A stretch of 64,000 bases of DNA from Octopus sinensis. Taxonomy: Eukaryota. This document shows positions 1 through 64,000 of the stretch, piece by piece. The DNA lies in the NCBI RefSeq assembly GCF_006345805.1, contig NC_043006.1, forward strand, positions 42,284,001 through 42,348,000. Reading direction: 5' to 3'. The position numbers and the translations under genes were made by a program. Numbering within the stretch: the stretch's first letter is position 1; every line of letters starts with the position of its first letter. Under the pieces are notes generated by a model that did not search any database, was not told the origin of the DNA, and saw only the letters and a list, made by a program, of their open reading frames with translations.

Positions 1-228
1 ATCTGGAGAGGAGAGAAGTTCAGTGAGGAAGAAGAAGAAGAAGAAGAAGAAGAAGAAGAAGAAGAAGAAGAAGAAGAAGAAGAAGAAGAAGAAGAAAAGT
101 GAAAAGAATGAATGGTAGAAGGAGAGTTAGGAATAGAGAGAGATTATGAAGAGTGAGGGGAATAGAATTTCGGAGTTAGAGATAGCGTGGTCCGAGAGAG
201 AAAGTGGGGAAAGACAGGATGAAAGACT

Positions 229-328
229 NNNNNNNNNNNNNNNNNNNNNNNNNNNNNNNNNNNNNNNNNNNNNNNNNNNNNNNNNNNNNNNNNNNNNNNN
301 NNNNNNNNNNNNNNNNNNNNNNNNNNNN
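229..328. other. Assembly gap (100 N)
   Basis: Run of 100 N. Sequence 2-228 left of it recurs at about 2082-2304. Confidence 0.97.
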
Positions 329-756
329 TATCGAGGAGTTAATAAACGACCACACTTAGGGAAATACAAATGAAGCTATGTCGTCTCACAGAATTTTTAA
401 AAAAACTCAAGGCGAATACATTAAAATAAGTTAAATATATTAAATAATGCATTCATGATATTTATTTATTTGGATATATATTTGCTTTGTATTGTTACAG
501 ACTACATCATTTAATAACTGTTTTATGACACACAAACGTGTGTATGTATGCGTGTGTATGTCCCTGAGTATGAAGGTATGCATGAGTGTATGTGTGTGTG
601 TGTGTGTATTAGAGGAAAACAGAGAACTAGAAGACAGTTCTGTGTATATCAGCAAATATGTTTATACATAAATATACGCATAGATGTGTGTGTATGTGTG
701 TGTATCTATATATATTTGCATGTTCTGTATATATGTGTGTGTATGCATATATATAT

Positions 757-793
<37 letters not shown>

Positions 794-794
794 G

Positions 795-840
<46 letters not shown>

Positions 841-1895
841 GTATATATGTATGTATGTATATATATATATATATATATATATAATCAAATTAGTATTATA
901 TATATCATACTATATTATTAGAATAGCTAAAATATTTAAATGTATATGTGGCGCGTGTGCTAGTGTATTTATGCGTGTGTATGAGTGTATGTGTATTCAT
1001 ATACATATGCATATATACATAACCTATACGCACCTATATATGCACTAGTTATATATGCATAAATGCATATATATTTGCACACACATACATTCATACATAT
1101 ATGCTTATGTACAGCATACTTTGAGAGAAACTAAGATTTTTCACATATAAATATTCCTATGCATAGCACAAATATACATACATACAAATATATATGCGTA
1201 CATTCGTGCATATATATATATATAATATATATATATAAATATATATATATACGCACACATACATACAAATATACAGGCAATTCATACATACGTATATACA
1301 GACATACATACGTACGTACGTACACACATACGTACGCAGATATATGCACATGTGTATGGAAATCTCGTACTACTCTCTATATGGGCTGTGACCACTTATA
1401 AGATGGAGCTAAACCACCGAAATCAATATATAAGAGAAAAGCTAGGCTTTAACCAAAACAGACGATCGATCCTTCCTTCCCCCCACCCCTCGCTCTTTCT
1501 CTCTTTCTTTCTTTCTTTCTCGCTCTCACTCTCGCTCGCTCGCTCTTTCTCTCGTCATCCACCCTCCACCCAACGCCATCAACTTACAGAAGGAAAAAAA
1601 ATCGATTGTTTCAGCCAAACATTCATTTCAGAAGTTAGAATATTCTAGAAGAGGAAACAGCCTGAAGGTTGATAATAATAAATAGATGCCGTGTAACAAC
1701 TAGCGAAGTGATGTGATTCTATGGTAGGAAGAGGAAGAGGCGGGGGGGGGGGAACAGAGGACAGTGTAGAGATTGTGTTTGAGGTAGAGAGAGTCAGTGA
1801 ATGAAGTGGGAGATGGGGAAAGGGATAGAAAGAGGAAGGGCTAAAAAAAATAACTGCAGAACTCTTGCTCGGCAGATTTGGAGAAGAAAAGTATT

Positions 1896-1927
<32 letters not shown>

Positions 1928-2488
1928 CAGAGAGAAATGATACAAAAGGAGGAGGAGGAAGAGGAGAACAAAGAGAGAGAGGGGTGAAAGAGAGTAAGAA
2001 ATAGATATATAGAGAGACAGGTAAGAGATAACAACTGACAGGATTTGTTTGAGAGAGAGAGAGAGAACCAAGAATGAAATTTCTGGAGAGAGAGAAGTTC
2101 AGTGAGGAAGAAGAAGAAGAAGAAGAGAAGAAGAAGAAGAAGAAGAAGAAGAAGAAGAAGAAGAAGAAGAAAAGTGAAAAGAATGAATGGTAGAAGGAGA
2201 GTTAGGAATAGAGAGAGATTATGAAGAGTGAGGGGAATAGAATTTCGGAGTTAGAGATAGCGTGGTCCGAGAGAGAAAGTGGGGGAAAGACAGGATGAAA
2301 GACTAAATGGGAGGAAATTAAAGAAAGAGGGAGATCGAATACAAAGAGTGGGAGGGAGAGTGAGAGAGAGTGATAACTAGATGTAAGGGGAGAGAGAGAG
2401 TGATGACTAGATATAAGGAGGAAAAGATAGAGACCGAGTTGAAAAGGGGAAGCTAAAGAAGACAGAAAGAGGAGGAGCTAAAGCTAAT

Positions 2489-2556
<68 letters not shown>

Positions 2557-3057
2557 AATGAGGTAGGGGAATGTAAAGAGAGATGTAAAAGTTGCGGTTG
2601 CAGACGACAGCAATGAACTGTTTCGTCATTCCCGCCTCCACTTCCTTAGTCTCACCTATCGGACTTGACATAAAAATATAAAACTGACCATAATTATATT
2701 TATCAACAGCAAAATAATATAAAGTTTCTTTCGGATTATTATTTTATTTTTCCATTTTGATTTTTGTGAAATTTCGATTTTGCTTGTTTTCCCCTCACCC
2801 CACCCCACCCCCACCATTTTCTCTAGTTTTTCGTTGTATATACGTTTATTTATGTTGGGTGGGAGTATGTGTGTATATAGATATGTATGTATGTATGTAT
2901 GTGAGTGGGTGTTTATGGAAGTATGTATGTATGTATATATGTGTGTGAGTGTGTGTGTGTATTCGTGATGAAGCGTGTGTATGTGTGGTTTAAAATATAT
3001 TACACATTTGTAAGCATGTGTGTTTGTGTCTACGTTCATACAATCTATATCTCACAC

Positions 3058-3092
<35 letters not shown>

Positions 3093-4668
3093 TTTCACCC
3101 CTCCTTTCTTTCTACTTCTCTGTCTCTTATACATAAATATACACACGTACATACAGACATGCAGACATAAGTACACAAATTTGATATTTAAGGGTATTTT
3201 ATTAATTTGTCTTTTGTGTCTCCTGTCTGTTACGCTCATCACATCATTATCATCGTCATCATCATCATTATCATTACCATCATCCCCAGTATCATTACAA
3301 CTTTGTCATACTGAACATTTTCATCATCATCGTCGTCGTTGTTAAACATTAACCTCATCATCATCTGTCTGATACTCAAGTAATTTTCAGAGATTGTTAG
3401 TCTGTATCTTCCTTGATTCGATGATGTATAGTCCCCATTTTTCAAAGATCCTCCACCCAATGTTGTGTTCAGCGTTTAGCTATTTTCGTGTTCAAATGTT
3501 ATTGACTAACATCGTGGAATACCTCTTGTCGATGTTGCTGAAGGATGTGCCGTGATTATAAAACCTTTGCTTGAATTTACTTTCAGTCACATCCATGTAA
3601 TGTTTCTTTTCAACTATATGATTTGGCATAGTTGTTGCTTGCACTTCGTACATTATTATTTTACACTGCATGACTGATCTATGTACATAGTTTTTATAGA
3701 CTAAAACATTCGGGAATTTTCCTGAACATCAGAAATGAAATATGCATCAGAATACACTCACGAAGATAAGATATATTCTATTTTAGAAAAAAAAATCCCT
3801 CTTTTGCCACGCTTAGCTTCAAACACAAGCTTGATTTGATTATTTTTAACCTTCTTCACACGGATCCTTATTGTTACATTTTAATGGCTCTTTTACATAT
3901 CTATAGCCCTTAGGGATAATGCATATATGGACATACATATAGATATATATATATAATCGGTGAGTGTATGTGCATATTCCCATTTCATTTTTTTTTACCC
4001 AAAATTCCTTTTCTTGATACATCAAATAGTTCATTCTAACTTTCTAAAGACTTGAGTTATCACTCCGCAATCAGTTTACTCTTTTTTCTCAGATTATTTA
4101 GCATACTTTTGTATTTTACCATGACTTATTGCACATTACCAGTAGCCATATTTGTTCTCGGTCTGACAAATGTTGATGCAGCGATAAAGGTTGTACTCTT
4201 GTCGAATGTAGGCAAGGAGCTTAAAGTAACCATTTATATACCTTGAATATAGTATAAGGGACATTTTTAAGTCTTCTTTAAACTGAGTTCTTTTCACTTG
4301 TTCGTGTATATGTATGTGTGTATATGGGCGTTTGTGTATATAAGCGTTTGTGTGTGTATGAGTATTTGTGTGCGTGTGGATGTGTGTGTGTGCGTGCGTG
4401 TGTGTGTGTATCTACTCTTTCTCTCATTCTTTCACTCTTTTTTCTCATCCTAACACCCACAAGATATTTTTGATTTTTTTCGGATATCGCAATATATTCT
4501 CTCTTCTTTTTCACTCACCCCCTCTCTCTTCCCTCTCTCTCTCTCTCTCTCTCTATTCCCTCTCTCTCTCTTCTCTCTCTTCTCTCTCTTCTCTCTCAAT
4601 CTAACATTCTATCTGTGTAATCTATCTCTCTTCCCTCCACTCTCTCAATATCTTCTTCAACATTTCAG

Positions 4669-4755
4669 GAGTAACAATCCTTCTGTCTCTCATGGTGTTC
4701 TTATTACTGGTAGCCGAGACAATGCCTCCCACGTCTGATGCTGTGCCACTCATAG
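4669..4755 (+). CDS. alpha7-like nicotinic acetylcholine receptor subunit, M2-containing exon (partial gene; upstream exons lie outside the window)
   Basis: tttcag|GA...ATAG|gtaagt, 87 nt, phase 1/1. Translates (G)VTILLSLMVFLLLVAETMPPTSDAVPLI(G), which is the Cys-loop M2 helix plus M2-M3 loop. Same size as CHRNA7 exon 8. Not in the ORF track. Confidence 0.95.
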
Positions 4756-5004
4756 GTAAGTCTTCTATTTCTCTAAAACTTCCAGCCTATCACGATGGCA
4801 CCGTCAGTTAGTGACAACCACGCCATCAAAAATGCTGTGAACCTGTAAAATGCACGCTGGCAATCTATAACCACGGACATTGTTGTTTAGAAAACTGGAT
4901 TAATACATAATAAACAAACAAATAAGTAAATAAAGATATAACTGACTGCTCAATAGAGATTGTGAAGAAATGAAAAGATAAAGATTCTTGCCGAGTCATA
5001 TAGA

Positions 5005-5310
5005 CTCATAGTGGTTAGAAGCTTGCTTCCCAACGACCTGGTTACGGGTTCAGTCTTACTGCGAGACAACTTAAGCAAGTAATATATACTGTAGCCACGG
5101 GCCGACCAAACCCTTGTGAGTGGTTTTGGTAGACAAAAACTGAAAGAATCCTGCCGTATATATATATATATGTATGTATATATGTATATATATATACATA
5201 TATACATGCATATATATATGTATGTATATATGTATATATATACATATATACATATATATATATATATACATATATACATATATATATATATATATGTATG
5301 TATGTATGTG

Positions 5311-5341
<31 letters not shown>

Positions 5342-5661
5342 CTGTGTGTCTGTGTGTGTATGTATGTATGCATATATATAAATATATGTATGTATGTTTG
5401 TATATATACATATATATATATACATATATATATATATGTATGTTTGTATATATATGTATGTATATATGTATGTGTGTGTCTGTATATATGTGCCTGTCCA
5501 CCATCACCGCTTGACAATCAGGGTTGGTGTCTTTACGTTCCCGTAACCAACGGTCCAGCAAAAGAAACCGATAGAATAAGTACTAGGCTTTAAAAAGTAC
5601 GTTCTGGGATCGATTTGTTCGACTAAAACCCTTTCAGGCGGTGCTCCAGCTGAAACAAGTA

Positions 5662-5662
<1 letters not shown>
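5005..5662 (+). mobile_element. tRNA-derived SINE, family B (internal (TA)/(TG) microsatellite)
   Basis: Pol III-like head (GTGGTTAGAAGC...GGTTCAGTC), body GCCGACCAAA.CCTTGTGAGTGG, tail TGAAACAAGTAA. Homologous to several other copies in the window. Confidence 0.85.
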
Positions 5663-5695
<33 letters not shown>

Positions 5696-5740
5696 CAATA
5701 ATAATTCTCTAAATGAGATATAGACAGTAACTGCTCCATG

Positions 5741-5957
5741 ACATAAGGGACTAAAGCCATCTGAATATGGCTAGGGACAGGGCAGGGTGGTGGGGGTGTT
5801 ACTGTTGCATTTAGCCCCAGGCGAACATCAACGTCGCCAGATAGGCTTGACCAGCCTATCTGGCGACGTTGATGTTCGCCTGGGGCTAATGCAACAGTAA
5901 CACCCCCACCACCCTGCCCTGTCTCTAGCCATATTCAGATGGCTTTAGTCCCTATGT
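5741..5957. repeat. Near-perfect ~105-bp inverted repeat with 5-nt loop
   Basis: 5741-5847 is the reverse complement of 5853-5957 apart from about 3 differences. Loop TGACC. Confidence 0.95.
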
Positions 5958-6027
5958 TATATATATATATATATATATATATATTACTATATATATATAT
6001 ATGCATATGCAAAGACACACAGTCATT

Positions 6028-6590
6028 GATACAGGGTGTCCCAAAAGTCACTGATGGGTTTCAATATCAATAACTTCCTTAACTTTACAAATAAATGCAT
6101 GAAATGTTTATACAATATAAAGGACATAATGGAAATTAATATGCACAAGTCAAATTTTTGCAACACCGCTACATCACATATGAAAAAGGACATCGGTTGA
6201 ATGGCAGCCATTTTCGGCTACGCACGCCCGTGCTCTTTCCAAAACTTGCACCATAACACGCTCAAGAGTTTCAGACCCCACTCCTCTGATTTTTCTATTG
6301 ATATTCTCCTTCAATTGCACCAGGGTCTCCGGTTTGGTACATAAACCCTCTCGTTCAGATATCCCCACAAGAAAAAATCCGAGCTTGTCAAGTCTGGGGG
6401 ACGTGAAAGCCGTTCACATTAGACCTCACACATGGTTCCAGCAAGATGGAGCAGCTGCTCATACCGCAAGAGAAACATTGCAGTTGCTATGGCTGTGCTT
6501 TGGAGAGAGAATAATCACCCGCTACGGCAATGTCAACTGGTCTTCATTTTCCCCAGACTTCACTAGCCCGGATTTTTTTCTCGTGTGGTC
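6028..6590. mobile_element. Tc1/mariner-superfamily transposase relics in opposite orientations
   Basis: + strand WFQQDGAAAHTARE...WSSFSPDFTSPDFF (6432-6585). - strand SPDLTSSDFFLWG running out to a TA-CAGGGTGTCCCAAAAGT terminus at about 6030. Confidence 0.75.
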
Positions 6591-6644
6591 CGCTCCGTTC
6601 CAGTATTCGAACCTAGTAATTTTGAGGAGTAGCGAATGACTCGA

Positions 6645-6803
6645 TTTCATCAACCGTAGTACTGGACAGGTATTTTATTTTATCGACCCCAAAAGGAGAG
6701 AGTTGACCTCGGCAGGATTTGAACTCAGAACGTAGAGAGACGGAAGAAATGCTGCTAAACATTGTGTCTAACGTGCTAACGATTCTGCAAGCTCGCCGCC
6801 TCA
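6645..6803 (-). mobile_element. SINE family A fragment
   Basis: Reverse complement of the GGCGGCGAGCTGGCAGAATCGTTAGCAC...GAGTTCAAAT family. Confidence 0.75.
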
Positions 6804-8201
6804 CCAGTCAAGTATAGATTAAATTAAATCAAATCTAATATCCTTCCTCTAAATTCATGGCTTTGCGCCATAGCTAGAAATTACTATCATTAGTACCGTC
6901 ACAGTTAAATACTTTCGACTTTGGCATGTTCTTGTGCCATATATTTCTACCAATAACACATGTTAATTATCCGCGAGCTTCAATATAGTTTGGTTATTTG
7001 TTTTTCGTATGCGAGCATAAAAACGGGCGATAGGGTTTCTTTATGTTAAGATGTGAAAAGAAGATAACGAACAAGAGGTGTCAACCGACTCAATCTAGCA
7101 ATATTACCATAATATTGAACTATTTAGTTTATCTTTTATATAAACCACACGCTGAGAGAATTTACGAAAAAGAAAAGACAGAAAAAAAAGGAAAAAATGG
7201 TCAAAATAATTCTAAATGGAAGTACGGACGAGATTCGTAATTTCAAATTTGAAGTGAGAATCTTTCCATCTAGGCTTTATCTAATCCGGTCATTTAATTC
7301 AGTAATCATGATAGTTTTAGAGGCCGATTTAAAACTGTGATTATTCGCGAGACCATTTGACGTATGAGTGGCATTTCTTGAACCGATTTGAACATTGGAT
7401 TCAAACAAAAATTATTAGGTTTCGATCTCAAATAGATCTTATCTGGAAAATAAACCTGAAAATTTCGACGATATTTTACGGAAGCTGATCGAATTTTAGA
7501 TTTTAGTTAAGCATTTGTTTTTGCTTTCTTTCTTGGAATGATTCGAAATAATTAAAGAATGAAGAATTGAAGAAAATTTCCCAATATAGTCATGTTTATT
7601 TATCTATCTGTCTGTCCGTCCTTTTGTCTGTCCATTTATCTGTCTTCCTATTTGCTTATCCCTATTTCTCCCTATCTATCTGTCAGTTTGTTTATCCCTA
7701 TCTCTACCTATCGATCTGTCTATCAATCCATTTATCTATCATTCTATCTATCTGTCTATCAATCTATTCAATTCGCTTTCTTTCTACTTATCTGTCTAGC
7801 AGTCAGTCTGTCCAACTATCTAGCTATCTAGCTATCTTTCTGTCAGTCTGTCTGTCTGTCTGACTGTTTGTCTATCTCTCTATCTATCAATGTCTATCTA
7901 GCTATTAATCAGTCTATCTATTTATTTGTACGCCTGACAATCCTTCTTTATATCTCTCTATCTATCAATCAACCTATCTGACGATCAGCCTTTCTATCTT
8001 TCTATCAAGCTATCTGGCAATCTGTCAATATGACTGTCTCTTTATCTGTTTTTCTGCCTGGCCATCTATCAATTTGTCTCTTTGTCTGTTCACCTGTCCG
8101 TTTGTCTGCCAATCTGTCTATTTGTCAATCTGTCGTTTCACTCTTTCTTTCTGTCTTCTTATCATTCCCTCAGACACTCACTCCTTACAAACACACAATC
8201 A

Positions 8202-8266
<65 letters not shown>

Positions 8267-8455
8267 ATGGGTACTTAATTATTATTGCCTATTCATAAGG
8301 CGAGATTTGGTTGAGTTATTCCTCAGTGTTTACTACCAAATGTTGATTTCTTTCAGTTTTCGTCTACCTCGCAAGACTTTGGGTGCCGTGCAATAGGGTT
8401 GAACCTGGAATTATGTCGTTGGTGAAACGATCTTCTTACTACAGAGCCACGCCTA

Positions 8456-8505
<50 letters not shown>

Positions 8506-9116
8506 AAAATTGATGTATGCACTTGAACGCTTTATACAAAATATACAGAAACTAACTTTATTACAGGCAAAGACACACACGCATATATATATACATGTAC
8601 ACAAACACGCATATATATATACACGTACACACACATACACAAATACATGTATCAGCTCATACTAATCAACACTACATGCACGTTTACACTTAGCATTTCA
8701 AAGTTGCCTTCAAACATCTTTAAGTACAAGCAACCACTTCACGCTCACGTATGCTTCACAAAAACACACAGACGTCAACAATAAAACATTTGGCATTTTT
8801 TTTAGCAAACCAACACATCCAACACATTTAAAAGAAATTCACATAATTACGCATATATATGCACAGGCATTCAGAAAAAAAAAACAACAAGGAAACGCAT
8901 TCAGCTTTAAAGAATAGTTATGAATCTTCCCTCCTCATTGAAACTGCGAGCAATTTCTATAAGGAATACAAAAAGACTTCCATTTCAAATATCCCGATGA
9001 GAATACTTTTAACAAACGACTGTTATCACTGACATTTGAAATATTGACCTTTGAATATATTTATGTATTTTATTATATTATATATATATGTATATGTATG
9101 TGTATGTATATGTGAG

Positions 9117-9150
<34 letters not shown>

Positions 9151-9254
9151 TATATATATACATATATATATATAGTATGTAGTATATATACAATATATAT
9201 ACTATATAATACATATATATATCATATATATATATACAAATGTAATATAAAAAC

Positions 9255-9338
<84 letters not shown>

Positions 9339-10007
9339 TATATATATGCATATATACACACACCACCACCAATACATGTATACATACACATATATATATA
9401 TCAATATATACATATACATATATATATATATGTAAATGTATGCATACATACATACATACATACCCACATACATACATACATGCATGGAGAGTATGAGGGA
9501 AGAGAGGGAAATGTGATGTTATCAATTGTTCAGATATTTCTTTTAATCATGAATTTAAACCATTTTGTATATAATGAATGAGAAAATATATTCTTTAATA
9601 GGAAGCACCAAGTTGTTTGATCAATTGTTTGATCTTACTCGTTATATTAATGTGCACGTAGGTGTGTTTTCCAAAGTCATGCGTACCCTTAACATAATTT
9701 TCTGACCGAATTACCTAGAAACAGTATGTGACAAAACTAGACCATAAGAAGACTTCCACATAGTTTTCAATCACCCAAGTTCGCTGACAAGGCTTAGCTC
9801 CACTCGAGGCCACAGTAAATAACATTTACCCAAGATTGACTCGAACCTGGGGTCCCATGGTTAGTCAAAAATCTTGTTGCCTACACGGTCATGCATACAT
9901 CTTGTTTTTGCACAGCTAGCTGAAATAGGACATATTTCGTACTTTAGTGCTTCTGTCTAGCATAATTCAGTCATGGATATTGTTGTCGTATAATTCTTAG
10001 TTTCAAA

Positions 10008-10433
10008 GGCGGCGAGCTGGCAGAAACGTTTGCACGCTGGACGAAAGCCATAGCAGTATTTCACCTGTCTTTACGTTCTGAGTTCAAATTCCGCCGTGGT
10101 CGACTTTGCCTTTCATCCTTTCAGGGTTGGTAAATTAAGTACCACTTAGGTACTGGGTCGATCTAATCGACTGACCCCTCCCCAAAACTTTTCGGGCCTT
10201 GTGCCTACAGTAGAAAAGAATATTTAAAGGCGGCGAGCTGGCAGACACGTTAGCACGCCGGGCGAATTGCATAGCAGTATTTCGTCTGTCTTTATGTTCT
10301 GAGTTCAAATTCTGCCGTGGTCGACTTTGCCTTTCGGGATCGATAAATTAAGTACCAGTTGCGTACTAGGTCGATCTAATCGAACAGGCACCCTCCCTAC
10401 AAACTTCAGGCCTTGTACCTAGAGTAGAAAAGA
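10008..10433 (+). mobile_element. Two tandem full-length SINE family A copies
   Basis: GGCGGCGAGCTGGCAGA...GAGTTCAAATT (B box)...GTCGACTTTGCCTTTC...AGTAGAAAAGA at 10008-10220 and 10229-10433. Confidence 0.88.
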
Positions 10434-10949
10434 TCAATTTTGGTTTCTAACATAGGAACAAAGTGAGAAACCTTTTGTGAAGCGTTTACGGTTTTCATTT
10501 AATTTTATTCCATTCAAATCTAGAATGTTTCAATACAATATTCTAGATGTGATTTTAGGGAGGAACATTTAGGGAAAAGTATACCGCCGGTTATATTAAC
10601 TTCACTGATAGTACTTTATTTTATCGAAGTAAAAATCCATTATCGATTCTAGATCTCAGAATGCAATGGAATTGAACACTGACAATTTCTATCCAACCTT
10701 TTGCCTGTCTTCTGTATTGCATGTGATGCACAGAACAAATTTCCGTGGTGTCCATGCATTATATATGATACACGTACCCTATTTTCTTCAATTTTTAGGG
10801 TAACTTGGAACTTATGTAAGAAAAGGTTTATGTAACTCAGATTATAGACACCATGTTCTAGCTAACAGTGCGAAAATATGAATGGACGTTTAGGATAATC
10901 CTGTGAAAATGCTTTGAACAGGCAACAGAATAAGTAATCTTTAATTTTT

Positions 10950-11150
10950 GGACTTGTTTCAGTCATTAGACCTGCGGTCATGCTGGATCATCGCCTTGAA
11001 GAATTTTAGTCGAACAAATCGACTCTAGTACTTATTTTTTTTTGTAAAGCCTGGTACTTATTCTGTCGGGTTCTTTTTGTCGAACCGCAATTTACGGGGA
11101 CGTAAACTCATCAACACCGATTGTCAAGAGGTGGTTGGGGACAAACACAC
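10950..11150 (-). mobile_element. SINE family B, 3' half
   Basis: CTTGTTTCAGTCATT...TACTTATTCT matches the reverse complement of the family B tail. Confidence 0.75.
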
Positions 11151-11291
11151 ACACACGTACGCACGTACTCACATACACACACACACAGCAATAAGATAGA
11201 ATAAACAGGCTTTAATAACGAAATACTACGATTATTTTTGTGCAATGGTTACAGCTGTAAGCTGTATATTCCACCTTCTATGTTGAATAAT

Positions 11292-11444
11292 TGGCTGTGT
11301 GGTAATTAGCTTGCATACCAACCACATGGTTCCGGGTTCAGTCCCACAACGTGGAACCTTGGGCAGGTGTCTTCTTCTATAGCCTTGGGCCGACCAAAGC
11401 CTTGTGAGTGGATTTGGTTGACGGAAATTGAAAGAAGCCCGTCG

Positions 11445-11505
<61 letters not shown>

Positions 11506-11705
11506 TTGTTTGTCCACCCAACATCACTTGACAACCGATGGTGGTGTGTTTACGTCTCCGTAAGTTAGCAGTTCGGTAAAACAGATCGATAGAATAAGTA
11601 CTAGGCTTACAAAGAATAAGTCCTGGGGTCGATTTGCTCGACTAAAGGCGGTGCTCCAGCATGGCCGTAGTCAAGTGACTGAAACAAATAAAAGAATAAA
11701 AGAAT
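11292..11705 (+). mobile_element. SINE family B, full length
   Basis: TGGCTGTGTGGTAA (A box)...GGTTCAGTCC (B box)...CTTGGGCAGGTG...TGACTGAAACAAATAAAAGAATAAAAGAAT tail. Confidence 0.88.
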
Positions 11706-11844
11706 ATAAATTCTATACGCTAACGGAGTTTCACATATATACGCGGCATAAAGAATAACCCGGTTGTATGATGGCATATGGTAGCCGATAATCGTGAGAG
11801 AGCATTTAAATGCACGTTATGAAGTTATTATCCAGATAATATTG

Positions 11845-11911
<67 letters not shown>

Positions 11912-11914
11912 CAC

Positions 11915-12202
11915 CGTCACCGTCACTGTCACCGACCAGGCTATCAGATGTTGCTACACATCGCTGGTCACAATGCGCTTAGCATTGTTTTAGCCTTCAA
12001 ATGACGCCACGCCGCTGGCTAAGCAGGCAGGCCAACAGAAGAAAGAGTGAGAGTAAGTTGTGGCGAAAGAGTACAGCAGGGATCGCCACCCCCACCCCTG
12101 TAAGAACCTCGTGGAGCTTTAGGTGTTTTCGCTCAATAAACACTCACAGCGCCCGGTCTGGGAATCGAAACCGATCCTACGACCGCGACTCCGCTGCCCT
12201 AA
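11915..12202 (-). mobile_element. tRNA-derived SINE family C
   Basis: Minus strand TTAGGGCAGCGGAGTCGCGGTCGTAGGATCGGTTTCGATTCCC head. Homologous to 20313-20508 and 44376-44650. Confidence 0.82.
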
Positions 12203-12434
12203 TAATACCACATCAAGTGTTCAATACTGCATTGAACAGTTGATGTTTTAGAGTCAGATTTTGACTGCTATTTGAAGCATGGTGGTATCTCTTAGATACC
12301 CTTATTTATATTTTTAATTATATACATATATATATATGTGTGTGTGTGTGTATATAACATATATATGTGTGTTATGTATATATATATGTATATATACACA
12401 CCACATATATATATGTGTGTGTGTGTGTGTATAC

Positions 12435-12465
<31 letters not shown>

Positions 12466-12471
12466 GTTATA

Positions 12472-12511
<40 letters not shown>

Positions 12512-12960
12512 GGGTACAGGACGTCGCCAACAATAAACACATGAATACGAAAACAAATGAATTCATATGCAATCAGCAAGAGAAACAAATGGAAAACAGG
12601 ACATAAACAACGAACCTTCATCACATGCCGGCTATCTACTTTTCATTTCGAGCATTGAACGACAGTATGAGTCTTCGAAGACTGTTGCTCCCATAAATAC
12701 CAGAATAAAATTTGTTCCCAACTTTTACCCTCCGTAAATCCCAAATAATATTTTGGTACTTATAGGAGCAACTATTTTCGAAAAACTCATATTGTCGTTC
12801 ATTGCTCGAAATTAGGAGTAGATAGACAGCGAACAACTGACAAAGGGCCGTTCTTTATGTTACTTGTCCTGTTTTTCATTTGTTTCTCTCGTTGTTTGTG
12901 TATTGAACTCATTTGTTTTTTGTATTTCATGTTGTTTACTGCCGGTGACGTCCTGTACCC
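12512..12960. mobile_element. Palindromic insertion in (TA)n, Penelope-like pLTR-type repeat
   Basis: Diverged inverted arms of ~200 bp (GGGTACAGGACGTC...GACGTCCTGTACCC). The right arm is homologous to 22320-22565. Confidence 0.75.
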
Positions 12961-12967
12961 ATATATG

Positions 12968-13007
<40 letters not shown>

Positions 13008-13166
13008 ATATATATATTAGTATATATATATATATATATTTATATAATAAATAATTTATTATTATTTGAGTGAACGCAACGCATCCATTTCCAAGTAAGT
13101 TTATCTCTATATTAAATATACATACATACATACATACATACATACATACATACATACATACATACA

Positions 13167-13200
<34 letters not shown>

Positions 13201-13296
13201 CATTTCAGTTTATCTTCCCAGTCCAAATGCTTGCTTATCTCCTACTAAATGTATCGGCCAATCATTTCGCTTTCCTATACATTTTATATATTTCAG

Positions 13297-13406
13297 GTGT
13301 ATATTTTGCTTGTATAATGGTTACGTGTTCGGTTTCTGTGGTCCTAACAGTATGGGTACTGAACTACCACCATCGAAGTCCAGAAACGCACACAATGCCC
13401 GATTGG
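13297..13406 (+). CDS. alpha7-like nAChR subunit, M3 exon
   Basis: tttcag|GT...TGG|gtaagt, 110 nt. (G)VYFACIMVTCSVSVVLTVWVLNYHHRSPETHTMPDW. Phase joins both neighbouring exons. Same size as CHRNA7 exon 9. Confidence 0.95.
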
Positions 13407-13839
13407 GTAAGTACTATACCGAAAGCTACATTCAAATTCTTCGTTCTGTTACCTTATGTTCTACTAACTTACTCAATGCCATTGGCCCCATCCCAGTATT
13501 ACACCACATCATATTACAAAGCGAGCCAAAGAGAGAACCTTTATGTGATCGTTTGGCATTCTCGAAATACTTATTTACTTGTGCTTGCGGTGGAATTTAC
13601 CCGGGGTGGGACGAGCCGGTTCCGATCAACGAGTTCACTGCGTTCCTCATCAATGATGACCACATACGACCGTCGGCCCTAACGTTCCAGCTGGTAAATC
13701 AATGCGACTATCTGCGGCCCAAAAGTCCGGCTTGCAATTTTGATAAATGCCCTACTGGAAGAGCAAGCACGTCGGATAGCATAAACGCCGTAGCCGTAGT
13801 TGGCATTTCTTGTTGAGGTGTCGAATTTATATATATATT

Positions 13840-14262
<423 letters not shown>

Positions 14263-14963
14263 GCCTCTGGTTATTTCATGCTGAGAATTTCTCACAACGA
14301 ATTGGTGCTACACAGGTTTACCACTAACTACGAATTCTAAAAACTTAGTAATAGTTAAGCAGGAAAAAATATTTCTTTTTCTTTATTCTTTTATTTCAGA
14401 TTCAAACTTATAACCCCAGCAAGTATTATGATTACTACCCTTGTGTTAATTGTCTGATAGGAGACATGGCACAATTTTAAAAATTCCATTTTGTATCTAT
14501 TAATCAGCGGAAATAAGCAAAATTACCACAAAAATCCCATTCCTTCCCTTGTGCATTTCTGTTATTCCACTTTCATCGTTGACCTCTTTTGGTTATGTCA
14601 TAAGGTTAATTACATCAATTAATGCTCGGTCTATCAATAACTCTAAGCAGTGGAAAATAATTTTATTCTTGTCTAAACGATAATATTGTTGTACATGTTA
14701 GGAATTTATATCTTTTCCCAACTTTTTTCGAAGCTTCACATAACATTAACAATTTATTAGAACTAATATATATCTTAACCCATCAACTCTCCATGAATCA
14801 TAAATATGATTATGGCTCTTATAACTGAAATTAGGCCCACCATTCCTATTCCATCATACACCTTCATCACAGAACTTTAGGCTTCTTCTACTGCCAACAT
14901 ATAGATTTCTGTTCTAGAATGACTTCCTTGCACTGAAAGTCTTTATATCTCACTATAAACAGT

Positions 14964-15385
14964 AGGCTTAGGAGTGATTGTGTGGTAAGTAGCTTGCTTA
15001 CGAACCACATGGTTCCGGGTTCAGTCCCACTGCGTGGCACCTCTACTATAGCCTCGGGCCGACCAAAGCCTTGTGAGTGGATTTGGTAGACGGAAACTGA
15101 AAGAAGCCCGTCGTATATATGTATATATATATATATATGTGTGTGTATGTGTGTGTATATGTTTGTGTGTGTGTGTGTGTTGTCCCCCCCCCCCCAACGT
15201 CGCTTGACAACCGATGCTGGTGTGTTTATGTCCCCCGTAACTTAGTGGTTCGGCAAAAGAGACCGATAGAATAAGTACTAGGCTTACAAAGAGTAAGTCC
15301 TGGGGTCGATTTTGCTCAACTAAAGACGGTGCTCCAGCATGGCCACAGTTAAATGACTGAAACAAGTAAAAGAGTAAAGAGAGTA
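14964..15385 (+). mobile_element. SINE family B, near full length
   Basis: Same head, body and tail as 11292-11705. Confidence 0.88.
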
Positions 15386-15389
15386 CGTT

Positions 15390-15960
15390 GAGTCCTGATT
15401 TCGAGATTCGTCATACTGCATTATTTCCAACCTTTCTCTATGTTCACATGATATGCTAACTTTCAAGACGTCAAGGAATTCGAGACAGCGAGAGCGCATT
15501 ACTTGTTGATGTTTCCTGTTATATCCTTCATGAGATTGAGCATATTGAGATCAGCCTTCACCACCTCTTTTCCTATCTTTCTCGGTATCCTCTCCTGCTA
15601 TTTTCTTCCACTTGGTAACTAGTTTGGTTCTTCTTTAGCCAACTTATGCGGCACATGTCTGTACCAGGTTAGTCTCTTCTTTCGTATATCTAATTCTTAT
15701 ATCCAATTTTTCTCTCCGTTCATTTGTGCTCTGTCGTTCATATGCACTAATATTCACTGGGAGTATGCGCTCTTTATTCTTTCGAGTTTTGAATCATCCT
15801 TCAGATTCAAGGTCCATGTGTTGCTCCAATGCAATATCGCGCTCCATACGAAAGCATCGTATAACCTGTCCTACACTCATAGAGAAAAACCCTTTGTTTC
15901 CAGATAAATAGCTTCCTGAAATTGTTCACCCCTTTCTTACTCTGATATACTTTGAAACAC
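15390..15960 (-). mobile_element. RTE-clade LINE 3' relic
   Basis: Minus-strand decayed peptide TKGFSL...RLYDAFVWSAILHWSNTWTL resembles the RTE ORF C-terminus. Contains stops and frameshifts. Confidence 0.6.
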
Positions 15961-16734
15961 CAACCTAGACTGCTTTTTAAGTCACTTGTCTAACAGAAGC
16001 TATCAACTGTTCCTTGATTGCTTTCTGTGTATTTGAAAAAATTTATTTCATAAACCTTTTTACTGTTCGATCGGCTAAAAATATCAAATCTAACAGAAAA
16101 CGTCTTTCAAATCACTCTGACCTTAGTGTCCTAAATAAAGAACAATCCTGAACTCAGTAGCTTTGCATAAGGAGAAGAAAATGGGACAGTCAAGGATTGA
16201 GCATCTTTCGTCATCGGTCTAGTCGATCACGGCTACTTTTAGGTTCCGTAGTATAACACCTCTAACCACTGACATACTGTCTCTTTACTCTACCTTTTCT
16301 ACCACCATTACAAAGGCTTCTGCTCTTTTGAACAGGCTGATTTTTTTGCTACCTCTACTCAGGTATTCCACATTCATTCGTCTCACCTTCTCTCGTCACT
16401 CATATTGTGTCAGTTCCAGGAGCTGCAGTAATCATGACGTCGTGTCTTCCGTATCCAGCCATTTTCATATTAATTTCACGAGTAGGCTGTTCCATTGATT
16501 GACTCAACTGGAACAGTCGTCGTCGTAATCGACGGAAAGCCAGTTATTAAGAGGAACTTTTTTTCTTACTTTGTTCTCTGGAAGCATTTGAATAGGTTTC
16601 AATTTTAACTTCTAAAATGGCGGATAAAATATGCTTGTTTGATTTTTAAACGGCTCCGTCATGGTAAAAGTACAAGTGTATATATGTATGTATGTATATA
16701 TATATATATATGTTGTGTGTGTGTATGTAATATA

Positions 16735-16783
<49 letters not shown>

Positions 16784-17250
16784 AAAGGCTGGATATTAAA
16801 ATATTCTTCATTTCCAAATAATGGTTTTAAAAAATTCACTTTCTATGTGCATGACAATGAACTAAGTAAGAATTCTATTATTAACGCCGGTTACAGCAGA
16901 AATATAACCACAACGTTGTCTTATTCACCGTATTTTAATTCGATCTAACGAGGAAATAATGACAATAATAGTTTAAAGAGTAAATAAATGAATGCACTAC
17001 TTTTCATTAACAATGGAAAAGTTATTCAAAGACAAAAAAATTATTAATATCACATCTACTCAACGTATGTGTGTGTGGTGGTGGGGTGGAGTCTAGAAAT
17101 TGATGTTCTTTTAAAAATATTTTTTTTATTTAAATGTAATAGACTGAGGGAAGGAAGGAACATTTTTGAAAGACAAATTATGAGCGATGCCTCTGAAATA
17201 ATCTATTTTCGTGGATGATGCACTGTATTTTCACTGCACTATCTCTGTTA

Positions 17251-17311
<61 letters not shown>

Positions 17312-18178
17312 CGTAGAACGTCTGCACTGGCGATATATTGTCCGGTTATTACGTCATTTATTGATTGTTCCTTTTTTCCAAAATTTCTAAAAAAAATTCA
17401 CAGATCATAGAATAGAATCATTGTTTTATTTTTTTCCGTGTGTGTGTGTGTTGGAATTTCTTATTCATTCTCAATGAAATACGAAGTATTTGCTCAGTGA
17501 ATAATAAGAATAAGGAAAAGATTGAATAATGTTTAGCGAACGCATTTATTCTGCAGATGAAAAGCATAGCAATGAGCTCGCGATGTAATTACCTTGCAAT
17601 GGAATTACTATACCATGAAATAACATGTGATGTTAATTGCCCGGGATAAACTCACAGCAAGCCATTTATTAATCAGGAGTTTGGCTTCTAACCGTAAGGG
17701 TGTTGCACTTTCCGTACTCTCATGTTATAAATCAATATAAGTCAACTATTCAATACTCAATGACGTTACAGTTATTCCTGCTGTTGTTCTTCTTGTTGAT
17801 GATGGTGATGATTATGATGTTGCTGATGCTGTTATTATTATTATTGCCTAAGGTCATTACCTGTCCTTACGCTGACGGTAAAAAATTTTGTTAATCATCC
17901 ACGTCCCCTTTCATAAATTGTTCAAACAATGTTTAGATTGGGTTTCTTGGTGAAGATTAATAACAGTTGTCTATATGCTGAAAGACAGAGAAACACACAT
18001 ACACACACACACAAACACGCAAAAAAGGACTATATGCATTATATATACACATGTAAGTGTGACGAAGAAATGCCATGCCCTCGCATGATACTGCCTCTTA
18101 ATATTAGATTGTTATATAGGTAAAGTGTTTTTTGAAGCCTGTGTTGCATTATGATGACAATTTCTCTTAAAATTCCCG

Positions 18179-18636
18179 CATTTTGAATTAAAACGTGTTA
18201 GTTACTATGGTGACAACACTCCCTATCTATCTATCTTTATCTATTTCTCTCCCTCTCATCCTATCTCTCTTTCTTTCTCTCAGCAACAACAGTTTTTTTT
18301 CTCATTTCCTTCTTCCATTCTACATATATGACATTTTGAATCGAAACGTGTTAGTTACTATGGTGACAACACTCCCTATCTATCTATCTTTATCTCTTTC
18401 TCTCCCTCTCACCCTATCTCTCTTTTTTTCTCTCAGCAACAACAGTTTTTTTCTCATTTCCTTCTTCCATTCTACATATATGACATTTTGAATCAAAACG
18501 TGTTAGTTACTATGGTGACAACACTCCCTATCTATCTATCTTTATCTCTTTCTCTCCCTCTCACCCTATCTCTCTTTTTTTCTCTCAGCAACAACAGTTT
18601 TTTTCTCATTTCCTTCTTCCATTCTACATATATGAC
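18179..18636. repeat. Three-copy tandem repeat, 152-153 bp unit
   Basis: Units start at 18179, 18332 and 18484 (CATTTTGAAT..AAACGTGTTAGTTACTATGGTGAC...CTACATATATGA) and are nearly identical. Confidence 0.95.
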
Positions 18637-19035
18637 ATGACATAAATAACTTCCACGTAAGCCCTCCGTACTACCACCACCACCACAATCGGTTCGGAGA
18701 CCTTGAAAAAACAAAGTGTCTCTGACTGAAAGATAAAATAATTTTACTACATTCTTTCGGGGTCGATAAAATAAGCTGTCCTTGTGGCTAGATCACTTGG
18801 TTGGTAAACAAGCTTCTTAACGGCACTACCAGGCCTGTACCTATTTTCGTCGTTGCAGCGACTGTTATTGTTGTTGTCGTTGCTGCTGCTGCCGCTGCTG
18901 CTGCTGCTGCTGCTGCTGTTGTTGTTATTGCTATTGTTGATGTTGTTGTTATCGTTGTTGTTGTTGTTGTTGTTGTTGTTGGCAAAATAAGCTGCCCTTG
19001 TAGCAAAAATTTGAAATAATTATTAGGAGTCTATA

Positions 19036-19195
19036 GGCGTAGGAGTGGCTGTGTGCTTGCTTACGAACTACATGGTTCCGGGTTCAGTCCCACTGCGTGG
19101 CACCTTGGGCAAGTGTCTGCTACTATAGCCTCGGGCCAACCAAAGCCTTCTGAGTGGATTTGGTAGACGGAAACTGAAAGAAACCCGCCGTATGT
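19036..19195 (+). mobile_element. SINE family B 5' half, followed directly by a LINE fragment
   Basis: GGCGTAGGAGTGGCTGTG...GGTTCAGTCCC...GAAACTGAAAGAAACCCG. Confidence 0.82.
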
Positions 19196-19254
19196 ATATA
19201 TATATGTGTGTGTGTGTATGTATTTATGTATGTATGTATGTATGTGTGTGCGTT

Positions 19255-20110
19255 TGTGTGGTCTAGTTAAGGACCTAGAAGAAGACTGGAGGACTGGTAA
19301 TGCGGACCAAGCGAGGGTGAAAAGACTGGGGTTAAACCAGCATCTTGAAGTTCAACACATGGGAAGTATTGCCAGAGCTAAGTTACGTGCGATGGGAAGT
19401 GAAGGAATCAAGGCCGCTAGATGGGCCCGAGTGGTGGAAGCTCAGCAAGGAAATAGTTCCACTATTCGGTCTTTGACGAATCAAAATAGTGTCTTGGTAA
19501 ACGAACCCGAGAAAATGTGTGAGGCCTTTCAGAAGTACTTCGCCCAACTATTCAGGGGTGACGGTGGTCCTGGTGGTGGGAGACTTTCTTGCCGGGCTGC
19601 CGTGTTTCTCGGGGTCGGATGCGGAGTCTTGCGACGGGCCAATCACGCCTGTGGAGGTGATGGAGGCTTTGGCGGACTGTAAAACGGGTAAATCGCCAGG
19701 AATTGATGGTCTTCCGTACGAGCTGTATAAATGTATGCCAGACTTGTTCGGGCAACTACTGGCTGACGTGTACGCGGACTGGCAACAGAATGGGTTTATC
19801 CCCAGATCTGTACGCCGAGGAGTAGTGACGTTGGTCAGAAAGGACCCGGACAAGTGAGACGTTATAGAGAATTTCAGGCCCATCACTCTGTTAAACGCAG
19901 AAGTGAAGATTTTGGCCAAGGTCTTAGCAAAAAGGTTGGCGCGTGTCGCGAATGGTATAGTCGGAGAGGCTCAGACATGTGCCATCCCAGGTAGAACCAT
20001 TCAGGATACCCTCCATCTTATTCGCTATACCATAGAGAGGGTTGGTTATAAATCTGGCGGAAGCCTAGTGTTCTCGTAGACCGAGATTCGAGTGAATGGC
20101 ATAAAGAGTG
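19255..20110 (+). mobile_element. Tx1/L1-group LINE ORF2 fragment (start of the RT domain), pseudogenised
   Basis: KSPGIDGLPYELYK...GVVTLVRKDPDK*DVIENFRPITLLNAEVKILAKVLAKRL...QTCAIPGRTIQD. One frameshift and one stop. Confidence 0.9.
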
Positions 20111-20312
20111 CTGAAAGGCCCTCTTGCTATTCCGGCGCTCGAGCAACGCCAGCAGTGGGGGTTCCACACAGATTTTATATAGTGGGTTGGTAGAGTCTGA
20201 ATGCGACGATGGCCTGGGGGCTACACATCCTGGGGTACAGAGGATTCGCAATCTAGACTAGGGTCAGAACGTTTACCACACCATAGTGGGTTACACCATG
20301 GTTCCTCAGCTT

Positions 20313-20508
20313 TGTGGCAGAAGTAGGAAGAAAGAGAGAAAGTTGTGGTGAAACAGTACAGCGGGGTTCACCCCCCTCCCCGCCGGAGACTCGTGGAGCT
20401 TAGGTGTTTTTGCTCAATAAACACTCACAATACCCGGTCTGGAAATCGAAATCGCGTTCTTACGACCACGAGTCCGCTGCCCTAACCACTGGGCCATTAC
20501 GCTTCCAC
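20313..20508 (-). mobile_element. SINE family C
   Basis: Minus strand GTAATGGCCCAGTGGTTAGGGCAGCGGACTCG...TTTCGATTTCC tRNA-like head. Confidence 0.82.
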
Positions 20509-20676
20509 TGCTGCTGTTGTTGCTATTGTTGATGATGATGATGATGACGATGATGATGATGATGATGATGATGTTGTTGTTGTTGTTGTTGTTCGCTGTT
20601 TTAGTTTCCTAAATTAACCTTACAGTCTTAGAAGTATCGCTAATGTCTTTTTTTTTCTTTGCTCTTGTCGTTTCAG

Positions 20677-21123
20677 GTGAGAAAAGGCATCTGTGGGTGG
20701 TTGGCCTGTGTTCTTCGTATGAGTCGACCTGGAGTAGAGCGTTTGCGCCCCTTAAAGAAACACACCGTCCAGAACTGTCGTGCTCAAGAACTACGATTAA
20801 TCGAAAAGTCAACACGAAGCTTGCTAGCCAACACCGTGGACATTGAAGATGATTTTAAACATGACAGTAACCCGAACGGTGGCGTCAAACCACCACTCCC
20901 GGTTATCACCGACGCTTCTGGGCGCGGAGAGTTAATAACAATACTCAAAGAAGTTCAGAAAATAACGAAGAAATACAAAGAAGACGAAGATGACGAAGAG
21001 ATCAAAGGCGATTGGAAATTTGCTGCGATGGTCATTGATCGTCTGTGCTTTATCATTTGTGGTCTATTCACCGTGCTATCCACTATTATAATACTTACGT
21101 CCGCACCACACGTCTTTGCATAG
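20677..21123 (+). CDS. alpha7-like nAChR subunit, terminal exon (MX, cytoplasmic loop, MA, M4)
   Basis: Polypyrimidine tract then tttcag|GTG. 148 aa plus TAG. Contains EKSTRSLLANTVDIEDDF (cf. the ERSSKSLLANVLDIDDDF motif of invertebrate alpha7/Dalpha5-7-type subunits) and DWKFAAMVIDRLC...SAPH. AATAAA at 21235-21240. Confidence 0.95.
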   Translation: MRKGICGWLACVLRMSRPGVERLRPLKKHTVQNCRAQELRLIEKSTRSLLANTVDIEDDFKHDSNPNGGVKPPLPVITDASGRGELITILKEVQKITKKYKEDEDDEEIKGDWKFAAMVIDRLCFIICGLFTVLSTIIILTSAPHVFA

Positions 21124-21537
21124 ACGGACTGCCAACTTGTGGTGGAAAAAAAAAAAGAATTAACAACTCTTTGTAGATATTGTGACGAACTGAACAATAG
21201 ATAGAAAGGAACATTTTCAACATTTCACCGGTATAATAAAAAGAAAAAAAGTATGCATTTGTATGCGAGACGGAGAGAGAGAAGGAGAGAAAGGAAGAAA
21301 GATAGGCGAAAAGAAATGAAGAAGGAACGAAAGCAAGTTAGAAAGAGGTAATGCAGAATGATGGGAAAGGAGAAGTACAAGCTAGAAAGAGAGAGTGATT
21401 GAGAGTAAGATTGAGAGAGAGAGAGAATGAGAGAGTGAGAAAGAGATTTTATCAAACGAATTAGATGGATATCGAGAGAATGCAGTTGAAATATCTATAT
21501 CAAAAACCATATAATCAATTTATGTGTGTGTATGTGC

Positions 21538-21570
<33 letters not shown>

Positions 21571-21764
21571 CATATATATACATATATATACATATATATA
21601 TATATAATATGACATTAATTTTTTGTTCACAAATGTTAGATCAATCAAACGGGCATGTTAATATAGAACAGTAATTTTTCTCTTGTTCTCTTGTTCGTTA
21701 TAAACAACAAATATATATACATATATATATATAAAATACATATAATATATTATATATATATATA

Positions 21765-21809
<45 letters not shown>

Positions 21810-22173
21810 CGCACACATGCAGACCAACCAATTATGTATGCATCTATAGTTTAAGTATTTTTAGAATCCTCTGTATCACCTTAAATGGTGTGTTTAGTAC
21901 GTACTCCTAAATATACACTCTCTAAACACACCAGTAGTAATTTTCCTTTACAATTTTCGTCTACTTTTTACCTATTGTAATATTGTTTATCAAACAATTT
22001 GCTGTCAATTTATTGTTTCGATCAGTTTCAGGCTAACTCTCCATCCAAATATTTCCTTATCTCTCTGTCTTTTTATTAACCTGTCACTAATCACCATTTT
22101 CCTTCTCTGTCTGTGTAACCATCTCTTGGCACTCTATACCAACTTGTTGTTTACGTCTCGGTCATATATATAT

Positions 22174-22243
<70 letters not shown>

Positions 22244-22269
22244 CTACCTCGTCTGGCTTAACGGCCCAC

Positions 22270-22565
22270 CATGTTTGTTTTCGTTTAGTTTGTCGTATGT
22301 CGCCACTGTCCTGTTTTTGTTACCAACTCTGACCCTCCACAAATCCCGAATTTTATTTTGGTTCGCGGAAGCAACTGTTTTTCGAAGCCCCATATTGTCG
22401 TGAATTGCTCGAAATGTGGAGTAGATGAAGAGCCGACAACTGATGAAGGGTCGTTCTTTATGTTACTTGTCTTGTTTTCCATTTGTCTCTCTCGTTGTTC
22501 GTATACCCAAGTTTGCCTTCGTATTTCATGCTGCTTACGTTTTGTGACGTCCTGTATCCATATAT
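22270..22565 (+). mobile_element. Repeat of the 12.5-kb family, carrying a candidate permuted hammerhead (22388-22451)
   Basis: Homologous to 12720-12960. Contains CATA-TTGTCG...GCTC-GAAA-TGTGG...CGACAA-CTGATGA-AGGGT. Confidence 0.7.
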
Positions 22566-22687
22566 GCATGTATATATACATATAAATGTAACTATGTACA
22601 AATGTATGTATATATGCATATATATAATATATTATATATCCATATATAAGCATATGGTGTGTGTGTTGGTATATATATGTTATATAT

Positions 22688-22732
<45 letters not shown>

Positions 22733-23773
22733 TGTTTTTGTGGTAGGGTTATTATTACTATTATTACTATGTATTATATCAATGTAAATGATTCGTTACA
22801 GGTGGCCCTATGCTTCGCTCAATATGAGATTTTCGAAAGAAACAGGTATTTGTTCAAATGGGGAAAAGTTTTTACAAAGAATCTGTTTTCAGTATCTGTT
22901 TTTCTAAGTATGGAAGATTAAGCGATTTTATTTTATTTATAAAATTAACAATGGCGGCTAGTAATTTCAGGAATTGATATGTCTCTGTAAAAGTTGAAGG
23001 GCGAATCAAAGCTAGATACAAAAGGATATTTAAGGAGAACCAAAGAAAAGATTCATAAATACCAATAGCAAGAGAATATGTATTTGACTGTAAACACAAA
23101 AAAGAAACAGGACACTAGAAATAAGTGGGATAGCTGTGAGTCGGCAATGGTAACTAATTCTAAGTATAAGTGTGAAAAAACCATAGAAACAGTGTAATAG
23201 TGGGCATGAGTTCGAACGAAGAGGTTATTAGTTCAACTGATGAAATTTAAAGCTCAGAACGGTATAGGATTTCTAAATTAAAAGAGTTTATAAGATAATC
23301 ATGTAGATTAAATACTACTGCAGTCGGTCTGAGAGAAAGATAAAGTTACGAACATTTAGATCAATGTATGCTACCAAATCAGTGAGCTAACTACAGCGAT
23401 CAGAGATGCTTAATAAATAATCAATAAAGGATTAAGAAATTATGTGTGTGTGTGTGTGTGTTCGCGCGCGTTTGTGTGTGTGTGTGCATGTGTGTGTGTT
23501 TGCGTGTGCGTATGTATACATTAGTATACATTATATATATTTATATATATATATATATATGTATATTATATATATATATATATGTATGCGTGCATATGTA
23601 TGTATAATATATACATAAATATACATATATATATATGTATATATATACGTGAATGTGTATAGATGTGTATATATGTGTGCGTATATATATATATATTATA
23701 TACATATATATATATGAATATGTATACGTGAGTGTGTGTATATGTATATATAACATATATATATATATATAAC

Positions 23774-23823
<50 letters not shown>

Positions 23824-23831
23824 ATTATATA

Positions 23832-23863
<32 letters not shown>

Positions 23864-23909
23864 CTATATATATGTATATATATATATAGATATATGTATA
23901 TATATAATA

Positions 23910-23976
<67 letters not shown>

Positions 23977-23998
23977 TATATATGTATATATATATATA

Positions 23999-24075
<77 letters not shown>

Positions 24076-24527
24076 GGATAATAAAACGAATGGTTTACAC
24101 CTGGTAGCTTACTGGTAAAATCACGTTCACTTTTACACTATCTCTCATTTGCCAATCATGTATATATAAATATACATGTATATATTATGTACATATATGT
24201 ATGTATATGTGTGTGTGTGGTGTGTGTGTGCATGTGTGCGTGTGTAGTATATATAAAGTTTATGAAGTATCTATTAAAGTACATGGTATATAACCATTAT
24301 ATTACATTCCAAAACAGACGACTGGGGAGAAAATTCAAGTTCCAGCAAAATTTCACGTTACGGGTTTGCTGTCTATAATGATCACAATATGGATACACAG
24401 TATTTGACTGGAGAATATTGGTTAAAATTATTAACTAATAACATCATTACGCGTGTTTCAGTGACAATTACGAAATGATTTTTATGCAATTGTTCATGAT
24501 GCGTAAACTCATAAGTTTTTATAAAAA

Positions 24528-24927
24528 CTAGCAGTATCGCCCGGCGTTGCTCGGGTCTGTAAGGGAAATAACTATATAAGCATTTTTAGAGAGTTATAGC
24601 CAAAAAATAGCAAAAAAAATGTATTAAAAATGGAAAAAAAATTATGGTTTATTTCTTTTAAATCGTTGACTCATCGTAGACTTTTTAGAGAGAGTACTTC
24701 CCTTATATAATAGCGAAAAAAATGCATTTAAAATGGAAAAAAATTATGGTAAATTTTTTTTTAAATCGTAGACTCATCGTTAGACGCGCGTAATACCCAG
24801 AAGGGCTCGATATGAATCACAACTATAAGATACCGGTTTTGGTTAAACTGACACCGCAAAATGTGGGAGTAGTTAGGAATCTAAATCGTAGGAGACAGAC
24901 ACACAACTTGACTTTTATATATAAAGA
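24528..24927 (-). mobile_element. Non-autonomous Helitron
   Basis: Minus strand starts A|TC and ends CTAG|T, with the GC hairpin CCCGAGC-AAC-GCCGGG just before the end. No TSD. Confidence 0.8.
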
Positions 24928-26460
24928 TAAAGAATCGTTTTTAGCAACACTAAGCATTTATAGCAGTCAAGAAATTTGAAAGTGGAATATACCCAATAGA
25001 TTGAAGAAAAATGTCTGATTTAGATTTAAAGGGGTGATAAGAAACAACATAAAATAAAAGATATGTAAATCAACGTTGTGAAGAACAGAAACAAGTTGAC
25101 ATTAACAAGGATTGAACAGAGAAAACCATGGTAACATTTTTTATGGTTTTATACAAAACGCAAAAAACAAATGGACAGGTATTTTGACACGTTCCTAAAT
25201 CCGTGTTACACATATACGCAAACACACACATACACATATATATAATATATACATATAATTGTATAATTGTGTGTATATATATACATATATATATATATTA
25301 TATATATATATATATATAGATAGAATATATATAATATATATATGTATACTGTAAAGAGTGAGGGAATGGTGGGACTAAGAGAGGGATGGGGAAAGAGACG
25401 GAGATGGAAATATACTTCACCTTCGAATCTCTAGACTGCTATGTTATGTGATACGGAACATAATTCTTTATTTGTCATAACGTCTGACGAGGTGACGCCT
25501 GATTAAGTAAGTATTGCATAATATTTAATCTTACGTAATCTCTTCGTACATATCACTAAAACATGTGTAAGCCCATTATAAAAAAATGATTTCAAAACTA
25601 TATTTCCTAGTAACGAACTTGTGTGTGTGTGTGTAATACATATGCATATTTATGTAAATTATTTGATATGCATAAAAGCAACAAAAATTAGCTTAATAAA
25701 GGATTCGCCACAAGCCTCATATTTTCAGTAATTATATTTATAGTAACTTCGAAGTTTTGCCAGAGATACGGCTTATTCATGAAACATAACCATCTGTAAC
25801 GAATTACATTTACATCAATGTAGTCCCAAATTGAGTCTTTCCAGTTTATATATGTATGTGTATGCATGTATACTTAAATATGTGCGTCCATATATACATA
25901 CAAATATGTGTGCATACATATATACATATATGTGTGTTTGTGTGTGTGTGTATGCGCGTGTGTGAGTTTCCCGATGTGTATATGTTGAATTGAGAAACAA
26001 CTGTTCCAGTTTTATCTTTTTAACAATTTGTTTTTATGAATTGCTTGTAGTTCCTTTGGAATAGTAAAGTCCTCAAATCCATCATCAATGTTTCTAGACA
26101 TTCGTAGTCACATCTTCTGGATGAAGTGATGTTGGTGTCTTACTGCCTCTTTATAGCAAAGAGGTCCGTAGCTATTGGTGTAGACTTTTGATAGATTTAT
26201 ACGTCACTATTCAGTTGTGTGATTGGTGTACGTTGTCCGTATGTTCGAAACAAACAGCAAGAAACTTTTATGAAAAAATAGGAAGAAATCAACTTTTATT
26301 CATTTCATTTGCCATAGAGGCAGTACAAAAATGAGTAGCTTGGCGGGCTGGAAAAGACATTGATGAGACGAATGATAATAATACAAGATTATAAGGATGG
26401 GCGAAGCTGATCCGCATGCAATACATGTATAGATACGTATACGAGTGTATAAACGTGTAT

Positions 26461-26545
<85 letters not shown>

Positions 26546-26949
26546 TATGATTCCGCGTTACTACAGTAGTAACCACAATCAGCAGTAATTAGTCAGAATT
26601 CAGTATACCTGCTTTATAATGTACAATATTATGAAGCTCCGGTGGCGAGTGTGTGTGAAATAGCTGACATCCTCCACTCCAGATTCTTAATAGCTAAAAA
26701 GGCAGTACAGAGCATAATATCAACTAAAATATGAATGACAAAAGAACAAGTAACGTAATCATTTTCAATAGCTTACAACCGCGACTTCTTAAATACATAC
26801 ACACATAAATAAATACATACATACATAAATACATGCATACATACATACATACATTTATACATATATACATGCGTACACGTCTATACACATGCATAATCAT
26901 ACACGCATTTAGCGATGTAAACCATGAAAGGTGTACTCGATACAATTTT

Positions 26950-28029
26950 GGAAAGCCTGTTTTACAGCATCGTCAGAATTAAATTTTTTTCCTATCAAAA
27001 AGTTATCCAAATTCTTGAAGAAGTGGTAGACAGTGGGGGCAAGATCAGGTGAGTATGGTGGATGATGGAGAACTTCCAACTCCAGCTCCTGTAGTTTCGC
27101 AATGTCGTTTTTGCGATGTGTGGTCTGGTGTTAACTTGCAATAAAATAGGAGTAGATCTTTTGACTAAGCTAGGCTGTTTTTTCTGCATCATTTGGTTTA
27201 GTTGGCTGCAGTTTACTTCGGCCGTGATTGATGAGGCAGGTTTAATGAAATCCTAATGGATCACAACTGCACCAAACCACCAAACACACACCATCAGCTT
27301 CTTTTGATGAATTTTGCTTTTTGGACTGTATTTTGGTGGCTCATCTTTGTTCAACCATTGTGCTGAACGTTTACGGTTGTTGCATTGGATCCATTTCTCA
27401 TCACATGTTACAATTCGATTCAAAAATTATTCATTTTTGTGACGAGAAAATAGCATAATGCAGGCTTCCAAACCTTGCTGTTTGTGATTTTCATTGAGTT
27501 CATGTGGAACCCACTTATGCAACTTTTTCACTTTACTGATTTGAACTAGGTGAGTTAATATTGTTTGCTTGCTAACACCAAACAACAACGATAAATCACG
27601 GGCACTTTGAGATGGATCTGACATGACGGTGGCTTTCAATTCGTCATTATCCACCTTTGTTTCTGGTCGACTGCATTGCTCATTTGTGAGTCAAAGTTAC
27701 CAGAACGAAATTTTGCAAACTGCTGTGTAATAACGTTAGAATGAAATACTCCATTAATATTCCGAGCTGTGTGTGACGATGTATTTCCAAGAAAGAACTC
27801 ATATTTAAAAACTGTACGAATTTCTGACTTAGCTATCTCTAAACAAAAATAGCAAAAAAACGATTTATAAGTACTTTATAAAGCGCAAAATGAGTTAGAA
27901 TAAAGAAATAGATGTGCTAGCTTTCTAACAAAAAATAAAGATTGTCAACATATAATAATGGCGCAAAATGAGCAGCTGTCAGAGTTTACCATATACCTTA
28001 CTACAAATTTCATACTTGACGACCTAATA
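26950..28029 (-). mobile_element. Decayed mariner transposon
   Basis: WVPHELNENHK, IVTCDEKWI, NTRPH and HPPYSPDLAP motifs across broken frames. Terminus TATTAGGTCGTC. Confidence 0.9.
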
Positions 28030-28390
28030 TAATCACAGACGTGTACATGCGTACACTTACACTCACACACTTACACACACACACACACATATGCATAGTC
28101 TGGGAATTATAATAGTTTTTTTGTAGGGATGATGTTGTTGGGTGTTAATGGAGGTGACGGTGGTTGTAAGCAATAAAGAGTTGTGGATTGGCTTAACGTA
28201 TACGCCTTAATGCAAGTACTAGTTGGGCTATGACGTCACCACCATTATCATAACTATAAGCAACGAACAAGCAACAGCCGTACTATGAGAATCAGCATCA
28301 CTGTTTACAATTATCATCTCTTATTTTCTCTTTCTTCTTTCCTTCTCTTACTCTCTCTCTCTCTCTCTCTGTCTCTTTCTCAACCAAGAA

Positions 28391-28548
28391 AACCATTGGT
28401 TTCATGTGAAGAGAACCTTACAGTTGTTCAAGCGTGCCACGTGAAAGTGAAGCTTTGGCACTCGTTTACATTTTGAAGACGAGTACCAACAGTCCCATAT
28501 GGTGCGCTTGGAAAATTGGTAAAATATTTTCACATGAAACCATTGGTT
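28391..28548. repeat. Short palindromic element (related copies at 31972-32103 and 58528-58709)
   Basis: Terminal inverted repeats ACCATTGGTTTCATG/CATGAAACCA(A/T)TGGT. Central ACTCGT...ACGAGT hairpin shared with 58618-58642. Confidence 0.7.
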
Positions 28549-28661
28549 ACTTTCTTAATCTACAAATAAATAATACGCTAGTACGGTGTTGAGTACTCAC
28601 TGTTCGATATTAGTATGTGCATATGTGTGTGTGTTTGTGTTTATGTACATATACATATGTA

Positions 28662-28694
<33 letters not shown>

Positions 28695-30267
28695 GTATGT
28701 ATGTATGTATGTATATATATATATGCTCTCTGTTTCTCCATTCACCATTATCAACATCAATGCCACCGCTCTCGACTCTCGACGGTATTTTTTCTATTTG
28801 AGTTACTTCCCTTAGCCTGACACAAAAGGCAGGTATGTAAGATTGTAATTTTGCATTATTGTGTGTGTATGCGTGCGTGTGCGTGTAACAGTGAAAGATA
28901 GCAGAAGAAATGCCAATGAATCGCTATATATATAATCATATTCACAGGCGCACTCATACACAGTCAAACACATACACACACACACACATATACATACACG
29001 AAGATTTATAATAGTTCGCTATGGTGATGGTGTTGGCAGGGTGTTTAGTTCATGAAGGTGGTGGGGCAGTTGTAACCATGTGTGTGTTTGTGCGTGCGTG
29101 AATTTATGTATATATATATATATATGTGTGTGTGTATATGTATGTCTGTAAACAATATTAATCCGGATACATTATATATAAAGAATACGTCGGCTGAAAT
29201 ATTACTTCGGCTGTATTCAAACCACGCATGTCTAGCATAGAAACCAGTGGTATGAGTCTGTCACACTAAATACCTCAAATACACCCACACACAACGCATA
29301 CACATACATACGCACACGCACCATACATATATATATATATATATATATTATAATATATATATATATATATAATATATATATATATATATACTACACATGA
29401 TGAATTCTTCATCTGAATCAAACTACATATCACTTTTTTTAAAAGAAAAACGAAACAGAATTTCTATAACTGTCGTGCAATTGTTTGTAATTTGCCTTGT
29501 CAGTACGAGATTGTCGGTCGATTTCTGTGGAAGAAGTAACTTGCGTTTCTCAATATTGCATCATTAATATTATAATTGATATTTTGATTCTTAGCATTTC
29601 TGTTATTAGAACATGTGATTTGTTTCACCAATCATTTCCACGCATCTCAATCACGGGCTTTCCTTACGTAACCCTGGTCCCGACCGTTCATGTAGAATTA
29701 AATATTGGCTTCCACCCAAACAAGCTCATTGAACTTGGTGGTCTTGTTAGTTCCGACCCCCTTTACATGGGTTATATACCGTTGACATTATAGGAACACT
29801 AATCGATCTTCCACAGGTTCGATTATTAATCCTGCTTGGTGTCCACACACCCTAGTCATTGAGCGAGTCCAAGGGTGAGGGCAGTTTAATCACCGATCAT
29901 GAGCAGTTAGCCCTGATTATATAGTTGTCAGAAGTGGGTTCCCCTCAATCTGTGGTTGACTGGTCCCAACTTCACATACGTATATCTATATCTATCTATC
30001 TATCTATCATATATATATATATATATATATAATATATATATATATATATACAGATAGATAGATAGATAGATAGATAGATGGATAGATAGATAGATATATA
30101 TATATAATATATATATATATATATAATATATTATATATATATATATATATAGATATATATATATAATATATAATATATATATATATATATAGTTATCAGT
30201 AACAATAACGGGTGAAATTAATTCGAAATCTACTTGGCTTTTACATGCCGAAATCTACTTAGTATTA

Positions 30268-30318
<51 letters not shown>

Positions 30319-30563
30319 TAAAGTTAAGGATAAAATCTATATAGAATATTATTATATATAAATAAATATATATGTATATGTGTGTGTAAACAATGCTGAG
30401 AAATTGTGTCAAATTTCTTTACATATATATCTATATATATATATTAATAGTAGTGGTATGACAACAAAGAATGATGAGGTGTCGATATTATGTAAATAGA
30501 AGAATTATCTGTAATATATGTGACATTATTCGGTTGCCATAATAAAACTCCGAAACTCGGAGT

Positions 30564-30601
<38 letters not shown>

Positions 30602-30702
30602 TATATTATATATATATATATATATATCTATATATATCTATAATATATTATATATATCTATATATACATATATATATATACATATATATGTATGTATGTA
30701 TG

Positions 30703-30740
<38 letters not shown>

Positions 30741-30899
30741 TAAATAAAGAAGTTTAACTTTCTAAATAATGGAGAATAATTTTATCCGTTCTGTTTATAT
30801 ATATATATATATAATTATATATATATATATATATATAATATATAATATAATATATATATATCTATAATAATATATATATATATCAAAAGCACTTGAATA

Positions 30900-31925
30900 G
30901 ACTATACAAATAGATAATAAATAAATAAATAATTTAATATTATTTATTTAAATAAAATAAATATATGAATTAAATATTACTAAAATTATATAACAAATAA
31001 GATATACCTCCCAATATAGGTAAATTTGAAAATAATAACAGATGATAATTTGAAATTTAAACTATGTATAGTGTAATTACCCTCCTTGGTACTAATCACC
31101 TATAAATACCCATAGTTCCCTGCTACTTTCTTCTTCAAATCACCATTTTAGTACCAGCAAAAGAAGGAAGATATGTATTTGAATTTTTCTTATCACATTT
31201 AAACACAGACATTTTTATTATGATGCTTAATCTTATATCTCACATTCTGTATTTGACATATACTTGATTTTACATGATTGATATATATATACTAATTCAT
31301 ATTTATAATGTATAATTTATAAATTTTAATTCTTAATATTACAAAGTATAATTTTTATTCTTAATTTTTAATCTTTAATGCTTAATTGTATTGCTTATTT
31401 TTAAAGGGATGTAAAATTAGATATATAGTATTTTGAAATAGAACCTGAAGATGTGTTGGAATAATTGTAAATCTGACGATTGCATATATGTATTTATATA
31501 TGTATATATATGGGTATACAGTTGTGTATATGTATATAATAATCTTCCAATACTGAAACACGTGTAGTTCCTTCATATTTAATAAATATAAGTATTAACT
31601 AAAGTATGATATAATTAATGAAGTATATTATATACTCAACTGGCAATTTTGGTTATATCCTTTAAGTATTATTTCGTGATGTGCAAACTGATACCATGAG
31701 TTTACTGTAAGATATACACATTAGGTTATTTTTGTATTATCTGAAATAGAATACCCGCATGTCGATTAATCCCCAAAAATTGAATATTGGTTTTATCGGA
31801 TACTTTGTATATTTATAGATAAATATATAAATATACGATAAATAGGACCTCAAAGTACGATATGTAGATGCATATAACGCTCTGGGGTTACACCTCAGTG
31901 ATTTTGAAATTTGGTTTCCCAAATA

Positions 31926-31930
<5 letters not shown>
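30900..31930 (-). mobile_element. Possible highly decayed Penelope-like RT relic
   Basis: Only faint minus-strand similarity (YPIKPIF ~ PLRPIV, TTVYPYI ~ SLYTNI, KKNSNTYL ~ KPTNTxxYL), though in the expected order. Very AT-rich. Confidence 0.25.
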
Positions 31931-31975
<45 letters not shown>

Positions 31976-32102
31976 TCTTTATGGGTTAACAGGGTACCAT
32001 TTGTAGGCGTCTACTGACGTTCCATTGTGGTACGCTTGATAATGCTGAGGCTTCTCAACATGAAACCAATGGTAGCCTTGATAACCCACCGAACTGAATA
32101 TT

Positions 32103-32169
<67 letters not shown>

Positions 32170-32823
32170 ATATATATTATATATATATCTATATAATATA
32201 TATATATACAGGGAGTCCAAAGAGAGTGAGAGAGGTTAAATAAACTGGGGTGTGAGAGCAAGAATGAGGAAAAGTTCTTATGTTAATATCTGTGTAAATA
32301 CGTGAGTGTGGAAAAGATTAAATAGTGCATGGTTAATAGATGTGTGTGATGAAATGAGTATCTTATTTCAGCTCATCTGTGTCTTGATAACTCCACAATT
32401 CATATAATTTCATGCCCATTTCTCTTTCTCTAACTATCTCTTTCTTTCTCTCACTCTCACCTATCCGTCTATCTATCATCAGAATGTAAAGATCCTAGGA
32501 GCTGATCAGTTGTTCATTCCACACGTCAATCATTTCATTCCATCCGCCGATATCTTTAACTCTTAATCCGTGCATTTATTTCAGTAAGCGTGTGAGATGA
32601 AGCTGTCAATCTACTCCATCTATCTATCTTTCGGTGATTCAACGCTGTGTCTCTCTATCTATCAATGTCTGTGTATCTAACAATCTATCTGTCTTTCTGT
32701 CTGTCAGTCAGTCTGTCTTTCTCGTTAGCTAGCTAGTCATCTATGAAAGGATTGATTAACCAATCTATTTATGTCTTAATATCTGTACGGCTATTTCATT
32801 CCGCTTGCATATTGAGTAACTCA

Positions 32824-32904
<81 letters not shown>

Positions 32905-33007
32905 ACAAACATACATACAATATATATACATATATATATACATATATATACACACATATATAAAATATATACACATACATATACATATATATGTGTGTGT
33001 GTGTATG

Positions 33008-33060
<53 letters not shown>

Positions 33061-33272
33061 GTATATGTATTTATATATATATATATGTATGTATATATGT
33101 ATTTATATATATATATATGTATGTATGTATGTATATATATATATATATGCATACATATATATATATGTATGTATATATATTGTATGTATGTATATATATA
33201 AATGTATGTGTGTATATATATATATATACATATATTTATGTATATATGTATGTATGTATATATGTATATATG

Positions 33273-33310
<38 letters not shown>

Positions 33311-33572
33311 TATAGATATAGTGTACTCTTCCGTTGTTTGTAGGATCAAGAAAGAAGTACTCCATCAAGCGAGAGAAAAATATCGTTCGATAAGCATAGG
33401 TTTGAAATGTGAGCTACTATAAGTTTCCTTGATCTGGTAGTACAGTGGACGAACGAGCTTTTGTATCGTACTGTATACCATACAAGTTATACAAGCTCAT
33501 CTGCCTGCTGTACTACAGGAGCATGACATTTTTGAGGCACAGATTTTAATCCTTTGTTTATTAAATTACATA

Positions 33573-33638
<66 letters not shown>

Positions 33639-33744
33639 TGTGTATCGTCTGGGTGTTGTAGTTGAGCGTTGTACAACTTCTAAGGATGATAAATCCATCA
33701 AGTATTAAACATCTTTAGATCTCTGATCCTTCCTGTCCTGTTCT

Positions 33745-34173
33745 ATAGTTGAGACTTAGGTACTGTCCGGGGCCCTTGGGTGCCGCTTGAACTTCTTTGG
33801 TACCAAGATGATTCGTAGGATTGTGGGTTACCAATGGCCGCATTTCGTATCCAACCAATGATTCTACTCAGAAACTGGGATGCGTCCTATTATTTGTATG
33901 ATTCTGGAGCACCAGCCTAGACTGTTTAGCCTTGTTGTTCGATATTCCGAGGTTTACCGTGTTTTCTTCATTGAGGATCCGACTGGGTTGACGGCTCATT
34001 TTGCTCGACCCCATGCCAAATGGTCATAGAAGATAAGGAGGTCTCTTACGGAGACGAGGACTCACTGGGACTGTGCTCGACAGATCGCTCGGAATAACAC
34101 GAAGATATACCGACGATGGTGAATGCAGCAGCACGCTGCAACGACGCATGCTCCAATCTCTGACCTGACCTGA
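33745..34173 (+). mobile_element. RTE-clade LINE 3' end
   Basis: ET*VLS...FGTKMIRRIVGYQWPHFVSNQ...RLFSLVVR, followed by a (TGACC)n tail. Confidence 0.75.
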
Positions 34174-34801
34174 TAAATATCAGTTTCCATCATGACTATG
34201 GATCATAATGGAGAGTAAATTTTTGTGCTATTTGCACTTCACGACTCACAGCTAGTTGCATCGTGATATGGCACATGGGGGGATAATGAGCGAGTGACAA
34301 AAAATAAGGACTGAAAATGAACCAGAATTACCCCAACCCACATTCTGGGTTCGTTTGTATAGTGGGGTATCATATGCATAAATTTTTGAAAAATTTATCA
34401 GCTGAAACTGACTTTCTTTATAATAATTCTCTTCTTGCAATATGATATAATTCGGTCGTAATTCGCTTTCAAATCTAATCATACACCGTAATCAGGAACA
34501 AAAATTTACTTAGTTCGAAATATGGGGCTTCTGACATAACAATATCAGCTGTTGTTTCCTGTAGTCGATCTTAGCATTTTGATATACCACAGTTTATTAA
34601 CACTGATCATAAATACTATATACTTACAGTAGTATACGGTTCTTTATTTTTTCAGCATATATTTCATTATTGCTGTAAATATACGCTGTGGAATTTTGTG
34701 GTGATATGTTTATAGCGGACCTTTTATGCAACAGGAAATATTTTCACGTTTCGCCGACAATCAATAACAGGGATACACTTTACAACAATACCTACTATGT
34801 T

Positions 34802-34843
<42 letters not shown>

Positions 34844-35033
34844 TGTGTTCGGGAACTGTTCGTATTTCTGTCTCTATATTTATATGTTTACATATTTGTA
34901 TGATGATATACATGCGTGTGTTTTTGCATGTATATATGCACGTGTATACGTGTGCATATGTATATGTGCCTACTTATAGATATGCTTGTATATGTCTGTA
35001 TGTATATATACATATATTTTATACATGCATATA

Positions 35034-35076
<43 letters not shown>

Positions 35077-35097
35077 CATATATCTATACATACATAT

Positions 35098-35140
<43 letters not shown>

Positions 35141-35426
35141 TATATATATATATATATGTATGTATCTATGTATGTATAGATGTATGTATATATATACATA
35201 TATATATATATTTTGTGAAATAGAAAGATGAATAATCTTGTTGCAGATTAATCAAAAGTTTAACCGATACCTTGGTAGCAAAAATCACAGCAGAAGACAG
35301 CACGGTTGGAGGTACAACCATATGGTGTTGCAACCGTGCGTTGGTGCGAATAATTGAATTTTTATATTATTAGTGAATTGAAGAAATGGAGTTGAACGAA
35401 GATTGAACAGAAATCGTTTTATTGCA

Positions 35427-35506
35427 TTCTACACGTGTTTCGAAAGGCACAATTTACCAAATTCCGAATGAATAATGAGATCATATTGTGTCTTTCTCTT
35501 CAGGAA
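35427..35506 (-). ncRNA. Type I hammerhead ribozyme (predicted), inverted copy
   Basis: Same core and stems on the minus strand. Differences fall only in loop II. Confidence 0.8.
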
Positions 35507-35609
35507 GAAATAGGAAATCCGTTGGAATAAACAAAAACAGAACAGAGGCGGAGCAAAACAAATCGAACGAGGCTCCTAAGAGCCCATGGCCAAACGGATT
35601 TCCTATTTC

Positions 35610-35688
35610 TTCCTGAAGAGAAAGACACAATATGGTCTCATTATTATTCGGAATTTGGTAAATTGTGCCTTTCGAAACACGTGTAGAA
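35610..35688 (+). ncRNA. Type I hammerhead ribozyme (predicted)
   Basis: UUC-CUGAAGA-GAAAGACACAAU...AUUGUGCCUUUC-GAAA-CACGU-GUA^GAA. Full core, 11/12-bp stem II, palindromic stem III ACACGUGU, 3-bp stem I. Confidence 0.8.
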
Positions 35689-35727
35689 TGCAATAAAACG
35701 ATTTCTGTTCAATCTTCGTTCAACTTC

Positions 35728-35823
<96 letters not shown>

Positions 35824-35884
35824 TATATATACATATATATATATACATATATACATATATATATATATATACATATATATATAC

Positions 35885-35937
<53 letters not shown>

Positions 35938-35942
35938 CATAT

Positions 35943-36005
<63 letters not shown>

Positions 36006-36444
36006 TGTTTGTTCGTGGAAGCTTATTTGATTTATCCATATGCTTAAATATCTATTTTTGTGTACGACTCAATTTGTTCGTTTACCTCTGTATATCTGTG
36101 TAGGTATATATATGTGTGTGTGTGTTTGTGGGTACGTATGTATGTATATATATGTGTGTGTGGTGTGTATACATATATATATATACATGTACATATACAT
36201 ACATATGTATATATTTATATACATATGTATATATTTATATACATATATATATATATGTATATATATCATATATATAATATATATAATATATATATCTATA
36301 TTATATATAAAATATAGTATACATATATATTCTATCCACCTACCTTTCCTTCATCTTTGTATCTGGCTTCATATATCCATATATATATATATATATATAT
36401 AAATCCATATGTATTTATATATATATCCATATGTATATATATAC

Positions 36445-36503
<59 letters not shown>

Positions 36504-36904
36504 CACCTATTCGTTATTTGTGTATATTCATCTCACTATCTATTCCTCTCTACTCTTTATTTATTTATGTAATTATTTATTCATTACAGTCTGTTTGTAT
36601 ACCTATCTAATTATATACCTACAACAACCACAAGAGTTGCCAGCACATACCTTGTAGTTATATGAAACCAGCACTGTAAACTGTTCGTTGTGAGGAGATA
36701 ACAACGTTTAATTCAGTGAACCAGAATAAAGAAATGTTTTCTGCTCCCCTTACCCAACCCTTTTTCATGGTTGTCTGTTGAATCGGAAATAAAATTAAAC
36801 CTAACAGAATATTATTACTACGAACAAAAGAAAACTTTAAAAAAAACTATCATCATCAGTGTTCTCTTTATTACTGCATTTCATTTTTCAAGTCATCATC
36901 ATCA

Positions 36905-36936
<32 letters not shown>

Positions 36937-37592
36937 GTTGTTGTTGTTGTTGTTGTTGCTGTTGTTGTTATTGTTATTACTATTACTATTACTATTATTA
37001 TTATTATTATATTATATATATATATTATATATATATATATATACATATATGTGTGTGTGTGAGTGTGTGTGTTATGAATTAGAACAACAGTCAAAGTTTG
37101 TCATTAAAATACTCGGAGTTTCGAATGTCGGAGCGAAGAGCTACGATATATTCTCGTCGGCTATTAATGGCAACAGACGCTAAGAAAAACCGTTAAATAC
37201 AAGGGAAGTTACTCTAATAGGTAGAAAAAGAAAAAATGTAAAGTGATAAAAAAAATACACGCAACTATATTCTCACAATACCTAGACATAAACCTCCTGC
37301 GTTCACAACGTCTACATACCTACACACTCACACAAACATGTATACGTACATGCACATACACACACACACACAAACATATATGTAAGTACTTACTCATATA
37401 TATACAAATTCCACCGAGGTCGACTTTATCTTTCATCCTGTCGGGGTCGATAAATCAATTACCAGTTGAGTACCCGGGTTAATGTGAACGACTGTCCCCT
37501 TCTTCACAAAATCCAGATTTTGTGCCTATACTAGACAGGATTATTATTATTATTATTATTATTATTATTTTATTATTATTATTATTATTATT

Positions 37593-37624
<32 letters not shown>

Positions 37625-37689
37625 TATCTCATCATCATCATCATCATTCATCATTATTATTAGTATTATTATTATTATTATTGCTTCTC

Positions 37690-37916
37690 TTTATCACATG
37701 TTTTGTTGGAACTCCCACAGTCTTGCATGCATAGCAGGCTTACTACCTGCAGCCTACGGTACCATGCTATTCGTTCTTTTCAGCTATCTAGTACTTTCCT
37801 AGTTATTCTGGCTGTGCCAAGGAGGCAAACCTTTTGTAACAGTTCTACTGGACACTCTATTCCAATTTCCTTTATATTTCCCTTGATGGCTTCGGATACT
37901 GTTCCCCAGGACCCCA
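37690..37916 (-). mobile_element. R4/Dong-like RLE LINE extreme 3' end
   Basis: Minus strand GSWGTVS...IKEIGIECPVELLQKVCLLGTARITRKVLDS*. Abuts an (ATT)n tract. Confidence 0.7.
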
Positions 37917-38094
37917 AAAAAAAATAATTAATAAGTATTATTTTATTATGTAGATATATATATCTATATATATATATATATATATATATAATATGATATA
38001 ATATATATTATATATAATATAATATATATATATATATATAATATATATATAATATATAATATCTATAGATATATATATATATATACGTATATAT

Positions 38095-38942
38095 CAAACA
38101 AATCACAAGCAAGGAACGGCCATAATAGGCCATTCACCACTAGAATAAACAGCCAAAAGCTTTAACCGCAATAACATCAATTCCGTAAACCAGGAAAAAT
38201 TAAAAAACATTACCCTGTAATTTCTTATACGATGCCCGTTTCGTCTACTGTTTAATGGTAAACTCCTGATTAAATTAATTTTCTCCTGGTTTACGGATGA
38301 TGTTATTTGCGGGTAAAGCTTTTGGCTGTTCTTTCTACTGGGTGAATGGCCTATTATGGCCTTCCTTATTGTGATGTTAACTTAAAAATGGTCTATGACT
38401 ATTAATTTTCTCCCACTAGGCAGCTGGTTGCAAAAAAAATTCTACAAAATTTTTTTGCCACCCTATATTGATTAATTATGAATTTTCTGGTTAATTCCGT
38501 AATGGAATCGGCGTCTTAGTTTATTTGCTGCCGATAATTTTGGCGCGATGCGATGATTTAAAATTTTAGGTCAGATATTGCCGAGGCAGGGACGGGAATG
38601 CTCGTGAAAAATATCTGTCCGACTTGGCTATTTCTTACTTGAATCTAGGGCCTATGTAGATTGGCTTGATTAATTTAATCAGGTAGTTTACCATTAAACA
38701 GTAGACGAAACGGTGCATCGTATAAGAAATTACAGGTAAATGTTTTTTAATTTTCTCTGTTTAGGAATTGATGTATTTTGCGTTAAAGCTTTTGGCTGTT
38801 ATTTCTGTGGGTGATGGCCTATTATGGCCGTTCCTTGATTGTGATGTTGAACTTAAAAATGGTCTATACTATTTATTTTTTCCCACTAGGCCGCTGTGGC
38901 AAAAAAATTCTACAATTTTTTTGCCACCCTATATTGATTAAT
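38095..38942. mobile_element. Penelope-like non-autonomous insertion: inverted arm plus partial tandem direct repeat
   Basis: 38100-38278 is inverted relative to 38670-38846. 38275-38478 is directly repeated at 38745-38942. Degenerate hammerhead at 38630-38730. Confidence 0.75.
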
Positions 38943-39080
38943 ATATATATATATATATATATATATAGATATATATATATATATATTATATATATATAAC
39001 ACACACCACAAATTCTGCCGAGATCGATGTAATCGACTAGTCTCTCCCCAAAAAATTTCAGGCCTTGTGCCTATAGTAGA

Positions 39081-39152
<72 letters not shown>

Positions 39153-39182
39153 CATTATTATTATTATTACTATTATTATTAT

Positions 39183-39674
39183 TGAGTGAGAAAGCAGTGC
39201 ATGCCATCAAAGTGACACTGGGGTAAAATATACGAAACCCTGCATACCCATCATGATTACCCGTCTCATAAGGGTACACTAGGCACATGCATCACAACCA
39301 TATGTGCGCGACATGGTGATCTTATATCAAGATGAACAGCACATGACCTTGCAGGTGGGGCCCAGTTAGAATTTTCTTCTGCTCGAGTAACCCATCCCAT
39401 TGAAAAGGTCCCTGAATAAGGTCTGTTTAAGGAACGAAACACCCATGTTTCCATACATGAATTATCCAAACCTCAAAGAGTTCCTCTCAACATATGGCTA
39501 TGATGCTCCCCCACTACTTCAGCTCGTGATCAGAGATGCACATATCGTCAACCACTAAGAGACATGGTCAACTGGTTAGGGTCTAACAACCAACAAGCAA
39601 ATCTGTGGTATTGAGCAGAATATTTGCTGTAGCCCATCTTTTATTCCAAGACAAAACAATGTACATGATAACAC

Positions 39675-39675
<1 letters not shown>
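39183..39675. mobile_element. Unclassified interspersed element inserted in an (ATT)n tract
   Basis: About 490 bp of complex sequence bounded on both sides by (ATT)n. No recognisable ORF. Confidence 0.5.
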
Positions 39676-39737
<62 letters not shown>

Positions 39738-39952
39738 CATTATTATCACTATTATTTAGGCGGTGAGCTGGCAGAATCGTTAGCATGCCGTGATCGTCGC
39801 GTTTTCTATTTTTCAGGGTTTTTTTTATCAGTAGTGTGCATTTTGCACTACATTAGCCAATGTGTCTTTCCTCATCGTAAAACATTTGAGAAAATAAAGA
39901 TGTAGCTGCCATTTCGAGAAGGCAATGTGAACACATCGAGACACACACACAC

Positions 39953-40020
<68 letters not shown>

Positions 40021-40921
40021 CTCTCTCTCTCTCTCTCTCTCTTTCTTTTTCTCTCTCTCTCTCTCTAGATACTACACCACGCCAGAGTCGACTTTGCTTT
40101 TCATTTATTGCCAGGTTCGATTGTACAAAGTATAACTCGTGTATTCGTGCCGATTGGTTGTGCCAACGGGAAAGCAATTAACTGCTACTACTACTTCTAC
40201 TGCTGCTATTACTACTACTACTACCACTGCCGCCGCTGCTGCTGCAGATGTTGCTGCTACAAGTCATATTATTTGCTGGACTTGATATTAATCAACTACA
40301 GAACTTCCCTAACAACGTCTTTTAGCCTTGTACTTGTATGAGAAGCCAATATCATATCTCAGGGTTGTTACTTGTTAAACAAATGATTTTACCGGCGACC
40401 GTGTCTTGAAATTCAAAGCCATTTCAACCATCTAAAAAAAAAACACAAAATAACTTTTAATTTCACTTCTTGTTTATTTCTCCAACCGCGTCGGACAAAG
40501 AAGACCAAGCGGCGTTTCTTTCGACTCTTAACGTTCTGAGTTCCAATGTGGCTGGGGTTAATTTCGCCTTTCATTTTTTCGGGATCGATAAAAAAAGTAT
40601 CAATCAAGCACTGGAGTCGATTACATCGACTCCCTTCTTCACCAAAAAAATGTTACGCTTTGTGTCTCTATTAGAAAGGATCATCATCATCATCATCATC
40701 ATTATTTTTTTTTAATAAAATATGGTCCGTTATCTTCTGCTGAACCGGGGTCATCCCTTGACCCTAGGGTCACAGCAGGTTCTCATCTCATGGAGAGTAC
40801 ACGGCGTGAAATGTGTGCGGAACCTAGCAACACTATTTTCTGAAGTTCTCTCACGTTAACAATGCAAAGGGAGTTTGTTGAGCTGCTTATCAAGGCCCTT
40901 TTTAGTGGGGGAGACATATAG

Positions 40922-41005
<84 letters not shown>

Positions 41006-41008
41006 TGA

Positions 41009-41221
41009 AGGCGACGAGCTGGCAGAATCGTTAGCGCACCGGGCGAAATGCTTAGTGGTATTTCGTCTCCCGCTACGTTTTGAGTTCAAATTCCGCCGAA
41101 GTCGACTTTGCCCTTTCATCCTTTCGGGGTCGATAAATTAAGTACCAGTTATGTACTGAGATCGATCTAATCGACTAGTCTCCTCCCCAAAAATATTTCA
41201 GGCCTTGTACCTATAGTAGAA

Positions 41222-41222
<1 letters not shown>
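41009..41222 (+). mobile_element. SINE family A, full length
   Basis: Matches 10008-10220. Further copies or fragments at about 37406-37540, 40520-40680, 42070-42180, 47775-47984(-), 48140-48900(-), 49260-49560(-), 52431-52600 and 54620-55130(-). Confidence 0.88.
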
Positions 41223-41283
<61 letters not shown>

Positions 41284-41287
<4 letters not shown>

Positions 41288-41955
41288 TAGTCTTATTTTT
41301 ATAACGTGCTTTCACTTCACTACCGAGCGCAGCTCTCTATACCTTGGGTATGTGCTGTGGTTTGCTGTGATGCTCTTATGGTTACTGTATTGAAAGTGTT
41401 TTGTGTAGGATGTGTGCATTTTCTGTATGTTATATATATTTGTTAGTCCTGGTGTTTTTTTTTATGTATTAGTCTGAATTTTTTTTATCATACCTAATGC
41501 GCCTACTATGATAGGAATTGTTTCTGTGTTTAGCTTCAACATTCGAGTTACCTCTATTTCCAGGTCTTTGTATTTTGAAAGTTTCTCCACTTCGTTTAGA
41601 GAAACGTTGCCATCTGTTGGTATTGATACATCAATTAGAAAGCATTTTTTTCTTCATAATCTCTGACAACTATATCTGGCCTATTGTCCTTAATTTCTCT
41701 ATCTGTGTGTATTGGCATATCCCATAGTATTGTTGCTTTCTCATTTTCTGTAACCTTTTCTGGCGTGTTCCAATACCATCTTTTTTCTGTTGTTATTCCA
41801 TAGTGTTGGCATAGCTTCCAGTGTATGTAGGTTCCAACTCTGTCGTGCCTGTGAATATATTCCTTCTTAGCAAGGACTGGGCAGCTAGAGACAATATGAT
41901 TTATTGTTTCTTGTCCATCTCCACATATTCTGAAGTTACAAGTTACGTTTCTTTC

Positions 41956-41957
<2 letters not shown>
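41284..41957 (-). mobile_element. R4/Dong-clade non-LTR retrotransposon 3' fragment (CCHC knuckle plus restriction-like endonuclease)
   Basis: FRICGDGQETINHIVSSC...YIHRHD...ILWDMPIHTD...NRPDIVV. Flanked on both sides by (ATT)n, the known target type of Dong/R4 elements. Confidence 0.88.
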
Positions 41958-42019
<62 letters not shown>

Positions 42020-43474
42020 GTTATGAAGAAGAAGAATTAACTGAAGCAATAGTATAGCGAATGTAACGCCGAGAAGTAATTAGTTTCGTCTCTCTACGTT
42101 CCGAGTTCAAAGGGTTGTCTTTGCCTTTCATCCATCCTGGGTCTTTAAAATAAATACCGGTCTGAGGTCATTTTAATCAACCAATTCTTTCATACATTTT
42201 TTTTTTTTTTTTTAAATCTTGTTGCAATGTAAGAAATTAATATTATTGGCTGATGATGATGTTTTATTCGTGTTTTGGGGTTCCGCAATAATTTCATAGT
42301 CGTTAGATGCGTTTTCTGTTCTGTTATATTGAGTGATTCTAATAAAGCACATGTTGGTGAATTCAGCGTTTTATTTGTAGCTTTCCTTCACAAGGCAATC
42401 AAAGAAATGTTGATTTCTATGTCGGCTATTACTGGGATGTGAGTGCCATTTGCTTAGTGGCGCATGACGGTGAATGAAAATGAAAAACTTTTATCGTAGC
42501 AAGGATCTCGGTAACGGCGGCGATATAAGGCGCAAGCAACCGTGTACAAAGAAATTCGATGTTTATGACATTCATTTGAAAATTAATTACAACAACAAAA
42601 GCTGTATTAGCGGAGATAATAACAACAATAAGAAGTATTATAAGAAAACAACAAGAATTTACAAATACAGTAACAGGGAACGTAAAAACACTAACGCACA
42701 GCAAAACGAAATCTTAAACAGATTTGCAGCCAAAAAAACTTCAGAAAACTAGCAGCAGTATTATCGACATCAGCAATGGTAGCAGCGGTTACAGCAGTAG
42801 CAAAAGTAATTGCGACCCCGATGACAAAAATAACAATTTCATCAACCTTATACGTTTGTAGATCAGAACTTGCAAAAGTGAAAAATGAGAGGTTGACGGA
42901 AGCAAGTCATGAACAGTAGTAAACTTATTTTGTTTTCCCCAACACCTTGCGGGGGAAAATTCAAATTCCTTTTAGGTAAGTTGTTTGAAAGGAAGTCTAT
43001 CATCGTTGCTTTTGAACACAACTATAAACCCTAGAGATCTATTACAAACAAAGGAGCATATCTAAAATTGCGACTGAAACGCATTTGATTATATGTCTTT
43101 TTAATCAAATCCAGCCTCGGGCTAAACAACCACAAGAAACAACTTCAACAGCTAAACCCCATTTATAATTAACAAGAAAATCAATAAGCCACAAGGGGAA
43201 TAAAAGATCTTAGCTGACGTTACAGCAATTTCTTAATCTGTTCGGATAGTCGTAGTAAAATGAACGGTGAAAAGAACGTGATAGCATTGAAAAGCAGGGG
43301 CTTTCTTTAACATCCCTGCGAGTAATAAATAAAGAACTGCAACGTATTAAAGGAACTCCTTTTGAGCACGATTGGTATCACAGAATCCTAATTGCCAAAT
43401 ACTGAAGCAACGCTTGGTTATAAAATCTGGAGGCGTAAGAATGGACAAGTATGAGAACATTAACTTTTATCGGT

Positions 43475-43690
43475 TACTGATTTCAATCCTTGGACTGCGG
43501 CCATGCTGGAATACTGCTTTGAACAGCCTTGAACGGTTTTTAATCAAACAGGTCGACATCTACTCTTTGTTCATTTTCTTTTCTTTTTTTTAAGCCTGTA
43601 ACTTATTCTATCGTTTTCTTTTACCAAACTGCTAAGTTACGGGAGTGTAATCAAATCACTACAGCTATCAAGCGATGGGTGAAAGCAGAC
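43475..43690 (-). mobile_element. SINE family B 3' half, decayed
   Basis: TTGGACTGCGGCCATGCTGGA...CTTATTCTATCG...GCTAAGTTACGGG. Confidence 0.65.
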
Positions 43691-43740
43691 AACCACTTCA
43701 CAAAGACACCAAACGCACGCATATATATATATGTATGTAT

Positions 43741-43786
<46 letters not shown>

Positions 43787-43795
43787 TATAATATA

Positions 43796-43826
<31 letters not shown>

Positions 43827-43849
43827 ATATAATATATATATATATACAT

Positions 43850-44215
43850 ATGGAACAAAAATGTAATAGAGGACAATAAAACATCCGGACGGATAGACGA
43901 TACAAAGGCGGACAGGAAAAACAACAATTAGGGAAAAGGGGCGGATCATTCGTGGCCTTCTTTCGTCAGTCGAGTTACCAGATGTCCTTACAGTTTCGGG
44001 CAGTTACACTTGAGACTGTTCGATCTGGTTCCCTCCAAATAAAAGTCTAAGCTAAGAGCATCACATTTTTTGTAAGAAAGCTAGCGAATGTATACGACAA
44101 AAAATGGAAAACTTGGTACACAATTAAAAGTACAAACAACAATAATATAACGACAGGTGTCTATCGACTGAGCTGGCGTATATAAAGTGAAAGTCTTAAA
44201 GCAAGAACATAGATG
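43850..44215 (-). mobile_element. (TA)n-embedded repeat carrying a candidate permuted hammerhead (43955-44020)
   Basis: Minus strand ACAGUC-UCAAGU...GCCC-GAAA-CUGU...ACUCGA-CUGACGA. Confidence 0.55.
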
Positions 44216-44279
44216 ATATGTATGTCTGTCTGTCTGTGTATATGTATATATATGTGTGTGTGTGTGTATATATATTATA

Positions 44280-44327
<48 letters not shown>

Positions 44328-44375
44328 CATATATATATATATATAATATATATATGTATATATATATATATACCA

Positions 44376-44650
44376 CGTGACCGACCAGTCTATCAGATGT
44401 TGCTACACATCGCTTTGTTTTAGCCTTCAGATGACGCCACCCCTCTGGCTAAGCGAGCAGGTCAACAAAAGAAAGAGTGAGAGAAAGTTGCGGCGAAAGA
44501 GTACAGCAGGGATCGCCACCACCCCCTGCCAGAGCCTCGTGGAGCTATCGGTGTTTTCGCTCAATAAACACTCACAACGCTTGGTCTGGGAATCGAAACC
44601 GCGATCACATGACCGCGAGTCCCCTGCCCTAACCACTGGACCATTGCGCC
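44376..44650 (-). mobile_element. SINE family C, near full length
   Basis: Minus strand GGCGCAATGGTCCAGTGGTTAGGGCAGGGGACTCGCGGTC...GGTTTCGATTCCC. Confidence 0.85.
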
Positions 44651-44678
44651 ACACACACACACACACACACACACACAC

Positions 44679-44727
<49 letters not shown>

Positions 44728-44734
44728 GTATATA

Positions 44735-44837
<103 letters not shown>

Positions 44838-46871
44838 GTTGATCAAAACAAGAAAGCACAAAAAACACAACAACGCGAACACACAACGTGGAACAAATAT
44901 AGTATTATTGGACGCTCAGGAAAGAAGGAAAGAAGAGCGGTGCTCTTCGTCGGAAACATAGGAGAGGGAAAGATCCAGAGAAGGGAAGACAGAGGAAAAA
45001 TATCGCCAACGGTACACACGAGGTCACATTTTGAAAGATCGGAAGGAAAAGGGTGAAGAAAGATGTTTTCAAAGACAGAAGAGTAGTATTGTCAAAGACA
45101 GCAGAATGGTAGGAGGGGGAAGGTGTGTGTAAGTGTGGATATGTGCGTGGGCGGAGGTCTGCGTGTGCGTGTGTGTTTGTATGTGTGCAATGATGACATG
45201 TGTGTGTATGTGTGTGTGGTTGTAACTGTAAACAAAGGGCTAGTAGTAAGGCTGGCTAGTAGAATAAGGAGTGGTGTTTTTTTTTCCCTGCCACAGGTCA
45301 GTCCTGTTACTTTGAAGTATGTGTGTGTGTGCATATATGTATATGTATCGTGTGTGTGTTTTGTTTGTAGTGTGTGTGTGTGTGTTCGTGTGTGTATGCG
45401 TGGAGTTTGGGTGTGTGTCGAATAACTGTGCTATACTTGGTGTATGTGTGTGTGTGTGTGTGTGTGTAAGCGTATATGGATGTATATGCGTGTATCCGTG
45501 GGGTTGTGAGTTTTGGGTGTGTGCATTGGTGTGCGTGTGTGCGTGCGTATGTGTGCGCATGTTTATGTGTGCGTATGTATGTGTGTGTGTGTCTGTGCAT
45601 ATATGAGTATACGTATGTGTATATGTGTGCGCGCGTGTAGGCATATATTGTGTGTATGTATATGTATCGGTGTGTATGTGAATTTGTGTATGCGTGTGTG
45701 TGGGGGTGGGGTTGTGTGGGCATCAGTGGCGACTCCAAAAATCATTTGGGGCTAGAAATATTGCAGAAAAAACGTGAAATTCTTCGAGCAGGCATGTGTC
45801 TTATGCGAAATCTCTGATGAGCTCGAGTGCTGCTGATGACCTGGAGTCGCCTCTTTGTTCTTCTTTGGTGGATATTGTTAGTGGAGCGGCCATGCTTACA
45901 CTGTAAAGCTAGAAAGAAAAATGGCACGATCAGGCTCAAACTTCGATCACGTGACCACAATAGTACCGACTATGAGCACGCATGCGCAGAAGGCAGTGTG
46001 ACAATAATAAAGATATGTTATAGCGAAAGTGCAGATAATTTTTGACTTTCTCTTGTATTTAACTGGTCAAATTTCTCGGCGCGATACGCATATTCCCCCA
46101 TTCCAGATACTCCGACTTTTTCTTACCGCTTTGATCATAAGCGTGGACAGTGTGAGATTTATTATTCTTTCACCAACATTCCTTTTATGGCCAACCTGTC
46201 TTCTACTTCAAGTGTACTGTTACATAACTGACTTCCAAATAGTTTTCCGCTTTACGTTGAAGGGTATGTATTTGGCTGCAATTTCTAGTCTGGTGTTACC
46301 CACATTTTGCACTGTATGCAGTAAGGTGATATTTGCATCGCAATTTGTCTTGATAGAACAAAATCGTTATATACATAAGATGAAAGAGATGGTACTGAAG
46401 ACAACAAATAACCAGTAAAAACATCAGGAAGTATACAGTTTTTTTTTTTGTTTTTTTATGTTTTTATTGATCGCAGTTTTAAGATGCGCACAGCTTCAAG
46501 CAAAACGTGCTTCTGAAATGATTAGTTCATCGGATAGTGGCAGATTTAGTTAGTAATATTAGGAATATACTTAGCAGGCATTGATGTGATTCTGCAAGAG
46601 TATATCTATGGAAGACAATAGTGTTGAGAAATAATCCAGCTGACATTATACAGGAAAATAGTCTTGCAAAAATATTAGTGAGACCCAGAGAAGTGAAGAG
46701 AATAGGAATATATGGCAGAGCTACTGTCAGAGTTATATTCTAAGCATTTCTGTACGCAAGATCGAAAGCTGTCCACTGGATCCGGAAAGTGGGAGTATAA
46801 CGTGATTCCAACGTAATGACATGATGTTTTATTAAACCAGAACGATAATGCAATGACCAGCCTAGGTTAGT

Positions 46872-47357
46872 TACCATAAATCCTCGAGTATAGTCCGCCC
46901 TTGAGTATAATACGCAGGGGATTTTTAGGTGGCTGTACCTCTGAAAAGACTAAACCTTGTGTATAATACGCACCCCTTCTCTAACTTGAGTCAAGGAGGT
47001 CTATATAACGTCCTTGGTTTGTAAAACTGTACACGGTAACGTCCTTTATTATTATTGTATATATATAACATAATACAAACGTGTAGTTTTTTGTGCATTT
47101 TGTTTGCAGAAAATAAAGAAATAACAGTTTAATAAATGTTGCTTACTGCAAGTTATGGATGATTCTTTTATGACTTCATTGCTTTCAGGCTTAGCTTAGG
47201 GTATTTCGCGCCCGACATCACAAAATGCGTCGGAATAAACATTGCCGGACAGCAAATAGAGACTCGGACATTGCTTAGAAAATAATTTTCATGTTTAACC
47301 TTTAAATTTTGGGGAAAGGGGAAAAATTTTGCGGATTATACACGAGGATTTACGGTA
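46872..47357. mobile_element. Non-autonomous pogo/Tigger-type element (MITE)
   Basis: TIRs TA-CCATAAATCCTCGAGTATA / TATACACGAGGATTTACGG-TA with TA TSD. Confidence 0.8.
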
Positions 47358-48203
47358 TGTGGAAATTTCCGGATTATTTCGAGATAAACGCAGAATGACA
47401 GAGGTGTTCGCTAAAATATGTGGTTCTCAAACTAACACCAACCAATACATACACAGGCATATACACACACACACACACACACAAGCATACACACCACACA
47501 TGCATATATTATTGGACTTCTTTGCCCCCCCCCCCTCACAACCCATCTTTGTTAATGAGAAAACAAAATTGAATTTGCATCAATATAATTCTTGTATCTT
47601 CATCACAGTGCTGGATAACTTTAATACTTTAAGACTATCTGAATTTTTCTAAATGTGGTACGAGTATCGGTGTGTAGTTAAGAAACCTGCTTTTAACCGT
47701 GCGGTTTCGAGCTCAGCATTTTCCACTACTGCCCTGGGCCGAACAATGCCTTGTGAGTTAATTTTAACAATCCTTTCTAGTATAGGTACAACGCTTGAAA
47801 TTTGGGAGTAGGAGACTAGTCGATTACATCGACCCCAGTGTTTCACTGGTACTTAATTTATCGACCCAGAAAGGATGAACGGTGAAGTCGACCTCGGTGG
47901 AATTTGAACTCAGAACGTAGCCATGGGCGAAATATCGCTAAGCATTTCGTCCTGCGTGCTAGCAATTCTGCCAGCTCGCCGCCTTCGAGTTGATTTTAAT
48001 AATAGAAGGAAAGATTAGAGACACTGTTCGACATGGTGGCCATCGATATCCCCGCACAGCAATCATAGAACAGCATTTCAAAACAGAAATTGGTGCATTT
48101 TCAGTATTAGTCTATTTTCAGTATTAGTCAAATTTTGGTACTAACCCAGCAAGTTCAGGGCAGGGGTTAAGCCGAATACATCGACCTCAGTGCTCAACTG
48201 GTA

Positions 48204-48342
48204 TTTATTTACATTCCCCGGATATTTGTCCTCATCTTGTTTGTTGTTAACACAACGATTCGTCTGATATACCCTCCAGCCTTCTTCGGGTGTCTTGGGG
48301 AAATTTCGAACCTGGGTTCTCATTCCTATGGCATTTTTCGAT

Positions 48343-48374
<32 letters not shown>

Positions 48375-48505
48375 CATTTAGATCACTGTCTGGAATCGAA
48401 CTCGGAAACCACTACGCCATATGTCCACGGGCATATGGCGTAATGGTTAAGAGCGCGGGCTACTAACCCCAAGATTCCGAGTTCGATTCTAAGCAGTGAC
48501 AGAAC

Positions 48506-48561
<56 letters not shown>

Positions 48562-48762
48562 TAATAATAATAATAATAACAACAACAGCAAAATCGAAAA
48601 ATACCTTAGGAATGAGAACCCAGGTTCGAAATTTCCCCAAGACACCTGAAGAAGGCTGGAAGGTATATCAGCCGAAACGTTGTGTTAACAACAAAGAAGA
48701 TGAGGACAAATATCCGTCAAATGTAAATAATGTACATAATTCCTCATCTCTTAAATATAGAC
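48204..48762. mobile_element. Head-to-head palindromic tRNA-headed, hammerhead-bearing retroelement nested in a family A SINE
   Basis: Centre CCATATGTCC-AC-GGGCATATGG. Right arm: A box TGGCGTAATGG, B box GAGTTCGATTC, (AAT)n, hammerhead, tail. The left arm is the inverted, internally deleted copy. The host SINE resumes after CTAGTA (cf. CTGGTA before the insertion). Confidence 0.8.
48641..48686 (+). ncRNA. Minimal type I hammerhead ribozyme (predicted)
   Basis: GACAC-CUGAAGA-A-GGCUG-(10 nt)-CAGCC-GAAAC-GUU^GUGUU. 5-bp stems I and II and a loopless palindromic stem III as in Penelope-type minimal HHRs. Confidence 0.8.
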
Positions 48763-49566
48763 CTAGTACTTAATTTATCGACCCCAAAAGGATGAAAGAC
48801 GCTGCCGACCTCAGGCGGAATTTGGACTCAGAACGCAAAAAACGGCCGAAATGCCGCCAAGCATTTTGCCCGGTGCAGTAGCGATTCTGTCAGCTCGCTG
48901 CTTTGCAGTATTATATTATTAGCGTCATTACAACTCCAGGCAATGTAGGTGAACTCAAATTGTCCAAAGTTGTAATTCTTATTTGGTAGACTTGAAATTT
49001 GATTAAGCCTCAAGCTAGATCACTAGATCTAACCTTTCTGGAGATCTTTATCTCCAAAAAGGCTAGATCTAGTGATTTAGCTGGCCTGTTACTCTGGTCT
49101 GCAGTCCATTGATTTGGAAACCGTTCGTGCTGGTAGTTCTGAACAATTGCGGTTATCGTTACATAAAATGTGCCTTCATGTGCTGAGAGGAATTCTGGAG
49201 AACTACTTATCTTTTTCTGTAATTAAACAAGGCTCAAAGAATTGCTTCAAAACGTCGGAAGTTGATTACATCGACCATGGCGTGTCACTGGTGCTAAACT
49301 TATCGAGCCCGAAAGGATGAAAGGCAAAGTCGGCCTCGACGAAATTTTAACTCAGAACGTAGTGACGAAAGAAATACCGCTAAACATTTTGCCCGACGTG
49401 CTAACGAGTCTGCCAGCTCACAGGGCCAGCAATTTTGGGGGAGGAGCAACGTTTCTGCCAGCTCGCCGCCTTAATAATAAAAAATAGACCTTTCTCCTAC
49501 TATAGGCACAAGGCTTGAAATTTTCGGGGAGGCGGTAGTCGATTAGATCGACCCCAGTACGCATCT

Positions 49567-49734
49567 AGGCACGTAGCTACAGGCTCAGCACCCCCAGTTA
49601 GAATCTCAGCCCTTACACCCCCAGTATGGAGAATTTGTTTTATCCACTTTTGAAATAAAATACATTGTCGACGACACCTTGCTCATAAGCAATATCTGAA
49701 GTCGCTAAAGATGCAATAAATTGAATTTCTTTTG

Positions 49735-49809
<75 letters not shown>

Positions 49810-50510
49810 AAACATTCAAACACTGAGGTTGAAATCAGCAGATGTCACTACTGTTCACATCATCTGTTGATAAATTTTAAAATTGAAGATATCACCAGCA
49901 GTGACATATGTGGGACGCAGGCGCAATAGCATTAAATAGCTATGAATTATAAATTTGTATGAAGCGTTAAGATGCTTAAACAAGCATCCACTTGCTAGAA
50001 ATAAGAGCTAAAGTCTTAAATTTATCCACCGTACCGCACCGAGATAACAAAAAAAAGCAGTATGCGAGGAAAACAGAAAGGATTAAAACATTTAACAACA
50101 CAAATAAAAATATTATATATATATATATACCATGTTTGACGGTGAAACTCGAAGCAGATAAAGCTATAAATAATTGCGCGTAAATACTGAGTTTTAAAAA
50201 AAGCAAAAACAGATGGTAAAAGCTGAAGGCTGTCCGTACGACTCGAACCCACATCTTCTGTAAACAGGACAAACGTTCTATCATTGTATATGGTATTGGG
50301 TAGCATTGTTTTGATGCTCACTATAAACCTACTTTAGAAATAGAGTAGAAACTATTTTAATTATTTGTAAGAAACAGGAATTCAACGCTTAAGAAGGAAG
50401 TCAAATTTAGTTACTTCCTCCTTTTTATCTTTCTGTCGTTTGTCTTTCACTTTTACCTCTTTGACCGATTGCAACTGGGGGTGCTATCTTGATAGCTGGG
50501 GATGCTGAAC
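49567..50510. mobile_element. Non-autonomous DNA-transposon-like element (left end also at 54428-54590 and 55129-55305)
   Basis: GGCACGTAGCTAC...AGCACCCCCAGTT end seen three times. Inverted AACTGGGGGTGCT at about 50473-50485. Confidence 0.55.
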
Positions 50511-51009
50511 AGGGCTTCGTACAAAAGCCTTATATTTTTCGGTTATTTTTTCGGGATTTTTTTTTTTTTTTTTTTTTTTTTCACATTTCTTGACGTTGTA
50601 ACCTGGTCAAAACTTCTGATGTATTTCAATTTTATTTTCATTTTACTTGTTGCAATCATTAAAATTTATGTATTTTAAAACTAAACTCGAAAGAGATTTC
50701 GGTTCAAACAATTTTTTTTCAATTTCTTCAAAGTTTTGCTTTTTTTAGTTAAACACAAAATAATTTCAGTATAAACGTTGTTCAAAGAGTAAGAAAAGAT
50801 TATTCAGTGAAAGTTCTCACATGAAAAATACTTACTGAATGTATATTTTGAGAAATTTCAAAAATTTTCTTTCCTTTTTCTCGAATAATAATCCTCTCTG
50901 ACTAGTAGAAATAAAATGACTTTTTAATGTCCGTCTCTGTTCGTATATATACGTGTATAGTGATGCGTTTACTACCATAAATCTCTAACGACAGCAACAA
51001 TTCTTCACA

Positions 51010-52430
51010 TAGGGGAAAACGGGGCAAGTTGACTACAGGAGCAAGTTGACACCTTTTCTCTAGAGAAAATGCGAAACTACTTTCGGACGATTTAATGACA
51101 TCATAGTAGAGCTTCGTTTTGCTTTCACTGTTGGATTATGCAATGAGCTAAATTGCTTTTTTTTATCTCCCTCTCTCTCTCTCTCTTTACAGACCTAAAT
51201 CTATAATTGTCAGGGTGCAACACTACAAACGCAAAAGTGAGAGGGTAACCCTTCCACAGGATGTAATCCAACAGGCTATTCAACAGGTCCGAGCTCGTGT
51301 CATCTCCTTGCGGGAAGCCTCGAGGACATTTGGCATCCCTTTAAAATATCTGTCTCGCTGCTGCACCAAGGCCGTTGAAGCAAACAACAACGATCACAGT
51401 CTTAGTGGATACAAAAAGCCACGGCAAGTTCTCACCGACGAGTTCGAGAATCAGTTGGAGGCTTATGTTTTAGTTGCCACAGAAATTTACTATGGGCTTG
51501 CTCCAAAGGATGTGCGGTAATTGGCTTTTCAGATAGCAAAGGTACATGGATGTAATATCCCTCCAACCTGTCATGGGACAGAAATGGCAGGTGAAGACTG
51601 GTTCTCTGGATATCTTCAACGACACATGAATTTATCCATAAGAAGTCCACAGGCAACAAGCTTGGCACGAGCAACAAGTTTCAACAAGACCAATGTTGCT
51701 ATGTTTTTCAACCAACTTGCTGAGGTGATGCTTCGGTATAAATTTGATCCATTCAATATCTACATGGATGATACTGGCATAACAACCGTTATTGCCAGAA
51801 AAGGAACAAAGCAAGTGGGGAAAATGACAAGTGCGGAGAGGGGAACTCTGGTCAGATTGGCATGCTGTGTAAATGCCGCTGGAAACAGCATACCTCGTTT
51901 TTTTTTATTTTTCCCATGAATAACTTTATGTCATTTTTCCTGAACAATGGACCATCAGGCAGCGATGGAGGTGCTAATCCATCTGGTTGGATGTGTGAAG
52001 AGCAGTTTGTGAAATTCCTTCAACACTTTGTGAGGAATGTGAAATGTTCAAAGCATTGCTGGACAATCACGATTCCCACCTTAGTATCAAGGGGCTGACT
52101 TATGCATCAGACAATGGCATCACCATGCTTTCTTTCCCACCTCACTGCACACACAGGTTACAGCCGTTGGACATAGCGGTCTATGGACCACTGAAGAAGT
52201 ACACAAACACTGCCATTGATGACTGGGATATCAACCATCCTGGCCAGACCATGACCGTTTATGACATTCCGTGTATTGTCAAAACTACATGGCCATTGAC
52301 TGCAACTCCGACGAACATTCTTAATGGCTTTTCTTCTACAGGAATATGCCCTTTCAATCGCAACATTTTCACAGACAACGACTTTGCACCAAGCTATGTC
52401 ACTGACCGACCGAATCCTGCACTTTCAGCA
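51010..52430 (+). mobile_element. pogo/Tigger-like transposase pseudogene, 3'-truncated by a SINE
   Basis: Terminus TA-GGGGAAAACGGGGCAAGTTGAC. Pipsqueak-type HTH (ISLREASRTFGIP), CENP-B HTH (AGEDWFSGYLQRH) and DDE_1 motifs (YMDDTG, LLDNHDSH, FPPHCTHRLQPLDIAVYGPLK), broken by a stop and frameshifts. Confidence 0.92.
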
Positions 52431-53629
52431 CCTGGGCAAAATGCTTAGCGGTATTTCGCTCGTCACTATGTTCTGAGTTCAAATTTCGCCGCGGCCGACT
52501 TTGCCTTTCATCCTTTCGGGGTCAATAAATTTAGCACCAGTGACACGCCTGGATCGATGTAATCAACTTTCAGGCCTTGTGCCTTTTGTAGAAAAGATTA
52601 TTCTTTATTATTAGTCATTGAAAAGACTGCAAGTAGCAACGAAAGAGTTTTGACAAACAAAAGCAAGACAAATTAGTTGGATATTTAACCAATTGGCAAA
52701 TAATAAAGAACAGGAGTGGAATTAAATCTTGCGAACCAGATACAAAAACGAAATTCCACGATTGTTTGCTTCAAGCTTCTGTAATAAAGGTTAAATGGTT
52801 CATCATTTATGGAAAGTAAATGACATTATTAAACATGCGGGCTTGAATGAACGAATGAAATTAATTTGGAGAAGCTTTATGTCCCTTTATTATGAAGTTA
52901 TGTCCCTTGGATGAATGACAATCGATAGTTTTTTGGGGTTTTTTTTTTTTTCATTGAGAAATATATACTGATAATATAAAAGGCTATTAAATGCTTGCAT
53001 TTTAGTCTAACCGAAACCTACAGATAAAAAGGGTACATATATAGTTCTCTTTTATATGTACTCGCTCATGATCTTCGCAGTTTATTTCTTTTAATAGGCA
53101 AATAATTATTGTATATTGCAGAGTTGTTCCCCTTATAAAACATGTTCCCAGCAGTTAGATCTGTGAAAAATAAAATGTTGTGTTTTCTACTACTATAACA
53201 TAATGAGAAAGCACTGCGAGTGAGAAATGTCAGACTTGGTGTACTTCCCCCACCCCGCCAAACAATGCCCCAGGATTCTGGTTACTAGTGACAAAATAAT
53301 GTTCGTAATGCTGATTAAAACGTGCTTATCGACACCTCATCGGCTGAGCGCTGGAGGTTAATTTGGTGCGTTACACGAGTCTCTGGGTTTCAATTAGAGA
53401 TCAGCATAACAATGACCAAGATCATGGCAACCAACAGACACCCCAGATAGCTTACCATGCGATTACAAGTGGTTGTCAGGCTTGGGCAGATTGCCAACTT
53501 GAACTGCCCGAGCAAACACCGGGTGCGGAATTGGTGCAAGAAGCTCTTGGGCACTCGATACGGTATGGAAGCAAAAGCATCAAGCAGAATCTCTTTTAAA
53601 AACCCCTTTGTCGATCCAGTAGTGTTGTA

Positions 53630-53945
53630 TTAGTGTGAAGCATGGACCTAGGGTAGCTGACATCAAGTGACTGGGGAAGTTTGAGATGATGTGCTACCGG
53701 CGATCGTTGTGGATCAGTTGGACGATTCAATTCTAAAGTAGACAAAAAGCTGGCGACGATGCTCTGGTGATAGACACTGCAATATTCATTGTAACCACGT
53801 TACAAGAACTCAGAAGTCATATGACTGAGTTCGTAGATTACAAAAATTAATATGGAGCGATTGTGTCGAGGACAGGATAATGATGACCCACGTGGAGCGA
53901 GCAGCTGCTGCTGGCGACCGCTGCGTTTGGCGAGGAGTTATTGAA
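53630..53945 (+). mobile_element. RTE-clade LINE relic
   Basis: CEAWT...KFEMMCYRRSLWISWT motif. Confidence 0.65.
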
Positions 53946-54156
53946 AATGATTATAATGCCTTTCGTAAAAATCTTGCCTCGTTTATATTAAGACTATTTC
54001 ACAGTTCTTTCGCTATTTCAAAATTTACTTTAGATATTAGTTTTCATTTCTTGAGGAAACTGCATCCTTGATATTTGAAAGTCTCAAATGCCAAATCTCA
54101 GGAAAATTTATCAAAATGTAAAAACAAATTGTTCAAATGTAAGCGTTAGTTCAGTG

Positions 54157-54404
54157 CAGCGGTTCTCAACCGGAGTCCATGTGATCCTTGAGGGTCCACA
54201 TAAGATTTTGTTGTTATCTGTGCGCAATACATTGGTTATATTTCTCCAATACACAAAATATTCTAACCATTTTTGGAAAGAGTAATTGCTAATAAATAAT
54301 ATTGAATTATAAAAATTGGACATTAAACGGTTATGAGGGTCCATCCCAGTAAAACTGGAATCAAAGGGATCTACAGGAAAGAAAAAAATGGTTGAGAACC
54401 ACTG
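54157..54404. mobile_element. hAT (Charlie-like) MITE
   Basis: TIRs CAGCGGTTCTCAACC / GGTTGAGAACCACTG. Confidence 0.8.
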
Positions 54405-55699
54405 GTTTCGAGGGACGACTGACTACCAGGCACGTAGCTACGGGGGGTGGGGGCTATGGGGTACTTAGCACCCCCAGTTGATTATCTCAGTTATTATCTA
54501 CTTTTGAAAATACCTTTTCGGCACCGAAAAAATAATCAATATCTGAAGTCGCTAAAGATGCAATAAATTGAATTTCTTTTGATTTAGTAGTTAGTAATAT
54601 GAAAATGGGGGTAAATTAGAGCTAAGCATTTTGCCTGGTGTGCTAATGAGTCTGCCAGCTGACAGGGCCAGCAATTTGGTGGGAGGGGCAAGTCAATCAC
54701 ATCAGTATTCAACTGGTACTTATTTCATCACCCTCCTCGCTTTTCCCTCGGGATGCAAGGTAAAGTCGATCTCGGTGGCATTTGAACTCAGAGTGCAAAG
54801 ACAGACGAAATACCTATTTCTTCTCTACCCACAAGGGGCTAAACACAGAGTGGACAAACAAACGGATTAAGTCAATTATATCGACCCCAGTGCATAACAG
54901 GTACTTATTTAATCAACCCCGAAAGGATGAAAGACAAAGTCAACCTCGGCGGAATTTGAACTCAGAACGTAACGGCAGACGAAATACGGCTACGCATTTC
55001 GCCCGGCATGCTGACGATTCTGCCAGCTCGCTGGCTTAATAATAAAGAATAGACCTTTCTACTATAGGCACAAGGCTTGAAATTTTGAGGAGGCGGTAGT
55101 CGATTAGATCGACCCCAGAACGCAACTTGGCACGTAGCTACAGGGGGTATGGGGTGCTCAGCACCCCCAGTTAGAATCTCAGCCCCCTACACCCCCAGTA
55201 TGAGAATTTTGTTTTATCCACTTTTGAAAATTTGTTGGCACCAAAAATAAGCAATATCTGAAGTCGTTAAAGATGCAATAAATTGAATTTGTTTTGATTT
55301 AGTAGTTAGTGATATGAGTTTCAGCTTCTTGCTTTTGCTTAATTAAGACACAGTGTCTCCATACCGTATGGAGTGCCCAAGAGCTTCTTGCACCAATTCC
55401 GCACCTGGTATTTGCTTGGGCAGCTCAAGCTGTTTGCTGTCGCAGAATTGGCTGCTGACCCGGTCATCAACTGTGGGTTGAATTAAGGAGTGGGAGACGC
55501 TGGGTCAGTTGTTGTTGTTGTTGTTGTGGTGCTTGTGGTGGCAACGACAGTGCTGGTGATTGTCCTTGTTGCTGTTGAAAAGTATGTGAAGAATTGTTGC
55601 TGTAGTAAACCCATCGCTACACACATATATATATGTTTGTACATATTTATTCGCACACATTCCGATAACAAGGTTATTCATTCACGATATGGAAACGTT

Positions 55700-55915
55700 T
55701 CTCATGGCACCAGCAGACAAAATGAAAAGAGGAGTTACCCCGAAGGACAGCGAATGAGATACGCTAGAACAGCCACTATGACTCGCTCTTGCGGACAGCA
55801 ATCTCCACTGCGATAGCGGTGAACAAGGACATGGCCCGGGAGCCAAGGACGCCGGAGGTCTCAACAGCCATAGACTCAACCATAAACCTGCCGAAGAGCG
55901 GCTGAACTTACCCAG
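55700..55915 (-). mobile_element. CRE-like RLE non-LTR retrotransposon C-terminal relic
   Basis: Minus strand MAVETSGVLGSRAMSLF...WLF*RISFAVLRGNS resembles the AVETxG...QRISxAxQRGN end of CRE-type ORFs. Confidence 0.65.
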
Positions 55916-56058
55916 GATATTAGTAGCATATTTTTTTTTTCTTTTCTTTTCTCAACCCCTATTTGACGGAAGCTAAAATCAGAAGGACCAAACAAAATAC
56001 CGTAAGAAAGGTGTTAAGACACTAAAGAAAGTAATTTGTGAAAGCCGAAATCTTAGGA

Positions 56059-56364
56059 CATGGGTTCTCAAAATGGGCGCTACCGCCCCCTGGTGGGCGT
56101 TGAGGGGGTCCATGTGGGCGCTGGTGTCTGAGAGGGCAGTAGAGAAAAAGGCATTGGGAAGGAGGCAGTGGTTTGGGGGATGCTATGTATTTATATTATT
56201 ATAGTACTGTATACAAATTATATATTATATTAAATATCAAATGATTCATAGTATATATAAATTAGTAAAATATAAAATGTTTATTTATACATAAAAACAG
56301 GGGTGGGGCGCTGAGTGTATTATGTGACCATGAGGGGGGAGGCAAAAAAGTTTGAAAACCTGTG
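56059..56364. mobile_element. hAT-type MITE
   Basis: Imperfect TIRs CATGGGTTCTCAAA / TTTGAAAACCTGTG. Confidence 0.65.
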
Positions 56365-56689
56365 TTCGGGGGTCAAATTTGTCTTGTTTTTTATCCACAT
56401 TCTGAATTTGTTACTTTGCTTTCTTATACTTACCGTGTTTTATAGCACATATGACGCTCTTTTTTTCCCCTAAAATGTGTCTAACGAATTACCCCGGATC
56501 CTATAAGCAAATTTGTTTTAAATATTATATGTTTCAATGCACTAAGACTTTTTTTTTTCTGAATGTTCGCTGCTGAAATTGGAGAACGTGTGTGTAATTT
56601 CTGCCGGCAAATGCGCTTATTTTGCTTTCTGGAGGTATTATGGAAATAAGCTTATACCAGTTATGCTGTCTGTTTATTACCCACGAATA

Positions 56690-57395
56690 ATTGTGACACC
56701 ACACGATTTGAATGAAAATAAGAAAATGCGCAGTTATGAAATTTGCTCGCCGCTTCTCCATAACCAGACCAATCCATTTCTCGGCCGTATTGTAACTTGC
56801 AATGAAAAGTGGATTCTGTACAATAAAAAGAACGTTCTTTGCAATGGTTGGACCAAAATAAAGCACAGAAAACCTTTCCTAAATCCAAGCTCTTCAAAAA
56901 GAATGTTATTGACTGTTTGGTGGTGTACTGCTGGATTCATTCACCAGAAAAACCATGAAATTGCCAAAATGAATGAAAAACTGCTACTTCTCTTCCCCAG
57001 ACTGGTCAAAAGATGAGGGCCAATCATTCTTCATGACAATGCTCAGCCACACGTTTCACTAATAATGCTCCAGAAGTTGAGGGAACTTAGATACGAAGTT
57101 CTTCCCCGCCCAGTTTATTCGCCAGACCCTTCTCATACTAACTACCACTTTGATGGTTTCCTGCGAGAGGAAGAGCTCAAAAATCAAACTGACACTGAAA
57201 GTGCATTCAGAGTTCATCAGCTCCAGAACTTCAGATTTTTATGTTACCAGAATAAACAAACTTGTAATTCATTTGTAAAAATGTGTTGATTGTAATGGTA
57301 ATTACTTTGATGAATAAAATTTCCACATTGTTGAAATATATATTACGATGAATTCCAGCTTTCAAAACGTTGCTTACCTTTTACTCAGCCCGATA
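56690..57395 (+). mobile_element. Decayed mariner transposon (3' part)
   Basis: PHDLNEN, FLGRIVTCNEKWILY, LTVWW, ILHDNAQPH and YSPDPSHTNYHF motifs. Confidence 0.88.
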
Positions 57396-60300
57396 CATGT
57401 TGGTCTCTAGTCCAAATATCGCTGTTAAGTCGACACCTATTGCCTCCCAACGCTCTATGACAGCCTCTCATCATTATCACTTACCGTCTCTTCTATTTAC
57501 CATAATAAGCTGTGTAACGAAAAATGACATTGGATTTTTTCCCCATTTTTCAGCATCATGTTGGTTGTGTAAGGAAGGATATCGGACCTAGCGATATTCA
57601 CATACGCCCTACCTCCCTCTTTACCATTTCAGTTCTTTCGGCCACCATCACCAAACGTGTGTCAGGTTTCTTTCTACCCGGTTTATTCTAACATAACCTT
57701 TTCTGTTCAGTCATCACCAGTGACATCCATGTCCACCTCTACAGCCACCCCTCACTGCAATCACTGTCATTCGCTTGTTTCTTGCACCTGCTCACAGAGT
57801 AAGTCTAAAAAAAACCACCGATGCCATGATCAAGTTCACCCACCACACTTTGCTAAGTGGTTTGCGAATGAGCGAAGACAACGTTGGTAAGATATGGCCG
57901 TTTTGTCCTAACTTCTCTAGTGCTGGTGCCACGATAAAATGTACTCGGACCACTCAGAAAAAGTAGTTGGTGTTATGAAGGGTATCCAGTCATCGAAATC
58001 ATATCAAAAATTAAACCTCCGCCTGAAAACATCTCCGAACCGTCACTGAATGGTGGGTGGGGGAGGGCAGCAGTAACATTTCTTAAGAACTGACTCGCAA
58101 CTATGTAACAACCTATCGAGATCATGCTAAGATAAGAAGTGGATGTAAAATGGTGTTGATGATGATTGCGGTGTTCGTACTCACCTTGTTTATCAAAACC
58201 AATAAACACCGATTGCTATTCAAAGTGAAAAAAGTGAAATCAGGATCAACCAATATTCCTCATTGGAATTACACAAAACCACATGTAACATTTGGGTGAT
58301 TTTTGTTGATTTTTTTTTTATAATATTTTTTAATCACTATTTTGTTACAAAACCCAAGAAGTCAACCAAAACTTATTAATCTTCAGCATCAGATCACACA
58401 CACACACACAGATGAATGATCCAAGATCTGAGAGAGAGAGAGACAGAGGGGGAAAAAAACATGCTGGACATTATAACTTGATACAAACATGCATACAGAG
58501 CAGAAAAGCAAAAGGAAATGAACACACATATTCTTTATAGGTTAATAAGGCTACCACTGGTTTCATGCCACCAGAAATTTCTCAACAATTATCAAGTCTG
58601 TCACAAGGATCACTGGGACTCGTCTCCAAGATGGAGACGAGTATCAACGAGAAATTTTTCCTGATATGAAACCAATGGTAGCCAAAGTGACCCACATATA
58701 AAGAATATTTATCCACCAATGCAGTGTTGAGCACTCATTCTAACTGCTCAATATTAGCATATACACACACACACACACAAATCACATCAATAAATAAAAC
58801 TATCAATAATCAATACTTTAATATAGTATACATTGTTTTGTTGTTCTTTCTTCATTTTTATTGAAATATTTATAGGTTTATTTTTTGACTTTGTCTTGAC
58901 CATTCATTAGCCGCCCAGCGAGCAACTCGAACTTTTAAAACCTCACTTTTAAACTGTCTCTTTTAAGCAAGTTGAAAAGGAGAAGCTATTTCCAAACTTC
59001 CCAGCTTCCAGAGTAAAGGACAGAAATTTAGATTAAAAACAAGTTCAACATGCTTCCAAATACCAAAAACACACATATACACAGGGATGTAGACAATCAT
59101 ACACACAGGTACATTTATATATACATACATACATATGTAATCATAAATATATATTCATACACTATATATGTGCATATGTATTATACATGTTTATACATAT
59201 ATGTACATATGTGTATATATACCTGTAAATATGTATAAGCATATACACACATTTAAACACACACACATATATATATTTACAAATATATGTATGTGTATAT
59301 ATAATACATACAAATACATGTATATATAGGTGTATATACATACATATATATATATGTATGTATATATACACACACACACACACACGCATAACATAAGAGA
59401 GAGCGAGAGAGAGAGAGAGAGAGAGAGTGTGTGTGTGTGTGTGTGAGATTGCATGAATGTGTCTGAGCAAATAGTGAGAAAAAGTTGATATCTACATTTA
59501 ATGCTTGATGGACATCCACTAGTGATCCACTGATAAACTGTTTTCCCTTCAATTCAAATTCACACCATCCCAAAAATAATGCTACGTCCACCCAACAGCC
59601 ACCAAGAAACCTTCTCCTACACCTATCAACTACCTACACTTGCTAAAGCAGTGAAATCTACCCAGACAGCCATTTCAGAGTGTTTCCATTTACCCACACC
59701 CAAATCAACATTTTTCATAATGTTTTTTTTTATTTGTTTTGGTTTTTTTTTTATTTGTTTTGGTTTTTTTCCCTTCTTTTTTTACCCTTTCTGCTTTGAA
59801 CTCATAGGCAGAGATTAGAAGAAAAAAACTGTCATAGATAAGGGCTTGACATTATTGTTATCTGCCCTCATTGTAACTAACTATGGCTTTATACAGAAGA
59901 TTTGTCAGTGATATGATGTTAAAAAAAAAAAAGAAAAAAAACGATTTGCTGTTTCAATAATAGATAGGATCGCTGCAAAGATTTTGCAGAATGGACAAAT
60001 AGTTAGAAAGAAATTCCACCCAATAATATGGGGAAAAATCTTCTAAGTCTAAAGAAAACTAGCCATAAAGTTTGGCTATTTCTGTACCAATTCTAACCTC
60101 AATACATTTCAGATTTCATTAAACCATAATTATTATAATTTATTATATATATATATATACTTTTTGTTTTAAGTAGGGAAAATTAACTGATAATCAAGAA
60201 GCTAGAAACAGACTGGTTTTGTTTCAAGATAACACAAATACATATCTACCAAGCCAGAACAAACCTTTTGCTGTGATTGGCTAAAAAAAAATTTTTTTTT

Positions 60301-60560
60301 TAAATCACCTCAGCCCCTCACTCTGCATTGAATAAGAGACAAAGAGGCAATAACTTCGTTTTACTCTTTTAAACTAGTAAATCTTAAAAAAATAAATAAT
60401 AAAATAAAATAATTATGAAAGTAAGAACAAAAACTTATACTTTAAATGTTACATTTTTTTTTCATTTTCTTTTGTTTTTAATATGAGAAGGATAAAGCTT
60501 TGGCTTAACAAAATACATGGATAGAAGTCAGAAGCTGCTAGGAACCAACCTACATGCTTT

Positions 60561-60591
<31 letters not shown>

Positions 60592-61500
60592 AGAAGTGTG
60601 ATGAGACCTGGCAGAACTTAACTTACAAAACAACTAAATTATAAATATCCTCTACTAAATTTTCTTCCATTAACTATTTGCTTTTGGTCCCCAAGAAGTA
60701 ACCATGGTAACAATGTTAGAGAGTATGACTCGCACACACAGTCATGGAACATTGAAAAAATGCTACAAGGGAAGGAAGGCAACTGAAAAAAAAAACAAAA
60801 AAAAACACTATTTAATGACACGAAGATGTTTCACATTCTCACCCTTTCGATAAAAAAAAAAAAAGGGGTAAAATATTTGGAAAAAAAAAACCCATTTTTA
60901 AAATATAACAAAAAATAAAATAATAAACAGCAAGCAAAGATGGACTTTGCTGGTTTTACAAAAACAGAAGAATGCAGCTGTGATTCCATATCATGTCTTA
61001 TTAAAAAATAAAGTTTAAAAGAAAAAACCCAAAAAGCATGAAATGTGTGCTGCTCTTAGGAACATTGATGGAAATAGAAGAAAAAAGTCTGTCAGAACTG
61101 AGAGAGAGAAAGAGGAAGCAGGTTAGACAGAGAAAAAGAGGTTAATGACCTTGACAGATATTGATGTTGCTGAAATACAAATTACCCCAAAAAGATGATA
61201 AAAAAAAAAAGCAATCAACAAGTTGTTCCAATTAATTAATTAATTAATTAATTAATTAATTAATTAATTAATTAAAGTTAAAAGTGTAGAAAACTGTTGT
61301 TGATTTTTAACCAAAAGAAATATAAATATATAATGTGTATATATAATACATATAGATATTATATTATGTGTATATATATATATACATATATATATATATA
61401 CATATATATATCTCAAATGCACCCAAAAAGAAACTGCTATGCATATCCACCACAACCAAACTCCTGTTCCCTCGAAATACTTCTTCCTTTTAACAGGCAA

Positions 61501-61538
<38 letters not shown>

Positions 61539-61665
61539 TTTTTTTTGTAATTTTTATTTTTTACATTTTTGTATATTTCTGAAACAGTTCAATCCATTTC
61601 GTAAAGTGATGCATCAATGAGTGTGTGTATATATATATATACATACACACACATATATATATATG

Positions 61666-61718
<53 letters not shown>

Positions 61719-62428
61719 GTGTATATATATAAGGGGTGGTAGCTGTAGTAGAAAGAACTGAGTAAACCTACTTCCATATATCATCAGATAGTCCAAAACA
61801 TAAAACAGGTGAACTGTGTTGATGGCCAGCAGCCACAATAGCAGAAAGTCAGTCAAATTTACTCCCTGTCACATCAGTGCTTTTCATCTTCATTTTATTG
61901 CAGTTTCGTAATTTGTTTTCCAATCCAAATAAAACTTCTTGGATAATTTCTTCATGAGGAATTTTTGGGGTGTTTTTGTTTTTGTTTTTTTTTTTGTTGT
62001 TTTTTTTTAATTTATCTCCTTTTTTGCTGTTTTTTTCTTTCTGTTATATTGATTTGGAACTTTTTTTTTCTTTTTGTTTTCCTGTGTACATTTACACGTG
62101 TATGTGTGTATGTGCGCATGAATGTGTTTGCGTGAATGTGTGCATGCAGTGTTTCCTTCTTTCTTTAATCAACATTTTTTTTTTGCTGTTTCTCACTTTT
62201 GTTCTCAATGTTCAAAAAAAAACAAAAAAAAAAAACAAATGAAAAATCAGAGTTGGGAGACAAAGAGAGGATGATGCTACAGCTGCTGCAGCTGGCCTGT
62301 AGCTGCTGCCATTGTGGCCTTATTTACAACATATCTTTGTGGATCCTAAGAGTCCCATCACAAAGACATTTTTTTTATTTACTATATTCTGATTTGTTTT
62401 CTTTCTTTCTTACACTGCCCACATCACT

Positions 62429-62496
62429 TTAGTCAATTTTTACAGTAGAATAGATCTTTCTCACAAAATAACTGGTGCCTATATACCCAAATGTAC
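62429..62496 (-). CDS. TM9SF3: Transmembrane 9 superfamily member 3, last coding exon
   Basis: Minus strand cttttcag|GT ACA...GAC TAA. (G)TFGYIGTSYFVRKIYSTVKID*, ending in the KxD/E Golgi-retention motif of TM9 proteins. Confidence 0.92.
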
Positions 62497-62796
62497 CTGA
62501 AAAGAGAGAAGTGATGTTTTAGACAGACACAAACTACATTATCTTTCATAATACAAAAAGGCAGAATTCTGCTTAAAGTACCCCATATAACCCCTCGTAA
62601 CTTTTTTTATTTTGCAAAATTTTCAAAAAGTCTTTGCAAATTTGTGTTCTACACATGATAATTCATATGACTATGAATGAAACAAAACAAAAGAAATTTT
62701 TGTGTGATTGAAGGGATATTTGGCTGTTACTTTTATTGCCTCTTATGACTACCTCATAACATCCTTGTTTGTTTGTCAGTCTGATGTATTGATACG

Positions 62797-62978
62797 GTTC
62801 TATATTTATGAGATGAGGAATTATGTATATTATTTACATTAGACGGATATTTGTCCTCATCTTTGTTAACACAAGGTTTCGGCTGATATACCCTCCAGCC
62901 TTCATCAGGTGTCTTGGGGAAATTTCGAACCTGGGTTCTCATTCCTAAGGTATTTTTCAATAATAATAACAACAACAT
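62797..62978 (-). mobile_element. 3' part of the 48.2-kb hammerhead-bearing element, in the last TM9SF3 intron
   Basis: Near-identical to 48597-48762. Hammerhead core at 62868-62913 (GACAC-CUGAUGA-A-GGCUG...CAGCC-GAAAC-CUU-GUGUU). Confidence 0.82.
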
Positions 62979-62984
62979 CAAAAA

Positions 62985-63373
62985 AGGACAAAACGAGTTC
63001 TTCCATCAGGATAATGCTCGGCCACAGACATTCCAAAGGTAGGAGCAGTTTGAATGGGAAACTATGCCCCGTCCACCATATTCACCAGACATTGCCACAT
63101 CTGATTATATCATTTATTCCACTGTCTTCAAAATCATTTGGATAGAAAAAATATGAATTCTGTAGACGAGGTCAGAACAGTACGGGAGGAATATTTTTCT
63201 TCACAGACCAGTGAATTTTGGAAGAGGGTCCTTGCAAGTCTACCAGACAGATGGAAGAGCATTGTAGAAAATGAAGGAGAGTGTATTTTAGATTAAAAAA
63301 AACTTTGCTTATCTTAATTTTGAAAAATAAAAGTTGTATAAAAAAGCCACATTATTTATGGAATGACCCAATA
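62985..63373 (+). mobile_element. mariner 3' fragment in TM9SF3 intron
   Basis: HQDNARP, PRPPYSPDIATSDYHLF and LPDRWKSIVENEG motifs. Terminus GAATGACCCAA-TA. Confidence 0.85.
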
Positions 63374-63441
63374 TATACACACAATACTCATCACACATTT
63401 CCCATACTGTAAAACACAGGAATAGAAAAAGCAGTACTTAC

Positions 63442-63518
63442 CACACATAATCCCTAGTGCTAAACTGAACAGTGCCATGTAGCCAAAGTAAAAAGTTGTC
63501 TGGAACAATCCATACATC
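63442..63518 (-). CDS. TM9SF3: Transmembrane 9 superfamily member 3, penultimate coding exon
   Basis: Minus strand ctcttcag|G ATG TAT GGA...TGT G|gtaagt, 77 nt. [25 protein letters not shown](G) matches the TM9SF3 C-terminal region. Confidence 0.92.
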
Positions 63519-64000
63519 CTGAAGAGATAAAATTCTATGGTAAAACAGCAGTAATTCCATTTATCAATATAAATTATCAACAAAAGGTGCAATCAGGAAT
63601 GCTATAGACTCACCCTGCAGGTTATATATGAACCAGACCCCTCTCTTTAACCCTCTCATTACTATATTTCTAAGTAAAACACACCCCTTATGAGTTTCAA
63701 TTAAATTATAAAATAATCATAAATTTAGACTAGTTTCATTAAACTGTAACTTTTTTTATATATCAACATAAGATTTTTGGAACACAATTGAAGAAAAGGT
63801 TCTTAATTCCAGTGCATAACTTTTGTCTCAGAGTAACTCTAATTACAGGTGTAAATACAAGTAAACAAAATACTATCTGTTTTCTTGGTTTGTTTACTTT
63901 CTGCGTAATGGTTTGTTTCCATAGTGATCGCTTCAAACAAGCCTACAAGCTTACATTTGCTTGATTTCTCCATACCTTCCATCGAAAAGCCCCCAAATTC

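Follow-up and report, generated by a model that had tools for sequence, protein, structure and literature searches.

A predicted split-core hammerhead motif in octopus repeats and in the 3' UTRs of LINEs with a restriction-like endonuclease

Introduction

The locus described here raises the question of whether three short strands in an octopus repeat, lying in the order cleavage site–GAAA–CUGANGA, belong to a permuted hammerhead ribozyme or to a chance arrangement. The window, i.e. the whole stretch of DNA analysed, comprises 64,000 nucleotides of the Octopus sinensis genome (contig NC_043006.1, positions 42,284,001 to 42,348,000), and all positions below are counted from its first letter. Hammerheads with this order are known as 'type SGC'; Eckert et al. 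2023 (PMC10085705) demonstrated their cleavage and detected them in metatranscriptomes alone. The same report derives six possible permutations of the hammerhead, assuming that CUGANGA and its neighbouring stem strands are inseparable.

Results

The copy in the window

All three strands that the initial annotation had read on the minus strand are found at their places: ACAGUC^UCAAGU (44019-44008), GCCC-GAAA-CUGU (44001-43990) and ACUCGA-CUGACGA (43975-43963). As it had stated, stem III is paired at 5/5 positions, stem I at 5/6, and the site is a GUC triplet. The strands lie in a 5'-truncated minus-strand copy of an interspersed non-coding repeat, F2 (unit of about 713-762 nt), which is set in (TA)n and spans 43849-44215, with approximate ends.

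Read 5' to 3' on the minus strand, the motif begins with the 5' strand of helix IV (44037-44047), the partner of the strand after CUGANGA; this helix is weak and U/G-rich in F2, carries an extra A in the window copy and is well supported in other families. It is followed by the 5' strand of stem II (44029-44034), located upstream of the cleavage site, which reads GGGCA in F2 and AGGGA in the window copy, where three G-C pairs are possible in a register slipped by one. The 5' strand of helix P0 (44023-44029), equivalent to helix 'I' of type-SGC ribozymes, leads to the non-bulged strand (C-GA) of a kink-turn consensus between P0 and stem III (44020-44022). The 3' strand of stem III and the GUC triplet occupy 44014-44019, with the predicted cut between 44014 and 44013, and the 3' strand of stem I follows at 44008-44013. 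The 3' strand of stem II, UGCCC (43998-44002), ends in C11.1 and is continued by the GAAA core and the 5' strand of stem III (43990-43997), the bulged strand (AAG-GA-C) of the kink-turn consensus (43984-43989) and the 3' strand of P0 (43977-43983), which makes 7/7 pairs with 44029-44023. The last elements are the 5' strand of stem I (43970-43975), the intact catalytic strand CUGACGA (43963-43969) and, directly after A9, the 3' strand of helix IV (43954-43962).

The stem I mismatch is a U-to-C change private to the window copy, a U being present at 43972 in 29 of 30 F2 copies. In these 30 copies, the second pair of stem III covaries (A-U in 18, U-A in 7, wobble in 3, unpaired or gap in 2), and every fixed column of the core is kept in 27-30, with N7 variable and the window copy intact. 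The window copy retains the core, P0 and the kink-turn consensus and carries changes at 44034 and 44031 (stem II) and at 43972 (stem I). It is a mutated, decayed element, and the ribozyme predicted from it would probably be weak or dead.

A related motif, of family F1, lies on the plus strand at 22331-22452, with a predicted cut after 22394 and a loop-E-type internal loop in place of the kink-turn. Its helix IV pairs 22331-22336 with 22447-22452, its stem II pairs 22369-22373 with 22406-22410, and hairpin V spans 22337-22368. A decayed F1-type copy (12711-12961, plus strand) has an inverted partial copy on its 5' side (12511-12712, minus strand), and this arrangement (12511-12961 in all) is typical of Penelope-like insertions. 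Three further features of the window were recorded. Another short repeat between TA tracts, presumably a tRNA-type SINE, lies directly upstream of the F2 copy (44370-44650) and is also present in locus L281; the segment 19654-19938 on the plus strand weakly resembles a LINE reverse transcriptase (tblastn, E 1e-5); and an inverted repeat of 170 nt, 92% complementary and with arms 186 nt apart, is located at 48205-48730.

A single window is weak evidence for the permuted order. The strict descriptor matches it once and finds at least one match in 14 of 200 shuffles, and the search was therefore widened to the 2.7-Gb genome assembly.

Abundance and controls

In 464 kb, made up of the window and 40 blindly chosen stretches, there are 6 matches to the SGC order, compared with 0.4 in shuffles; two of these six matches are inside the window and one (L066) looks like chance. 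A raised count of the GCS order in the same 464 kb was rejected, being made up of two SGC elements counted twice and one type I element. F2 gave 3322 first-look candidates in the genome, and the best relatives of the window copy are 78-84% identical to it.

The initial annotation had proposed that genome match counts be compared with controls. Two patterns of the motif match 12,680 and 10,759 times, compared with 316 and 327 times in reversed controls, a 33- to 40-fold enrichment. When loci were read by eye, the motif was present in 29/30 and 26/30 (55/60 for the two patterns together), which places the number of copies with an intact core near 20,000. The Rfam hammerhead families produced no match at the gathering score in nine motif loci, and there is no hammerhead among the Rfam matches listed for the window (150 of 246).

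Stem II and the fold across families

The permuted order is real and recurs in many families, with the cross-family covariation that had been suggested for it and with genome counts far above chance. F1 and F2 had been called unrelated. They indeed have no BLAST-level similarity, but share the block order and the near-identical spacing that had been pointed out (24 and 25 nt from GAAA to CUGANGA), and are probably related by common descent, so they would not be independent inventions. Stem II had been described as poorly formed in the window copy. It is weak there, but it had been sought in the wrong place: its partner lies upstream, F2 itself has a stem II, and the weakness of this copy is due to the substitutions at 44034 and 44031. 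Helices P0, IV and, in many families, V had been missed.

In F2, the partner of the strand that precedes GAAA is not the one behind CUGANGA but a strand located 5' of the cleavage site. The upstream pairing is GGGCA/UGCCC in F2, GAGCA/UGCUC in F1 (the family at 22388), GGCUG/CAGCC in F3 and F4, and GAAGG/CCUUC in F5 and others. Of 130 distinct copies, 94 have a complete upstream partner (5/5) and 37 a complete contiguous one (4/4). The upstream stem II is 95% paired and perfect (5/5) in 25 of 33 clusters formed at 75% identity, compared with a mean of 16% and a maximum of 36% in a swap null; three low-complexity copies and one cut-off locus were dropped from this set, and stems I and III are part of the selection filter. 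G10.1 is present in 31/33 clusters and C11.1 in 32/33.

The strand after A9 pairs further upstream, forming helix IV, and hairpin V is often located between helix IV and stem II. P0 bridges the distal ends of these two outer stems, I and II, and both of its strands are tied to stem III. A kink-turn connects two stems by a 3-nt bulge and then tandem G-A/A-G pairs; its consensus lies between stem III and P0 in 19/33 clusters, F2 included, and is missing from the other 14, and a loop-E pattern is present in 5/33. The elements are arranged as IVa-(hairpin V)-IIa-P0a-loop-IIIb-UH^-Ib-link-IIb-GAAA-IIIa-loop-P0b-Ia-CUGANGA-IVb, with covariation in every helix. The F2 group has a weak helix IV. F1-type families have a further option for the strand behind CUGANGA, a contiguous stem II of 4 bp that includes wobbles and a bulged base, and in F4 the contiguous stem is absent. 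Single-sequence minimum free energy folds give only the nested helices, and not in every case. The predicted fold equals a type-SGC hammerhead in which the P0/III arm links the ends and the insertion of helix IV (and V) opens the chain between A9 and 10.1.

The motif in LINE 3' UTRs

A distant family, F8, constitutes the 3' UTR of a LINE that encodes a restriction-like endonuclease (RLE). The relatives of its C-terminal RLE domain are fish reverse transcriptase proteins, up to 87% identical, including Q7T1J8 and Q76IN2, and we take this LINE and its fish relatives to belong to the HERO/Zebulon group of RLE non-LTR retrotransposons. Zebulon has a tandem structure. An independent set of 80 metagenome loci was chosen by the LINE protein alone. 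F8 and these loci have an RLE-type C-terminus, and RVT_1 is present in full-length relatives. The set contains 54 usable loci; the other 26 lack a mappable C-terminus or 200 nt behind it. The full motif is present in 37 of the 54 LINE 3' ends and in 2 of 2700 shuffles. Ten of the other 17 ends carry it with one lesion, and seven lack it.

In the 37 LINE motifs, the upstream stem II is complete (5/5) in 31 and helix IV (6/6) in 32; the contiguous stem II (4/4) is complete in 4. Covariation was assessed on a plain MAFFT alignment, not fitted to structure, of 24 of the 37 motifs, from which near-duplicates had been cut and in which one row is misaligned. On this alignment, 87.7% of the cells pair, 26/32 pairs vary on both sides, and all six helices covary. 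The pairing score is 0.634, compared with 0.198 for shuffled and at most 0.196 for slid alignments. The upstream stem II is 95% paired versus 35% for the contiguous one, and P0 is 95% paired with three of its five pairs compensatory. Kinship among the LINEs can inflate the shuffle control, but the identity of their endonuclease domains ranges over 38-87%. RNAalifold recovers only P0 and stem III from the same alignment. The NUH rule was examined by leaving positions 16.1 and 17 free: 42 of 45 matches read U-A/C/U, and none of the 45 has G at position 17.

The motif is located about 100 nt from the 3' end of these LINEs. Of the 33 loci with more than 200 nt downstream, 8 have another ORF that begins 200-340 nt past the core, in head-to-tail tandems, so that a ribozyme in the 3' UTR would make the 5' end of the following unit. 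Several LINE ORFs continue into the motif (rows P0061, P0075, P0098 and P0106 of alignment A1), and hairpin V and stem II are therefore partly coding. The C-terminal domain of the RLE-type LINE of this genome is 84-87% identical to fish proteins (L330:1657-1986, minus strand; L311-L330); horizontal transfer of the LINE is suggested. No relative of the LINE protein was found in the viral contigs searched.

Genomic 5' ends at the predicted cut

Cutting of the templates should yield copies whose 5' ends lie immediately 3' of the site. Among 82 pattern matches of the F3/F4 group, 19 have their 5' ends in the 15 nt between the cut and GAAA, where 2.9 are expected, and one in the next 15 nt (microsatellites masked; 7 of 89 matches without a family partner left out). 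The same number was obtained with 72 F3 copies chosen without the motif, in genome order, by a 25-mer located 94 nt downstream: 19 ends fall at 0 to +14, two of them exactly at the cut, one at -15 to -1, and 0-6 in every other 15-nt bin. Another set (17/94), which included loci chosen for diversity, was not relied on. The mapping covers F3 and its close relatives, not F2. The pile-up of ends just 3' of the site suggests cleavage in vivo, as far as the positions of genomic ends can reveal it.

The ends of the F3 copies peak not at 0 but at +10 to +12, the start of the stem II 3' strand. Annealing of the AT-rich linker to the (TA)n target (microhomology) would explain this peak, and so would polymerase stalling. 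The cut site is spanned by 39 of the 72 F3 copies, which means that many templates were uncut or re-ligated.

Host element of F2 and its relatives

F2 and its relatives (448-831 nt) are non-coding units with no ORF. They occur as partial tandems with inverted 5' pieces and a short tail, at (TA)n targets. Partial tandems, inverted partial copies, 5' truncation and (TA)n targets are reported as traits of Penelope-like insertions (PMC8557442). The octopus genome has intact Penelope-type elements that encode a reverse transcriptase and a GIY-YIG domain, and F2 is likely mobilised in trans by such a reverse transcriptase. The motif is, however, absent from the own terminal repeat of all 20 Penelope-type stretches examined (of 147 scored GIY-YIG matches and 5029 candidates), none of which shares the F2 ends. 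No autonomous partner of F2 was found by the GIY-YIG search, in the 20 stretches, or by tblastn of Penelope-like and LINE proteins against the fetched loci. Three F5 copies near the ends of Penelope-like elements were considered as a link to the host and rejected: full-length copies of these elements lack the motif, and the F5 copies are therefore read as insertions at a shared target. In L212:2700-2950, an F5 copy is joined straight to the 3' end of a Penelope-type element with no TA tract, possibly by a template switch.

Two Penelope-type families among the 20 stretches bear ordinary type I minimal hammerhead-like motifs. Intact two-ORF elements are found in L221-L223 and L227 (3' repeats) and in L224 and L228; of the families in L221-L224, L227 and L228, one bears a minimal hammerhead of type I in which stem III is palindromic, and the other a variant core with U for the initial C. 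Another type I hammerhead family (L067:7960-8040; L260, L261) has a stem II, GGCUG/CAGCC, identical to that of F3 and F4, and an evolutionary link between them is possible. The F1, F2 and F3 units (e.g. L119, L011, L032) have a GTAAGT splice-donor-like site near their start, followed by a long pyrimidine tract, and contigs that cover units of these types skip 75-77 nt inside the unit.

Discussion

The motif is a conserved multi-helix RNA that contains all core nucleotides of the hammerhead, arranged as stem II 5' strand–cleavage site–GAAA–CUGANGA. It probably self-cleaves after the NUH triplet (at 44014 in the window copy), cutting tandem retrotransposon transcripts into units. With more caution, we lean towards a broader reading, in which a seventh natural hammerhead topology, with CUGANGA split from stem II, a four- or five-way junction and a closing kink-turn, would be the usual 3' element of an entire LINE clade throughout the animals, would have been taken up by non-coding Penelope-like repeats and carried by them to more than 20,000 copies in the octopus genome, and would be active in vivo.

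In the proposed mechanism, the kink-turn between stem III and P0 would bend the arm back, and the stem III loop would pair twice, in stems I and II, within one molecule. Self-cleavage after the NUH triplet would then release unit-length RNA from tandem transcripts. Reverse transcriptase would start near the 3' end of the element, 140-165 nt downstream of the cut, and would either run off at the cut or read through uncut or re-ligated circular RNA, giving partial tandems. A Penelope-type reverse transcriptase acting in trans probably serves F2. In the HERO-like LINEs, the 5' end of each following unit would be generated by the ribozyme that terminates the unit before it.

The monomeric fold has a rival in a dimer, in which the IV-V-P0-III rods of tandem copies would associate, the stem III loop of one copy pairing (stems I and II) with IIa and Ia-CUGANGA of the other, so that only multimers would be cut. 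The elements do occur as tandems, 14 of the 33 clusters are without a kink-turn, and five have the loop-E pattern, which is expected to hold the arm straight; with such an unbent arm, a monomer could not fold back on itself. Moreover, the minimal hammerheads in the terminal or tandem repeats of Penelope-like elements, for which a role in cutting multimeric transcripts has been proposed, reportedly function in dimeric form (Cervera and de la Pena 2014, PMC4209133). Against this, the kink-turn consensus lies exactly where a monomer needs a sharp bend in the remaining 19 clusters, and stem III is not palindromic; a direct junction of helix I and stem III has been noted in some type-SGC ribozymes, and the type-SGC RNAs tested cleave as single constructs (PMC10085705). 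Dimers as the active form are, on balance, unlikely.

The RNA could also be a folded, non-catalytic descendant of a hammerhead, serving as a binding site for the reverse transcriptase or as a block to reverse transcription, with the pile-up of 5' ends produced by stalling of the polymerase. R2 has established RT-binding structures near its 3' end, the LINE motif lies where such structures are expected, and the peak of ends is displaced by 10-12 nt from the predicted cut to the start of the stem II 3' strand. We nevertheless regard loss of catalysis as improbable: the catalytic nucleotides and the exclusion of G at position 17 have been kept across the divergent endonuclease domains, and the number of ends falls, exactly at the cut, from 19 on its 3' side to 1 on its 5' side, though P0, II and IV continue upstream of it. 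Very little speaks for an ordinary but decayed type-SGC ribozyme with stem II contiguous to CUGANGA, as the initial annotation had assumed. The F1-type contiguous stem, possible in 37 of the 130 copies, fits this description, but on the LINE alignment and in F4 that stem is mostly unpaired or absent, and the strand after CUGANGA pairs in helix IV instead. Finally, a chance arrangement of short motifs in a repeat, which the shuffles matched by the single window might suggest, can practically be dismissed in view of the genome-wide enrichment, the 37 of 54 protein-chosen loci and the covariation of six helices. The reading of the motif as a self-cleaving monomer is therefore preferred.

The motif escapes Rfam and standard descriptors, yet is abundant in animal DNA. 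Non-circularly permuted hammerheads were previously reported only from environmental RNA, and the motif breaks the assumption of their discoverers that the CUGANGA block is unsplittable (PMC10085705). It offers tandem RLE-type LINEs a concrete, predicted RNA-processing step, and the footprint of 5' ends bears on whether the hammerheads of retroelements cut their template in vivo. A seventh topology, if real and active, would explain the tandem transposition of these LINEs and would imply a large overlooked class of genomic ribozymes.

Comparison with known systems

As a hammerhead, the motif has C3-U4-G5-A6-N7-G8-A9, G12-A13-A14-A15.1, an NUH site, covarying stems I-III and G10.1-C11.1 in its sequence. 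With type SGC (HRIMA-1 and variants, PMC10085705) it shares the site/GAAA/CUGANGA order, the short link between stems I and II, the full core and the helix that joins the distal ends of these stems, P0 being the 'I' of type SGC. In contrast to type SGC as described there, block C is split, a stem II strand lies 5' of the site, helices IV and V are located at A9/10.1, and P0 is tied to stem III by both strands via a kink-turn or a loop-E-type loop. A stem II strand directly after CUGANGA, with at most 1-2 nt inserted, is characteristic of type SGC; here that strand is 35% paired and complete in 4/37 LINE motifs, and the motif thus resembles type SGC in its predicted working, yet is not a member. 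The predicted split-core topology lies outside the six permutations derived by Eckert et al. Type SGC is reported from metatranscriptomes only, whereas the split-core motif is genomic and very abundant.

In the literature searched, most subscription journals lying outside it, no description was found of the split-core topology or of a hammerhead in the 3' UTRs of HERO-like LINEs. Variants with additional helices are mentioned in the accessible part of PMC13725137 (2026); of the three sources it cites, Eckert et al. is one, and another, PMC10162972, does not describe the split-core form in the portion available. Eight 'HHR_half_core' elements, with the second half of the core 35-50 nt away on either side, are reported in the accessible part of PMC8557442 and may be the split-core motif.

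Like the Penelope-like minimal type I hammerheads, in which stem II begins 5' with an unpaired base, showing that the A9/10.1 position tolerates insertion (PMC4209133), the motif occurs in retroelement repeats, is proposed to cut multimers and has an insertion at that position. As described in the same source, those hammerheads are type I circular permutations that have little or no stem III and act as dimers; the motif differs in its full stem III, non-circular order and six helices. Non-autonomous Penelope-like elements and the non-LTR retrozymes of animals share with F2 the non-coding tandem units, 5' truncation, inverted partial copies and (TA)n targets, but F2-type units are 450-830 nt long, their ribozyme is not type I, and no autonomous partner with the same ends was found. 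HERO/Zebulon LINEs share the C-terminal RLE domain and the head-to-tail tandems with F8 and the metagenome loci, in contrast to F2, which is non-coding and has no LINE 3' terminus in common with them. The HDV-like ribozyme at the 5' end of R2 (PMC7650587) is, as predicted for the motif, a self-cleaving RNA that frees the RNA of the element from a longer transcript; it belongs to another ribozyme class, and the motif, located in the 3' UTR, would act on the next unit of the tandem.
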